A stretch of DNA of 64,000 bases from Escherichia coli. GTDB taxonomy: Bacteria; Pseudomonadota; Gammaproteobacteria; Enterobacterales; Enterobacteriaceae. Where the stretch lies: the NCBI RefSeq assembly GCF_003018255.1, contig NZ_CP027440.1. One strand, written 5' to 3'. Below the pieces are notes generated by a model. That model searched no databases, was not told the origin of the DNA, and worked only from the letters and a program-made list of their open reading frames with translations. Below are positions 1 through 64,000 of the stretch, piece after piece. Every line of letters begins with the position of its first letter. Positions within the stretch are counted from its first letter, which is position 1. The position numbers were made by a program, and so were the translations under genes.

Positions 1-843
<843 letters not shown>

Positions 844-846
844 CTA

Positions 847-868
847 AAACATAGCCTTTGCTATGTTT
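847..868. promoter_or_regulatory. Palindrome AAACATAGC-N4-GCTATGTTT upstream of mntH, consistent with the MntR operator
   Basis: Perfect inverted repeat seen in sequence 13 nt upstream of the mntH start; MntR-box assignment is from established knowledge of the mntH promoter. Confidence 0.5.
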
Positions 869-883
869 CATGCTATGTCAAAC

Positions 884-902
884 GAGAATGATTATCAAAT
901 TC
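884..902. promoter_or_regulatory. Fur-box-like site in mntH promoter region
   Basis: GAGAATGATTATCAAATTC matches about 14 of 19 positions of the Fur consensus GATAATGATAATCATTATC. Confidence 0.4.
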
Positions 903-1058
903 ATTTAAGTGGATTGTGATGATTTCTTTGATAGACCAGAATTATGACGACGAAAAGATTGATGACTTGAATGTTGTGATTATGTTTAATGTTAGCACAT
1001 TTACATAACTTTCAGCTTCCATACACAACATAGCAGAAATGTATGACAGCTCACTATT

Positions 1059-1074
1059 TTTGAAGCTTGTCACA
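1059..1074. promoter_or_regulatory. CRP-like half-site pair TTTGA-N6-TCACA upstream of nupC
   Basis: One mismatch to TGTGA-N6-TCACA; nupC is known to be CRP/CytR controlled; exact promoter geometry not resolved. Confidence 0.3.
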
Positions 1075-1169
1075 GGACGTCATTATAGTGTGTGTCAGAT
1101 CTCGTTTTCCTTAACCATGTTACATAGAATGTGCACGGAAATTTAACCTGCCTCATATTTGGAGCAAAT

Positions 1170-2372
1170 ATGGACCGCGTCCTTCATTTTGTACTGGCAC
1201 TTGCCGTTGTTGCGATTCTCGCACTGCTGGTAAGCAGCGACCGCAAAAAAATTCGTATCCGTTATGTTATTCAACTGCTTGTTATCGAAGTGTTACTGGC
1301 GTGGTTCTTCCTGAACTCCGACGTTGGTTTGGGCTTCGTGAAAGGCTTCTCCGAAATGTTTGAGAAACTGCTCGGATTTGCCAACGAAGGGACTAACTTC
1401 GTCTTTGGTAGCATGAATGATCAAGGCCTGGCATTCTTCTTCCTGAAAGTGCTGTGCCCAATCGTCTTTATCTCTGCGCTGATCGGTATTCTCCAGCACA
1501 TTCGCGTGTTGCCGGTGATTATCCGCGCAATTGGTTTCCTGCTCTCCAAAGTCAACGGTATGGGCAAACTGGAATCCTTTAACGCCGTCAGCTCCCTGAT
1601 TCTGGGTCAGTCTGAAAACTTTATTGCCTATAAAGATATCCTTGGCAAAATCTCCCGTAACCGTATGTACACCATGGCAGCAACGGCGATGTCCACCGTG
1701 TCGATGTCCATCGTTGGTGCATACATGACCATGCTGGAACCGAAATACGTCGTTGCAGCGCTGGTACTGAACATGTTCAGCACCTTTATCGTGCTGTCGC
1801 TGATCAACCCTTACCGTGTTGATGCCAGTGAAGAAAACATTCAGATGTCCAACCTGCACGAAGGTCAGAGCTTCTTCGAAATGCTGGGTGAATACATTCT
1901 GGCAGGTTTCAAAGTTGCCATTATCGTTGCCGCAATGCTGATCGGCTTTATCGCCCTGATCGCCGCGCTGAACGCACTGTTTGCTACCGTGACTGGCTGG
2001 TTTGGCTACAGCATCTCCTTCCAGGGCATCCTGGGCTACATCTTCTATCCGATTGCATGGGTGATGGGTGTTCCTTCCAGTGAAGCACTGCAAGTGGGCA
2101 GTATCATGGCGACCAAACTGGTTTCCAACGAGTTCGTTGCGATGATGGATCTGCAGAAAATTGCTTCCACGCTCTCTCCGCGTGCTGATGGCATCATCTC
2201 TGTGTTCCTGGTTTCCTTCGCTAACTTCTCATCAATCGGGATTATCGCAGGTGCAGTTAAAGGCCTGAATGAAGAGCAAGGTAACGTGGTTTCTCGCTTC
2301 GGTCTGAAACTGGTTTACGGCTCTACCCTGGTGAGTGTGCTGTCTGCGTCAATCGCAGCACTGGTGCTGTAA
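1170..2372 (+). CDS. nupC: Nucleoside:H+ symporter NupC (400 aa)
   Basis: ORF-track frame 1131..2372; start placed at ATG 1170 ([14 protein letters not shown]...) preceded by GGAG; CNT-family product recognised. Confidence 0.95.
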
Positions 2373-2382
2373 GACCATACAT

Positions 2383-2413
2383 AAAAAAGCCGGGGATAAT
2401 TCCCCGGTTTTTT
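2383..2413. terminator. Bidirectional intrinsic terminator between nupC and pdeA
   Basis: A-run, stem CCGGGGA / TCCCCGG with loop TAAT, then T-run; lies between convergent stop codons at 2372 and 2421. Confidence 0.7.
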
Positions 2414-2420
2414 ACGCCTG

Positions 2421-4610
2421 TTAATCAGCTAATGGCTGCGGGCGACCAATCAAATACCCTTGCAGATATTGCACCCCGAGCTTATGCAATAGCGCCTGCT
2501 GCTGTTGCGTCTCGACAAACTCCGCGACCACACTCAATGACTTCGCTTTCGCCAGATCGGTAATTGATCTCACAATCATCGCATCCAGCGTGTTCGTGAC
2601 GATATCTTTCACAAAGACGCCATCAATTTTGATGATATCAGCCTGCAAACGCTTTAACCGTTCGTAGTTGGCATATCCGGTGCCAAAGTCATCAATCGCA
2701 ATCCGGAAACCAAACTTATGCAGCTGCTCGATGTTGTACATGCTGCTTTCTGCGTTAGAAAACGCCTGCTCCTCGGTGATCTCAAGAATGACTGCCTGCG
2801 GGGAGATGTGATAACGCTTAAACAGACGAATAATCCGCCCGGCAATATTCTTTTGCAGCAGCGTGAGCGGCATTAAATTGACTGAAAAGCGCGGGCCTTT
2901 TTTGTCGCAAGGATGTGTTGCCAGCCACTTCAACAGGGATTCCAGCACTTGCAAATCAAAACGCGCGCTAAGGTTAAACTGAGCAATAAGGGGCAGAAAC
3001 TTATCCGGGGTCATAATGCCGCCGTCATATTTCAGTCGCGCGAGGATCTCATCATAACCTTCACCCTCTTTGTTGCGAATTGGCTGGGCGTAGAGCAGCA
3101 AATCACCCTGATCTAACGCCGTACGAATGGTATTCAGCAATAGCACCTGTTTAGTGGTCTGCCCGGAAACCATCTCCTCTCTGCTATCCAGCGCCAGCAC
3201 ATGGTGATGTGCGCAGGATTGCTCCGCCAGCCAGCTTAACTGCCCCAACAAGGGTTGCAGGGTTTCCTGATTTCCATCAAAACGCCCCCAGGCAGCACCA
3301 TAGCCCATATCCAGCCCGGTATTGTTCCAGTGAATTTGCCGACTATTCAGGATGTTAACCATATGCTGGAGTCGCCCTTCCGTTTCCGGTCCACTCAGCA
3401 CTAACAGCAGTTCACTACCCGGCAATTGATACAACTTTTCGTTTTCCTGCATCAACGGCAGCAGCGTACGGTAAATTGATCGGATACAGTGAACGCGCAT
3501 CATTAAGCCGTAATGACGACTCATAAACTCAAGATTATCAATGCGCAGGCAGCAAAAACTCTTGCCCGCCTCTTGCTCCGGCGCTTGTTCTAACGCACGA
3601 AAGTTGGGTAGGAGCGTTAACGGATCGGTCAGCGCCTGCAAATGCCAGCGGCGATTAAGCCATTCACTGCGATGATAAATGCGCACCATATAGAGCAGGC
3701 AAACGCTAAAGGAAATCAGCACCGCGAGAATAAATGCCAGCGAATATTCGGTTAGTACCCCTTGCAAAAAGTTCTGGTTGTAATTCAGCAGGCAAAGCGT
3801 TGAAACAGCCCAGGTGAGATTTAAAAACGGATAGCGAAGCTTACCGACACCGAGGGTAAAGATGATAAAGAAAACAGGTACCAGATAACCAGCAATAAAG
3901 TCATTTTCATACGGTGTGCACATCAGAAGTAGCAGCACGCTAAGAGCTGCCAGCCAGCTTAAGGTAAATGCGCGTTTCTCTTTGCTCAACGACGGAGCGA
4001 TATCCCTACGCCACAATATCTGTGCAAAGTGGGGACTTACAATCATGCGGGCGAGATAGTAAAAAAGCATGTTGTAAATCAGCACTGCGGTGAAAAGGCT
4101 TAGCAAATCAACGACCGTGAAAATGGCATCCGCATCGCCGAAAAAGGTAGATATCTTTAGCGGAAAATCAAAGAAATTTCCCACAAGATACATGCTGCAT
4201 TTGATGCCAATCGGCGCCACCAAACCAAGCCAGAAAAGACGTTGCCAGACATATCGGCTGGTCAATCCATAACGCCAACGCGTCCCCAGCTGCCAGCGTA
4301 ATATTGCGCAGGCACACAACACCACAAACGTCTGGCTGCCGAGCATGACCGCGGTCTGTAAAAAAGAGAGATGAAAGTTCCACAGATTGGTGCAAAACAT
4401 CCCGCATAAAACGGGGACGACACCGCGCCAGCCAAAGATAAACAAGATTGACAGCATTACGCACAGTGGCATCCACGCCAGAAAGATATAACTGGAGTGG
4501 ATAATGGCAAGTGGCGAAATAAAACGGGATAGCTGAATAAGTACCACGGTGAGCGTAAACGCTAGTGTGAATATCTTGATATTTTTTATCAGGTTATGCT
4601 CCACAAACAT
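2421..4610 (-). CDS. pdeA: c-di-GMP phosphodiesterase PdeA (YfeA): MASE1 membrane domain, degenerate GGDEF, EAL domain (729 aa)
   Basis: ORF-track 749-aa frame; start moved to internal ATG 4610 (MFVEHNLIK...); C-terminal EAL signatures YDEILARL and DDFGTGYA present, no GG(D/E)EF motif found. Confidence 0.88.
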   Translation of the reverse strand: MFVEHNLIKNIKIFTLAFTLTVVLIQLSRFISPLAIIHSSYIFLAWMPLCVMLSILFIFGWRGVVPVLCGMFCTNLWNFHLSFLQTAVMLGSQTFVVLCACAILRWQLGTRWRYGLTSRYVWQRLFWLGLVAPIGIKCSMYLVGNFFDFPLKISTFFGDADAIFTVVDLLSLFTAVLIYNMLFYYLARMIVSPHFAQILWRRDIAPSLSKEKRAFTLSWLAALSVLLLLMCTPYENDFIAGYLVPVFFIIFTLGVGKLRYPFLNLTWAVSTLCLLNYNQNFLQGVLTEYSLAFILAVLISFSVCLLYMVRIYHRSEWLNRRWHLQALTDPLTLLPNFRALEQAPEQEAGKSFCCLRIDNLEFMSRHYGLMMRVHCIRSIYRTLLPLMQENEKLYQLPGSELLLVLSGPETEGRLQHMVNILNSRQIHWNNTGLDMGYGAAWGRFDGNQETLQPLLGQLSWLAEQSCAHHHVLALDSREEMVSGQTTKQVLLLNTIRTALDQGDLLLYAQPIRNKEGEGYDEILARLKYDGGIMTPDKFLPLIAQFNLSARFDLQVLESLLKWLATHPCDKKGPRFSVNLMPLTLLQKNIAGRIIRLFKRYHISPQAVILEITEEQAFSNAESSMYNIEQLHKFGFRIAIDDFGTGYANYERLKRLQADIIKIDGVFVKDIVTNTLDAMIVRSITDLAKAKSLSVVAEFVETQQQQALLHKLGVQYLQGYLIGRPQPLAD

Positions 4611-4781
4611 GAGTACACTACTCTCACTGATCGGGGTTTTCAGGCACACAAATAATAAGTTTATTCGCATCGCGAAGCAAACAGGGGCCAGCCTGTTGCC
4701 GATTTTTCATCCAATGATGCTTTCACCAGGCGGCGCTAACCCGGACGTAGACTGTATTACAAAAGCGGCAAAAAGCAGAGA

Positions 4782-4812
4782 CAAAAAACCCCCGCTTTAC
4801 AGCGAGGGTTTG
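4782..4812 (-). terminator. Intrinsic terminator downstream of alaX
   Basis: On the minus strand, stem CCCTCGC / GCGGGGG (one G-U pair) followed by TTTTTT, immediately 3' of the tRNA. Confidence 0.5.
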
Positions 4813-4817
4813 AAATT

Positions 4818-4893
<76 letters not shown>

Positions 4894-4932
4894 ACGATGC
4901 GTTTACGTACCAAATTTGCTGGGTGCAAAATT

Positions 4933-5008
<76 letters not shown>

Positions 5009-5040
5009 ATCACGTAAAGCTTGTCGAGTTGACGGGCGGC

Positions 5041-5069
5041 ATCATATGAATTCCGCCCGAATGTGTCAA
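5041..5069 (-). promoter_or_regulatory. Sigma70 promoter of the alaW-alaX tRNA operon
   Basis: Minus strand TTGACA-N17-TATGAT followed by GC-rich discriminator GCCGCCCG, about 30 nt upstream of the alaW 5' end. Confidence 0.6.
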
Positions 5070-5243
5070 CGGCAAATTGCCACGTGTAGTTTCAATCGCT
5101 GAAAAATCAGGCAAATGAACAATTTTGGAAAACCGCTCGCATTCAGTAGTTATTCATGTCACGGTTTCCTGTAAAGTGGTGTTATAAAATGAACTACTAA
5201 TAGACCCACATACATTCAGGGAATTGTTATGTTCAAGGAGAGG

Positions 5244-5588
5244 ATGACGCCAGATGAACTTGCCAGACTGACCGGCTATAGCCGCCAGACCATTAATAAA
5301 TGGGTACGCAAGGAAGGCTGGACAACGTCACCAAAACCAGGCGTCCAGGGTGGCAAAGCTCGACTGGTTCACGTCAATGAACAGGTTCGTGAATATATTC
5401 GCAATGCTGAACGTCCAGAAGGTCAGGGAGAAGCGCCAGCCCTTTCTGGTGATGCGCCGCTTGAAGTGTTGCTGGTGACACTGGCGAAAGAGATGACGCC
5501 AGTTGAACAAAAACAGTTTACATCCTTGCTTCTGCGGGAAGGGATTATCGGATTGTTACAACGCTTAGGGATTCGCGATAGCAAATAA
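5244..5588 (+). CDS. yfeC: Putative DNA-binding protein YfeC (114 aa)
   Basis: ORF-track frame 5229..5588; start placed at ATG 5244 (MTPDELARL...) after AGGAGAGG; paralogous to the adjacent YfeD. Confidence 0.85.
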   Translation: MTPDELARLTGYSRQTINKWVRKEGWTTSPKPGVQGGKARLVHVNEQVREYIRNAERPEGQGEAPALSGDAPLEVLLVTLAKEMTPVEQKQFTSLLLREGIIGLLQRLGIRDSK

Positions 5589-5589
5589 T

Positions 5590-5982
5590 ATGAAAAGATT
5601 ACGCAATAAAATGACCACCGAAGAACTGGCTGAATGCCTCGGTGTGGCTAAACAAACTGTTAACCGTTGGATCAGAGAAAAAGGCTGGAAAACGGAAAAA
5701 TTTCCCGGCGTGAAAGGCGGTCGTGCCAGACTTATTCTGGTCGATACGCAAGTTTGCGAGTTTATTCAGAACACGCCAGCCTTCCATAACACACCGATGC
5801 TTCTGGAAGCCGAAGAACCCCTTGCCGAATACGCACCGGGTATTCGCACTCCTGCTTATCGGCAAATCATCAGCGCAATAGACAACATGACTCACAGTGA
5901 GCAGGAAAAAGTTGCGCAATTTTTGTCACGCGAAGGAATTCGTAATTTCCTTGCTCGTCTCGACATAGATGAATCAGAATAA
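5590..5982 (+). CDS. yfeD: Putative DNA-binding protein YfeD (130 aa)
   Basis: ORF-track 5590..5982; N-terminal half alignable with YfeC; starts 1 nt after the yfeC stop. Confidence 0.85.
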   Translation: MKRLRNKMTTEELAECLGVAKQTVNRWIREKGWKTEKFPGVKGGRARLILVDTQVCEFIQNTPAFHNTPMLLEAEEPLAEYAPGIRTPAYRQIISAIDNMTHSEQEKVAQFLSREGIRNFLARLDIDESE

Positions 5983-5984
5983 AT

Positions 5985-6024
5985 AAAAAACGGCAGGGGT
6001 ATCTCTCCTGCCGTTTATCTTTTA
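5985..6024. terminator. Bidirectional intrinsic terminator between yfeD and gltX
   Basis: A-run, stem CGGCAGG / CCTGCCG, then TTTATCTTTT; between convergent stops at 5982 and 6033. Confidence 0.7.
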
Positions 6025-6032
6025 TGCGCTAA

Positions 6033-7448
6033 TTATTGCTGATTTTCGCGTTCAGCAATAAAAGCCAGCGCTTTGTTGATACGCTCGATACTGCGGGTCT
6101 TACCGATTGCGTGAACGGTAACATCCAGCGCCGGAGACTGCCCCGCACCGGTTACGGCGACACGCAGCGGCATACCAACTTTACCCATACCCACTTCCAG
6201 CTCATCCGCCGTCGCCTGAATAGCGTGATGAACGTTTTCAGCGGTCCAGTCAGTAATCGCAGTCAGTTTGTCACGAACCACTTCCAGCGGCTGACGCGCT
6301 ACCGGACGCAGATGTTTTTTCGCGGCGTCGGCATCGAACTCAGCAAAATCTTCGTAGAAATAACGGCAGCTCTGTGCCATCTCTTTCAGCGTCTTGCAGC
6401 GTTCGCCCAGCAGTTTCACCAGATCAGCCAGCTGCGGGCCGTTACGGGTATCGATATTTTCCTGCTCAATGTGCCATTGTAAGTGAGTAGCAACATACTC
6501 CGGCGGCAGCGCGTTAATGTAGTGATGGTTCAGCCACAGCAGCTTGTCGGTGTTGAACGCACTGGCAGATTTGCTGACGGCATTCAGAGTGAAGTATTTG
6601 ATCATCTCTTCACGAGTGAAGATTTCCTGATCGCCGTGGGACCAGCCCAGACGCACCAGATAGTTCAGCAGTGCTTCTGGCAAATAACCGTCATCACGAT
6701 ACTGCATTACGCTGACCGCCCCGTGACGTTTGGACAGTTTTTTACCGTCATCGCCGTTGATCATAGAAACGTGCGCGTAAACCGGTACCGGCGCTTTCAG
6801 GGCTTTAAGAATGTTGATCTGGCGCGGCGTGTTGTTGATATGGTCTTCGCCACGGATAACATGGGTGATTTCCATATCCCAGTCATCAACAACCACACAG
6901 AAGTTATAGGTTGGGGAACCATCGGTACGGCGAATGATCAGATCATCCAGCTCCTGGTTGCTGAACTCAATCGGGCCACGGATCTGATCGTCAAAAACAA
7001 CAGAACCTTCCTGCGGGTTAGCAAAACGTACAACGCACGGTTCATCATCAGCATGATGCTCATGGCTGTGGCGGCAGCGACCGTCATAACGCGGCTTCTC
7101 ACCTTTCGCCATTTGCTCTTCGCGCAGCGCTTCCAGGCGCTCTTTAGAACAATAGCATTTATAAGCTGTGCCCTCTTCCAGCATCTGATCGATCACCGCG
7201 TTGTAGCGATCAAAACGTTTGGTCTGGTAGTACGGACCTTCATCCCACTCCAGGCTCAGCCAGTTCATGCCATCCATAATGGCTTCGATAGCTTCCGGCG
7301 TGGAACGCTCAAGATCGGTGTCTTCAATACGCAGCACGAACTCACCGCCGTGGTTACGTGCAAAAAGCCAGGAGTAAAGAGCAGTACGCGCGCCGCCAAC
7401 GTGCAGATAGCCTGTTGGGCTTGGCGCGAAGCGAGTTTTGATTTTCAT
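6033..7448 (-). CDS. gltX: Glutamyl-tRNA synthetase (471 aa)
   Basis: ORF-track; [31 protein letters not shown]... with class I HVGG motif. Confidence 0.97.
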
Positions 7449-7661
7449 GAAATGGCCTTACGTTTAGAAAGATGCCGACAACCGGCAAATCCTGGAAAAA
7501 TTGAGTGGGCGATATTCTATCACTCCCGCCTGATTCCTCAATGTAGTTCGGGTTGCAACCTTACGCATTATTGTTTTCGTTGACAAATTGCGCAACACGG
7601 TCTGTTTTGCGATCATCTTGCTTAAATTTACGACGAACGAACAATTTCTTTAGAAAATGCG

Positions 7662-7689
7662 TTGACTCATTTTGAACTCTCCCTATAAT
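7662..7689 (+). promoter_or_regulatory. Sigma70 promoter of the valU-valX-valY-lysV tRNA operon
   Basis: TTGACT-N16-TATAAT with AT-rich upstream region; -10 ends 17 nt before the first tRNA. Confidence 0.65.
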
Positions 7690-7706
7690 GCGACTCCACA
7701 CAGCGG

Positions 7707-7782
7707 GGGTGATTAGCTCAGCTGGGAGAGCACCTCCCTTACAAGGAGGGGGTCGGCGGTTCGATCCCGTCATCACCCACCA
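7707..7782 (+). tRNA. valU: tRNA-Val (UAC)
   Basis: GGGTGATTAGCTCAGCTGGGAGAGCACCTCCCTTACAAGGAGGGGGTCGGCGGTTCGATCCCGTCATCACCCACCA, 76 nt. Confidence 0.95.
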
Positions 7783-7826
7783 ACTACTTTATGTAGTCTC
7801 CGCCGTGTAGCAAGAAATTGAGAAGT

Positions 7827-7902
7827 GGGTGATTAGCTCAGCTGGGAGAGCACCTCCCTTACAAGGAGGGGGTCGGCGGTTCGATCCCGTCATCACCCAC
7901 CA
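7827..7902 (+). tRNA. valX: tRNA-Val (UAC), copy 2
   Basis: Identical 76-nt sequence. Confidence 0.95.
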
Positions 7903-7948
7903 CTTTCTCGCCAGCTAGATTTCTTGTAACAATGTGAAGTACCGAAGT

Positions 7949-8024
7949 GGGTGATTAGCTCAGCTGGGAGAGCACCTCCCTTACAAGGAGGGGGTCGGCG
8001 GTTCGATCCCGTCATCACCCACCA
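7949..8024 (+). tRNA. valY: tRNA-Val (UAC), copy 3
   Basis: Identical 76-nt sequence. Confidence 0.95.
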
Positions 8025-8028
8025 CTTC

Positions 8029-8104
8029 GGGTCGTTAGCTCAGTTGGTAGAGCAGTTGACTTTTAATCAATTGGTCGCAGGTTCGAATCCTGCACGACCC
8101 ACCA
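8029..8104 (+). tRNA. lysV: tRNA-Lys (UUU)
   Basis: GGGTCGTTAGCTCAGTTGGTAGAGCAGTTGACTTTTAATCAATTGGTCGCAGGTTCGAATCCTGCACGACCCACCA, 76 nt, 4 nt after valY. Confidence 0.95.
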
Positions 8105-8110
8105 ATGTAA

Positions 8111-8136
8111 AAAAGCGCCCTAAAGGCGCTTTTTTG
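8111..8136 (+). terminator. Intrinsic terminator of the val/lys tRNA operon
   Basis: Stem AGCGCC / GGCGCT with loop CTAAA followed by TTTTTT. Confidence 0.75.
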
Positions 8137-8214
8137 CTATCTGCAATTTGCGAAATTGCCTGATGCGCTTCGCTTATCAGACCAACTATGTCCGGCAGTT
8201 CCCGTGCCTCTCAT

Positions 8215-9099
8215 CTACTGCGCCAACGCCGCCAGCAGTTTAACCAGCGCGGGCGTCACCTGCTGCGTTTCATAAACAATATATAAGTCTGCCGGGATGC
8301 GTTCTTTGAGCGGACGGAATATGACACCGGGCCAGTTCATCTGCGCGTAGCTGTCCGCTATCAATGTGATACCAATACCCATACTGACCATGGCGAGTAC
8401 CGTTTGCGGTTCATTAACTTCGCGAATAACAACCGGTGAAAATCCCACCTGCTGGCAAACTCGCTGCAAAAAATCCCAGTCAGTGTACACGGGCGGCATT
8501 GTAACGAAATACTCGTCACGTAGCGCTTCCAGCGGGACGGTGGAAAATGATGAGAGATGATGCTCTTCAGGCATCGCCACCAGAAACGCCGATTCATGCA
8601 ACCGTAAGCTGGTAAAACCAGTCGGTGGTTCTGTCGCCATTCGCCAGATCCCGGCATCAAGTTCGCGGCGTTCCAGCAAGGCCATTTGCATCGCAGGCAT
8701 CTTTTCGCGAAACAGAACTTCAACGTTAGGATTTTCTCTAAGGAATCGCCGCATAACCGGGCGCATCCGTCCCCACATTGCCGTTCCCACAACCCCGAGT
8801 TCAATCCGCCCTGCTTCTCCCCGACCTATTTGTTCAACCCGAGCCAATACATTATTTGCATTCACCAACAATCGACGCGATTCTTCCATCAAGATTTTGC
8901 CCGCGTGTGTCAGTACGACGCTGCGCGAATGGCGAATAAAAAGCTGCGTGCCGAGTTGATTTTCCAGCTCTTTAATATGAATGCTGAGCGGAGGCTGAGA
9001 CATATTTAAACGCGCTGCTGCGCGACCAAAATGCAACTCTTCCGCTACGGCAAGAAAATAACGGAGCAACTTAAGATCTGTTCTGTATACGCGTTCCAT
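8215..9099 (-). CDS. xapR: LysR-family activator of the xanthosine operon, XapR (294 aa)
   Basis: ORF-track frame 8215..9114; start placed at ATG 9099 (MERVYRTDLKLLRYFLAVAEELHFGRAAARL...); N-terminal HTH. Confidence 0.9.
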   Translation of the reverse strand: MERVYRTDLKLLRYFLAVAEELHFGRAAARLNMSQPPLSIHIKELENQLGTQLFIRHSRSVVLTHAGKILMEESRRLLVNANNVLARVEQIGRGEAGRIELGVVGTAMWGRMRPVMRRFLRENPNVEVLFREKMPAMQMALLERRELDAGIWRMATEPPTGFTSLRLHESAFLVAMPEEHHLSSFSTVPLEALRDEYFVTMPPVYTDWDFLQRVCQQVGFSPVVIREVNEPQTVLAMVSMGIGITLIADSYAQMNWPGVIFRPLKERIPADLYIVYETQQVTPALVKLLAALAQ

Positions 9100-9139
9100 A
9101 ATTAAGTGCTCCATATAATAAATACATCGTATTAAATTA

Positions 9140-9298
9140 TCATGGCATAAAGTATTTCACCACCAGATATCCGACATACATAAACACAATGGATAATATA
9201 CCCGGCAATACATTTGGAACAGGAATAGGTAATCGCACGATTGTAAACAAAGCACCAATGCCAAAACCAACGCCAGAAGAAAATAAAATATCTTTCAC
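9140..9298 (-). CDS. Candidate unannotated small ORF (52 codons, GTG start), hydrophobic peptide
   Basis: Below the 60-aa ORF-track cutoff; read by hand: MKDILFSSGVGFGIGALFTIVRLPIPVPNVLPGILSIVFMYVGYLVVKYFMP; AGG 7 nt upstream of GTG; in-frame TAA two codons upstream; AT-rich so could be chance. Confidence 0.15.
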   Translation of the reverse strand: MKDILFSSGVGFGIGALFTIVRLPIPVPNVLPGILSIVFMYVGYLVVKYFMP

Positions 9299-9350
9299 TA
9301 ATTAACCTTTATCATAAAAGCAGCCCCAAGGAACAGAGCTGCGAATCCTT

Positions 9351-10607
9351 TTAATGTGTAACTGAACGATGCGTTATCTTTTCAGGGTCATGGTTATATT
9401 TAAACCCAAAGAAAAATATCACTGCGAGGAAAAGAGCATACCCTGCAAACATCAGCCAAATGGTATGCCAATCTTTTACGCCATCCACCGAGAAGTAATC
9501 CACTGCCATACCGCTCAGAATCGAGCCAACCCATGCGCCGACGCCATTTACCATCGTCATAAAAAGGCCCTGGGCGCTGGCACGAATGCTGGAATCAACT
9601 TCCTGTTCGACAAAGACCGAACCAGAAATATTGAAGAAATCGAATGCACAACCGTAAACAATCATCGACAGCAACAGCAAAATAAACCCGGTTGGTGATG
9701 GATCGCCATAGGCAAAGAAGCCAAAGCGCAGCGTCCACGCCACCATACTCATCAGCATGACGGTTTTAATACCGAAACGCTTCAAAAAGAACGGTATCGT
9801 CAGAATGAAACCGACTTCAGCCATCTGTGAAACTGACAGTAAAATGGACGGGTATTTCACCACGAAGCTATCAGCAAACTCAGGATTACGGGCGAAATCA
9901 TGCAGGAACGGGTTGCCAAAAACGTTGGTAATTTGCAGCACCGCACCCAGCATCATGGCGAAGAGGAAAAAGATAGCCATGCGTGGATTTTTAAACAGCA
10001 CGAAGGCATCCAGACCCAGCTTGCTGGCAAGCGATGTAGTCGCTTTTTTCTCCGCAACCGGAATCTTCGGCAAAGTCAGCGCATAAGCCGACAGCAGCAA
10101 TGACGCACCGGACGCGATATACAGCTGCAGACTACTCAATTCCAGATGCAGCAGGCTTACTGCCCACATGGCGACAATGAACCCCACCGTACCAAAAACG
10201 CGAATGGGCGGGAAAGCGGTCACCGGGTCAAGCCCTGCCTGGGCAAGACAGGAATAAGAGACGCTGTTCGATAACGCAATAGTCGGCATAAACGCCATCG
10301 CATTGACTAACATCACCCAAAACATCATATCCGGATCAGTTACGGATGCCGCATAAAAAAGTACGCCCGCACACACCAGGTGACACAGCATGTATGCACG
10401 TTCTGCACGCAGCCATTTGTCTGCGATGATCCCCATTATACCAGGCATAATAATCGCGGCGATCCCTTTGGAACTGTAAACCATGCCAACATTAGCGCCG
10501 GTGAAATGAAGGGTATTAATCATGTAAGAACCGAGGGTAACCAGCCAGCTCCCCCAGATAAAATATTGCAAAAAGGACATTACCTTTAAGCGCAAAGCGA
10601 TGCTCAT
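9351..10607 (-). CDS. xapB: Xanthosine:H+ symporter XapB (418 aa)
   Basis: ORF-track; multi-pass membrane protein MSIALRLKVMSFLQYFIWGSW..., paralogous to NupG-type transporters. Confidence 0.9.
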   Translation of the reverse strand: MSIALRLKVMSFLQYFIWGSWLVTLGSYMINTLHFTGANVGMVYSSKGIAAIIMPGIMGIIADKWLRAERAYMLCHLVCAGVLFYAASVTDPDMMFWVMLVNAMAFMPTIALSNSVSYSCLAQAGLDPVTAFPPIRVFGTVGFIVAMWAVSLLHLELSSLQLYIASGASLLLSAYALTLPKIPVAEKKATTSLASKLGLDAFVLFKNPRMAIFFLFAMMLGAVLQITNVFGNPFLHDFARNPEFADSFVVKYPSILLSVSQMAEVGFILTIPFFLKRFGIKTVMLMSMVAWTLRFGFFAYGDPSPTGFILLLLSMIVYGCAFDFFNISGSVFVEQEVDSSIRASAQGLFMTMVNGVGAWVGSILSGMAVDYFSVDGVKDWHTIWLMFAGYALFLAVIFFFGFKYNHDPEKITHRSVTH

Positions 10608-10667
10608 AATCGTTTCCTTGTCGCATCATATGGCCTCACTCAGTAAGGCCGTTTATTGTTGTTTTAC

Positions 10668-11501
10668 TCAGGCAATTTTGCGCAGAAAGCCGCAAATAAG
10701 ATTAATAAAGTTTTGCTTTGAGAGTTCCGCTGCTGCCAGCGTTTGGGCATGAGAAAGCTTCACGTCACTCAGACCTTCCGCCATGTTGGTAATCGCAGAG
10801 ACCGCAACGACTTTAAGTTCGCAATGGCGAGCTGAAATAACCTCAGGCACCACAGACATACCAACAACATCCCCACCAATAATTTGCATCATACGAATTT
10901 CCGCCGCAGTCTCGAAATTCGGCCCCGGATACGAGACGAACACGCCCTCCGTCAGAGGGAACCCCTCTTCTTTCGCCACTTTTTGTAACAGTGCGCGGTA
11001 TTCCGCATCGTAGGCATTCGCCAGCGAGAAGAAGCGCTCACCAAAACGTTCATCATTAAGACCCACCATCGGCGTTCCCGGCATGGTGTTGATGTGATCT
11101 TTCAATGCGACCAGACTGCCGGCCCCCACTTCAGGACGCAGTGAGCCAGCCGCATTGGTGCAGAACAGCAACTCGCAGCCCAGCAACTTAAAGGTACGGA
11201 TTGCATCCGTCATGATGGTCATCCCACGACCTTCGTAGAAATGTCCGCGACCTTTCATGCACGCCACTGGCACCCCCTGGAGATACCCCAGCACCAGCTC
11301 ACCCGCATGACCGTGTACGGTACTTACCGGGAACCCAGGCAGCTTTTCGTAGGAAATTGCGACCGCGTTCTCAATCTGATCGGCCAGCGCGCCCAGCCCG
11401 GAACCTAACATAAAGGCCACTCGTGGCGTGAAATCAGGTTTATAAGTCTTGATAATATCTACGCAATACAGTGGGTTATGAGAAAACTGAGCCTGAGACA
11501 T
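10668..11501 (-). CDS. xapA: Purine nucleoside phosphorylase II / xanthosine phosphorylase XapA (277 aa)
   Basis: ORF-track; MSQAQFSHNPLYCVDIIKTYKPDFTPRVAFMLGSGLG... PNP family. Confidence 0.95.
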   Translation of the reverse strand: MSQAQFSHNPLYCVDIIKTYKPDFTPRVAFMLGSGLGALADQIENAVAISYEKLPGFPVSTVHGHAGELVLGYLQGVPVACMKGRGHFYEGRGMTIMTDAIRTFKLLGCELLFCTNAAGSLRPEVGAGSLVALKDHINTMPGTPMVGLNDERFGERFFSLANAYDAEYRALLQKVAKEEGFPLTEGVFVSYPGPNFETAAEIRMMQIIGGDVVGMSVVPEVISARHCELKVVAVSAITNMAEGLSDVKLSHAQTLAAAELSKQNFINLICGFLRKIA

Positions 11502-11749
11502 ATATATCCTTTTTTTGTAGGGTGGAATCTAACGCCTTTTTATAACGAGATTGCCCTACCTCATACCAATACACTTTTTTCATGTATCCGATAGTTATTC
11601 GATATCGATATATTTATATTTTTTCACTATTAATAGGCTGAAAAAACTGTATTGGTACTCTCCTTTCCCTTGCATTAACAATATGCCGCTTTTAATCAAC
11701 CTTTTTATTAAGCAATCAACTAATAACGATCGGCATAGGGAATTATGCT

Positions 11750-12514
11750 ATGAAAAAACATCTTTTTACTCTGACACTCTCTTCTGTATTGGCGATACCA
11801 GCAGTATCCCATGCAGAATTTAAAGGCGGTTTTGCTGATATAGGTATTCATTATCTTGACTGGACTAGCAGAACCACTGAGAAATCGTCGACCAAATCAC
11901 ACAAAGATGATTTTGGATATCTGGAACTGGAAGGCGGCGCTAACTTTAGTTGGGGAGAAATGTACGGGTTCTTCGACTGGGAAAACTTTTATAATGATCG
12001 TCATGATAAACCGGGTAGCGAGCAGCGTTATACCTTTAAAAATACCAACCGTATTTACCTGGGTGACACCGGATTTAATCTCTACTTGCATGCGTATGGC
12101 ACCTACGGTTCTGCGAATCGCGTGAATTTCCATGACGATATGTTCCTTTACGGTATCGGCTACAATTTCACCGGCAGCGGTTGGTGGTTCAAACCGTTCT
12201 TTGCAAAACGCTATACAGACCAAACCTATTATACCGGCGATAACGGTTATGTCGCCGGTTGGGTTGCAGGTTACAGCTTTATGCTGGGCAGTGAGAAATT
12301 CACCCTCACCAACTGGAACGAGTACGAGTTTGATCGTGATGCCACCTACGCGGCAGGTAATGGCGGCAAAGAAGGTCTGAACGGTGCCGTCGCACTTTGG
12401 TGGAATGCAACTTCACACATCACCACAGGAATTCAGTATCGTTATGCGGATGACAAACTGGGCGAAGATTTTTACCAGGATGCAATAATCTACTCCATCA
12501 AATTTAATTTCTGA
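11750..12514 (+). CDS. yfeN: Putative outer-membrane protein YfeN (signal peptide; Tsx-like channel family as I recall)
   Basis: ORF-track; signal peptide MKKHLFTLTLSSVLAIPAVSHA, aromatic-rich beta-barrel-like sequence ending in F. Confidence 0.8.
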   Translation: MKKHLFTLTLSSVLAIPAVSHAEFKGGFADIGIHYLDWTSRTTEKSSTKSHKDDFGYLELEGGANFSWGEMYGFFDWENFYNDRHDKPGSEQRYTFKNTNRIYLGDTGFNLYLHAYGTYGSANRVNFHDDMFLYGIGYNFTGSGWWFKPFFAKRYTDQTYYTGDNGYVAGWVAGYSFMLGSEKFTLTNWNEYEFDRDATYAAGNGGKEGLNGAVALWWNATSHITTGIQYRYADDKLGEDFYQDAIIYSIKFNF

Positions 12515-12518
12515 TTGA

Positions 12519-12541
12519 TTACTGCCGGGGCTCCCGGCAGT
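12519..12541. terminator. GC-rich hairpin between convergent yfeN and yfeR (possible bidirectional terminator, no clear T-run)
   Basis: Stem ACTGCCGGG / CCCGGCAGT with 3-nt loop. Confidence 0.35.
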
Positions 12542-12551
12542 ATGAATAGCT

Positions 12552-13478
12552 CTATATCTGATACAGCGGATCCCCTTCCCGCCCAGCCATTAGCGCACGG
12601 CCCTGGCCTCGTACCACTTCCCATAACGCTTGTGCGGCGGTGGAAAGTGAACGGTTCTTCCTGCGCACCAGCATCAACTGGCGTTCCACCACCGGCGTAA
12701 TGCGCTTTACCACCAGCGGGCTACCTTCAGGTAACGGCAGCGCCAGTGCGGGAAGAATACTAATGCCGATGCCTGCGGCTACCATCGGGAACAGCGTCGC
12801 CGGATGACCAATCTCCTGCACAATATTCGCCTGAATACCGTTGCGCGCCAGAGCTGCGTCAATCAGCGGTCGGCTGCCTGACGCGTAATCCTGCAACACC
12901 AATTTCGCTCCCTGTAATGCCTGCCAGGGTACATAATCTTCCGCGGCTAAAGCGCTATCGCGATGGCAAAGCAAGAAGAAAGGCTCGGAAAGAATCGCTT
13001 CACATTGCAGATCGCTCACTGGGCCTGGATCGATGACGATGCCAAAATCGACATCTCCCTGGCGAATACTTTCCATCACCCACTGCTGCGGACGATCGTG
13101 CAGGACAAACTGAATATCGGGATAGCGGCGATGGCTTTCAGCAATGCATTGCGGAATAAGATGCGCGGAAATGGTCTGGCTGGCAGCGACCCGAACTTTT
13201 CCGCTCAGTTGTTGCCCCATACGCCCGGTATCGCGCAACGTGCTGTTAAGTTCATCCAGCAGTCGCTCAAGACGCAAAGCCAACTGCTGCCCTGCATCTG
13301 TAAGCACCACTTCACGCGTGGTTCTGTCCAGCAGGCGAACACCAGTATGATTTTCCAGCTCCTTCACACTGTGACTTACTGCCGACTGACTCAGGCCGAT
13401 ACGCTCTCCTGCACGACTAAAACTTTTCTCCTGCGCTACTGTGACGAAAACCTTTAATTGTTTTAAAGAATAATTCAT
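12552..13478 (-). CDS. yfeR: LysR-family transcriptional regulator YfeR (308 aa)
   Basis: ORF-track; [42 protein letters not shown]... LysR HTH. Confidence 0.88.
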
Positions 13479-13567
13479 CTGTTTTTTTCATGAATGGATG
13501 CAATAAATCAATTTTATTTCTCAAACTGGAAGAAGCACAATAGAACCATCGATCATCTGGAGTCTTT

Positions 13568-14566
13568 ATGAAACTTTTTCGTATCCTCGATCCTTTCACC
13601 TTAACCCTGATCACGGTGGTGTTGCTGGCCTCTTTCTTTCCGGCCAGAGGCGATTTCGTCCCCTTCTTTGAAAATCTGACCACTGCAGCGATTGCTCTGC
13701 TGTTCTTTATGCACGGCGCGAAGTTGTCGCGTGAGGCGATTATTGCTGGCGGTGGGCACTGGCGACTGCATTTGTGGGTAATGTGCAGCACCTTCGTATT
13801 GTTTCCGATTCTGGGCGTGCTGTTTGCCTGGTGGAAACCGGTAAATGTCGACCCGATGCTCTACTCCGGTTTTCTCTACTTGTGCATTCTCCCCGCTACC
13901 GTGCAGTCTGCAATCGCCTTTACTTCAATGGCGGGCGGTAACGTCGCGGCAGCGGTTTGTTCTGCGTCAGCATCCAGCCTGTTGGGGATTTTCCTTTCAC
14001 CATTGCTGGTTGGTCTGGTGATGAATGTTCACGGTGCGGGAGGCAGCCTTGAGCAGGTCGGTAAAATTATGCTGCAATTGCTACTGCCGTTTGTGTTGGG
14101 GCATCTTTCCCGGCCGTGGATTGGTGACTGGGTGTCGCGCAATAAAAAATGGATTGCGAAAACTGACCAGACGTCCATTCTGTTGGTGGTTTATACGGCA
14201 TTCAGCGAAGCCGTCGTTAACGGTATCTGGCACAAAGTTGGCTGGGGATCATTGCTGTTTATCGTGGTGGTCAGTTGCGTTCTTCTGGCTATCGTGATTG
14301 TAGTTAACGTCTTTATGGCACGCCGACTGGGCTTCAATAAGGCAGATGAAATTACTATCGTCTTTTGTGGTTCGAAAAAGAGTCTGGCAAATGGCATCCC
14401 GATGGCAAACATTCTGTTCCCCACATCGGTGATCGGTATGATGGTGCTGCCCCTGATGATTTTCCATCAGATCCAATTGATGGTCTGTGCGGTGCTGGCG
14501 CGTCGATACAAACGCCAGACCGAACAGTTACAGGCGCAGCAGGAAAGCAGCGCCGATAAAGCTTAA
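13568..14566 (+). CDS. yfeH: Putative bile acid:Na+ symporter (BASS) family inner-membrane protein YfeH (332 aa)
   Basis: ORF-track; polytopic membrane protein divergent from yfeR. Confidence 0.85.
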   Translation: MKLFRILDPFTLTLITVVLLASFFPARGDFVPFFENLTTAAIALLFFMHGAKLSREAIIAGGGHWRLHLWVMCSTFVLFPILGVLFAWWKPVNVDPMLYSGFLYLCILPATVQSAIAFTSMAGGNVAAAVCSASASSLLGIFLSPLLVGLVMNVHGAGGSLEQVGKIMLQLLLPFVLGHLSRPWIGDWVSRNKKWIAKTDQTSILLVVYTAFSEAVVNGIWHKVGWGSLLFIVVVSCVLLAIVIVVNVFMARRLGFNKADEITIVFCGSKKSLANGIPMANILFPTSVIGMMVLPLMIFHQIQLMVCAVLARRYKRQTEQLQAQQESSADKA

Positions 14567-14781
14567 AGCGGACGCTTCAGGGGCTGGACCAGTTGCGTCA
14601 GCCCCTCGGTTTTAATCAGCAGCGTGATTTGCATTAGCTCACCGAGCTTCCCTGCCGGGAACTCATCTTTGCGGGCAAACCACAGCAGATACTCCTCCGG
14701 CAGGTCGATTAAGCGACGCCCTTTGTACTTGCCAAACGGCATTATCGTATTGGCTATTTCAATCAGCTGCTCTTTTTCCAT
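14563..14781 (-). CDS. ypeB: Small conserved protein YpeB (72 aa, DUF3820-like)
   Basis: ORF-track frame 14563..14874; start placed at ATG 14781 (MEKEQLIEIANTIMPFGKYKGRRLIDLPEEY...), 1 nt downstream of the ligA stop. Confidence 0.8.
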   Translation of the reverse strand: MEKEQLIEIANTIMPFGKYKGRRLIDLPEEYLLWFARKDEFPAGKLGELMQITLLIKTEGLTQLVQPLKRPL

Positions 14782-14782
14782 C

Positions 14783-16807
<2,025 letters not shown>

Positions 16808-16868
16808 TCAATGCTAAAAACCCCCGACAAGCGGGGGTTCGAAGAGGAGTTAATTTGCCTTAAGTGTA

Positions 16869-17867
16869 TCAGGCGTTGGCGTCTTTGACTTCGCGGATGA
16901 TGTCCTGGTACTCGCGCAATTTCTGCGGAGTCATCATACGGCGCTGATCGTCAAGAACAACACCGCCCACTTCATCGGCAATATGCTGCGCAGATTGCAG
17001 CATCAGCTTGAAGTTCTGCAGCTCGTCACCGTAAGACGGTACCTGCATAAAGATAGTGACACCCGGAGTAGTGAAATCCTTCATTTCAGGATCAAAGGTT
17101 CCCGGTTTCACCATATTCGCCAGGCTAAATAACGCCGGGCCGCTGCCATCCGGGCTAAGATGACGATGGTAAATATTCATATCGCCAAAAATGAAGCCCG
17201 CTTGTTGAATGCTGTTAAGAAGCAGTTCACCGTTTAGCTCGCTACCGTGATGCGCCGCGACGTTCATGATAATCACCGCTTCTTTGCGCTTCGGTTTATC
17301 CATAACTGGAGCCGGTTCCGCTACAGGCTCAGGCTGTGGTGCCGCTACGGGTTCTGCAGGCTGGAAAGCCTGTTGTGCCGGTTGCGGTGCTGAATGCACT
17401 GGCTGCGGCGCTGGCGCGACCTGTGGCGAAACTGGCTGCTGCAACGGCTGTTCAGGCTGCGGCTGATAGGCAGGCTGCTGCACGGGTTGCTGCACCGGCT
17501 GCGCTGGACGCGGAGCATGTTGCGGCGGTACCTGCGCTTCAGGCGGCTGCTGGACCGGTTGACGCGGCTGCGCAGACGCATAAGGCGGTTGGTACTGGTG
17601 TTGCGGCGACGGACGAGCAGCCTCATGCTCCTGGGCGTTAGCCGGGGCATGATTCACGCGGTGAACTCGAACCTCACCAACGCCCTCATCATCTTCGACA
17701 TCCTCGTCATAAGAATCGTCGTCACGTTTTGACTTCATTCGTTTTAATGGCCGATCGCGGAACATAGAAGATCGTTCTTTACGGCTGGTCCAGAAACCAT
17801 GTACCAGTAAAGCGATTATGGCGATCGCGCCAACAATGATTAATATCAGACGCAAATCCTGCATCAT
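16869..17867 (-). CDS. zipA: Cell-division protein ZipA (332 aa in this sequence)
   Basis: ORF-track frame 16869..17918; start placed at ATG 17867 ([26 protein letters not shown]...); long P/Q-rich linker; FtsZ-binding C-terminal domain. Confidence 0.9.
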
Positions 17868-18096
17868 TATATTCTCTGTTGTTCTAACACCTTGCCACCA
17901 CGGCAAACATTTACTCACTAAGAGTATTTGCCGATTACCTCAAGTGCAAGTGCACTATTAACTTTCACAGCACAAAGATAGATGAAATCGTGCTTTTTGC
18001 TGTTTTTTCGAACATATCCTAACTGTCCATTGCGCAATTACCCGGTAAAATACGCAGAATTTTCCTGGGATTGGTCAAAAGGAGCTCATCCTGATT

Positions 18097-18858
18097 ATGG
18101 TTTCATCATTCACATCTGCCCCACGCAGCGGTTTTTACTATTTTGCGCAAGGCTGGAAGCTCGTCTCGCAACCTGGGATTCGGCGTTTCGTTATTTTACC
18201 GCTGCTGGTCAATATTTTGTTGATGGGGGGCGCATTCTGGTGGCTCTTTACGCAACTCGATGTCTGGATCCCGACTCTCATGAGTTATGTTCCGGACTGG
18301 TTACAATGGCTGAGCTATCTGTTGTGGCCTCTGGCTGTCATCTCTGTGCTGTTAGTGTTTGGCTATTTCTTCTCAACGATTGCTAACTGGATTGCCGCTC
18401 CGTTCAATGGTTTATTGGCTGAACAACTGGAAGCACGATTGACTGGCGCTACACCGCCAGATACCGGGATTTTCGGTATCATGAAAGATGTGCCGCGAAT
18501 CATGAAACGCGAATGGCAAAAATTTGCCTGGTATCTGCCGCGCGCAATTGTATTGCTAATTCTTTACTTCATCCCTGGTATTGGGCAAACCGTCGCGCCG
18601 GTACTGTGGTTCCTGTTTAGCGCCTGGATGTTAGCCATCCAGTATTGCGATTACCCCTTCGATAACCACAAAGTGCCGTTTAAAGAGATGCGCACCGCCC
18701 TGCGCACACGCAAAATCACCAATATGCAGTTTGGTGCTTTAACCAGCCTGTTTACGATGATCCCTCTGCTTAATCTGTTCATCATGCCCGTTGCCGTTTG
18801 TGGTGCGACGGCGATGTGGGTCGATTGCTATCGCGATAAACACGCGATGTGGCGGTAA
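18097..18858 (+). CDS. cysZ: Sulfate transporter CysZ (253 aa)
   Basis: ORF-track; [31 protein letters not shown]... Confidence 0.92.
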
Positions 18859-19042
18859 CAATCTACCGGTTATTTTGTAAACCGCTTGTGTGAAACAGGG
18901 GTGGCTTATGCCGCCCCTTATTCCATCTTGCATGTCATTATTTCCCTTCTGCATATAGATATGCTAAATCCTTACTTCCGCATATTCTCTGAGCGGGTAT
19001 GCTACCTGTTGTATCCCAATTTCATACAGTTAAGGACAGGCC

Positions 19043-20014
19043 ATGAGTAAGATTTTTGAAGATAACTCGCTGACTATCGGTCACACGCCGCTGGTTCGCC
19101 TGAATCGCATCGGTAACGGACGCATTCTGGCGAAGGTGGAATCTCGTAACCCCAGCTTCAGCGTTAAGTGCCGTATCGGTGCCAACATGATTTGGGATGC
19201 CGAAAAGCGCGGCGTGCTGAAACCAGGCGTTGAACTGGTTGAACCAACCAGCGGTAATACCGGGATTGCACTGGCCTATGTCGCTGCCGCTCGCGGTTAC
19301 AAACTCACCCTGACTATGCCAGAAACCATGAGTATTGAACGCCGCAAGCTGCTGAAAGCGTTAGGTGCAAACCTGGTGCTGACCGAAGGTGCTAAAGGCA
19401 TGAAAGGCGCAATCCAAAAAGCAGAAGAAATTGTCGCCAGCAATCCAGAGAAATACCTGCTGCTGCAACAATTCAGCAATCCGGCAAACCCTGAAATTCA
19501 CGAAAAAACCACCGGTCCGGAGATCTGGGAAGATACCGACGGTCAGGTTGATGTATTTATTGCTGGCGTTGGGACTGGCGGTACGCTGACTGGCGTCAGC
19601 CGCTACATTAAAGGCACCAAAGGCAAGACTGATCTTATATCTGTCGCCGTTGAGCCAACCGATTCTCCAGTTATCGCCCAGGCGCTGGCAGGTGAAGAGA
19701 TTAAACCTGGTCCGCATAAAATTCAGGGTATTGGCGCTGGTTTTATCCCGGCTAACCTTGATCTCAAGCTGGTCGACAAAGTCATTGGCATCACCAATGA
19801 AGAAGCCATTTCTACCGCACGTCGTCTGATGGAAGAAGAAGGTATTCTTGCTGGTATCTCTTCTGGAGCAGCTGTTGCTGCGGCGTTGAAACTACAAGAA
19901 GATGAAAGCTTTACCAATAAGAATATTGTGGTTATTCTGCCGTCATCGGGTGAGCGTTATTTAAGCACTGCATTGTTTGCCGATCTTTTCACTGAGAAAG
20001 AACTGCAACAGTAA
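19043..20014 (+). CDS. cysK: O-acetylserine sulfhydrylase A / cysteine synthase A (323 aa)
   Basis: ORF-track; [44 protein letters not shown]... PLP-lysine motif. Confidence 0.97.
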
Positions 20015-20035
20015 TGCCAGCTTGTAAAAAATGCG

Positions 20036-20065
20036 TAAAAAAGCACCTTTTCAGGTGCTTTTTTG
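20036..20065 (+). terminator. Intrinsic terminator downstream of cysK
   Basis: Stem AGCACCT / AGGTGCT with loop TTTC followed by TTTTTT. Confidence 0.7.
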
Positions 20066-20397
20066 TGGCCTGCTTCAAACTTTCGCCCCTCCTGGCATTG
20101 ATTCAGCCTGCCGGAACTGGTATTTAACCAGACTAATTATTTTGATGCGCGAAATTAATCGTTACAGGAAAAGCCAAAGCTGAATCGATTTTATGATTTG
20201 GTTCAATTCTTCCTTTAGCGGCATAATGTTTAATGACGTACGAAACGTCAGCGGTCAACACCCGCCAGCAATGGACTGTATTACGCTCTTCGTGCGTCGC
20301 GTCTGTTAAAAACTGGCGCTAACAATACAGGCTAAAGTCGAACCGCCAGGCTAGACTTTAGTTCCACAACACTAAACCTATAAGTTGGGGAAATACA

Positions 20398-20655
20398 ATG
20401 TTCCAGCAAGAAGTTACCATTACCGCTCCGAACGGTCTGCACACCCGCCCTGCTGCCCAGTTTGTAAAAGAAGCTAAGGGCTTCACTTCTGAAATTACTG
20501 TGACTTCCAACGGCAAAAGCGCCAGCGCGAAAAGCCTGTTTAAACTGCAGACTCTGGGCCTGACTCAAGGTACCGTTGTGACTATCTCCGCAGAAGGCGA
20601 AGACGAGCAGAAAGCGGTTGAACATCTGGTTAAACTGATGGCGGAACTCGAGTAA
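20398..20655 (+). CDS. ptsH: PTS phosphocarrier protein HPr (85 aa)
   Basis: ORF-track; [29 protein letters not shown]... His15 site. Confidence 0.97.
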
Positions 20656-20699
20656 TTTCCCGGGTTCTTTTAAAAATCAGTCACAAGTAAGGTAGGGTT

Positions 20700-22427
20700 A
20701 TGATTTCAGGCATTTTAGCATCCCCGGGTATCGCTTTCGGTAAAGCTCTGCTTCTGAAAGAAGACGAAATTGTCATTGACCGGAAAAAAATTTCTGCCGA
20801 CCAGGTTGATCAGGAAGTTGAACGTTTTCTGAGCGGTCGTGCCAAGGCATCAGCCCAGCTGGAAACGATCAAAACGAAAGCTGGTGAAACGTTCGGTGAA
20901 GAAAAAGAAGCCATCTTTGAAGGGCATATTATGCTGCTCGAAGATGAGGAGCTGGAGCAGGAAATCATAGCCCTGATTAAAGATAAGCACATGACAGCTG
21001 ACGCAGCTGCTCATGAAGTTATCGAAGGTCAGGCTTCTGCCCTGGAAGAGCTGGATGATGAATACCTGAAAGAACGTGCGGCTGACGTACGTGATATCGG
21101 TAAGCGCCTTCTGCGCAACATCCTGGGCCTGAAGATTATCGACCTGAGCGCCATTCAGGATGAAGTCATTCTGGTTGCCGCTGATCTGACGCCGTCCGAA
21201 ACCGCACAGCTGAACCTGAAGAAGGTGCTGGGTTTCATCACCGACGCGGGTGGCCGTACTTCCCACACCTCTATCATGGCGCGTTCTCTGGAACTGCCTG
21301 CTATCGTGGGTACCGGTAGCGTCACCTCTCAGGTGAAAAATGACGACTATCTGATTCTGGATGCCGTAAATAATCAGGTTTACGTCAATCCAACCAACGA
21401 AGTTATTGATAAAATGCGCGCTGTTCAGGAGCAAGTGGCTTCTGAAAAAGCAGAGCTTGCTAAACTGAAAGATCTGCCAGCTATTACGCTGGACGGTCAC
21501 CAGGTAGAAGTGTGCGCTAACATTGGTACGGTTCGTGACGTTGAAGGTGCAGAGCGTAACGGCGCTGAAGGCGTTGGTCTGTATCGTACTGAGTTCCTGT
21601 TCATGGACCGCGACGCGCTGCCCACTGAAGAAGAACAGTTTGCTGCTTACAAAGCAGTGGCTGAAGCGTGTGGCTCGCAGGCGGTTATCGTTCGTACCAT
21701 GGACATCGGCGGCGACAAAGAGCTGCCATACATGAACTTCCCGAAAGAAGAGAACCCGTTCCTCGGCTGGCGCGCTATCCGTATCGCGATGGACCGTAAA
21801 GAGATCCTGCGCGATCAGCTCCGCGCTATCCTGCGTGCCTCGGCTTTCGGTAAATTGCGCATTATGTTCCCGATGATCATCTCTGTTGAAGAAGTACGTG
21901 CACTGCGCAAAGAGATCGAAATCTACAAACAGGAACTGCGCGACGAAGGTAAAGCGTTTGACGAGTCAATTGAAATCGGCGTAATGGTGGAAACACCGGC
22001 TGCCGCAACAATTGCACGTCATTTAGCCAAAGAAGTTGATTTCTTTAGTATCGGCACCAATGATTTAACGCAGTACACTCTGGCAGTTGACCGTGGTAAT
22101 GATATGATTTCACACCTTTACCAGCCAATGTCACCGTCCGTGCTGAACTTGATCAAGCAAGTTATTGATGCTTCTCATGCTGAAGGCAAATGGACTGGCA
22201 TGTGTGGTGAGCTTGCAGGCGATGAACGTGCTACACTTCTGTTGCTGGGGATGGGTCTGGACGAATTCTCTATGAGCGCCATTTCTATCCCGCGCATTAA
22301 GAAGATTATCCGTAACACGAACTTCGAAGATGCGAAGGTGTTAGCAGAGCAGGCTCTTGCTCAACCGACAACGGACGAGTTAATGACGCTGGTTAACAAG
22401 TTCATTGAAGAAAAAACAATCTGCTAA
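20700..22427 (+). CDS. ptsI: PTS Enzyme I (575 aa)
   Basis: ORF-track; [30 protein letters not shown]..., phospho-His motif GGRTSHTSI. Confidence 0.97.
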
Positions 22428-22467
22428 TCCACGAGATGCGGCCCAATTTACTGCTTAGGAGAAGATC

Positions 22468-22977
22468 ATGGGTTTGTTCGATAAACTGAAATCTCTGGTT
22501 TCCGACGACAAGAAGGATACCGGAACTATTGAGATCATTGCTCCGCTCTCTGGCGAGATCGTCAATATCGAAGACGTGCCGGATGTCGTTTTTGCGGAAA
22601 AAATCGTTGGTGATGGCATTGCTATCAAACCAACTGGAAACAAAATGGTCGCGCCTGTAGACGGCACCATTGGTAAAATCTTTGAAACCAACCACGCGTT
22701 CTCTATCGAATCTGATAGCGGCGTTGAACTGTTCGTCCACTTCGGTATCGACACCGTTGAACTGAAAGGCGAAGGCTTCAAGCGTATTGCTGAAGAAGGT
22801 CAGCGCGTGAAAGTTGGCGATACTGTCATTGAATTTGATCTGCCGCTGCTGGAAGAGAAAGCCAAGTCTACCCTGACTCCGGTTGTTATCTCCAACATGG
22901 ACGAAATCAAAGAACTGATCAAACTGTCCGGTAGCGTGACTGTGGGTGAAACCCCGGTTATCCGCATCAAGAAGTAA
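22468..22977 (+). CDS. crr: PTS glucose-specific EIIA component Crr (169 aa)
   Basis: ORF-track; [39 protein letters not shown]... Confidence 0.97.
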
Positions 22978-22990
22978 TTCTTGCCGCAGT

Positions 22991-23020
22991 GAAAAATGGC
23001 GCCCATCGGCGCCATTTTTT
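22991..23020. terminator. Bidirectional intrinsic terminator between crr and pdxK
   Basis: Stem ATGGCGCC / GGCGCCAT with loop CATC, flanked by A-run and T-run; the pdxK stop codon overlaps the T-run. Confidence 0.75.
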
Positions 23021-23870
23021 ATGCTTCCGCCAGCGGCGGCAAAATCAATTCATCGCTCTCATGCTGCTGGGTGTAGCGCATCACTTCCAGTACGCGCAAC
23101 CCCGCACGGTGCACCGCATCGTTTAACGCCTTCCCTTTCAGCAAACCACTGATAAGCTGAGCACAAAACAGGTCGCCAGTCCCTTTCAGGTCGGTTTTTA
23201 CCCGTGAATGGGAAATGACATTCACGCTGTCGGCACTGACCACCACCACCTGCATCTCCTGATTTTCTTCATTACCGGAGGCGCTGGTAATCACCACCCA
23301 TTTTAATGTGTCTGAAAGCAGACTTTTTGCGGCAGCAATGGCACTGTCGAGATCGCGGCAATTTTTACCGGTCAGGATTTCCAGCTCAAAAATATTGGGG
23401 GTAATTCCCTGCGCCAGCGGCAGTAAATATTGTCGATACGCCTCGGGAAGGTCAGGTTTGACATAAATTCCGCTATCAATATCGCCAATCACTGGATCGA
23501 CCATGATCAATAGGTCAGGATGGTCTTTGCGTAGCGCAGTCAGCCACTCGGCAAGGATTTTGATTTGCGATGACGTTCCCATATAGCCCGTGGTTACAGC
23601 ACGAAGTTGGCGCAACGCATCACGCTCCTGAAGCGCACGCAAATAGCCGCTAAACCATTCGTCCGGAATCGCACCACCGTAGAAAGTGTCATAATGCGGT
23701 GTATTGCTCAGCAATACCGTCGGCACGGCAAAGACATTCAGGCCGTTCTGTTTTATAGCAGGCACCGCAATGCTGTTGCCTACGCTGCCGTACACTACCT
23801 GCGACTGCACGGCGACGATATCCGCCTGCAATGCCCTGCTCTTATCGTTAAACAACAACAAACTACTCAT
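23019..23870 (-). CDS. pdxK: Pyridoxal/pyridoxine/pyridoxamine kinase PdxK (283 aa)
   Basis: ORF-track; [44 protein letters not shown]... Confidence 0.92.
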
Positions 23871-23883
23871 TTAATTTTTTCTC

Positions 23884-23949
<66 letters not shown>

Positions 23950-23974
23950 CACAAAACAAGGATAAGGTAATTCA

Positions 23975-24343
23975 ATGAAGAAAATCATTTGTCTGGTCAT
24001 TACGCTGCTAATGACACTCCCCGTTTACGCGAAGTTAACTGCCCATGAAGAAGCCCGTATCAACGCCATGCTGGAGGGATTAGCACAGAAAAAGGATTTG
24101 ATATTTGTGCGTAACGGCGATGAACATACCTGCGATGAAGCGGTTTCCCACCTGCGTCTGAAGCTCGGCAATACCCGTAACCGCATTGACACTGCCGAGC
24201 AGTTTATTGATAAGGTAGCCTCGTCGTCATCGATTACCGGGAAGCCGTATATCGTGAAGATGCCCGGTAAAAGCGATGAGAACGCACAACCTTTTTTACA
24301 TGCGCTGATTGCGCAGACGGATAAAACGGTGCCTGCGCAATAA
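23975..24343 (+). CDS. yfeK: Uncharacterised secreted protein YfeK (122 aa)
   Basis: ORF-track; signal peptide [19 protein letters not shown]. Confidence 0.8.
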
Positions 24344-24345
24344 TC

Positions 24346-25257
24346 TTAAATCCCCGCCCCCTGGCTAAAATGCTCTTCCCCAAACACCCCGGTAGAAAGG
24401 TAGCGATCGCCGCGATCGCAGATGATCGCCACAACCACCGCGCCGGGGTTAGCTTTTGCCACGCGCAGTGCTCCGGCAACCGCGCCGCCGGAGCTGACGC
24501 CACAGAATATTCCTTCCCGCACTGCCAGCTCGCGCATGGTGTTTTCCGCATCGCGCTGATGAATATCCAGCACTTCATCCACCAGCGAAGCGTTGAAAAT
24601 CCCTGGCAGATATTCCGCAGGCCAGCGGCGAATGCCGGGAATGCTACTGCCCTCTTCCGGCTGCAGGCCAACAATGGTCACCGGTTTGGATTGTTCGCGC
24701 ATAAAGCGTGACACACCGGTAATGGTGCCGGTCGTCCCCATACTGGAGACAAAATGCGTAATGCGCCCGCCAGTTTGCTGCCAGATTTCCGGCCCGGTGG
24801 TGGTGTAATGGGCGAAGGGATTATCAGGATTATTGAACTGATCGAGCAGCTTTCCTTCACCACGATTGGCCATCTCCAGCGCCAGATCGCGCGCGCCTTC
24901 CATGCCCTGCTCTTTGGTGACAAGAATCAGTTCCGCACCGTATGTCAGCATCGCTGCACGGCGCTCCTGGCTCATGTTGTCGGGCATCAGCAATTTCATG
25001 CGATAGCCTTTAAGCGCGGCAATCATTGCCAGCGCAATGCCGGTGTTACCACTGGTGGCTTCGATCAGCACGTCACCCGGTTTAATTTCCCCGCGCTTTT
25101 CCGCCTCAACGATCATCGAAAGTGCCGCACGATCTTTTACCGAACCTGCCGGGTTATTGCCTTCCAGTTTCAACCAGACTTCACTGCCGTTATTCGGCCC
25201 CATTCGCTGCAACTTCACCAGAGGCGTATTGCCAATTGTTTGTTCTAATGTACTCAC
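24346..25257 (-). CDS. cysM: O-acetylserine sulfhydrylase B / cysteine synthase B (303 aa)
   Basis: ORF-track; MSTLEQTIGNTPLVKLQRMGPNNGSEVWLKLEGNNPAGSVKDRAAL... Confidence 0.95.
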   Translation of the reverse strand: MSTLEQTIGNTPLVKLQRMGPNNGSEVWLKLEGNNPAGSVKDRAALSMIVEAEKRGEIKPGDVLIEATSGNTGIALAMIAALKGYRMKLLMPDNMSQERRAAMLTYGAELILVTKEQGMEGARDLALEMANRGEGKLLDQFNNPDNPFAHYTTTGPEIWQQTGGRITHFVSSMGTTGTITGVSRFMREQSKPVTIVGLQPEEGSSIPGIRRWPAEYLPGIFNASLVDEVLDIHQRDAENTMRELAVREGIFCGVSSGGAVAGALRVAKANPGAVVVAIICDRGDRYLSTGVFGEEHFSQGAGI

Positions 25258-25280
25258 GATCTATGTCCATACGTGGTGTT

Positions 25281-25316
25281 GCCTGATGCGACGCTTGCGC
25301 GTCTTATCAGGCCTAC
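25281..25316. repeat. REP (repetitive extragenic palindromic) element
   Basis: GCCTGATGCGACGCTTGCGCGTCTTATCAGGCCTAC, the typical E. coli REP palindrome, in the cysA-cysM spacer. Confidence 0.65.
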
Positions 25317-25336
25317 AGGTTACAAACCTTGCCATT

Positions 25337-25372
25337 AAAAAGCCCGGATCGCGGGAAGCGCCTCCGGGCGTT
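25337..25372 (-). terminator. Hairpin plus U-run between cysA and cysM (possible intra-operon attenuator)
   Basis: On the minus strand, stem GCCCGGA / TCCGGGC with 14-nt loop followed by TTTTT, 20 nt after the cysA stop. Confidence 0.45.
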
Positions 25373-25390
25373 TAACATTCACTCAACCTA

Positions 25391-26488
25391 TCAGGCGCTT
25401 TGTGCGAGAGCAAGTTCCTCATCGCGGGTTTCAATACGCTCGTCGCCGTTATACAGCCGCGCATGTTGCAGACCAACGAATAAACGCTCGCCACGCTGCG
25501 GGGCATCGTCGCCATGCATCACAACCGTCAGCGGTTCGTTGTACCACCCCAGCGGCTGCACGACTAATTGGGTGTAGTGGCCTTTCGGGCTGGCTTCCAG
25601 TACCTGTACCGGCAGCGGCGAATCGAGGCTGGTACGGCGGCTGATATCCACTTCCCACGGGCGCAGGAAGAGATCCACCGGCCCCTGATAAGCAGGTGTG
25701 TAGCCCAGCGGCCAGCGATGTGCGCCAACATGGAACTGCCCGCCGCGAATGGTTCCCTGCAGGCGGTTCACTTCGCCCATAAATTCGAGCACAAAGCGGG
25801 TCGCTGGTTCGCGCCATACCTGATCCGGCGCATCAGCCTGCTCGATATTGCCCTGGCTCATCACCACTACACGATCGGCTACTTCGGTCGCTTCTTCCTG
25901 GTCATGGGTCACGAATACGCTGGTAAATTTCAGTTCTTCATGCAGTTGACGCAACCAGCGACGCAGCTCTTTACGCACCTGCGCATCCAGCGCGCCAAAC
26001 GGTTCATCAAGCAGCAGAATTTGCGGTTCCACAGCCAGCGCACGCGCCAGCGCCACGCGCTGTTTCTGCCCGCCGGAAAGCTGTGCCGGATAACGATCCG
26101 CCAGATGCGCAAGCTGGACCATCTCCAGCAATTTTGTCACTTTCGCTTTGATGGCTGCGGCATTCGGGCGCTCGCGACGCGGCAGCACCGTCAGGCCGAA
26201 AGCGATATTGTCGAATACCGTCATATGGCGGAACAGCGCGTAATGCTGAAACACGAAACCGACTTTACGATCGCGCGCATGCAGGCGGCTGACGTCGGTG
26301 CCGTGGAAGCGAATATGCCCGCTGGTTTGATGCTCCAGCCCGGCGATAATCCGCAGCAGCGTGGTTTTCCCGGAACCGGACGGCCCCAGCAACGCGACCA
26401 TCTGACCAGAAGGAATATCCAGCGAGATATCGTTCAGCACCTGGGTGCGACCAAAAGACTTCTTAATATTGGCAATCTCAATGCTCAT
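25391..26488 (-). CDS. cysA: Sulfate/thiosulfate ABC transporter ATPase CysA (365 aa)
   Basis: ORF-track; Walker [13 protein letters not shown] signature [15 protein letters not shown]. Confidence 0.96.
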
Positions 26489-27353
26489 GATGTTCCTCCT
26501 GCTGCGCGCGTTTTTCCTGATTCTCCAGGCGCCACTGCAACATACTCTTTAAAAACAGGGTGATAATCGCCATCAGCGTCAACAACGCAGCGGCGGTAAA
26601 GGAGCCGACGGTGTTGTAGTCCTGCTCCAGCAATTCAATCTGTAGCGGCAGCGAAAGTGTTTCGCCGCGAATCGAGCCGGAAACCACCGACACCGCGCCA
26701 AACTCGCCAATTGCGCGGGCGTTGGTCAGCACCACGCCGTAAAGCAGCGCCCAGCGGATGTTCGGCAGCGTGACGCGACGGAACATCTGCCAGCCGGACG
26801 CGCCAAGTAAAATCGCCGCTTCGTCTTCCTGGCTGCCCTGACTTAACATTACCGGTACCAGTTCGCGCACCACAAACGGACACGTCACGAAGATGGTGAC
26901 CAGCACCATACCCGGCCAGGAGAACATAATTTGCAGATTATGTTCATCCAGCCAGCCGCCCAGCGGGCCGTTAGAGCCGTAGAACAGCAGATACACCAGA
27001 CCAGCAACCACCGGCGACACGGCAAACGGAATGTCCAGCAGCGTCAGCAATAGCTGGCGTCCGGGGAAGTTAAAGCGCGTCACCAGCCAGGCCAGCAGAA
27101 TGCCGAACACCAGGTTTACCGGTACGGCAATCAGCGCGATCATCACCGTCAGCCAGATGGCGTGCAGCATGTCCGGATCGGCCAGATTTTGTAACACCGG
27201 CATCAGTCCTTTGCTGAACGCCTGTACGAAGATATAAATCATCGGCACCAGCAGGATGAACGCCGATACCAGCATCCCGATGCCAATCAGAAACCATTTG
27301 CCCCAGTTAATCGGGCGCGCGTCATAACGCTTCAATTGTGTCACTTCCGCCAT
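26478..27353 (-). CDS. cysW: Sulfate/thiosulfate ABC transporter permease CysW (291 aa)
   Basis: ORF-track; overlaps the cysA start by 11 nt. Confidence 0.95.
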
Positions 27354-28186
27354 TAATGACCTACCACACGCCGACCAAAGCGACTTTGCAGAGTGTTAAT
27401 TGAGAACAGCAACAGCAGCGATGCCGCGAGGATCACCGAGGCAATCGCGCTCGCCGCCGGGTAATCAAACTCCTGTAAGCGAACAAAGATCATCAGCGAC
27501 GTCACTTCTGTTTTCCAGGCGATATTCCCGGCGATAAAAATCACCGCGCCAAACTCACCGAGGCTGCGGGTAAACGACAGCGCCACACCCGCCACCAGCG
27601 CCGGAGATAGTTCCGGCAGCACCACTTTGCGAAAACTCTGCCAGCGTGTTGCGCCGAGCGTTTCTGCCGCCTCTTCATATTCCGGGCCTAACTCTTCCAG
27701 CACCGGCTGCACGGTGCGCACCACAAACGGAATGCTGGTAAAGGCCATCGCCACCGCAATCCCCAGCCAGGTATAGGTGACTTTGATATCAAACTTCGCC
27801 AGCCATTCACCGTAAAAACCGTTCACGGAAAAGAGCGAGGCCAGCGTTAAACCGGCGACTGCCGTTGGCAGCGCAAAGGGTAAATCCATCAGCGCATCAA
27901 GCAGCGTGCGACCCGGAAAGCGATAGCGGGTTAAGATCCACGCCATCAGCAGACCGAAAACGCCGTTAAAAATCGATGCCACAAACGCCGACAGCAGCGT
28001 CACTTTATAGGCTGCGACCACCTGCGGGTTGGTGATCACCTCCCAGTACTGCGCCCAGCTCATCTGGGCCAGTTGCATCACCAGCGCGGAGAGCGGCAGC
28101 AGCAAAATCAGGCACACAAACAGCAGACTGGTGCCGAGGCTTAAGGTAAAGCCCGGCAGCACGCGTCTTGAAGAAACTGCAAACAT
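27353..28186 (-). CDS. cysU: Sulfate/thiosulfate ABC transporter permease CysU/CysT (277 aa)
   Basis: ORF-track; 1-nt overlap with cysW. Confidence 0.95.
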   Translation of the reverse strand: MFAVSSRRVLPGFTLSLGTSLLFVCLILLLPLSALVMQLAQMSWAQYWEVITNPQVVAAYKVTLLSAFVASIFNGVFGLLMAWILTRYRFPGRTLLDALMDLPFALPTAVAGLTLASLFSVNGFYGEWLAKFDIKVTYTWLGIAVAMAFTSIPFVVRTVQPVLEELGPEYEEAAETLGATRWQSFRKVVLPELSPALVAGVALSFTRSLGEFGAVIFIAGNIAWKTEVTSLMIFVRLQEFDYPAASAIASVILAASLLLLFSINTLQSRFGRRVVGH

Positions 28187-29202
28187 TACTTACGCCCCGC
28201 CGCTAACAGCTTGTCTAACTCGCCGCCGCTGGTGAAGTGGGTTTTCATCACTTCCGGCCAGGAGCCAAATTTATCTTCCACGCGGAACAGCTCGGTCTGC
28301 GGGAATTTATCTTTCAGTTTGCCCATGACTTCCGGGTTATTTACGCGGTAGTAATAGTCGGTGATGATGGTTTGCGCCTGCGGGCTGTAGAGCCAGTTCA
28401 GGTAGGCTTTTGCCGCTTTTTCCGTGCCGTTGGCCTGTACGTTTTTATCCACCCACGCCACCGGGAATTCCGCCAGAATGTTGGTTTTCGGAATCACCAC
28501 TTCAAAGCCCTGCGCTTCATACTGTTTACGGATGTTGTTCACTTCCGACTCGAAGCTGATCAGCACATCGCCCAGGCCGCGCTCGGCAAAAGTGGTGGTC
28601 GCGCCACGACCGCCAGTATCGAACACTTCAACGTTTTTCAGGAACTGGGTCATAAACTGTTCGGTTTTGGCTTTATCACCACCGTCGGCTTTGTCCGCTG
28701 CGCCCCATGCCGCAAGGTAGGTATAACGCGCGTTACCCGACGTTTTCGGGTTCGGGAAAATCAGCTTCACGTCAGAGCGTACCAGGTCGTTCCAGTCGTG
28801 GATATTCTTTGGGTTGCCCTTACGCACCAGGAAGCCCATGGTGGAGTAGAACGGCGAGCTATTATTCGGCAGGCGCGACTGCCAGTCCGCTGGGATCAGC
28901 TTGCCTTTATCGTGCAGGATTTGTACGTCGGTCACCTGGTTATAAGTGACAACGTCGGCTTTTAAACCCTGCAAAATTGCCAGCGCCTGTTTTGATGATC
29001 CGGCATGAGATTGTTTAATCGTCAGTTTGTCGCCACCGTTATCTTTTGCCCATTGTTGCTCAAACGGCGGGTTCAGGGCGGCAAACAGCTCGCGGGAGAC
29101 GTCATAAGAACTGTTCAGCAGTTCCGTTGCCTGTACATGGCCCGCCAGTAGCAGAGAAGCAACCAGCACGAGTGAGTTCTTTTTCAGTAAGTTAACGGCC
29201 AT
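28186..29202 (-). CDS. cysP: Periplasmic thiosulfate-binding protein CysP (338 aa)
   Basis: ORF-track; signal peptide then [16 protein letters not shown]...; 1-nt overlap with cysU. Confidence 0.95.
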
Positions 29203-29359
29203 TGCGCACCCTTATAAATTTAATGACTTTCTAATAGCCATCATATTTATAACGGACGTGAAAGGAGTAACGGTTTTATATACCGTTTGGTGATTTGGAA
29301 GTTGAAAAGGGAATAAGACGAAATCCTCCCCACAAATGCAGGGAGGAAACAGAGGTGAA

Positions 29360-30151
29360 TCAGATGCCGACGCTAACCGTCTCCGGCAGTGTGCTGCCGC
29401 CATCAATCACATTCTGTGTACCGGTTAAATAGCTGGATTCATCCGATGCGAGGAAGGCCGCCAGTTCGCCGACTTCCAGCGGATCGGCGAGGCGACGCAT
29501 CGGGATTGCTTTCGCCATTTCAGTCAGCACCGATTCTGGATCTTCCGGGTTCGACTGGCGGGCAATGCTTTCCGCCATTGGCGTGCGAACGTATCCAGGG
29601 CAGATGGCGTTAACGCGAATACCAGACTGCGCGTACTCCACCGCCAGCGATTTAGTCAGGCCAACAATCGCCGCTTTCGTTAAGGCGTACGCCGTTTCGC
29701 CCGGGTCTGCCACCATATCGCCAGTGACTGAAGACATCATCACAATCCGGCCATCTTTGCGGGCAATCATCTCCGGCAGCACCGCCTTCGTGACGTTCCA
29801 TACGCCTTTTATATTGATATCAATATGGAAATCGCGATCTTCATCGCTCATATCAAGGAAACTGCCCAGACGACAAACGCCTGCGTTATTCACCAGAATA
29901 TCAATGCGCCCTTCTTTTTCCTTAGCGCGCTTAATAGCTGCGGCGACCGACGCCGGGTCACGCACATCGGCGACAACCGCCGTACAGCGATGACCACGGC
30001 CACACAGTTCGTCCGCCAGCTTTTCGATCTCAGGGGAGATATCCAGCAAGATTAGGTTTGCGCCATGACGCGCAAAAGTTCTGGCAATTCCTTCGCCAAT
30101 TCCCTGCAATGCGCCCGTAATCAGTGCTGTCTTGCCCGTGAGTTTACCCAT
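29360..30151 (-). CDS. ucpA: Short-chain dehydrogenase/reductase UcpA (263 aa)
   Basis: ORF-track frame 29360..30217; start placed at ATG 30151 (MGKLTGKTALITGALQGIGEG...); SDR YxxxK catalytic motif (YALTK). Confidence 0.9.
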   Translation of the reverse strand: MGKLTGKTALITGALQGIGEGIARTFARHGANLILLDISPEIEKLADELCGRGHRCTAVVADVRDPASVAAAIKRAKEKEGRIDILVNNAGVCRLGSFLDMSDEDRDFHIDINIKGVWNVTKAVLPEMIARKDGRIVMMSSVTGDMVADPGETAYALTKAAIVGLTKSLAVEYAQSGIRVNAICPGYVRTPMAESIARQSNPEDPESVLTEMAKAIPMRRLADPLEVGELAAFLASDESSYLTGTQNVIDGGSTLPETVSVGI

Positions 30152-30279
30152 TTTAATGCTCTCCTTGTTAATACAGAGCGTTACACTCCATTCCCTCTGA
30201 AAATACAGGATAAACAAAATATTGCTGCGGATCAGCTCACTAATTCAGGAAAATCTCAATCCAGTCGCTGCTTTATGCA

Positions 30280-31137
30280 TCATTTCAGGCGTTGCGTTAG
30301 CTCACTGCTGCGCTCAATCATTTTCAATGACTCCACATCATTGAGTTGCACAAGGCCAACAAACAGTAAATCGGTAACAGAATTTTGCGCCGTGCGGGTG
30401 GACATCGACGAGCTGCGCCATTCGGTTTCGCCAGAAACGGTATCGAGGGTGTAATGCGCCAGCCGCCGCAGCGGGGAATCGGTTAATGAGGTAATGGCAA
30501 TCACCGTTGCCCCCTGCTTTCGCGCTGCCTCGGCGCACAAGACAATCTCTTTTTTACTGCCACTGTAAGAGATAGCGATTTGTACATCGCCTTTTTTTAG
30601 CGCCTGAGAAACGGTGGCTTGTACGTGGGTGTCGGCCTCACAGGCCACGCGATAACCAATTTTCATCAGTTTGAACGACAGATCGCGCCCCACCAGCGCC
30701 GACCCGCCCAGGCCCGTTATCTGGATAAACGGTGCTTTACTGATGACCTCAATGATTTTTTGCAGCCGCGCGTAGTCAAACAACGCGCAGGTTTGCTCCA
30801 GCGCCTGCTCTTTTTCGCGATTCAGTTTACGGGCAATCACTTCCAGCGAATCATCACTGGTAATCGAACTGTGCAGGTGCAGCGCCGTGGCATTCGTTTT
30901 CTCCCGGCTGGCACTGTATTCGCCAATTAACGCCATACGCAATTCAGTAAATCCTTGCGCGCCGAGCTTCTGGGCAAACTTCACAATACTCGACTGGCTG
31001 ATGCCGAGCTGTTTCGCCATCTTGCGCGAAGAGACGGATTTCAGCTCACTCACGTTGGCCCGCAGAAAGTCAGCAATTTTTTGCTCGTTCCCGGTAAATT
31101 CACTTTCCGCATTGCGTATTTTCGTCAGGTACAACAT
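30280..31137 (-). CDS. murR: RpiR-family repressor of MurNAc catabolism MurR (285 aa; HTH plus SIS domain)
   Basis: ORF-track frame 30280..31392; start placed at ATG 31137 ([25 protein letters not shown]...); divergent from murQ. Confidence 0.9.
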
Positions 31138-31300
31138 CTTCCACTCTCCTGGGCTGGCAGCAAAAATTCCGCTTAAGTTCTTATGACGCTCTTCACACTC
31201 TGCGAGTGTAGACTCAATGATTCCTTTAAGTCTGTCAATTCGGGATATATGATTCCATACATCTGCAATTATTTGATCGTAAATAGTAAGGTCACCACCG

Positions 31301-32197
31301 ATGCAACTTGAAAAGATGATTACCGAAGGCTCGAACGCCGCTTCGGCTGAAATTGACCGCGTATCAACGCTGGAAATGTGCCGGATTATCAACGATGAAG
31401 ATAAAACCGTACCACTCGCCGTTGAGCGCGTACTGCCGGATATCGCCGCAGCGATCGATGTTATCCACGCCCAGGTCAGCGGCGGCGGTCGTCTGATTTA
31501 TCTCGGTGCGGGAACATCAGGTCGTCTGGGGATTCTGGATGCCAGCGAATGTCCGCCGACCTACGGCGTGAAACCGGGTCTGGTGGTTGGATTAATTGCT
31601 GGCGGCGAATATGCCATTCAGCACGCGGTGGAAGGCGCGGAAGATAGCCAGGAAGGCGGTGTGAATGATCTGAAAAACATCGGATTAACCGCGCAGGATG
31701 TGGTGGTTGGTATTGCCGCCAGTGGTCGCACGCCGTATGTGATTGCCGGACTGGAATACGCGCGCCAGCTCGGCTGCCGCACAGTGGGAATTTCCTGTAA
31801 TCCAGGGAGCGCGGTTTCCACCACCGCTGAGTTTGCTATTACGCCGATCGTTGGTCCCGAGGTGGTTACCGGTTCTTCACGAATGAAAGCAGGCACAGCG
31901 CAGAAACTGGTGCTCAATATGCTCTCCACCGGGCTGATGATTAAATCCGGCAAAGTGTTCGGCAACCTAATGGTCGATGTGGTCGCCACCAACGAAAAAT
32001 TGCATGTGCGCCAGGTCAATATCGTCAAAAACGCTACCGGATGTAGCGCAGAGCAAGCGGAAGCAGCGTTGATTGCCTGCGAGCGCAACTGTAAAACGGC
32101 CATTGTGATGGTGCTGAAAAATCTCGATGCCGCAGAAGCTAAAAAACGCCTGGATCAACACGGCGGCTTTATTCGTCAGGTTTTAGACAAGGAATAA
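31301..32197 (+). CDS. murQ: N-acetylmuramic acid 6-phosphate etherase MurQ (298 aa)
   Basis: ORF-track; SIS-domain enzyme [26 protein letters not shown]... Confidence 0.95.
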
Positions 32198-32200
32198 CCC

Positions 32201-33625
<1,425 letters not shown>

Positions 33626-33629
33626 TAAT

Positions 33630-34931
33630 ATGAAACGGACAATGCTCTATCTTTCTCTGCTGGCTGTCAGCTGTAGCGTCAGCGCCGCAAAATACCCTGT
33701 TCTGACAGAAAGTTCGCCAGAGAAAGCAGGGTTTAACGTCGAACGGCTTAATCAGATGGATCGCTGGATAAGCCAGCAAGTGGACGCCGGTTATCCCGGC
33801 GTAAACCTGCTGATTATAAAAGATAATCAGATTGTTTATCGCAAAGCCTGGGGCGCGGCGAAAAAGTACGATGGCAGCGCGTTAATGGCGCAGCCTGTCA
33901 AAGCCACCACCGGGACGCTGTATGACCTGGCTTCCAATACCAAGATGTACGCCACTAACTTCGCCCTGCAAAAGCTGATGAGCGAAGGCAAACTGCATCC
34001 TGACGATCGGATTGCGAAATATATTCCAGGGTTTGCCGACAGCCCGAACGATGCGATCAAAGGCAAAAACACGCTGCGGATTTCTGATCTGCTGCATCAC
34101 AGCGGCGGTTTCCCGGCAGATCCGCAATACCCGAATAAAGCGGTCGCGGGCGCGTTATATTCCCAGGATAAAGGCCAGACGCTGGAGATGATCAAGCGCA
34201 CACCGCTGGAGTATCAACCCTGCAGCAAGCATATCTACAGCGATGTCGATTATATGCTGCTTGGATTTATCGTCGAGTCGGTTACCGGTCAGCCACTTGA
34301 CCGCTATGTTGAAGAGTCGATTTATCGCCCGCTCGGCCTGACGCACACGGTATTTAATCCGCTGCTGAAAGGCTTTAAACCACAGCAAATTGCCGCCACG
34401 GAACTGAACGGCAATACCCGCGATGGCGTGATTCACTTCCCGAATATCCGCACTTCCACTCTCTGGGGTCAGGTGCACGATGAAAAAGCCTTTTATTCGA
34501 TGGGCGGCGTTTCCGGGCACGCAGGTTTGTTTTCCGATACCGGCGATATTGCGGTGTTAATGCAAACGATGCTGAACGGCGGTGGCTATGGTGATGTGCA
34601 GCTGTTCAATGCGGAAACGGTGAAGATGTTCACCACCAGCTCTAAGGAAGATGCCACTTTTGGCCTTGGCTGGCGCGTGAATGGTAATGCCACCATGACG
34701 CCGACGTTTGGCACGCTGGCAAGCCCGCAAACCTACGGTCACACTGGCTGGACCGGGACGGTGACCGTTATCGATCCGGTGAATCATATGGCGATTGTGA
34801 TGTTAAGCAACAAGCCACATTCGCCAGTAGCCGATCCGCAAAAGAATCCCAATATGTTTGAAAGCGGTCAGTTGCCGATTGCAACTTATGGTTGGGTTGT
34901 TGATCAGGTGTATGCGGCGTTAAAGCAGTAA
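33630..34931 (+). CDS. yfeW: Penicillin-binding protein 4B / beta-lactamase-fold protein YfeW (433 aa)
   Basis: ORF-track frame 33543..34931; start placed at ATG 33630 (MKRTMLYLSLLAVSCSVSA...), 4 nt after the murP stop; SxxK motif (SNTK). Confidence 0.85.
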   Translation: MKRTMLYLSLLAVSCSVSAAKYPVLTESSPEKAGFNVERLNQMDRWISQQVDAGYPGVNLLIIKDNQIVYRKAWGAAKKYDGSALMAQPVKATTGTLYDLASNTKMYATNFALQKLMSEGKLHPDDRIAKYIPGFADSPNDAIKGKNTLRISDLLHHSGGFPADPQYPNKAVAGALYSQDKGQTLEMIKRTPLEYQPCSKHIYSDVDYMLLGFIVESVTGQPLDRYVEESIYRPLGLTHTVFNPLLKGFKPQQIAATELNGNTRDGVIHFPNIRTSTLWGQVHDEKAFYSMGGVSGHAGLFSDTGDIAVLMQTMLNGGGYGDVQLFNAETVKMFTTSSKEDATFGLGWRVNGNATMTPTFGTLASPQTYGHTGWTGTVTVIDPVNHMAIVMLSNKPHSPVADPQKNPNMFESGQLPIATYGWVVDQVYAALKQ

Positions 34932-34932
34932 T

Positions 34933-34969
34933 AAAAAGGCCAGTCAGTTGTGATACTGGCTGGCCTTTA
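34933..34969. terminator. Hairpin between convergent yfeW and yfeX (probable bidirectional terminator)
   Basis: Imperfect stem GGCCAGTCAG / CTGGCTGGCC flanked by A-run and TTTAAT. Confidence 0.55.
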
Positions 34970-34988
34970 ATCATCGAATCAGAAACGC

Positions 34989-35972
<984 letters not shown>

Positions 35973-35983
35973 TCAGACGCAAA

Positions 35984-36559
35984 TTAACGCCGCCAGATAA
36001 TTTTACTGACTTTCCAGTTTTTCAGGGTATCGTCCGAAGGCATTAACCCTTCAGGACCACTCCATTCCCCGCTGAACTGGTAGCTAATATGTTGACTGCC
36101 TTCGGCTTTACATTCGACGGCACGATTATCATCACCATCAGCTTTTTGGCAATTGCCAAATGCTTTGCTGTAAAGGTCGCTAAACGGTGTACCGATTTTA
36201 ACACCGGTGTCAGCAGGAATATCGCTATCCAGCACGTCAATGCGACTGATCGTGCCTTGATCGCCGTTAATCACCATCGCCACGTTGTCGCCCTTCATCA
36301 CTTCAAAAAAGCGCACCACGTTGCCGTTCGCGGTTTTCATTCCGCTGCGCAGGCGATAATCGCCATCAAGCGCATCGGCAATGGCTTGTTCTTGCAGTGG
36401 TGTGGACGCCGTTAATTCACCAACGCCCTGCTCGCTCACTTTGGTGGATGATCCAAACCAGTTCCACGGATTAGCGGCAGACCAGTTAACGGACGACATC
36501 GTGGAACAGCCGGTCAGCATCAACGGCATAGCGCATAACATTAAACGCAGCGATTTCAT
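35984..36559 (-). CDS. yfeY: Lipoprotein YfeY (191 aa)
   Basis: ORF-track; lipobox LTGC in MKSLRLMLCAMPLMLTGCST. Confidence 0.85.
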   Translation of the reverse strand: MKSLRLMLCAMPLMLTGCSTMSSVNWSAANPWNWFGSSTKVSEQGVGELTASTPLQEQAIADALDGDYRLRSGMKTANGNVVRFFEVMKGDNVAMVINGDQGTISRIDVLDSDIPADTGVKIGTPFSDLYSKAFGNCQKADGDDNRAVECKAEGSQHISYQFSGEWSGPEGLMPSDDTLKNWKVSKIIWRR

Positions 36560-36619
36560 GTCACTTCCTTTGGTTATTCAATAACGTTGCTTGGAGTGCA
36601 AATTCACCAAAAAGTGCCG

Positions 36620-37069
36620 TTATTCTTTTTCTTCATTAAAACAAGCGCGTAAACGTCGATTGGTCAGCAGCCAGATTAACGCCACAATATCCGCCACTAC
36701 CAGCGCCAGACCGATACCGCTAACGGATTCACCGTTCAGCCACAACCACGGCTGCCAGCAAAGTAAAACCACTTGCGCCAACAGCAACAGAAAATAGAGC
36801 ACATGCCAGATACGGGGAAATGAAGCCCGCCGACCACTCAGCAAAAACGCCAGCACCGCCGGAATGCCGGGAATCAACCCCAGCCAGAAATTATCGTGAT
36901 CGGGATAAAACAGATTTAGCAGTGCAGTACCCTGCTCGCGCGACGCACCGGCAATGACAAACAGCACCCAGGTTCGCGCCTGAAGCAATAGCACAAGCCA
37001 GAAGAGCAAGGGTAAACGCAGGCGACCGTACGCATCATAATGGACAGGATGAAACTCAGTACTCTTCAT
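36620..37069 (-). CDS. yfeZ: Inner-membrane protein YfeZ (about 149 aa)
   Basis: ORF-track 36620..37075; hydrophobic; start uncertain between the two Met codons (MKMKSTEF); overlaps the ypeA 3' end. Confidence 0.75.
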
Positions 37070-37481
37070 CTTCAATCAAACGCTTACCCAGACTCAGCAC
37101 GTCGGCGTGTTCATATCCCAGGCGTTCATACATTCCGAGCACCATGTCGTTATCTTCCGGCACGTTGATCTGAATTTTCGGGCAGCCGCGAGCAATCAGC
37201 TTTTTCTCCAACCGATTAAGCAACGCATTAGCAATCCCACGCCCACGAAACTCTGGATGCACGCCAAGATAATAAGCAGACCCGCGATGCCCGTCATAAC
37301 CGCCCATCACCGTTCCGACCACTTCACCGTTCACCTCAGCGACCAGAAACAAACTGACGTCATGGTTCATCTTACGCTCAATGTCCATTTCCGGATCGTT
37401 CCACGGACGCAGCAAGTCGCAACGCTCCCAAAGGGTGATGACCTCTTCGAAATCTTCCTGGCGAAATACGCGTATCTCCAT
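37056..37481 (-). CDS. ypeA: GNAT-family N-acetyltransferase YpeA (141 aa)
   Basis: ORF-track frame 37056..37592; start placed at ATG 37481 ([28 protein letters not shown]...). Confidence 0.85.
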
Positions 37482-37694
37482 GGTATTCGTTACCTTTTTG
37501 CGGGTTAAAAGGCTGATTATGGCGTGAACGGTCGAATTAGCCAATATCTGACGAAAATCGGTTGAAAAAGTGGCATAATGGGGAGTTGTCAACTATTGAA
37601 ATGAAAAGTAAAACAATTCTCAACAGCAAACGGTCGTAACGGATTACGCGATACGATATAACATCTGGAACTTTATTATTACAACTCAGGCCGT

Positions 37695-49001: not shown

Positions 49002-50405
49002 TTAAACAATGCGAAACGCATCGACTAATACACAGCGACGCAGACGGACAAACGTCCGCGCGCTGGTTACCCCTTCACCGGTTGGCGTGGTGATGGTCAT
49101 AGTGGTCCAGCCTTCCCCGCCCAGCCCCAGCCCGGCAATGCACGGTCCGTTCTTAACGAAAATGCTGGTATCAATGGCATTCGCCATCTGGTTCATGTTC
49201 TCGATATTGCGCGAGTGCATTGCCGCCGTGTGGTGGCAACCGCCTTCCAGTTTCACCGCCAGCGCAATGGCATCCGCCACGTTGGCGACGCGCACGACGG
49301 GCAGCACCGGCATCATCAGTTCAGTCACAGCAAACGGATGTTCTGCGGTGGTTTCTACAAACAGCAGTCGCGTTTGTTCCGGAACTTTAAGGCCGATTGC
49401 CGCCGCGATTTTCGCCGCATCGCGACCAACCCAGTCACGGCTGACGGTGCCTTTTCCGCGCTCGTCGATATTTTTCAGCAACACCGATTGCAGTTGCTGC
49501 GCCTGCTCTGCGGTCAGTTTCACCGCATGCTGGCCTTCCATCAGACGCATCAGTTCATCGGCTACGCTATCAACAACAATCAGTACCTTTTCGTCGGCAC
49601 AAATGATGTTGTTATCGAAAGAAGCACCTTTGACGATGGACTGAGCTGCACGGGCGAGGTCGGCGGTTTCATCCACCACTACCGGCGGGTTACCGGCACC
49701 TGCCGCAATCAGGCGTTTATTGGTGTGTTTGCGCGCCGCTTCCACTACCGCTTCGCCGCCGGTCACCACCAGCAGGCCGATACCCGGAAACTTGAACAAG
49801 CGTTGCGCGGTTTCGATATCCGGATTTGCTACGGTAACCAGTAAGTTTTCCGGCCCGCCTGCGGCAACAATCGCCTGGTTGAGCAGCGTAATCGCCCGCT
49901 GGGAGACTTTTTTCGCCGCCGGATGCGGGGCAAAAATGACGCTGTTGCCCGCGGCAATCAGGCTGATGGCGTTATTAATGACGGTTGCCGCCGGGTTAGT
50001 GGAAGGCGTCACCGAAGCCACTACGCCCCAGGGCGCGTTTTCAATTAAAGTCAGGCCGTTGTCGCCAGTCAGCACCTGTGGAGAGAGGCACTCAACGCCT
50101 GGTGTGCCGCGCGCCTGAGCGACGTTTTTGGCAAATTTATCTTCAACGCGCCCCATGCCGGTTTCACTGACGGCAAGTTCCGCTAAATCTCTGGCGTGTT
50201 TTTCGCCTGCTTCACGAATGGCAGCAATGGCTAACTGGCGCATTGCCACGCTTTTTAACCCTTGCTGGGCGACTTTGGCTGCCGCAACGGCGTCATCCAG
50301 GGACGCGAAAACGCCCATCTCATGAACGGCGGCGGGCGGCGTGTCACTGCTTTGCATTTTCAGCAGTACCGCTTTCACCACCTGTTCAATATCCTGTTGA
50401 TTCAT
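49002..50405 (-). CDS. eutE: CoA-acylating acetaldehyde dehydrogenase EutE (467 aa)
   Basis: ORF-track; MNQQDIEQVVKAVLLKMQSSDTPPAAVHEMGVF... Confidence 0.95.
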   Translation of the reverse strand: MNQQDIEQVVKAVLLKMQSSDTPPAAVHEMGVFASLDDAVAAAKVAQQGLKSVAMRQLAIAAIREAGEKHARDLAELAVSETGMGRVEDKFAKNVAQARGTPGVECLSPQVLTGDNGLTLIENAPWGVVASVTPSTNPAATVINNAISLIAAGNSVIFAPHPAAKKVSQRAITLLNQAIVAAGGPENLLVTVANPDIETAQRLFKFPGIGLLVVTGGEAVVEAARKHTNKRLIAAGAGNPPVVVDETADLARAAQSIVKGASFDNNIICADEKVLIVVDSVADELMRLMEGQHAVKLTAEQAQQLQSVLLKNIDERGKGTVSRDWVGRDAAKIAAAIGLKVPEQTRLLFVETTAEHPFAVTELMMPVLPVVRVANVADAIALAVKLEGGCHHTAAMHSRNIENMNQMANAIDTSIFVKNGPCIAGLGLGGEGWTTMTITTPTGEGVTSARTFVRLRRCVLVDAFRIV

Positions 50406-50416
50406 GATGTTCTGCC

Positions 50417-50704
50417 TTATTTGTGGAAAATGACCTGACCGCCAGACACCACCTCATCGACGATGCCAATCACGCACAGATCGACCGGTGACGTTTCGCT
50501 TTTATGCGCCTGGCGGGCGGAACTGCCACTCACCAGCAACACCCACTCCCCGGTTCCCGCGCCAATATTGTCGATGGCGACGGCGCATTGCCCGTCAGGA
50601 TTACCTTGTGGATCAATCATTTCCACCATCAGCAATTTGTCATGCGCCAGTCCGTGATGGCGTACGGTACAAACAATTTGTCCAGTGACGACTGCCAGTT
50701 TCAT
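50417..50704 (-). CDS. eutN: BMC vertex protein EutN (95 aa)
   Basis: ORF-track; MKLAVVTGQIVCTVRHHGLAHDKLLMVEMI... Confidence 0.92.
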   Translation of the reverse strand: MKLAVVTGQIVCTVRHHGLAHDKLLMVEMIDPQGNPDGQCAVAIDNIGAGTGEWVLLVSGSSARQAHKSETSPVDLCVIGIVDEVVSGGQVIFHK

Positions 50705-50810
50705 ACCCGCCTCCGTGGCGTATTTCAGGTAAAAGCTCCCCCTACCCTCCGCAGAAGGTAAAATGAAAAAGGAGAGAGCGTGACGCCCGAATCGACGTCA
50801 CACAGGGTGA

Positions 50811-51104
50811 TTACAGGTTGCTGCTATCGCCTTTCAGGCCGATCGGGAAGACTTCTTCCAGGTCGCCGTGCGGACGCGGGATAACGTGTACAGATACCAG
50901 CTCGCCGATACGCTGTGCCGCTGCGGCACCTGCATCGGTCGCGGCTTTACAGGCTGCAACATCACCACGAACCATGGCAGTACACAGGCCGCCGCCAATC
51001 TGCTTAACACCAACCAGCTTGACGCGCGCAGCTTTAACCATCGCGTCAGAAGCCTCAATCAGTGCAACCAGGCCCCGGGTTTCGATCATTCCTAATGCTT
51101 CCAT
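50811..51104 (-). CDS. eutM: BMC hexamer shell protein EutM (97 aa)
   Basis: ORF-track frame 50811..51146; start placed at ATG 51104 ([28 protein letters not shown]...). Confidence 0.92.
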
Positions 51105-51142
51105 TGTGCTTTCCTCTTTATCAGGGTCCAGAACGGGACCGT

Positions 51143-52159
51143 TCATTCAACCAGTGTTTGTAAACTGCTTTCGCGGTTCACTTCTGTCTGACGCTGCACA
51201 GCTGCCACCAGCGCCAGTTCGATAATTTCCTGCACGCTACAACCACGAGAGAGATCGTGCATCGGCGCGGCAAGTCCTTGTATCAATGGCCCGACGGCAC
51301 GATATCCGCCAAGTCGTTGTGCGATTTTGTAGCCAATATTTCCGGCTTCCAGCGACGGAAAAACCATCACATTAGCTTTGCCCTGTAACGGGCTGGCAGG
51401 CGCTTTTTGCGCCGCCACTTCCGGCACGAAGGCGGCGTCAAACTGCAACTCGCCATCGACAACCAGCTTTGGTGCGCGCTCACGGACGATTTCTGTCGCC
51501 TGCTGGACGTTGGCAACGCAGGGGTGACGGGCACTACCGTTGCTGGAAAACGACAACATCGCCACGCGCGGTTCTTCTCCGGTGATGGCGCGCCAGGTTT
51601 CGGCGCTGGCAAGCGCGATATCCGCCAGTTGCGCCGCCGTCGGCTGTGGCACTACGCTGCAATCGGCAAAGCCCAATGCGGGGCCACTGTACTGTGGCAG
51701 CATCAGGAAAATGGAGGAGAGCGTTTTACAGCCTGGCTGTAAGCCGATAATGCGTAATCCGGCACGCAGCACATTCGCCGTGGAAGAGAGATTGCCCGCG
51801 ATACAGACATCCGCTGTCCCGGCGCTGACCATTGCGGCAGCGAACATCAGCGGATCGGTGAGTTTATCCAGCGCATCCGGCGGCGTTTTTTCGCCCGCAC
51901 GGGCCAGCCAGCGGAGAGCAAATTCTTCCCGCATTGCGAGGTTGCCATGCGGATCAATCACCTGTAGCCCGTCCATCGCCACGCCGTGACTGAGCGCAAA
52001 CTGACGAAGTTCAAACGGATTGGCGACCAGAATGGGCGTTGCCAGACCTTGTTGATGTAAATATTGCGCCGCTTTCAGCACACGTTGATCTAACGCATCC
52101 GGAAAAACTACTCTGGCGGGCGCTCGCAACGCCAGTTTACGACAACGTTCAATAATCAT
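51143..52159 (-). CDS. eutD: Phosphotransacetylase EutD (338 aa)
   Basis: ORF-track; [31 protein letters not shown]... Confidence 0.92.
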
Positions 52160-52959
52160 TGCGTTTCCCCCAGTCGTTGTTGGATCTGCTTCACCGTTAG
52201 CGACTGCTTCGTTACGCTCAGGATCATCATCACGTAAACCGTGCTGGAAAGGCGGTTCAGCGCCTGCAAGATGTCCGGGCGTAATACTTCAAAGCTGCGG
52301 GTGATAAACACCTGCGCCGCTACAGTTTCGGTTTCCCGCACTTTGGTGCGTAGCAGATTGAGCAACGCCGCATCACGCCCGTGGCTGGCTTCCGGCACCA
52401 GATGATCGTGGTCGAGATAGCGCAGCGGCTGGTGAGAAAGCCGATGCAGATCTTCGTCAGAAAGCCCGACAATCGCTTGTTCGCCCAGCGGTTCCCCCAG
52501 CGCATCGGCGCGCATAATGTTGCCAAGACGCGAACGGATATCCGCCAGCCACGGCTGCCACGGTTCCGCCAGTTCAATTTGCAGCCACACTGCCAGCGCA
52601 ATGGTGCTGTCGAGAACAGCGCGAAAAGCCAGGCGCGGATCGCTTTTGGCAACCATTTTTTCCGCCGACAGGTGAGTCAGCGTATCCGGCTTTTTTGCCA
52701 CCGGCTGGCGGCACAGTTCGCAGCACGCCTGCGGATGTTCATCGCTACTGGTTAGCCCGTGAACGGGCTGCGGCTGCTGCTGTTCATCGTCAACAAACAG
52801 GCGGCCCTGCTCGTCAATAAACTTGATGCGCAGATGGCGGCTTTCCAGTAACTCCCGGGCAGAGGGCGTCAGGCGACTGTCCGCAGGGAGATGGATCTCT
52901 GCGCCTTCGCTGAGCGTATGATTCGCTCTTAGCCATGCTTCGGTGATGAAATCTTTCAT
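52156..52959 (-). CDS. eutT: Corrinoid adenosyltransferase EutT (267 aa)
   Basis: ORF-track; 4-nt overlap with eutD. Confidence 0.9.
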
Positions 52960-53657
52960 AAGGATTGCCAGTTAGCCGGCCAGGCGACATACAGGAATTT
53001 CACGCTGGATGTCGTACCAAATTCGATGCTGGAGCCTTTCGGGATAAACATCACATCGCCCGCTTTGGCGATCATAGTTTCGCCTTCGTGGCGAACATGC
53101 AGCTCCCCTTCCAGCACCATGTCGATTTCGTCGTAGTTCAGGGTCCACGGAAAGAAGGCGTTCTCCCACTGCATGAAACCAGCGGCCATACTGCTGCCGT
53201 CGTCTCCGGTCACGAGATCAGTCAAGCCTACGCAGTGCGGTTCCGCGCCATCGAAACGACCAAACTTGACGCTGCTGCCATCAATAACTTTGATGCCGCC
53301 TTTGCCGGTCACCGATTTAAAGCTCGGCTGCAGTGCACCCTGCTCCAGCGACTGTTTTTCCTTCATCACTTTTTCCATCAGCTGCGCGACCAGGCTTTCG
53401 GTAAACTGACCTTCCGGCAGTTGGGCGATAATGGTTTCACGGATGCGCTGGCTTTCGGTTTTATCGGCTGATGCGCTGGCGGGAACAGACGCCGTTACCG
53501 GGATCGATTCATCACATTCGGTGATGGTAAAACCCAACAGATCAGCCACTTCACGAGCTTCCGGGGTAATAATGCTGGCGCGCAGAACCACGGACATTGC
53601 CAGTTCGCCGCGCGCGTGTGCTTCACGAATATCATTCGCTGTGATGAGTTTTTTCAC
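52956..53657 (-). CDS. eutQ: Cupin-fold ethanolamine-utilisation protein EutQ (233 aa)
   Basis: ORF-track; 4-nt overlap with eutT. Confidence 0.9.
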   Translation of the reverse strand: MKKLITANDIREAHARGELAMSVVLRASIITPEAREVADLLGFTITECDESIPVTASVPASASADKTESQRIRETIIAQLPEGQFTESLVAQLMEKVMKEKQSLEQGALQPSFKSVTGKGGIKVIDGSSVKFGRFDGAEPHCVGLTDLVTGDDGSSMAAGFMQWENAFFPWTLNYDEIDMVLEGELHVRHEGETMIAKAGDVMFIPKGSSIEFGTTSSVKFLYVAWPANWQSL

Positions 53658-54111
53658 CTGCTTCCTCCTGTTTGGTGAGAGATGCCAGATAATCCACCAG
53701 TTGCTGCACGCTTTGCGGGTCGTGGCTGTTTAGCTCGAAAATCGGCTCTTCGAAGCCCGTCTCAAGCAATAACTTTCGCGTTGCGGCGACGTCAGCATCT
53801 GGCATGTCCGTTTTACTGATGACGGCGATTTGCCGTTTGCTGACGCCAATATCCAGCAACCCGGCAGGCAACCGACTTTCCGGGTCATTCGCGCCGTGGA
53901 CATAGATCAGCATGTCCACATCCTGTAGCGTGGTAATTAATGCGTGATACCAGCGGGGATGGCTAAAATATTCACCCGGCGTATCAATATCGCCATTATC
54001 ATTAAATTCCACGGCCTGCGTTTTTCTGGCGAGGGTATAATTCCCCTGCAACGCATTAAATAACGTTGTTTTTCCTGCCCCGACGGTACCCACAAACGCA
54101 ATTCGTTTCAT
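53632..54111 (-). CDS. eutP: P-loop NTPase EutP (159 aa)
   Basis: ORF-track; Walker A GTVGAGKTT; overlaps the eutQ start by 26 nt. Confidence 0.9.
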   Translation of the reverse strand: MKRIAFVGTVGAGKTTLFNALQGNYTLARKTQAVEFNDNGDIDTPGEYFSHPRWYHALITTLQDVDMLIYVHGANDPESRLPAGLLDIGVSKRQIAVISKTDMPDADVAATRKLLLETGFEEPIFELNSHDPQSVQQLVDYLASLTKQEEAGEKTHHSE

Positions 54112-54123
54112 GAATGCCTCATA

Positions 54124-54459
54124 TTAACTTTTGGTCATTTCACAAAGCGTATAATTTAATAAGCGTCCTAAACCACTGACGGTTTGTGATAACGCTTCTT
54201 CTACTGCGCCCACCGAACCATAAATCACCAGCGCGCCGCTAAAACGGTCGAGAAAACCGATATGCACATCGGCGGCTTTCAAAGCTAAATCACCGGCGAT
54301 CATCGCCGTTTCTCCGGGAGTTAGCGTCATAATGCCAATTGCGCCCGCATCCGGAACGCCGATTTTCTTCGCCAGTTCCTCGCCGGGATGCGCGATGAGA
54401 TGCGCCAGCGTGACCTGTTTGCCGGGCACAAATTCCTGAATGATGCGTTCTTTATCCAT
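54124..54459 (-). CDS. eutS: BMC shell protein EutS (111 aa), first gene of the eut operon
   Basis: ORF-track frame 54124..54531; start placed at ATG 54459 ([32 protein letters not shown]...). Confidence 0.85.
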
Positions 54460-54707
54460 GAGTCGCCGCCTGTGAAAAACTTTCGTGTATCGTGACAATT
54501 TTTCGTCAGAGTAAATAACAAAATTCGGCAAGCGCGTTTAAAAGGTGAGGTAGATCACTAAGAATGGAGAGATATTTACTGTTATGAATAAACTTTCATA
54601 TGCGACGCATGAATATAAATAAAATAATATCGAGATATTTTATATACTGATTTTTTTATTATTCGTAAACTCAGTAATAAGCTTTACTAATATATTGCAG
54701 CTAAACT

Positions 54708-54733
54708 GCTTACCCTGAATATTCAGGGTAAGC
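54708..54733. other. Perfect 26-bp palindrome GCTTACCCTGAATATTCAGGGTAAGC between the maeB stop and the eut promoter region
   Basis: Exact self-complementarity verified base by base; on the minus strand it follows a T9 run that begins right after the maeB stop codon. Confidence 0.6.
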
Positions 54734-54751
54734 GTGAGAGTTAAAAAAAAA

Positions 54752-57031
54752 TTACAGCGGTTGGGTTTGCGCTTCAACCACGGCCAGCGCCACCATATTG
54801 ACGATACGACGTACCGATGCGATCGGCGTTAACACGTGAACCGGTTTCGCCACACCCATCAGCACCGGACCGACAGTCACGCCTTCCGAGCTGGAAACGC
54901 GCAGTAAGTTGTAACTAATGCGGGCAGCTTCCATGTTCGGCATCACCAGAATATTAGCGGAACCTTTCAAAGGGCTGTCCGGCATACGGTCATTCCGAAT
55001 CGCTTCCACCAGCGCTGCATCGCCGTGCATTTCACCATCAATCATCAGTTCTGGTGCACGTTCCCTGACCAGTTCCAGCGCCTGACGCATTTTGCTCGAC
55101 GACGGGCAGTCAGAAGAACCAAAGTTGGAGTGCGACAACAGAGCCACACGCGGCTCAATACCAAAACGACGAACAGTTTCTGCCGCCATCAAGGTGATCT
55201 CCGCCAGCTCTTCTGCATCAGGCTCATCATTGACGTAGGTATCGGCAATAAAGGTGTTACCACTCGGCAACAGCAGCGCGTTCATTGCACCTGCGGTGTG
55301 AACGCCATCGCGATAACCAAAGACATTTTTCACCACGCTAAAGTGTTCATGATAATCGCCCACCGTACCGCAAATCATTGCATCGGCTTCGCCACGCTGA
55401 ACCATGATCGCGCCGATCACTGTCGGGTTACTGATCAGCGCACGCTGCGCCTGCTCCTGAGTGACACCGCGACGCTTCATGATCTGGAAGTATTCGGTCC
55501 AGTACTCTTTAAAGCGCGGATCGGATTCGTTATTGACGATCTCAAAATCAACGCCCGCCTTGATCTGCAAGCCCAGTTTCTGAATGCGCATTTCGATCAC
55601 GTTCGGACGACCAATAAGGATCGGTTTCGCCAGTCCCAGCGTTACCAGTTCCTGAGTGGCATGCAGAACGCGCGCCTCTTCCCCTTCCGGCAGAACTACG
55701 CGCTTCGGCGCTTTGCGAGCCTGGGAGAAAATCGGCTTCATAAACAGGTTAGTTTTGTAAACGAACTCCGTCAGCTTGTCGATGTAGACGTCGAAATCAG
55801 CAATCGGACGCGTCGCCACGCCCGACTCCATCGCCGCTTTCGCCACCGCAGGAGCGATCTTAACGATCAAGCGCGGATCAAACGGTTTTGGAATGATGTA
55901 TTCCGGACCAAAGCTCAGATCCTGATCGCCATACGCTGAAGCCACCACTTCACTCTGTTCCGCATGGGCCAGTTCTGCAATCGCGCGTACCGCCGCCAGT
56001 TTCATCTCTTCGTTGATGGCGGTTGCGCCAACGTCCAGCGCGCCACGGAAGATAAACGGGAAGCAAAGGACGTTGTTCACCTGGTTCGGGTAGTCGGAAC
56101 GGCCGGTACAGATGATGGCATCCGGACGCACTTCTTTCGCCAGCGGCGGCAGAATTTCCGGTTCCGGGTTCGCCAGCGCCAGGATCATTGGCGCACGGGC
56201 CATTTTCTTCACCATTTCCTGGGTCAGCACTTTCGGGCCGGAACAGCCGAGGAAAATATCCGCGCCTTCAATCACATCATCGAGGGTACGTTTACCGTCA
56301 TCCACCACCGCGTATGCGGCTTTGGTTTCCGCCATGTTTGGCTCACGGCCCCGATAGATAACGCCTTTTGAATCGCAAACCACGATGTTATGTTTTTGCA
56401 GACCCAGCGCTACCAGCAGGTTCATACAGGCGATTGCTGCGGCACCCGCGCCAGAAACCACCATCCGCACGTCGGAGATGTTTTTCTCCACCACGCGCAA
56501 ACCGTTGAGGATGGCGGCAGTGCTGATAATTGCCGTGCCGTGCTGATCGTCGTGGAATACCGGAATATTCATCCGCTCGCGCAGTTTCTGTTCAATATAG
56601 AAACATTCTGGCGCTTTAATGTCTTCGAGGTTGATGCCGCCAAAGGTCGGTTCGAGCGCAGCGACGACTTCAATAAATTTGTCCGGGTCGAGTTCATCAA
56701 CTTCTATGTCAAATACATCAATCCCGGCGAATTTCTTAAACAGAACGCCCTTGCCTTCCATCACCGGTTTGCCTGCCAGCGCGCCAATGTTGCCTAACCC
56801 CAGCACCGCCGTACCGTTAGAGATCACCGCTACCAGGTTACCGCGCGCGGTATATTTGTAGGCTTTTAACGGGTCTTTTTCGATTTCAAGACAAGGTGCG
56901 GCAACGCCTGGTGAGTAGGCCAGCGCCAGATCGCGCTGCGTTGCCAGAGGCTTGGTTGGAGAAACCTGGATTTTCCCTGGAACTGGAAATTCATGGAAAT
57001 CAAGTGCACTTTGTTTTAACTGGTCATCCAT
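54752..57031 (-). CDS. maeB: NADP-dependent malic enzyme MaeB (759 aa; malic enzyme plus PTA-like domain)
   Basis: ORF-track; [35 protein letters not shown]... Confidence 0.97.
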
Positions 57032-57319
57032 TTGGTTGTTCCTTTCACGTAACGTTCACAAATAAAGTGTGTGGGCAACAGCCCCTGCCCACAACGTGGC
57101 GCACATTATTACCTTGCCGGAGTCTACAGACTTTGAGCAAGTCCAAACTCTCACCATTAATATAATGTTTTGGTAATAATCCTATAACACTGATGTTACC
57201 TGCTTAATCCAGCAATACCATGCCTGTCTGCTATGCTTTTTTGATGCGTTTAGCGAAATTTCTCAGAAGTGTGAATTAACGCACTCATCTAACACTTTAC
57301 TTTTCAAGGAGTATTTCCT

Positions 57320-58270
57320 ATGAACGAGTTAGACGGCATCAAACAGTTCACCACTGTCGTGGCAGACAGCGGCGATATTGAGTCCATTCGCCATTATCAT
57401 CCCCAGGATGCCACCACCAATCCTTCGCTGTTACTCAAGGCTGCCGGATTATCACAATATGAGCATTTAATAGACGATGCTATCGCCTGGGGTAAAAAAA
57501 ATGGCAAGACCCAGGAGCAACAGGTGGTCGCAGCGTGTGACAAACTGGCGGTCAATTTCGGTGCTGAAATTCTCAAAATCGTACCCGGTCGCGTGTCAAC
57601 AGAAGTTGATGCACGCCTCTCTTTTGATAAAGAAAAGAGTATTGAGAAGGCGCGCCATCTGGTGGACTTGTATCAGCAACAAGGCGTTGAGAAATCACGC
57701 ATTCTGATCAAGCTGGCTTCGACCTGGGAAGGAATTCGCGCGGCAGAAGAGCTGGAAAAAGAAGGTATTAACTGCAACCTGACGCTGCTGTTTTCTTTTG
57801 CACAGGCGCGGGCCTGTGCAGAAGCAGGCGTTTTTCTGATTTCGCCGTTTGTCGGGCGTATTTATGACTGGTATCAGGCACGCAAGCCGATGGACCCGTA
57901 TGTGGTGGAAGAAGATCCAGGCGTTAAATCAGTACGCAATATCTACGACTACTATAAGCAACACCACTATGAAACCATTGTGATGGGCGCGAGCTTCCGT
58001 CGCACCGAACAAATCCTCGCCTTAACCGGCTGCGACCGACTGACTATCGCACCGAATTTGCTGAAGGAGCTACAGGAAAAAGTTTCGCCAGTGGTACGTA
58101 AATTAATCCCACCTTCTCAGACGTTCCCACGCCCAGCTCCCATGAGCGAAGCGGAATTCCGTTGGGAGCACAATCAGGATGCGATGGCGGTAGAAAAACT
58201 GTCTGAAGGCATTCGTCTGTTCGCCGTTGATCAACGCAAACTGGAAGATCTTCTTGCCGCCAAACTATAA
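57320..58270 (+). CDS. talA: Transaldolase A (316 aa)
   Basis: ORF-track; [42 protein letters not shown]... Confidence 0.95.
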
Positions 58271-58289
58271 ACCAGCCACGGAGTGTTAT

Positions 58290-60293
58290 ATGTCCCGAAA
58301 AGACCTTGCCAATGCGATTCGCGCACTCAGTATGGATGCGGTACAAAAAGCCAATTCTGGTCATCCCGGCGCGCCGATGGGCATGGCTGATATTGCCGAA
58401 GTGCTGTGGAACGATTTTCTTAAACATAATCCTACCGACCCAACCTGGTATGATCGCGACCGCTTTATTCTTTCCAACGGTCACGCGTCGATGCTGCTCT
58501 ACAGTTTGCTGCATCTGACCGGTTACGACCTGCCACTGGAAGAACTGAAGAACTTCCGTCAGTTGCATTCGAAAACCCCTGGTCACCCGGAAATCGGCTA
58601 TACGCCAGGTGTTGAAACCACCACCGGTCCTCTTGGACAAGGTTTGGCGAACGCCGTCGGGCTGGCGATAGCAGAGCGTACGCTGGCGGCGCAGTTTAAT
58701 CAGCCGGATCATGAAATTGTCGATCACTTCACCTATGTGTTTATGGGCGACGGCTGCCTGATGGAAGGTATCTCTCACGAAGTCTGTTCGCTGGCGGGCA
58801 CGCTGGGGCTGGGCAAGCTGATTGGTTTTTACGATCACAACGGTATTTCCATCGACGGTGAAACCGAAGGCTGGTTTACCGACGATACGGCAAAACGTTT
58901 TGAAGCCTATCACTGGCATGTGATCCACGAGATCGACGGTCACGATCCGCAGGCGGTGAAGGAAGCGATCCTTGAAGCGCAAAGCGTGAAAGATAAGCCG
59001 TCGCTGATTATCTGCCGTACGGTGATTGGCTTTGGATCGCCGAATAAAGCAGGTAAAGAAGAGGCGCACGGCGCACCGCTGGGTGAAGAAGAAGTGGCAT
59101 TGGCACGGCAAAAACTGGGCTGGCACCATCCGCCATTTGAGATCCCTAAAGAGATTTATCACGCCTGGGATGCCCGCGAAAAAGGCGAAAAAGCGCAGCA
59201 GAGCTGGAATGAGAAGTATGCAGCCTACAAAAAGGCCCATCCGCAACTGGCAGAAGAGTTTACCCGTCGGATGAGCGGTGGTTTACCGAAGGACTGGGAG
59301 AAAACGACTCAGAAATATATCAATGAATTACAGGCAAATCCGGCGAAAATCGCTACCCGTAAGGCTTCGCAAAATACGCTTAACGCTTACGGGCCAATGC
59401 TTCCTGAATTGCTCGGCGGTTCGGCGGATCTGGCTCCCAGCAACCTCACCATCTGGAAAGGTTCTGTGTCGCTGAAGGAGGATCCGGCGGGCAACTACAT
59501 TCACTACGGGGTGCGGGAATTTGGCATGACCGCTATCGCCAATGGCATTGCGCACCACGGCGGCTTCGTGCCGTATACCGCGACGTTCCTGATGTTTGTT
59601 GAATACGCTCGTAACGCCGCGCGGATGGCGGCACTGATGAAAGCGCGGCAGATTATGGTTTATACCCACGACTCAATTGGCTTAGGGGAAGATGGTCCGA
59701 CCCACCAGGCCGTTGAGCAACTGGCCAGTCTGCGCTTAACGCCAAATTTCAGCACCTGGCGACCGTGCGATCAGGTGGAAGCGGCGGTTGGCTGGAAGCT
59801 GGCGGTTGAGCGCCACAACGGACCGACGGCACTGATCCTCTCCAGGCAGAATCTGGCCCAGGTGGAACGTACGCCGGATCAGGTTAAAGAGATTGCTCGT
59901 GGCGGTTATGTACTGAAAGACAGCGGCGGTAAGCCAGATATTATTTTGATTGCCACCGGTTCAGAGATGGAAATCACCCTGCAAGCGGCAGAGAAATTAG
60001 CAGGAGAAGGTCGCAATGTACGCGTAGTTTCGCTGCCCTCGACCGATATTTTCGACGCCCAGGATGAGGAATATCGGGAGTCGGTGTTGCCTTCTAACGT
60101 TGCGGCTCGCGTGGCGGTGGAAGCAGGCATCGCCGATTACTGGTACAAATATGTTGGTCTGAAAGGGGCAATTGTCGGGATGACCGGCTATGGGGAATCT
60201 GCTCCGGCAGATAAGCTGTTCCCGTTCTTTGGCTTTACCGCCGAGAATATTGTGGCAAAAGCGCATAAGGTGCTGGGAGTGAAAGGTGCCTGA
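58290..60293 (+). CDS. tktB: Transketolase 2 TktB (667 aa)
   Basis: ORF-track frame 58227..60293; start placed at ATG 58290 ([34 protein letters not shown]...), 19 nt after the talA stop. Confidence 0.95.
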
Positions 60294-60395
60294 TGGTGAT
60301 CGCCGGATGCTATATGTTCCCCTCACCCTAACCCTCTCCCCAGAGGGGCGAGGGGACGGTCCGTGCGCTTTTTAGGGGCGCATCTGGGATTTTGT

Positions 60396-61439
60396 TTAAC
60401 GGGTGATCCACAACGTGGGCCAGGCGTCTGGCCCATGCCAGTTATCGCAGGTGGGTTCTGCGGCGTAACGCACCAGGCGAAAAAGCTGACCGTCAAAGCG
60501 CCAGCGCGCCTGAATGCCACAATCGCTTAATCCGCGCCCTTTCGCTAAGGTCACCAGTTCACGCGATTTTTCATCGAATGTTGCGTTCATCAGTTCCAGT
60601 TCATTCGTCTCCTGACCGCTGTTGAACGGCAAACGTAACCGAACCGGGCGCGAGGCCAGTGGCTTTTTACGCGACACAATCCATGCCAAATCAATGGTGT
60701 TATAGGCCCCTGCCTCACAGCTAATCATCATCAGCGCTTTATCATCGGTCAGCGCAGTGACATTCACCTCTCGACGCAATGGATCAAGCGAGCAGCGCAG
60801 ACCATTCATCCGCCAGTTTCCATAATCCAGCAAATCGTTGCGTTCTTCGAGTGAGAGTGGCGTCGGCGTTGGGTTAACCACCGCGACCTCTTTCAGCGCA
60901 GGCGCGGGCGGTACGCTGAGCGGCGGTTCATCCCCTTTCTTTATCCACGCGGTTTCACTGCCAACGCGCTTTTGCTGAGCATCTATAAACAACAACGCCG
61001 CTTTTAAGCCACTCAGAGAAATAGTCTGATTGCCGTCGCGTAAGGTGATCGCCCTCCCTTCCTGAATCATCTGCAAAAACGCGGTGATGGTTGCCGTATC
61101 ATCGGTTACTAATAACCATGGTGAAATCCGCCACTTGTCACCACTTAACGCCAACGGCTCACCATCTAACAGCAGCCGTGGCGCTATCTCCCCTTCAGAC
61201 GCATCCGGCGACTTCAACCCGCCGCGCTCAATACGTAAAACGGCATCGGTATGCGCCCCGGCGCTGCGGCTCAGGGTCATCACCAGTCCGTTATGATCGC
61301 CCGTATTACGCGCCACGCAGAAGTTTTGGTTATTACAGGTGACCTGCCAGTCGGAAAACGCCCGTTGCGCTGGTGCCGCCCACACCAAAGACGTCGGCAA
61401 CAAAGCGAAAAAAAAGAGAAGGAAAATGCGATAGCGCAT
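60396..61439 (-). CDS. ypfG: DUF1176-family secreted protein YpfG (347 aa)
   Basis: ORF-track; signal peptide MRYRIFLLFFFALLPTSLVWA. Confidence 0.85.
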   Translation of the reverse strand: MRYRIFLLFFFALLPTSLVWAAPAQRAFSDWQVTCNNQNFCVARNTGDHNGLVMTLSRSAGAHTDAVLRIERGGLKSPDASEGEIAPRLLLDGEPLALSGDKWRISPWLLVTDDTATITAFLQMIQEGRAITLRDGNQTISLSGLKAALLFIDAQQKRVGSETAWIKKGDEPPLSVPPAPALKEVAVVNPTPTPLSLEERNDLLDYGNWRMNGLRCSLDPLRREVNVTALTDDKALMMISCEAGAYNTIDLAWIVSRKKPLASRPVRLRLPFNSGQETNELELMNATFDEKSRELVTLAKGRGLSDCGIQARWRFDGQLFRLVRYAAEPTCDNWHGPDAWPTLWITR

Positions 61440-61564
61440 GGACGGTACGACCCCAGAAGTTCAAACAAACAGCACAAGTCGTATCTTCGTTGCGCAGGTA
61501 GCGCGGCTCAATCGGATTTATCGGATTGAGCCAATAATAAACAACGAAATATTATTGTTATTTT

Positions 61565-62140
61565 TCAGTCCATTAAATGTGACATTTGCAAATAGTTAAG
61601 CAATAACACCGTCTTACCGTCACGTATCTCGCCAGTTTTGATCATCTCCAGCGCCTTGTTGAACGGCAGCTCGAGCACTTCAATATCTTCATCTTCGACA
61701 CCACCGCCGGCGTTAGCGCGCTGGCTGTCACTGTATTCGGCGATAAAGAAGTGGATTAGCTCAGTCACACCGCCTGGCGACATATACAGTTCAAATAATT
61801 TGCGCACTTCGCCAACTTCATAACCCGTCTCTTCAATCGCTTCTTTACGAATACACACTTCCGGTTCGTCGTTATCCAGCAGCCCGGCGCAGGTTTCAAT
61901 CAGTTGCCCGCTTTCATTGCCATTAACCCAGGTAGCGACGCGGAACTGGCGAATCAGAACCACGGTCTTTTTCTTCGCGTTGTACAGGAGGATCGTTGCA
62001 CCATTACCGCGATCGTAAACTTCACGTTTATGGCGGATAACTTCGCCATCTTTGCGCGTGAGATCGTAAGTAATGTTGTGCAGGGTGAAATAGTTATCGG
62101 AGAGAATTTTGTCTTTAATGAGGGTGATTTGTTGCGTCAT
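61565..62140 (-). CDS. nudK: GDP-mannose pyrophosphatase NudK (191 aa), Nudix hydrolase
   Basis: ORF-track frame 61565..62167; start placed at ATG 62140 ([27 protein letters not shown]...); Nudix box [22 protein letters not shown]. Confidence 0.9.
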
Positions 62141-62207
62141 ACCGACTCCACAGCGCGAAATGAACAATTATCTTACGCTGTGAAGCCGGGTTTGTCTGCG
62201 CAGGCTA

Positions 62208-64000
62208 TCAGTGAGATTTGACTGATTTTACCCCCAGCCAGTCAATAATCCCCTGTGCCGCATGACGTCCTTCTGCCATTGCGGTAACCACCAGATCCGC
62301 ACCACGCACGGCGTCACCACCGGCGAAGATTTTCGGATTGGTGGTCTGGTAACGGTACTGGCTTTCCACATCCGCGATGATGCGGCCCCATTTGTCTACC
62401 GTTACACCGTGCGACTCCAGCCACGGCATCCCGTGCGGATTGAAGCCAAACGCCATAATCACCGCATCGGCTGGCATGACAAATTCACTGCCTTCCACCG
62501 GCACTGGACGCCGACGCCCCTGGGCATCCGGCTCGCCAAGACGCGTGCGCAGGAAACGAATCCCGCAGACGTGACCTTGTTCATTCAGTTCAAGCGCCAC
62601 CGGCTGGACGTTAAATTCGAAGTTGGCCCCCTCTTCACGGGCGTTCTTCACCTCTTTCTTCGAGCCTGGCATGTTAGCTTCATCACGACGATAAGCGCAG
62701 GTGACGTTACTCGCGCCGTGGCGCAGCGCAGTACGCACACAGTCCATCGCGGTGTCGCCGCCGCCCAGTACCACGACGTTAAGTCCGGCAGTATTGATAA
62801 ACGGCTCTTCCGGTAGCTCTTCGAGTCCCATCACCTGTTTAGTATTGGCGATGAGGAACGGCAGCGCGTCATAAACGCCCGGCGCATCTTCATTGGGTAA
62901 ACCCGCTTTCATGGAGCGGTAAGTGCCTACGCCAACGAAGACCGCGTCGTATTGTTCCAAAAGCGAATTCAAAGAGACATCTTTACCCACTTCACAATTG
63001 AGTTCGAAGTGAATCCCCATCGCGCTGAAGATTTCCCGACGGCGTGCCAGCAGGGATTTATCCAGTTTGAAAGAAGGAATGCCGAAAGTGAGCAAGCCAC
63101 CGATTTCTGGATGGCGATCGTACACCGTCACCTCTACGCCATTGCGGGTCAAAACATCCGCACAGGCCAGCCCTGCCGGACCCGCACCGATAATCGCCAC
63201 CCGCTTGTCCACTTTGGTGACATGGCTTAAGTCAGGACGCCAACCTTTCGCCAACGCCTGATCTGAAATGTAGCGTTCAATGTTACCGATAGTTACTGCG
63301 CCGTGCTCATCGCGAATAGTACAGGCACCTTCACACAAACGGTCTTGCGGGCAAACGCGTCCGGTAATTTCCGGCAGGGTGTTGGTCTGGTGAGAAAGCT
63401 CGACGGCGGCGTCGATGTTTCCGGCTTTCACCAGTTCAATCCACTGCGGTATATGGTTATGCAGCGGGCAGGTCCATTCACAAACGCTGTGCTCGCCGCA
63501 CTTAAGGCAGCGCGAGGCTTCCCGTTGTACCTGATCGGCACGGAATGGCAGATAAATTTCATCAAAACCGGTTTTGCGCGCTTCAATCGCCAGTTTATCT
63601 GGCTCGCCACGCGCGGGCGTTGCCTGCATTTGCTCGACTTTACTCATTACCGGCATTTCTTGCGCCGCGGTACTGGCATGCCACGGTTGATGTTCCTGAC
63701 GTGCGGTACGCAAGCGGCGGGATTTCGCCATGCCTGAGAGTGCGGCGTCAGTGACCAGTTGCAGCGCGTCCGCTGGGCAATTCTCGACACAAGCAGGACC
63801 GTTTTCGCGCCCTGCACAAAGGTCGCATTTATGCGCCGTGGCTTTTACTTTTCCTGCCGCGACGGGGGTCAGGACGATTTGCATCGTACCAAATGGACAG
63901 GCCACCACGCAGGATTTACAGCCAATACACTTTTGCTGATTGACCTGAATGCTGTCATCAACGTGGCTGATTGCGCCATTAGGGCAGCTACGGGCGCAGG
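62208..64000 (-). CDS. aegA: Putative Fe-S/FAD oxidoreductase AegA, C-terminal part (gene continues upstream beyond the window end)
   Basis: ORF-track 62208..63908 begins at an internal GTG; the same frame stays open to position 64000 (...CARSCPNGAISHVDDSIQVNQQKCIGCKSCVVACPFGTMQ...), i.e. ferredoxin-like Cys clusters followed by a GltD-like FAD/NAD(P) domain. Confidence 0.85.
   Translation of the reverse strand, partial: CARSCPNGAISHVDDSIQVNQQKCIGCKSCVVACPFGTMQIVLTPVAAGKVKATAHKCDLCAGRENGPACVENCPADALQLVTDAALSGMAKSRRLRTARQEHQPWHASTAAQEMPVMSKVEQMQATPARGEPDKLAIEARKTGFDEIYLPFRADQVQREASRCLKCGEHSVCEWTCPLHNHIPQWIELVKAGNIDAAVELSHQTNTLPEITGRVCPQDRLCEGACTIRDEHGAVTIGNIERYISDQALAKGWRPDLSHVTKVDKRVAIIGAGPAGLACADVLTRNGVEVTVYDRHPEIGGLLTFGIPSFKLDKSLLARRREIFSAMGIHFELNCEVGKDVSLNSLLEQYDAVFVGVGTYRSMKAGLPNEDAPGVYDALPFLIANTKQVMGLEELPEEPFINTAGLNVVVLGGGDTAMDCVRTALRHGASNVTCAYRRDEANMPGSKKEVKNAREEGANFEFNVQPVALELNEQGHVCGIRFLRTRLGEPDAQGRRRPVPVEGSEFVMPADAVIMAFGFNPHGMPWLESHGVTVDKWGRIIADVESQYRYQTTNPKIFAGGDAVRGADLVVTAMAEGRHAAQGIIDWLGVKSVKSH

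Follow-up and report, generated by a model that had tools for sequence, protein, structure and literature searches.

The window analysed in this study, i.e. the whole stretch of 64,000 nucleotides of Escherichia coli DNA, contains the convergent genes nupC and pdeA (also named yfeA). According to the ORF list and the sequence, the TAA stop codon of nupC occupies positions 2370-2372 on the plus strand and the TAA stop codon of pdeA positions 2421-2423 on the minus strand, so that the spacer between them comprises exactly the 48 nt from 2373 to 2420. The genes and the features of the spacer are the following:

1170-2372, plus strand: coding sequence of nupC, nucleoside:H+ symporter (ORF list; clean translation of 400 amino acids)
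2373-2420, no strand assigned: intergenic spacer of 48 nt between the convergent stop codons (sequence and ORF list)
2383-2388, no strand assigned: run of six A, predicted template of the U-tract of the pdeA transcript and putative left arm of an IS4-type target (sequence; predicted to pair with the T-run)
2389-2408, no strand assigned: palindromic stem-loop GCCGGGGA-TAAT-TCCCCGGT, predicted terminator hairpin for both transcripts (fold energies, terminator scan)
2392-2405, no strand assigned: GGGGATAATTCCCC, GGGG-ATAATT-CCCC, a perfect IS186 target motif GGGG(N6)CCCC (motif scan)
2393-2404, no strand assigned: GGGATAATTCCC, target-site duplication segment that flanks IS186C in K-12 and IS4 in strain VR50 and is single in the window (overlap of the K-12 alignment; junction sequences)
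2408-2413, no strand assigned: run of six T, predicted U-tract of the nupC transcript and putative right arm of an IS4-type target (sequence)
2421-4610, minus strand: coding sequence of pdeA, c-di-GMP phosphodiesterase (ORF list; clean translation of 729 amino acids)

The nupC start at 1170 is equivalent to that of K-12, the mechanically called ORF opening at a GTG at 1131, and the gene aligns without gaps with K-12 nupC (2513042-2514244). Likewise, the start of pdeA is the K-12-equivalent one (K-12 pdeA 2515643-2517832), with an open frame that extends to an ATG at 4670. Among the RefSeq genomes matching the window, nupC was annotated under the match in every best hit, and pdeA was annotated in hits as well. 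The spacer reads GACCATACAT-AAAAAA-GCCGGGGA-TAAT-TCCCCGGT-TTTTT-ACGCCTG, with the T6 run starting on the last base of the stem at 2408. Coordinates, sequence and folding of both strands agree with the first-pass annotation, which had described a 48-nt spacer with a single hairpin between an A-run and a T-run.

The stem-loop at 2389-2408 consists of seven Watson-Crick pairs plus a closing G.U pair and a loop of 4 nt. Folded as RNA, the plus strand reached -20.8 kcal/mol (z = -5.7) and the minus strand -23.7 kcal/mol (z = -5.0), and in either case none of 200 shuffled sequences was as stable. A consensus scan rated the hairpin as terminator-like on both strands, a U-tract directly follows the stem in both transcripts (A6 at 2383-2388 and T6 at 2408-2413), and the hairpin lies directly downstream of the two convergent coding sequences of nupC and pdeA. 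The length of the T-run differs among strains, with six T in the window, seven in K-12-type alleles and eight in strain E686. No Rfam family was found at the hairpin in a scan of positions 1-9000 of the window, which returned six tRNAs only. Since the promoter and terminator scan of the region yielded five terminator-like sites against 4.8 expected, i.e. no overall excess, the terminator call rests on the strength and position of the hairpin itself. In its anatomy, it resembles the bidirectional intrinsic terminators of convergent bacterial genes, which likewise have a GC-rich palindromic stem, a short loop, an A-tract upstream and a T-tract downstream; it is also placed as they are, 11-17 nt after each stop codon, and we found no anatomical difference at the level of the sequence. 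In both transcripts, the GC-rich palindrome would fold into the same hairpin, with a 3' U-tract supplied by the T-run for nupC and by the A-run for pdeA; the hairpin probably terminates transcription from both genes in vivo.

In K-12 MG1655, the corresponding position is occupied. The record (NC_000913.3) lists 'insertion sequence:IS186C' at 2514273-2515617, with insL3 (b2394), between nupC (b2393) and pdeA (b2395). Aligned by blastn with K-12, the window breaks at 2404 and restarts at 2393, an overlap of 12 nt, from which it follows that K-12 2514277-2515613 (1,337 bp) has no counterpart in the window and that GGGATAATTCCC is present once in the window and twice in K-12. The K-12 junctions read ...GCCGGGGATAATTCC(C) before IS186 and (G)GGATAATTCCCCGG... 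after it, or, in a longer reading, ...AAAAAAGCCGGGGATAATTCC(C), followed by ATAAGCGCTAACTTAAGGGTTG...CAACCCTTAAGTTAGCGCTTAT of the element and (G)GGATAATTCCCCGGTTTTTTT... on the other side; because the base at each end of the element is ambiguous, the duplicated segment can be read as 10-12 bp. The insertion point is the middle of the hairpin. The two half-sites left in K-12 are no more stable than their shuffled counterparts (z = -0.7 and 0.0), indicating that both nupC and pdeA are without this predicted terminator in K-12. The chromosomal position of IS186C in MG1655 is thus identical to the site in the window to the base, whereas the window has no element, an unduplicated target, an intact hairpin and a T-run of six rather than seven. 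As the first-pass annotation had stated, no insertion sequence is present at the junction: blastn searches of the whole window with IS186 and IS4 were empty, and the K-12 alignment spans the junction except for K-12 2514277-2515613. Its further statement that K-12 has an insertion sequence near this position is borne out by the MG1655 record.

IS186 is highly specific for the target 5'-GGGG(N6/N7)CCCC-3', of which the K-12 genome contains only 19 sites with the N6 spacing; 59 new IS186 insertion sites were found in K-12 mutation-accumulation lines, fimA and menC being hot spots (Lee et al., 2016; PMC5009759). The palindromic nature of the motif allows IS186 to insert in either orientation (PMC5009759). 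Another hot spot was assigned to the lon promoter (SaiSree et al., 2001, as cited in PMC3045373 and PMC3861542). Positions 2392-2405 are the sole N6 or N7 instance of this motif in the 64-kb window, and the site thus combines a perfect N6 motif with insertions in both orientations (see below), as described for palindromic targets (PMC5009759). The hot spots in fimA, menC and lon were defined experimentally in K-12, where the nupC-pdeA site is already occupied, whereas the recurrence at nupC-pdeA is seen across natural isolates and in two hairpin alleles. The literature that we searched yielded no description of the nupC-pdeA (yfeA) site as an IS186 hot spot, which is weak evidence of novelty. 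The hairpin itself is an insertion sequence target, a point that was absent from the first-pass annotation.

In strain VR50, an IS4 of 1,426 bp lies at the same dyad as IS186 and is flanked by a 12-bp duplication. The target consensus of IS4 is reportedly AAA-N20-TTT, as Mayaux and colleagues are said to have described in 1984. This pattern is present in two registers at the nupC-pdeA hairpin. At other loci, the IS4 target in dgcM of NCTC86 reads, from left to right, AAAAAAGCG, CGCATAAAAACC and TTGTTTTTT, and the one in rcdA of FDAARGOS_1288 reads AAAAAATGC, CTGATATTGCCG and GGACATG. In both copies the A-run ends 3 nt before the 12-bp duplication, a T-run follows 3 nt after it in dgcM only, and neither target has the G4/C4 arms. 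The core at nupC-pdeA, with an A-run 3-4 nt to its left and a T-run 3 nt to its right, corresponds to the dgcM site, and it shares the 11-13 bp duplication class of IS4. An A-rich left arm together with a T-rich right arm is thus found at nupC-pdeA and dgcM and a left arm alone at rcdA, a comparison that covers three sites; likewise, the putative match of nupC-pdeA to the specificity of IS4 refers to the consensus as reported and to just 16 genomes with IS4 at the site. A review of the IS4 family describes striking conservation of the target arms in elements of the IS4 subgroup (De Palmenaer et al., 2008; PMC2266710). The flanks of IS4 and IS186 copies at dgcM, rcdA, yeaR in BL21 and on plasmids align with 14-25 nt of the hairpin arm at 89-97% identity. 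These arm matches at such different loci show that the targets of IS4 and IS186 are stereotyped.

With regard to the mechanism, IS186 would recognise the GGGG...CCCC arms at their 6-bp spacing, and IS4 would, as it appears, prefer an A-run and a T-run flanking a duplicated core of 12-13 bp; it is from the sequences that we infer that the two transposases read these features. Both would make staggered cuts centred on the dyad of the hairpin, by which the loop and the inner stem (GGGATAATTCCC) would be duplicated and the terminator split. As a bidirectional terminator combines an A-tract, a GC palindrome and a T-tract on one dyad, it would be able to satisfy both recognition rules.

As a census of the site, a query of 1,048 nt centred on the spacer was compared with 5,426 complete E. 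coli genomes, 5,424 of which matched. The junction was uninterrupted, defined as free of insertions above about 1 kb, in 4,460 of the 5,424 genomes (82%). The other 964 gave a match that stopped at window position 2404 or covered only part of the query, so that the junction is interrupted in about 18% of complete genomes. Chimeric queries made of 150 nt of nupC flank and 150 nt of an element end detected the nupC-side junction of IS186 in the K-12 (forward) orientation in 472 genomes and in the reverse orientation in 465, and that of IS4 in orientation a in 10 and in orientation b in 6. IS186, present in K-12 and 936 others, and IS4, present in 16, together account for 953 of the 964 interrupted genomes, and in about 11 the interruption on the nupC side is neither IS186 nor IS4. 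One of these leftover genomes, ST2747 (locus L003, 3700-3910), has lost nupC altogether, and mntH/ypeD is directly followed by pdeA.

These are counts of genomes and not of events. A spread sample of 11 rows from the forward class consisted mostly of recognisable K-12 laboratory derivatives (RR1, MC1061, TG1, O16:H48 and others), and judging from this sample the 472 forward genomes may largely reflect laboratory strains. The reverse class consists of natural isolates, e.g. ATCC 8739, E. coli C, H10407 and HUSEC2011. A shorter query of 54 nt covering only the junction matched 1,127 genomes at a coverage of at least 80%, a figure that is not clean because this query also matched other IS186 copies with similar flanks; it served as a sample of strain names only.

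To tell separate insertion events apart, we compared the junctions and flanks of 16 loci. The 3-kb flanks of K-12 (forward) do not differ from those of ATCC 8739 (reverse), and the opposite orientations on one haplotype point to two IS186 events. In HUSEC2011 (reverse) and PK8568 (forward), IS186 lies in a variant hairpin allele, GGGGATCATTCCCC, also read as GCCGGGGATCATTCCCCGGC. The variant C is present in both duplicated copies in both strains, which means that the target already had it when IS186 inserted and adds two further IS186 events. The loop of this second E. coli allele (HUSEC2011, locus L036, about 3500-3530; PK8568, locus L041) is TCAT instead of TAAT, its closing pair is G-C rather than G.T, CTTTTTT follows the stem, and it still fits GGGG(N6)CCCC; it is occupied by IS186 in both orientations. 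IS4 with a 12-bp duplication was found in VR50 and SWYHX138, which have a K-12-type flank, and in AR_0013, which has a flank 57 SNPs away and a T6 run. In the other orientation and with a 13-bp duplication, it was found in 23CRST047 (K-12-type flank) and in E686 (35 SNPs away, T8 run). In MEI4BO-21, an IS4 with a 13-bp duplication adjoins a reverse IS186. The order in this tandem (locus L007, 3522-6330) is flank, IS4, GGGGATAATTCCC, reverse IS186, flank; a half-site left by one element was taken up by the other. From the orientations, duplication lengths, hairpin alleles and flank haplotypes, we count a minimum of four events for IS186 and of three, possibly five, for IS4. EC96 and 510016 were considered as separate forward IS186 events and rejected: they differ from K-12 by 23-24 SNPs that are all in the left flank (0-1 SNP in the right flank), which makes recombination the simpler reading. 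Recombination can move occupied alleles between lineages.

Outside of E. coli, a scan of 100,044 species genomes for the exact palindrome gave 20 matches, and only those in Escherichia, namely E. whittamii and Escherichia sp. E1V33, are homologous. The matches outside Escherichia were rejected as homologues because their contexts are unrelated. Strain E1V33, which represents a separate species, carries the hairpin once and without interruption; the stem of this hairpin is perfect over 8 bp, and the flanks are about 6% divergent. In E. whittamii Sa2BVA5 (locus L030, 9249-9444), there are two complete copies of the hairpin GCCGGGGATAATTCCCCGGC between nupC and pdeA, at a distance of 177 nt. They flank an insert of about 157 bp with two REP-like palindromes and constitute a 20-bp duplication; this is an insertion of another kind in the same place. 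We know of no insertion sequence that would make such a 20-bp duplication.

Taken together, the spacer of the window very probably represents a single bidirectional Rho-independent terminator, by prediction, that is at the same time an unoccupied IS186/IS4 target, in what is probably the ancestral state, here found in a non-K-12 E. coli. We consider it very unlikely that the palindrome serves primarily for the binding of a protein, or that it belongs to a dispersed, REP-like repeat family and lies between the two genes by chance. The perfect symmetry of the palindrome, the REP-containing insert between the two hairpin copies of E. whittamii and the occurrence of the 19-mer in unrelated bacteria are compatible with such an origin. 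However, the palindrome is single-copy in the window, it comes right after two convergent stop codons in an A6/T6 frame that REP elements lack, it has no Rfam match, and the matches in unrelated phyla amount to 20 in 298 Gb and lie in unrelated contexts. As to the nature of the K-12 element, the first-pass annotation had named an IS5 copy near the junction that the window would lack. An insertion sequence is indeed there, at the exact position, but it is annotated as IS186C/insL3 and has IS186-type ends (ATAAGCGCTAACTTAAGGGTTG...) and a duplication of 10-12 bp. Nor is any IS5 annotated in K-12 2511000-2590000, in three stretches that together cover the counterpart of the window, and an IS5 at or near the K-12 junction can be practically discounted.

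The first-pass annotation had also left the arrangement as either non-K-12 or ancestral. The divergence of the window from K-12 (roughly 65 kb align, at about 96.7% identity) agrees with the former. As for the latter, an ancestral origin is the best reading of the empty state because the target is unduplicated, 4,460 of 5,424 genomes share this state, and E1V33 has a single uninterrupted hairpin. It could be argued that IS186 or IS4 was once present in this lineage and was lost by a precise excision that restored the hairpin, as IS186 was reported to have excised precisely from the lon promoter (PMC3861542) and the restored sequence would be indistinguishable from a site that was never occupied. 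In mutation-accumulation lines, however, excision accounted for only 1 of 857 insertion sequence events (PMC5009759). The majority state and the single hairpin of E1V33 speak against it as well, the 64-kb window contains no IS186 or IS4 sequence detectable by blastn, and its flank haplotype differs by 50 SNPs per 3 kb from the one in which most insertions are found. Such a derived origin of the empty site is highly improbable in our view. It is also conceivable, albeit rather unlikely, that the hairpin serves as a shared recurrent landing pad for several unrelated mechanisms, i.e. IS186 with its G4/C4 arms, IS4 with its A/T arms and the REP-containing insert of E. whittamii, which would be drawn by DNA structure (a cruciform or hairpin between convergent units) rather than by sequence alone. 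Occupancy would then be partly kept by selection, since splitting the terminator would alter the expression of nupC and/or of the c-di-GMP-related pdeA.

As a predicted two-way terminator that is intact and the empty form of a known IS186 target, the feature of the window is ordinary and already explained. That IS186 and IS4 have repeatedly used one hairpin in wild E. coli illustrates published target rules and is not a phenomenon of a new kind; it provides a natural example of how one bidirectional terminator could, on a single dyad, satisfy the target rules of two different IS4-family transposases. The comparison also corrects a mistaken annotation, IS186C instead of IS5, and confirms that the window stems from an E. 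coli other than K-12, whose arrangement is, on the best reading, ancestral. Since both genes have lost their shared predicted terminator in K-12, K-12 transcript maps are unfit for judging termination of nupC and pdeA in wild strains. The junction is highly polymorphic, with about 18% of genomes interrupted, two elements, two orientations, tandem forms and two hairpin alleles, and could thus be used as a quick lineage or strain marker.

The closest complete genomes to the window are those of strains 200164 and E04 (99.8%), and only 16 records reach 99%. The window differs from K-12 at several further positions. The absence of CPZ-55, on which the first-pass annotation had also relied, was confirmed: K-12 2558710-2565480 is missing at window 44035-44057. 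This is the empty attachment site, between eutB and eutA, of this 6.8-kb cryptic prophage (intZ-yffS), and the 23-nt overlap of the alignment blocks at these positions corresponds to the direct repeat that flanks CPZ-55 in K-12. At window 24337-24341, K-12 2537705-2538665 (961 bp), which holds yfeS (b2420), is without counterpart, and yfeK is then almost directly followed by the cysM side. The eutH-eutG spacer (window 46692-46976) contains one extra copy of a repeat of about 85-100 nt compared with K-12, so that K-12 2568138-2568322 aligns in two registers. In the cysP-ucpA spacer, K-12 2543645-2543786 is absent at window 29315-29318, in the yfeW-yfeX spacer, K-12 2549439-2549593 is absent at window 34937-34963, and the tktB-ypfG spacer (window 60312-60388, K-12 2581658-2581726) gave no alignment; REP-type elements are likely behind the differences in these three spacers.

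Follow-up and report, generated by a model that had tools for sequence, protein, structure and literature searches.

In Escherichia coli K-12, the cell division protein ZipA is laid out as a transmembrane segment (residues 7-28), a charged region (29-85), a PQ domain (86-185) and a globular domain (186-328) (PMC6904479). The PQ domain is regarded as a predicted unstructured, flexible tether (PMC6904479, citing Ohashi et al. 2002), and the structural data of PMC6904479 itself argue for a conformation less extended than that of a peptide ranging freely.

Two described systems come closest to the variation reported here for this tether. At contingency loci, which are phase-variable tandem repeats, strands slip at short direct repeats and copy number changes as a result, as we propose for the linker-coding part of zipA. 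The C-terminal unstructured linker of FtsZ resembles that of ZipA in being the flexible tether of a division protein, with a poorly conserved sequence and a length that varies between species. These properties of the FtsZ linker were reportedly described by Gardner et al. and by Buske and Levin, both in 2013.

Here, we analyzed the zipA gene of an E. coli window, that is, the whole stretch of 64,000 nucleotides under study, in which a 12-bp tandem repeat had been noticed in the linker. The zipA gene of this window is the ordinary two-unit allele encoding 332 aa, and we consider it likely that the K-12 form results from a contraction in the K-12-type lineage.

Identification of the zipA gene and its linker

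The gene and the domains of its product were delimited as follows.

16869..17867, minus strand: zipA coding sequence, cell division protein ZipA, 999 nt, 332 aa plus stop (open reading frame and translation)
17784..17849, minus strand: N-terminal transmembrane anchor, residues 7-28, 22 residues (hydrophobic stretch seen in the translation, limits as in PMC6904479)
17301..17612, minus strand: P/Q-rich linker, residues 86-189 here, corresponding to 86-185 in K-12 numbering (composition, limits as in PMC6904479)
16905..17276, minus strand: C-terminal FtsZ-binding domain, residues 198-321 (Pfam PF04354, ZipA_C, E = 3.2e-46)

The RefSeq annotations of genes 99-100% identical to this one use the same ATG, giving a protein that begins with MMQDLRL. 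An open reading frame of 349 aa, starting at an upstream in-frame GTG, is listed for the same frame; all the RefSeq records examined start at MMQDLRL. The ZipA_C domain was matched with a score of 156.8 bits, far above the cut-off of 23, and residues 29-85, rich in K, R, D and E, form the charged region. The gene lies between ligA (14783..16798, minus strand) and cysZ (18097..18858, plus strand), and the order ligA-zipA-cysZ is conserved in the RefSeq annotation of the syntenic region. All the features expected of a ZipA protein were found: the ZipA_C domain, the anchor followed by the charged region and the P/Q linker, and orthology with conserved synteny. The original prediction, which placed the repeat of zipA in the P/Q tether that joins the membrane anchor to the FtsZ-binding domain, agrees with the position of ZipA_C and with the published layout. 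From the presence of identical alleles in thousands of viable isolates, we infer that this protein would bind the FtsZ C-terminal peptide and support division.

Analysis of the linker composition revealed 32 prolines and 26 glutamines, which together make up 58 of the 105 residues of the analyzed stretch. Its G+C content reaches 66%, versus 52.7% for the window, and is thus elevated but not extreme, contrary to what had been claimed. The accompanying claim of several overlapping open reading frames on both strands was borne out by four entries of the open reading frame list, spanning 66-112 aa.

17336..17641, plus strand: unannotated open reading frame overlapping the linker
17266..17466, plus strand: unannotated open reading frame overlapping the linker
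17345..17650, minus strand: unannotated open reading frame overlapping the linker
17394..17732, plus strand: unannotated open reading frame overlapping the linker

No feature besides zipA is annotated across the linker region in any RefSeq record examined, and these four frames are probably spurious by-products of a stop-poor, G+C-rich sequence.

The 12-bp repeat

The repeat was read directly on the plus strand and its units were placed on the coding strand by alignment of the alleles.

17475..17498, plus strand: the two 12-mers of the original prediction, CTGCTGCACGGG then TTGCTGCACCGG (direct reading)
17484..17495, minus strand: repeat unit 1, GTGCAGCAACCC on the coding strand, V125 Q126 Q127 P128, without counterpart in K-12-type alleles (allele alignment)
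17472..17483, minus strand: repeat unit 2, GTGCAGCAGCCT on the coding strand, V129 Q130 Q131 P132, identical to the single unit of K-12-type alleles (allele alignment)

Both 12-mers were present as first described, one base to the left of the positions originally given (17476-17499). The coding strand reads CCG GTG CAG CAA CCC GTG CAG CAG CCT, that is, P124 V Q Q P128 V Q Q P132, within the P/Q linker. In the register GTGCAGCAACCC followed by GTGCAGCAGCCT, the two mismatches between the units, CAA/CAG and CCC/CCT, are both synonymous, and registers with a match of at least 10/12 start at any position in 17471..17479. Instead of the array of near-identical, detectable units that characterizes a tandem-repeat locus, the site holds two units identical at 10 of 12 bases, and Tandem Repeats Finder, run on zipA with a minimum score of 30, reported no repeat.

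A 12-bp tandem of at least 10/12 arises in 28% of codon-shuffled linkers. Adjacent 12-mers matching at 10 or more of their 12 bases occur at seven places in the window, versus 1.3 in block shuffles. As a bare pattern, the repeat is therefore not beyond chance. Comparison of natural alleles shows the 12-bp unit to be real, as the indel that separates them is precisely this unit. Elsewhere in the window, the same chance-level scan also returned adjacent 12-mer pairs matching at 11/12, located at 27511-27534 (TTTTCCAGGCGA/TATTCCCGGCGA) and 52478-52501 (TGTTCGCCCAGC/GGTTCCCCCAGC).

Comparison with reference alleles

The ZipA protein of the window is identical over all 332 residues, both PVQQ units included, to the RefSeq ZipA of O157 (WP_001299866.1), and its gene differs from that of O157 strain AR-0430 at 4 of 999 bases. 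An exact-sequence look-up assigned it to the UniRef cluster represented by ZIPA_SHIDS, which belongs to the same 90% cluster as ZIPA_ECOLI, and located it on at least 1,000 contigs. The K-12 protein, ZIPA_ECOLI, has 328 aa with one PVQQ unit, so that the difference of four residues given in the original prediction was correct. Reference ZipA sequences of 332 aa with a duplicated PVQQ, which the original prediction had named as evidence against its own reading, do exist, as WP_001299866.1 and the ZIPA_SHIDS cluster illustrate. The two-unit, 332-aa ZipA is an ordinary allele, already known at the sequence level through these long-standing reference entries. Our literature search found no description of polymorphism in the zipA linker, and the papers that pair zipA with an indel were unrelated.

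With K-12, the window shares the gene, its synteny and the domain order of the protein (transmembrane anchor, charged region, P/Q linker, ZipA_C). The two differ in that K-12 lacks the 12-bp GTGCAGCAACCC encoding VQQP and carries H120 where the window has R120, and the genes show 6 base differences in ungapped columns. The whole zipA gene of the window was found 100% identical in strain 2014C-3338. Strain 200164, which matches the surrounding 20 kb best, is annotated with the same protein. For positions 9000-29000 of the window, identity over these 20 kb peaks at 99.3% among complete E. coli genomes, with no more than 15 records at 99% or above. The window may derive from a Shigella, the ZIPA_SHIDS cluster being named after Shigella dysenteriae, or from an E. 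coli lineage that lacks a complete genome. A search of the window for long repeats and IS copies, made to test a Shigella origin, yielded none.

Distribution of unit number in complete E. coli genomes

Unit number was determined in a set of 5,426 complete genomes of E. coli, of which 5,425 gave a match to the whole zipA gene. In an evenly spaced sample of 40, the match spanned 1,000 bp in 17 genomes and 988 bp in 22. The queries used to assign unit number had no 28-base word in common with an allele of another unit number. A junction-specific 57-mer for the two-unit state matched 2,071 genomes at a coverage of at least 80%, including O157:H7 EDL933, O55:H7 and EC958, and a 45-mer for the one-unit state matched 3,036, among them a BL21-derived T7 Express strain. 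With a 120-nt query, 2,384 records aligned without the 12-bp gap (identity of at least 95%) and 3,042 with it, the latter including MG1655, AB1157, NEB 5-alpha and O111:H8; about 70 records showed less than 80% coverage of this 120-nt linker query. Approximately 313 two-unit genomes had been missed by the first 57-mer, their unit 1 ending in CAA CCT and not CAA CCC. This CAA-CCT two-unit allele gave 265 exact matches, including Nissle 1917, ATCC 25922, LF82, NRG 857C and ABU 83972.

Counting the linker units across E. coli strains, the check proposed along with the original prediction, thus yielded one, two and three units. Two units are carried by about 2,340-2,380 genomes (~44%), such as O157:H7, O55:H7, ST131, E2348/69, Nissle and ATCC 25922, and one unit by about 3,040 (~56%), including K-12, BL21-derived and O111:H8 strains. 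The suggestion that the 332-aa form is unusual did not survive this count. Three units (336 aa) were seen in one genome of the 5,426, a figure resting on the top hit alone, a single 69-nt piece, and not on a count, as the three-unit query also joined overlapping pieces of two-unit alleles to full coverage. The remaining states at the site, larger in-frame linker deletions (295 aa, 303 aa) among them, amount to ~1%.

Unit number follows lineage, with two units in O157, ST131, E2348/69 and Nissle and one in the K-12, BL21-derived and O111:H8 strains, which we take to belong to phylogroups A and B1. Two zipA matches fell on plasmid-typed records and one genome of the 5,426 had no match. The gene is considered essential, and these cases are probably assembly or labelling issues.

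Other length variants of the linker

Four further alleles document changes at this site or in its vicinity.

L096:447-1457: zipA of strain 700481 (NZ_CM129038.1), 336 aa, with a third PVQQ unit that repeats unit 1, GTGCAGCAACCC, without a mismatch
L010:447-1433: zipA of KE55, 328 aa, single unit GTGCAGCAACCT with a CAA-CCT junction, found in 5 genomes
L002:202-1089: zipA of EM10-18-28, 295 aa, 111-bp in-frame linker deletion flanked by the 8-nt repeat CAGCAGCC
L093:586-1497: zipA of PCP06021, 303 aa, 75-bp in-frame linker deletion with 4-nt microhomology

The gene of strain 700481 shows 0-2 differences from the O157 allele, and its third unit appears to be a genuine recent expansion at the site. 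The KE55 allele reads as a 12-bp loss in a register and haplotype background other than those of K-12. An additional two-unit form, the ESDR8-type allele (332 aa, ~29 genomes), has CAG CCC in unit 1. The genes of EM10-18-28 and PCP06021 are intact and annotated despite 25-37 missing linker residues, which indicates that changes in linker length are tolerated, as anticipated; microhomology of 4-8 nt accompanies both deletions. Judged by these alleles together, misalignment at short direct repeats acts on the zipA linker in both directions. Beyond E. coli, the ZipA proteins of Citrobacter and other Enterobacteriaceae range from 320 to 343 aa, with a linker of widely varying length between conserved N- and C-terminal parts.

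Direction of the change

The original prediction had proposed a slipped-strand expansion relative to K-12. A change of the slippage type is consistent with the occurrence of one, two and three units and with the microhomology at the deletions, whereas the polarity was probably wrong: we infer that E. coli probably started from the two-unit state and that K-12 carries a 12-bp contraction.

First, the alleles of the window, O157, ST131 and E2348/69 show the same two synonymous differences between their units, which places the two-unit state before the divergence of these lineages. A fresh duplication gives identical units, as observed in strain 700481. Secondly, K-12 agrees with unit 2 of the two-unit allele at every base, both in its unit and in the 3′ flank, and its sequence is reproduced exactly when 12 nt are removed in any frame that begins inside the shared GTGCAGCA. 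Thirdly, in more distant Escherichia the site holds at least two units, which recur every 18 bp (QPVQQP).

L015:1501-2460: 'E. coli' SCPM-O-B-8794 (non-coli Escherichia lineage), 2 QPVQQP units, GTG CAG CAA CCG CAG CCA GTA CAG CAG CCG
L014:1501-2478: Escherichia sp. E1V33 (non-coli Escherichia lineage), 3 QPVQQP units at the homologous site

Two degenerate units were found in E. albertii. In all three, CAA is present in the upstream unit, and in the last unit the final glutamine is encoded by CAG. Finally, in a neighbor-joining tree built on 840 ungapped zipA columns, with only 5-10 differences among the alleles of a species that recombines, the one-unit alleles of K-12 and O111:H8 form a terminal group inside the two-unit alleles; the one-unit KE55 allele, with its CAA-CCT junction, falls in another clade.

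The alternative that withstands this evidence best retains the slipped-strand expansion of a single PVQQ, with the 328-aa K-12 form ancestral and the 332-aa form derived. Such a duplication would have to be ancient, preceding the split between the ST131/E2348/69 and O157 lineages. It is favored by the single unit, GGG CAG CAA CCG, of Escherichia sp. MOD1-EC7003, at 95% identity the closest of the outgroups recovered, in a comparison that did not include E. fergusonii and left Shigella genomes outside. Moreover, two alleles lie one step from a perfect duplicate on one side and one step from the window allele on the other, CAG-CCC in ~29 genomes and CAA-CCT in at least 265, and could represent steps after a duplication. 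The three-unit allele shows that expansion happens at this site. Against it stand the two synonymous differences common to divergent lineages, the CAA-first/CAG-last signature also seen in distant Escherichia with two or three units, and the nesting of one-unit alleles inside two-unit alleles. In addition, no perfect two-unit duplicate occurred among the alleles sequenced here, in which no search was aimed at one. Taken together, we regard an ancient expansion as unlikely.

Contraction from two units remains our preferred reading, and the following course of events would account for the alleles. The two-unit state is old and looks like what is left of a Q-P-V-Q-Q-P array whose copy number is variable within the genus Escherichia. 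The short, imperfect in-frame repeat, GTGCAGCAACCC then GTGCAGCAGCCT, encodes VQQP VQQP. During replication, the 8-nt direct repeats GTGCAGCA ... GTGCAGCA may occasionally slip or misalign, which would delete or add one 12-bp unit in frame. One contraction would have generated the 328-aa allele of the K-12, BL21-derived and O111:H8 strains, a separate contraction in another register the 328-aa allele of the KE55 type, and one expansion the 336-aa allele. Slippage as the mechanism by which units are lost or gained is suggested by the allele sequences.

Consequences for the ZipA tether

Changes in unit number are most likely neutral or nearly so, because they occur in frame and in the linker between the anchor and the FtsZ-binding domain. 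A change of four residues in a tether of ~100 residues should alter its reach by a few percent. Schoenemann et al. of the Margolin laboratory reportedly found the ZipA linker to be dispensable in 2020 (J Bacteriol), and we give this no weight here.

A functional role for unit number, by contrast with neutrality, would mean that the number of PVQQ units (1, 2, 3), or linker length, tunes the reach of the ZipA tether or FtsZ bundling under lineage-specific selection, or that the site acts as a mutable switch of the contingency type. The alleles do follow lineage for the most part, repeated changes at the site have led to one unit (in two registers), two units and three units, and copy number differs between related species. 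Neutral descent also predicts sorting by lineage, however, and the locus offers only two imperfect units, invisible to Tandem Repeats Finder; every change is in frame and leaves expression unswitched, alleles with three units are extremely rare, with one found, and annotated genes stay intact after losing 25-37 linker residues. Four residues are also little within a tether of this length that is predicted to be unstructured (PMC6904479). We therefore hold selection on unit number to be very improbable; if it were true, the near-fixed one-unit state of the K-12, BL21-derived and O111:H8 strains would reflect adaptation and not descent.

The reading that the source genome underwent a recent expansion of its own, or carries an artefact of sequencing or assembly, has practically no chance of being correct: nothing beyond the four-residue difference from K-12 speaks for it, the gene is found unaltered in strain 2014C-3338 and the protein on at least 1,000 contigs, and it was rejected as the 120-nt stretch and the 57-mer occur unchanged in many independent complete genomes.

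The biological weight of the two-unit allele is small, since the finding arises from treating K-12 as the norm of the species. In practice, ZipA residue numbers beyond 124 are offset by 4 when K-12-type strains are compared with those of the O157, ST131 or Nissle type. The natural linker series (295, 303, 328, 332 and 336 aa) could also be used to relate tether length to division.

Comparison with known systems

Contingency loci combine frequent copy number change within a lineage with the switching of expression, and neither was observed at zipA. In contrast to these loci, zipA has two imperfect 12-bp units whose changes always preserve the frame, with no on/off switching, and its variation tracks lineage instead of arising within clones.

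The FtsZ linker differs from this tether in belonging to another protein and in that its length limits are reported from engineered variants, whereas the present analysis of ZipA covers natural variation only. The variable ZipA linkers of Enterobacteriaceae behave like the FtsZ linker.

Follow-up and report, generated by a model that had tools for sequence, protein, structure and literature searches.

What does the stretch between the last two genes of the cysPUWAM cluster of E. coli do, and could it hold the amount of the last gene's product apart from that of the genes before it? In K-12 the genes cysP, cysU, cysW, cysA and cysM follow one another in this order on one strand (RefSeq record). 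The list of open reading frames has the first four abutting or overlapping, with cysM the sole gene to be set apart. In the window, by which we mean the whole 64-kb stretch of E. coli DNA that was analysed, the open reading frames and the sequence itself put the gap between cysA and cysM at exactly 133 nt (25258-25390, minus strand). Read 5' to 3' along the transcript, the cysA TGA is followed by 21 nt that include a second stop codon (TAG), a hairpin, UUUUU, a small 5-bp hairpin, GTAG with a 32-nt palindrome, 23 nt and then the GTG of cysM (Table 1). A first-pass annotation of this DNA had placed a hairpin, a U5 tract and a REP in this spacer, and had taken the arrangement to suggest an attenuating architecture that lowers cysM expression relative to the transporter genes. 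Every part of that anatomy is present in the sequence at the position given for it relative to the open reading frames, and the structures are more than chance would produce: the whole spacer folds with -48.9 kcal/mol (z = -3.4), and none of 200 shuffles was as good as either the hairpin or the REP.

The spacer is fixed within the species. A 351-nt query spanning the site is 100% identical to strain 2014C-3338 and has matches of at least 95% identity in 5,420 of 5,426 complete genomes, where the annotation on the two sides is always cysA and cysM, while at least 80% of a 151-nt query is covered in 5,421 of 5,426 genomes. Three positions of the spacer differ between K-12 and the window, all of them outside the hairpin. 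At the cysA end, the TGATAGGTT junction is conserved in the Enterobacteriaceae, as seen in the comparison of spacers described below.

Table 1. Features of the cysA-cysM region, in order of transcription, with window coordinates.
Feature	Position	Strand	Basis
cysA coding sequence (ATP-binding subunit of the sulfate/thiosulfate ABC transporter)	25391-26488	minus	open reading frame list; RefSeq annotation (matching E. coli records, K-12)
cysA stop codon TGA, then in-frame TAG	25393-25391; 25390-25388	minus	sequence
Terminator-like hairpin, GCCCGGA-GG-CGC-UUCCC-GCG-A-UCCGGGC	25342-25369	minus	sequence, fold, terminator score
U5 tract abutting the hairpin on its 3' side (tail UUUUUAAUGG); predicted site of RNA release if the hairpin is an intrinsic terminator	25337-25341	minus	sequence
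65-nt insert absent from Citrobacter and Lelliottia, after the T-run and before the ribosome-binding region of cysM	25267-25331	minus	alignment
REP: GTAG (25316-25313) with 32-nt imperfect palindrome GCCUGAUAAGACGCGCAAGCGUCGCAUCAGGC (25312-25281)	25281-25316	minus	consensus match, fold, copy number
cysM translation start region: weak Shine-Dalgarno UGGA and GTG (25257-25255)	25255-25279	minus	anti-Shine-Dalgarno duplex energy, start-codon comparison
cysM coding sequence (cysteine synthase B, or O-acetylserine sulfhydrylase B; last gene of the cluster)	24346-25257	minus	open reading frame list; RefSeq annotation

The hairpin begins 21 nt past the cysA TGA, and so lies downstream of the stop codon on the transcribed strand. 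It has the build of an intrinsic terminator, a GC-rich stem-loop directly followed by a U-rich tract: a 7-bp GC-rich outer stem (GCCCGGA/UCCGGGC) encloses a 2x1 internal loop, a 3-bp inner stem and a 5-nt loop, with a folding energy of about -18 to -19.1 kcal/mol (z = -3.3 for the hairpin alone). The U5 tract, found at about 2539660-2539664 on the minus strand of K-12, runs on into AAUGG, which leaves the U-run below the ideal length of 7-8. With a U-run this short (5 U) and a hairpin interior this large, the efficiency of the site could be low, a point to be held against the reading at which we arrive below. A simple terminator scan of positions 24300-26600 did not flag the hairpin, because its interior spans 14 nt, including the 3-bp sub-stem, and the scan's rule admits only loops of 3-8 nt.

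We therefore scored hairpin and T-run with a d'Aubenton-Carafa-type index, d, taking dinucleotide shuffles and cysA-internal windows as controls. The hairpin reaches d = 30 and ranks 10th of the 14 sites with d of at least 25 on the two strands of the window (128 kb); in the same scan, the bidirectional crr/pdxK terminator has d = 44-50. Chance gave a d of at least 30 in 1% of dinucleotide-shuffled spacers and in 0% of cysA-internal windows. This score falls among those of the gene-end terminators of the window, in the lower half of their range, which fits a leaky site, and the hairpin and U5 together look like a real terminator of middling strength. In E. coli the 58-nt segment that carries the hairpin is single-copy and nearly invariant: 4,660 of 5,427 records match the window exactly, and none has less than 95% identity. 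The supplements of Adams 2021, TERMITe 2025 and SMRT-Cappable-seq hold no rows for cysA/cysM or for K-12 positions 25396xx, although such lists may miss a weakly expressed operon, and a literature search found no paper on the cysA-cysM spacer.

A search of genome contigs confirmed 599 CysM relatives. The sample used for comparison consisted of 80 CysM loci, one genome per species, drawn from genera other than Salmonella and Klebsiella. In 59 of these loci cysA lies upstream on the same strand, and the 54 spacers among them that measure up to 250 nt were used for the counts. This analysis revealed a hairpin and T-run with d of at least 10 in 93% of the 54 spacers, which come from Enterobacterales, as against 3% of dinucleotide shuffles and 1% of cysA-internal windows, and with d of at least 30 in 61%, as against 1% and 0%. 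At least ten unrelated stem sequences are found among these hairpins, in loci that are themselves phylogenetically related. They include GCCCGG/CCGGGC in Escherichia, Citrobacter, Enterobacter and allies, GCGGCC/GGCCGC in Cedecea, Siccibacter and Shimwellia, GGGCGGG/CCCGCCC in Pantoea, GGCAACCC/GGGTTGCC in Serratia and GCTCATCTC/GAGATGAGC in Photorhabdus, with other unrelated stems in Yersinia, Tatumella, Erwinia, Acerihabitans and Proteus. That structure and T-run are held at one position despite this turnover of sequence is a signature of selection for a terminator-like function, and the arrangement of hairpin and T-run appears from this comparison to be ancestral in Enterobacterales. The attenuating architecture proposed in the first-pass annotation therefore holds in one of its parts: the hairpin and U-run behave like a selected terminator, whereas the REP falls outside the conserved device.

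Closer to E. coli, the stop codon, 5' flank, hairpin and T-run of Escherichia align as orthologues of those in Citrobacter and Lelliottia, with the seventh pair of the stem swapped (A-U for U-A) between Escherichia and the other two genera. Every one of the 22 Enterobacteriaceae hairpins that adjoin a T-run retains the six outer pairs; at pair 4, 15 have C-G and seven G-C, at pair 7, four have A-U and 13 U-A, and at pair 1, two have G-U. These stem changes are compensatory. A T-run of 5-7 follows all but one of the 22 orthologous hairpins; L008 has ATTTTG instead. Directly 5' of the hairpin there is also a short block, ATGTTTATC (ATGTTAAAC in E. coli), that is conserved in Enterobacteriaceae.

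The position of the hairpin relative to cysM bears on the strength of the putative terminator. In E. coli 84 nt separate the two, whereas just 18-21 nt lie between the end of the hairpin and the cysM GTG in the Enterobacteriaceae genera closest to Escherichia. A promoter cannot fit into a gap of this size, so that cysM transcripts in those genera must read through the hairpin. No other argument from the comparison speaks as strongly for a partial rather than a complete terminator. The linkage itself is variable: in two loci (L013 and L021) the same spacer follows a gene for a GH78 rhamnosidase, not cysA, and cysM there cannot depend simply on read-through from cysA, while Dickeya, Pectobacterium, Brenneria and many non-enteric gammaproteobacteria do not have the two genes linked.

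The palindrome that follows U5 in E. coli has the properties by which REPs are recognised, being a stable palindrome of about 35 nt with GTAG at one end and many dispersed extragenic copies. It folds into stems of 7 bp and 5 bp at -21.9 kcal/mol (z = -6.2) and has 0 mismatches to a REP consensus, with 0.00 chance matches expected. The region also gives a partial match to the Rfam family naRNA4, which is derived from REP325 (E = 6e-5). Recognition and cleavage by TnpA-REP (RAYT) proteins are properties of REPs as a class, of which the GTAG and hairpin determinants alone are visible here. The 75-nt REP half of the spacer occurs at a minimum of 40 places per E. coli genome (5,349 records), and three further REPs lie within the window, at 46739-46975. 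The copy between cysA and cysM has already been catalogued as REP175, class 'Tandem', at K-12 2539643..2539608 (Supplementary file 2, 10.64898/2026.03.23.713779), an interval that corresponds to 25282-25317 of the window.

Together with the small 5-bp hairpin, REP175 is carried by a 65-nt insert that has ATGG on either side. This insert is found in Escherichia alone, where both E. coli and E. albertii carry one REP in it; Pseudocitrobacter faecalis (L003) has the same flanks around two REPs in a different arrangement. Within E. coli, the REP half of the spacer drops to 90-95% identity in 1,136 records, a range never reached by the hairpin half, and this comparison is to be read as indicative because a SNP private to the window pulls down the top identity band of the REP half. 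Lying past the U-run, the REP is present on read-through RNA alone and cannot be the primary device. We regard the E. coli-type REP as a later insertion that is secondary or neutral, and probably a passenger.

In some relatives of E. coli the hairpin is itself a REP. In Enterobacter, Pseudescherichia, Pluralibacter and others, the spacer consists of an inverted pair of GCC[CG]GG-type palindromes flanked by GTAG/CTAC, the second of which abuts the T-run. The pair of Enterobacter asburiae is a dispersed repeat (175 places, 49 plasmid-collection records, mainly Klebsiella, Enterobacter and Salmonella). In Citrobacter, Lelliottia and Escherichia the hairpin has on its left the flank of the first palindrome and on its right that of the second, and bears no tag; C. 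youngae and C. werkmanii have the hairpin centre in opposite orientations. Larger inserts are present in the spacers of Yersinia, Serratia, Rahnella, Photorhabdus and Pantoea. From these relationships we infer that the terminator hairpin of the Enterobacteriaceae is a member or a descendant of a GCC[CG]GG-type REP family, one that has ceased to be active in E. coli. The change could have run in either direction, as the collapse of a REP pair or as the invasion of an old hairpin.

The start of cysM adds what may be a second layer of control, one that was absent from the first-pass annotation. The predicted duplex of its Shine-Dalgarno region with the anti-Shine-Dalgarno sequence has an energy of -3.0 kcal/mol, the weakest in the operon, with values of -5.1 to -10.3 kcal/mol for cysP, cysU, cysW and cysA. 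In addition, cysM is the one gene of the operon with a non-ATG start, the other four all beginning with ATG, and its GTG is kept in 56 of the 59 loci. A model of the read-through leader, in which we have low confidence, would have the U-run and AAUG pair with codons 3-5 of cysM and a small hairpin form over the start codon. As for promoters, a consensus scan, which misses weak or activator-dependent ones, found no sigma-70-like site on either strand between 24300 and 26600, and neither the scan nor inspection by eye found a promoter in the REP-bearing insert.

Published expression data touch on the same point. In an APEC lsrR mutant, cysU, cysW and cysA are up 3.4, 6.9 and 9.9 fold, and cysM is unlisted and stated by the authors to be unchanged (PMC13393413). 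The table is one of significant genes alone, and cysP is missing from it too (PMC13393413). In K-12 over-expressing mstA, cysW and cysA are up 5.6 and 5.4 fold and cysM is again unlisted, in a table that is likewise restricted to significant genes. The absence of cysM from both tables is a weak hint that it is uncoupled from cysA. An array study of RNase III and RNase E handled cysPUWAM as one operon and mentioned no discontinuity.

The reading that we favour, and hold to be moderately probable, is that a leaky intrinsic terminator and poor translation initiation would combine to keep the ratio of CysM to transporter low, with the REP as a secondary barrier or a passenger. We infer termination in this scheme, as well as its efficiency and any effect of the REP. 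Transcription would start at the cysP promoter, and most polymerases would release their RNA at the U-run, 21 + 28 + 5 nt past the cysA stop codon, to give a cysPUWA mRNA with its 3' end shielded by the hairpin. A minority would read through to produce RNA that bears cysM, and this RNA would be poorly translated owing to the weak Shine-Dalgarno match and the GTG start. The outcome would be little cysteine synthase B relative to the transporter. REP175 would be at most a second, weaker barrier, acting through partial Rho-dependent termination and/or a block to 3' exonucleases, as reported for REP325. A more far-reaching version, which strikes us as quite unlikely, would make the hairpin a conserved attenuator, read through conditionally, that uncouples cysteine synthase B (the thiosulfate or anaerobic branch) from the sulfate transporter; a REP would then have been domesticated into an intrinsic terminator at one set place in the operon in Enterobacteriaceae, and kept there while the REP family was replaced in Escherichia. 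Were this true, read-through would answer to the sulfur source, to growth rate, or to a factor that binds the conserved block 5' of the hairpin.

The same structures could also act on the finished message. With near-full read-through, the hairpin, joined by the REP in Escherichia, would block 3'-to-5' exonucleases after endonuclease cuts in or before cysM, and the cysPUWA part would outlive the cysM part, a differential decay of the malE-malF kind. At -19.1 and -21.9 kcal/mol both structures are stable, and the classical work on the malEFG REPs reportedly agrees. A REP between tandem genes has moreover been found to stabilise the upstream yjdM mRNA, although the same study does not tie terminal REPs generally to longer half-lives (10.64898/2026.03.23.713779). 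Such an effect on stability in place of termination nevertheless seems unlikely: the conserved unit is a hairpin directly followed by a T-run, which an exonuclease barrier does not need, and the REP is conserved nowhere beyond Escherichia and one Pseudocitrobacter genome. That the spacer has no function at all, the hairpin being a decayed REP and the REP a selfish insertion, both in a spacer that tolerates insertions, would accord with its tendency to gather repeats (one REP in Escherichia, two in P. faecalis, paired REPs in Enterobacter and its allies, larger inserts elsewhere) and with the dispersed nature of the Enterobacter element. We consider this very unlikely, however, given a hairpin and T-run in 93% of spacers across families with unrelated hairpins, compensatory stem changes, and a hairpin half that varies much less within E. 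coli than does the REP half.

A different division of the locus would result if the hairpin and U5 were an efficient terminator of cysPUWA and cysM were expressed mainly from a promoter of its own, in the end of cysA or in the spacer. No promoter-like site was seen on either strand at 24300-26600, and the 18-21-nt gap of the related genera would force such a promoter upstream of the hairpin, so that its transcripts would meet the same terminator. O-acetylserine sulfhydrylase B depends on CysB and on sulfur limitation, which fits the cysP promoter. Two independent units are nonetheless what one might expect from the two tables that omit cysM with cysA induced 5-10 fold, from the lineages in which cysM is unlinked from cysA, and from the two spacers preceded by a rhamnosidase gene; on balance we judge this arrangement improbable, to about the same degree as the effect on stability. 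Finally, the end of cysA, the hairpin and the U-run might be released or processed as a 3'-UTR-derived, Hfq-binding regulatory RNA. A terminator hairpin with a U-run is indeed the standard Hfq-binding 3' module, and a conserved block does lie 5' of the hairpin. Against this, Rfam gave the hairpin region no family beyond a chance-level match to snoU105B, a search of the literature on cysA and cysM together with Hfq and sRNA brought up nothing of relevance, and the hairpin sequence turns over fully between genera, with no conserved seed identified, all of which makes a regulatory RNA barely credible to us.

None of this alters the general understanding. The REP was already catalogued, and internal terminators, effects of REPs on tandem genes and weak start signals are established devices for setting gene ratios. 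What is added here is that conservation, and probably function, reside in the hairpin and not in the REP, the hairpin being kept across Enterobacterales and apparently REP-related in Enterobacteriaceae. The comparison separates an old, selected terminator-like hairpin, possibly a domesticated REP, from a young, catalogued REP, probably a passenger. Should the hairpin prove to be a leaky terminator, the 'cysPUWAM operon' of the textbooks would become a transporter unit with a throttled last gene. This would explain why cysM can fail to track cysA in expression studies, and would be relevant to the engineering of cysteine and thiosulfate assimilation in E. coli.

The rpsU/dnaG terminator in rpsU-dnaG-rpoD and the rplL/rpoB attenuator are internal intrinsic terminators that set gene ratios. 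Like both of these, the cysA-cysM spacer has a hairpin and U-run between co-directional genes, the downstream one being needed in the smaller amount, and, like dnaG, cysM also has poor translation signals. The two systems have experimental 3' ends and measured read-through, whereas the terminator between cysA and cysM is a predicted one. Newbury, Higgins and co-workers reportedly showed in 1987 that the intercistronic REPs of malE-malF act as a barrier and are associated with higher expression of the upstream gene. There too a REP occupies an intercistronic spacer of an ABC-transporter operon; the malE-malF REPs, however, are themselves the barrier and have no U-run terminator before them, whereas the cysA-cysM REP is lineage-specific and sits downstream of a terminator-like hairpin. 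According to what Liang, Rudd and Deutscher are said to have found in 2015, a REP within about 15 nt of a stop codon causes ribosome stalling and trans-translation. The cysA-cysM spacer shares with those REPs a stable structure shortly after a stop codon but differs in distance, with 21 nt from the cysA stop codon to the hairpin and 74 nt to the GTAG of the REP, and on this ground we rejected stalling and trans-translation at the REP.

Among REPs between tandem genes, 146 REP-containing pairs in E. coli show raised ratios of upstream to downstream expression, and REP325, in yjdM-yjdN, lowers read-through into the downstream gene and stabilises the upstream mRNA (10.64898/2026.03.23.713779). 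What the first-pass annotation proposed for the REP is in line with this published general picture. The two loci are alike in having REP sequence between two tandem genes of one operon. In contrast to REP325, cysA-cysM has a single REP, which is preceded by a separate, non-repeated hairpin and U-run, and it is these that form the conserved element. Most REPs lack a poly-U tract, but some, the 'REP RITs' REPt42, REPt127 and REPt285, double as Rho-independent terminators (10.64898/2026.03.23.713779). The spacers of Enterobacter, Pseudescherichia, Pluralibacter and their allies, in which a GTAG-flanked REP abuts the T-run, resemble these REP RITs, and the E. coli hairpin aligns with the hairpin of those genera. 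Unlike the REP RITs, however, the E. coli hairpin carries no GTAG/CTAC tag, is single-copy and is no longer a member of a repeat family.

Two in-frame stop codons (TGA TAG) were found to end cysA, both in the window (25388-25393) and at the orthologous positions of the CysM-encoding loci L003-L022. Both the junction TGATAG(G/C/T)TT that they form and a short block lying just 5' of the hairpin (ATGTTTATC, which reads ATGTTAAAC in E. coli) are kept in all of Enterobacteriaceae. In two genomes the gene on the upstream side of the conserved spacer is not cysA: in Kluyvera genomosp. 1 (L013 67-2500) and in Enterobacteriaceae bacterium RIT691 (L021 ~2300-2500), a GH78 alpha-L-rhamnosidase directly precedes the spacer. 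The rhamnosidase stop codon occupies the usual cysA stop position, and is followed by the conserved spacer (TGATAG..., hairpin, T-run and the GTG of cysM).

The centre of the hairpin was found to be inverted between two species of Citrobacter, reading TGGCGCTACGCTTA in C. werkmanii (L006 2456-2481) versus TAAGCGCTGCGCCC in C. youngae (L007 2456-2481), while the outer stem and T-run are the same in both. Flipping of a palindromic repeat would be expected to give such an inversion.

The cysA-cysM spacers of Serratia plymuthica (L053) and of two Yersinia loci (L036 and L042) are ~227-233 nt long and carry an extra element of ~130-150 nt with the shared core …CACCGAGGGGCGCTCCG.CGGC…GACCC.TTCGGCAC…, which is probably a small mobile repeat. 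In Serratia plymuthica, the terminator-like hairpin GGCAACCCCAGGGTTGCC flanks this element on both sides. Three further genera have much larger inserts (see table), and the cysA-cysM spacer seems to be an insertion hot spot.

Features of the window and large inserts in the cysA-cysM spacers of other genera (d, d'Aubenton-Carafa-type terminator score)
Feature	Position	Strand	Details
Perfect bidirectional terminator	22997-23014	T-runs on both strands	TGGCGCC-CATC-GGCGCCA, d = 44-50
yfeK stop	ends 24343	+	
cysM stop	ends 24346	-	
Three REP copies	46739-46975	minus	exact 100-bp period
Much larger spacer insert	Rahnella L033		1,378 nt
Much larger spacer insert	Photorhabdus L056		527 nt
Much larger spacer insert	Pantoea L048		345 nt

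In RNA that reads past the U-run into the start of cysM, cysM codons 3-5 are predicted by a fold of 25243-25340 (minus strand) to pair with the U-run/AAUG (25340-25333), and the CGUG over the cysM start codon with an upstream CACG. If formed, this CACG/CGUG pairing could lower cysM translation further.

At the downstream end of cysM, the window lacks the 961 bp of K-12 that bear yfeS (L001 7706-8666; site 24337-24348), and the stop codons of yfeK and cysM are separated by only 2 nt, with no intergenic terminator between them. Most E. coli genomes, 4,038 of 5,426, share this direct yfeK|cysM junction. In K-12, REP174 lies between cysM and yfeS (supplement, preprint 10.64898/2026.03.23.713779).

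Elsewhere in the window, two of the three REP copies at the period listed in the table are identical, and the group looks like a tandem REP/BIME array. The bidirectional terminator sits where crr and pdxK converge and is a useful internal standard of terminator strength.

The same supplement (preprint 10.64898/2026.03.23.713779) lists a plus-strand ‘NusG minus/plus’ region at K-12 2539385-2539613, a label that apparently denotes a Rho-termination data set. This region corresponds to ~25059-25287 of the window (+ strand), where it is antisense to the 5' end of cysM. Its end falls in REP175, which suggests that this REP may also halt antisense transcription leaving cysM.

Follow-up and report, generated by a model that had tools for sequence, protein, structure and literature searches.

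What lies between the convergent genes tktB and ypfG, and does it serve either of them? In the stretch of 64 kb of E. coli DNA analysed here, hereafter called the window, positions 60294-60395 coincide exactly with the 102-nt spacer separating the two stop codons. A first-pass annotation had described in this spacer a GC-rich imperfect palindrome, viewed either as a degenerate bidirectional terminator or as a different class of intergenic repeat. The second proposal holds. The element is one copy of the already known, dispersed BoxC repeat, the family denominated also PIT, TMECO or HPG1, many copies of which are found in nearly every E. coli genome. The two genes are annotated as tktB and ypfG both in a near-identical E. 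coli record and in K-12 MG1655. The features of the region are listed in Table 1.

Layout and family assignment of the element

Both sequences originally singled out are in place, CCCCTCACCCTAACCCTCTCCCCAGAGGGGCGAGGGGAC at 60319-60357 and GTGCGCTTTTTAGGGGCGCAT at 60363-60383. The C-tracts described as facing G-tracts correspond, in a repeat search, to the 11-nt inverted repeat TCCCCTCACCC / GGGCGAGGGGA, which is 91% complementary. Only the first half of the second sequence, GTGCGCTTTTT, belongs to the repeat, the other half, AGGGGCGCAT, being locus-specific. Similarly, the inverted repeat GTGCGC/GCGCAT exists, but is weak and peculiar to this copy, since other family members lack it. Three features had passed unnoticed: the organization in three blocks (two C-blocks and one G-block), a G-quadruplex motif on the minus strand, and the REP-like arms bracketing the element. 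Read on the minus strand, the element is CCCTCGCCCC-TCT-GGGGAGAGGG-TTA-GGGTGAGGGG. The last tract, complementary to C-block 1, is the third-strand G-block of the proposed triplex, and on the same strand GGGGAGAGGGTTAGGGTGAGGGG makes up a canonical G4 motif of four tracts, located beside a complementary C-block. A perfect CCCTCTCCC...GGGAGAGGG palindrome is not found in the window; the element is a three-block motif instead.

Table 1. Coordinates of the tktB-ypfG spacer, of its flanking genes and of the BoxC copy that it hosts
Feature	Position	Strand	Basis or remark
tktB (transketolase 2) reading frame	58227..60293	+	ORF listing; annotated gene 2004 nt, same stop codon
tktB stop codon	60291-60293	+	TGA
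REP-like left arm GCCGGATGC	60302..60310	+	common to REP alleles of the locus; pairs with 60380-60387
BoxC repeat copy	60313..60377	+ (C-rich strand on +)	profile match; conserved ~65 nt of the family
C-block 1 CCCCTCACCC	60319..60328	+	read from sequence; invariant in 7 copies
TMECO consensus match and HPG1 21-mer GGGAGAGGGTTAGGGTGAGGG	60320..60354	-	type A, one mismatched base pair
TAA loop	60329-60331	+	between C-block 1 and C-block 2
C-block 2 CCCTCTCCCC	60332..60341	+	sequence and alignment of copies
AGA loop	60342-60344	+	between C-block 2 and G-block
G-block GGGGCGAGGGG	60345..60355	+	can pair with either C-block (inverted repeat, predicted folds)
Conserved 3' extension ACGGTCCGTGCGCTTTTT	60356..60373	+	family consensus GACnGTCCGnGCnCTTTTT; copy alignment, profile alignment
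Locus-specific right flank GCATCTGG	60380..60387	+	complementary to 60303-60310, one mismatch
T-run TTTTGTTTA	60390..60398	+	directly after outer stem; overlaps ypfG stop codon
ypfG stop codon	60396-60398		reads TTA on + strand
ypfG (DUF1176 protein)	60396..61439	-	convergent with tktB

The repeat, known since the 1990s under the name BoxC, was found anew in 2000 and called PIT, for potential intrastrand triplex (PMC4666352). BoxC, PIT and TMECO have been equated by Holder et al. in 2015 (PMC4666352), and BoxC is listed among the known E. coli families as a 56-bp sequence present in 32 copies (PMC2267715). The TMECO consensus, CCCTCNCCC-N3-6-GGGNGAGGG-N3-GGGNGAGGG, has a single, exact match in the window, at 60354..60320 on the minus strand. 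Both the 35-nt consensus and a 24-mer taken from the element have one match each in the window, versus none in 100 shuffles. TMECOs are distinguished by the second loop, TTA in type A and CCG in type B, single-mismatch type A units being the commonest (PMC4666352). The second loop of the tktB-ypfG copy is TTA, which assigns it to type A, and one G·A mismatch is present when CCCTCGCCCC is paired with GGGGAGAGGG. The 21-mer HPG1, GGGAGAGGGTTAGGGTGAGGG, known as a G-quadruplex motif with a C-rich block about 3 nt upstream (Kaplan et al. 2016, PMC5100583), is found inside the TMECO match, preceded by CCCTCGCCCC-TCT.

An nhmmer profile was derived from six copies retrieved at other loci (fimH-gntP, hybG-hybF, yihS-yihR, yjbD-rluF, ygfF-gcvP and purK-ybcF). 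It matches the spacer at 60313-60377 (69.6 bits, E 7.9e-21), with no further significant match in the 64-kb window. The alignment spans positions 7-71 of the 107 of the profile, about 65 nt, and homology extends past the triplex core. Because the alignment ends at position 71, the window copy lacks the usual right tail (..TTTGTCATCAGTCTGAG), a feature of the other aligned type A copies. In the alignment of seven copies the sequence TTCCCCTCACCCTAACCCTCTCCCCnnAGGGGCGAGGGGACnGTCCGnGCnCTTTTT is near-invariant, variation being found in the loop and at a few n positions. A scan of 59800-60900 against Rfam at a permissive threshold gave as best hit an unrelated eukaryotic frameshift element, which scored 22.3 bits versus a gathering threshold of 40.

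The copy shares with the family known as BoxC, PIT (Hoyne and Maher), TMECO and HPG1/HPG2 the exact consensus and the 21-mer, the single mismatch of type A, the intergenic location, the 3' extension GACnGTCCGnGCnCTTTTT and a presence varying from strain to strain. It differs, besides the missing tail, in being single, with no type B partner, and in being located at a site which holds a REP in K-12, and is therefore outside the 23 TMECO copies of MG1655, all intergenic (PMC4666352). Neither tktB nor ypfG nor talA is mentioned in the supplementary tables of Holder et al. A chance GC-rich palindrome lacking relatives is ruled out by the absence of matches in the shuffles and by the number of homologous places in E. 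coli genomes, which runs into the tens of thousands. The spacer should accordingly be annotated as a BoxC (PIT/TMECO/HPG1) repeat, rather than as a terminator or an unknown element.

Copies and alternative alleles in E. coli

Additional genomic copies, on which the repeat proposal had been made to depend, are abundant. Sequences related to the 81-nt element were identified by blastn in 5425 of 5426 complete E. coli genomes, at a median of 17 places per genome (range 1-29). Almost all of the 81,927 places are chromosomal (81,882), only 45 being carried by plasmids. K-12 derivatives feature 19 places, versus the 23 TMECOs published for MG1655. The seven copies examined are all intergenic: four are located between convergent genes and none between divergent genes, and those at hybF-hybG and yihS-yihR are located between co-directional genes, in both orientations. 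At ygfF-gcvP a type B copy, with a CCG loop, and a type A copy are inverted with respect to each other and set 29 nt apart, a paired arrangement known from the literature.

The full element is found at the tktB-ypfG locus in 832 of 5426 genomes (15%). K-12 has a REP sequence at the same place, and most other strains have one or more REPs. REP alleles may be single, double or expanded, a single 501-nt query matching allele spans of 467 to 541 nt, and in the REP allele of strain ANT the unit GCCGGATGCTGATT is tandemly repeated. The edges, ..GATCGCCGGATGCTG on the left and ATTTTGTTTAAC on the right, are the same in all alleles, which feature either REP or BoxC sequences in between. BoxC and REP are alternative alleles at tktB-ypfG, and the spacer is a swap site. 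Since BoxC is hosted there by about 15% of the complete genomes, the two alleles provide a natural isogenic-like pair, suited to monitor effects on the 3' ends of tktB and ypfG mRNAs or on local mutation rates.

REPs, also called PU and organized in BIMEs, resemble the BoxC copy in being short GC-rich imperfect palindromes found in spacers at the 3' end of genes. They moreover take the place of BoxC in the other alleles of tktB-ypfG, and the BoxC copy is bordered by REP-like arms, GCCGGATGC ... GCATCTGG. The two types of repeats differ in that their sequences are dissimilar, REPs being made of one hairpin and linked to the RayT transposase, BoxC of three blocks with no known enzyme. The element had been said not to match the REP consensus found elsewhere in the window, and this is confirmed: GCCKGATGCGRCGY..RCGYCTTATCMGGCCTAC, with 3 mismatches allowed, has matches only at three sites within 46739-46975, and the REP trace at tktB-ypfG is just the 9-nt left-arm fragment GCCGGATGC at 60302-60310. 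The insertion of BoxC into the loop of a pre-existing REP was considered and discarded: for all their resemblance to REP arms, the flanks GCCGGATGC...GCATCTGG do not correspond in position to the arms of REP alleles. The three REPs at 46739-46975, all on the minus strand, follow each other at intervals of exactly 100 bp; two are identical, the third fits the consensus perfectly, and together they look like a tandem BIME-like array.

Diverged versions of the BoxC allele have been found in two strains. In CUVET19-1396 the 65-nt element carries 4 substitutions, at least 2 of which fall in paired blocks, versus a divergence of 1.5-3.1% in the flanking genes. CUVET16-465 has an unaltered element, next to a tktB 3' end differing from that of the window at 9 of about 186 aligned sites. 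The substitution counts in both strains are too small to infer selection, and show that decayed versions exist; decayed copies have been described at other loci by Holder et al. (PMC4666352).

The region 52000-64000 of the window is near-identical, over 12 kb, to the corresponding DNA of E. coli JNE23-011 and JNE112863. Only 5 of the 5426 complete genomes match it at 99% or more, the next best match being 98.4%, and the window thus derives from a sparsely sampled lineage.

Folding of the spacer and expression of the neighbouring genes

The 43-nt core is predicted to form a hairpin on either strand. Its RNA fold has a calculated energy of -21.1 kcal/mol (z -2.4) for the plus strand and of -26.2 kcal/mol (z -3.2) for the minus strand, the corresponding DNA folds of -9.7 and -12.4 kcal/mol. 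The predicted fold of 60300-60400 is closed by UCGCCGGAUGC/GCAUCUGGGA, directly followed by UUUUGUUU. The arms GCCGGATGC and GCATCTGG are predicted to pair, closing the whole spacer into one structure, the z-score of which is only -1.4 to -1.8. The right flank GCATCTGG is absent from the BoxC family consensus, and the T-run TTTTGTTTA is kept in both BoxC and REP alleles.

The element had been described as something other than a clean hairpin followed by a T-run, and correctly so. A consensus scan for terminators and promoters found no sites on either strand in the interval 60100-60600. Intrinsic terminators were defined by a GC-rich stem, a loop of 3-8 nt and a T-run within 0-2 nt; here the T5 run of the family begins only 13 nt past the BoxC hairpin, and the opposite strand is devoid of T-runs. 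The run TTTTGTTT follows only the long-range closing stem, which encloses about 70 nt. The A-run looked for as a mark of bidirectional terminators is found upstream of neither the BoxC hairpin nor the outer stem. Earlier functional tests of PIT elements revealed neither promoter nor terminator activity, nor effects on RNA polymerase (PMC4666352). The evidence is against the element itself being a terminator, and the degenerate bidirectional terminator originally considered finds no support.

It is very probable that the BoxC copy has no dedicated role in the expression of tktB and ypfG, and is a passively carried, possibly selfish, structure-prone repeat, marking a spacer liable to rearrangement. 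This account, the most likely one, draws on the family-level literature and on the comparison of alleles, K-12, in which the assays were done, having a REP at this place. With two C-blocks and one G-block, either single strand could fold into a stable hairpin, and the G-rich strand could also form an intrastrand triplex or a G-quadruplex, as it does in vitro. When the DNA becomes transiently single-stranded in replication or transcription, such folds may stall polymerases and promote slippage. Copies and flanks would in this way be gained, lost, mutated or swapped between strains, and stalling and slippage would explain the variation observed from strain to strain. Residing mostly in 3' or convergent spacers, copies would do little harm. 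Against a merely passive repeat stand the extreme conservation of the core between loci and the abundance of the 35-nt motif in distant phyla and in viral contigs, for which neutrality alone is a strained explanation. Both may be hints of a selective or mobilising agent. The unchanged element of CUVET16-465, found beside a diverged tktB 3' end, is likewise at odds with passive carriage.

A direct contribution to tktB expression is unlikely. The element, or the composite structure enclosing it, would form the 3' end of tktB mRNA, acting as a terminator or, like REP hairpins, against 3' exonucleases. The BoxC copy starts 20 nt past the tktB stop codon, its predicted RNA hairpin is stable (-21 kcal/mol), the T5 run is conserved in the family, the predicted outer stem UCGCCGGAUGC/GCAUCUGGGA is followed at once by UUUUGUUU, and 4 of 7 copies are located between convergent genes. 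These features are countered by the scan, which detects no terminator-like site, by the distance of 13 nt between hairpin and T-run, by the modest z-score of the whole spacer (only -1.4 to -1.8), and by the published assays of the family, which revealed no terminator activity (PMC4666352). Moreover, some copies separate co-directional gene pairs, in both orientations, and the closing stem and the T-run are not parts of BoxC, being features of the locus common to, or paralleled in, REP alleles. It is similarly doubtful that the locus-specific outer stem and UUUUGUUU contribute to the tktB 3' end, in which case the repeat would simply be nested inside the modelled structure.

Gain, loss and spread of the repeat

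Occupied and empty alleles have been compared at two loci. At hybF-hybG, in the hydrogenase-2 gene cluster, the occupied allele is longer by 121 bp, with the 5-bp direct repeat TTATT at the borders of the extra DNA. This segment, between hybF (hypA) and hybG, is found in only 20 of 5426 genomes, and no donor locus for its 41-nt non-repeat left part was detected elsewhere among the 5426 E. coli genomes. At yjbD-rluF the extra DNA measures 132 bp and is bounded by an imperfect repeat of about 10 bp (AGGCGCTAAT / AGGCGTTAAT); strains with the empty allele have no spacer there, and the two convergent genes abut. In both occupied alleles the extra DNA includes 41-46 nt of sequence foreign to the family, and terminal inverted repeats are absent from the family in the alignment of seven copies. 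The differences at hybF-hybG and yjbD-rluF, the two loci compared, do not carry a transposase signature, given bounding repeats of unequal length, the presence of non-family DNA and the lack of terminal inverted repeats. They fit slippage or illegitimate recombination between short direct repeats located on either side of structure-prone DNA, or the import of whole spacers by recombination. Replication slippage has been proposed earlier, nearly all copies from 56 strains being assigned to 62 fixed loci, and the flanks of TMECOs are more variable than control spacers (PMC4666352). In a ChIP-seq study, the G4-prone sequences listed by Kaplan et al. were over-represented in regions of replication errors associated with MutL (PMC11754648); the list is wider than HPG1/HPG2, which makes the link indirect.

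The motif is found also outside E. coli. A consensus scan of one genome per species identified at least 120 stretches. Mitsuaria chitosanitabida (Burkholderiales) is dominant among them, and a Methylomirabilota MAG and Contendobacter are also represented; among the matches listed, copies often form inverted pairs (head-to-head) 80-150 nt apart. In Mitsuaria and in MAGs from other phyla the motif, 33-36 nt long and organized in three blocks, is very abundant, and the copies of Mitsuaria feature the extra flanks ..GAGCC..nnGCC and TCTTCGGG. At least 120 stretches of viral contigs (IMG/VR) host the motif as well. The second loop is TTA in 27 of the 146 viral copies listed, one of which is exactly the 35-nt sequence of the window. 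Many TTA-loop copies among the matches listed have RTC, and several CACGG-N2-3-GTC, directly 5' of the G-strand motif, where E. coli has CACGGACCGTC. The distribution agrees with the survey of Holder et al., in which over 260 genomes proved to host the motif (PMC4666352). It is a broader question why the exact motif is kept in dozens of copies and across phyla.

BoxC might be a non-autonomous mobile element, similar to MITEs or REPINs, copied by an enzyme encoded elsewhere, the tktB-ypfG copy being an insertion into a former REP site. Like REPINs and MITEs, BoxC units are dispersed, non-coding and hairpin-forming, sometimes occur as inverted pairs, and vary in number between strains. Copies are nearly identical in spite of their dispersion, and a strain may have as few as 1 or as many as 29; short direct repeats mark the borders of presence/absence polymorphisms; inverted pairs are found in E. 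coli, and very often in Mitsuaria. The occurrence in viral contigs and the REP-like inverted arms bracketing the copy described here can be read in the same sense. Mobility of this type is nonetheless improbable. In the loci and copies examined BoxC differs from REPINs and MITEs by the lack of terminal inverted repeats, of a uniform target duplication (bounding repeats of 5 versus about 10 bp) and of an associated transposase. The 41-46 nt of non-family DNA, which in the hyb case is found nowhere else in 5426 genomes, the plasmid-borne places, only 45 of 81,927 in E. coli, and the assignment of nearly all copies to 62 fixed loci common to strains (PMC4666352) argue in the same direction. A tblastn search with the E. 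coli RayT found no match, hence no RayT-like gene, in 1.07 Mb of DNA around motif copies from other phyla.

The recurrence of the same specific bases in E. coli, in other phyla and in viral contigs suggests a further reading, itself quite unlikely: more than a structure-prone sequence, the motif would be the recognition module of a widely distributed putative enzyme or binding protein, in a system like that of REP and RAYT with a different hairpin, of which BoxC copies would be the footprints.

Even less credit can be given to the element as a DNA or RNA switch, which would alternate between duplex, hairpin, triplex and G-quadruplex and modulate local transcription or replication, as proposed by Kaplan et al. 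and partly by Holder et al. Transitions to triplex and between G4 and hairpin have been published for the consensus in vitro (PMC4666352, PMC5100583); in particular, the G-rich strand of consensus oligonucleotides forms an intrastrand triplex in vitro by CD and NMR (PMC4666352). The window copy has the same three blocks as these oligonucleotides, with the minus-strand G4 motif GGGGAGAGGGTTAGGGTGAGGGG beside a complementary C-block, and the motif is conserved across phyla. The copy shares with H-DNA, intramolecular triplexes and G-quadruplexes acting as replication obstacles the mirror and complementary purine/pyrimidine blocks and the four-G-tract motif. Polymerase blockage in vitro and an association with local variability have been reported (PMC4666352). 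The family differs from such obstacles in its behaviour in vivo, where DMS footprinting did not support a stable triplex. A regulatory switch is contrasted also by the lack of association of the repeats with gene function or with the distance to reading frames (PMC4666352), and by the location of the copy, downstream of both neighbours and replaced by REPs in 85% of strains.

A distinct, minor repeat marks the adjacent gene. The ypfG 3' end includes, at 60416-60435 of the window, the perfect 8-bp inverted repeat TGGGCCAG/CTGGCCCA, at which strain CUVET16-465 carries an 18-bp in-frame tandem duplication, extending ypfG from 1044 to 1062 nt.
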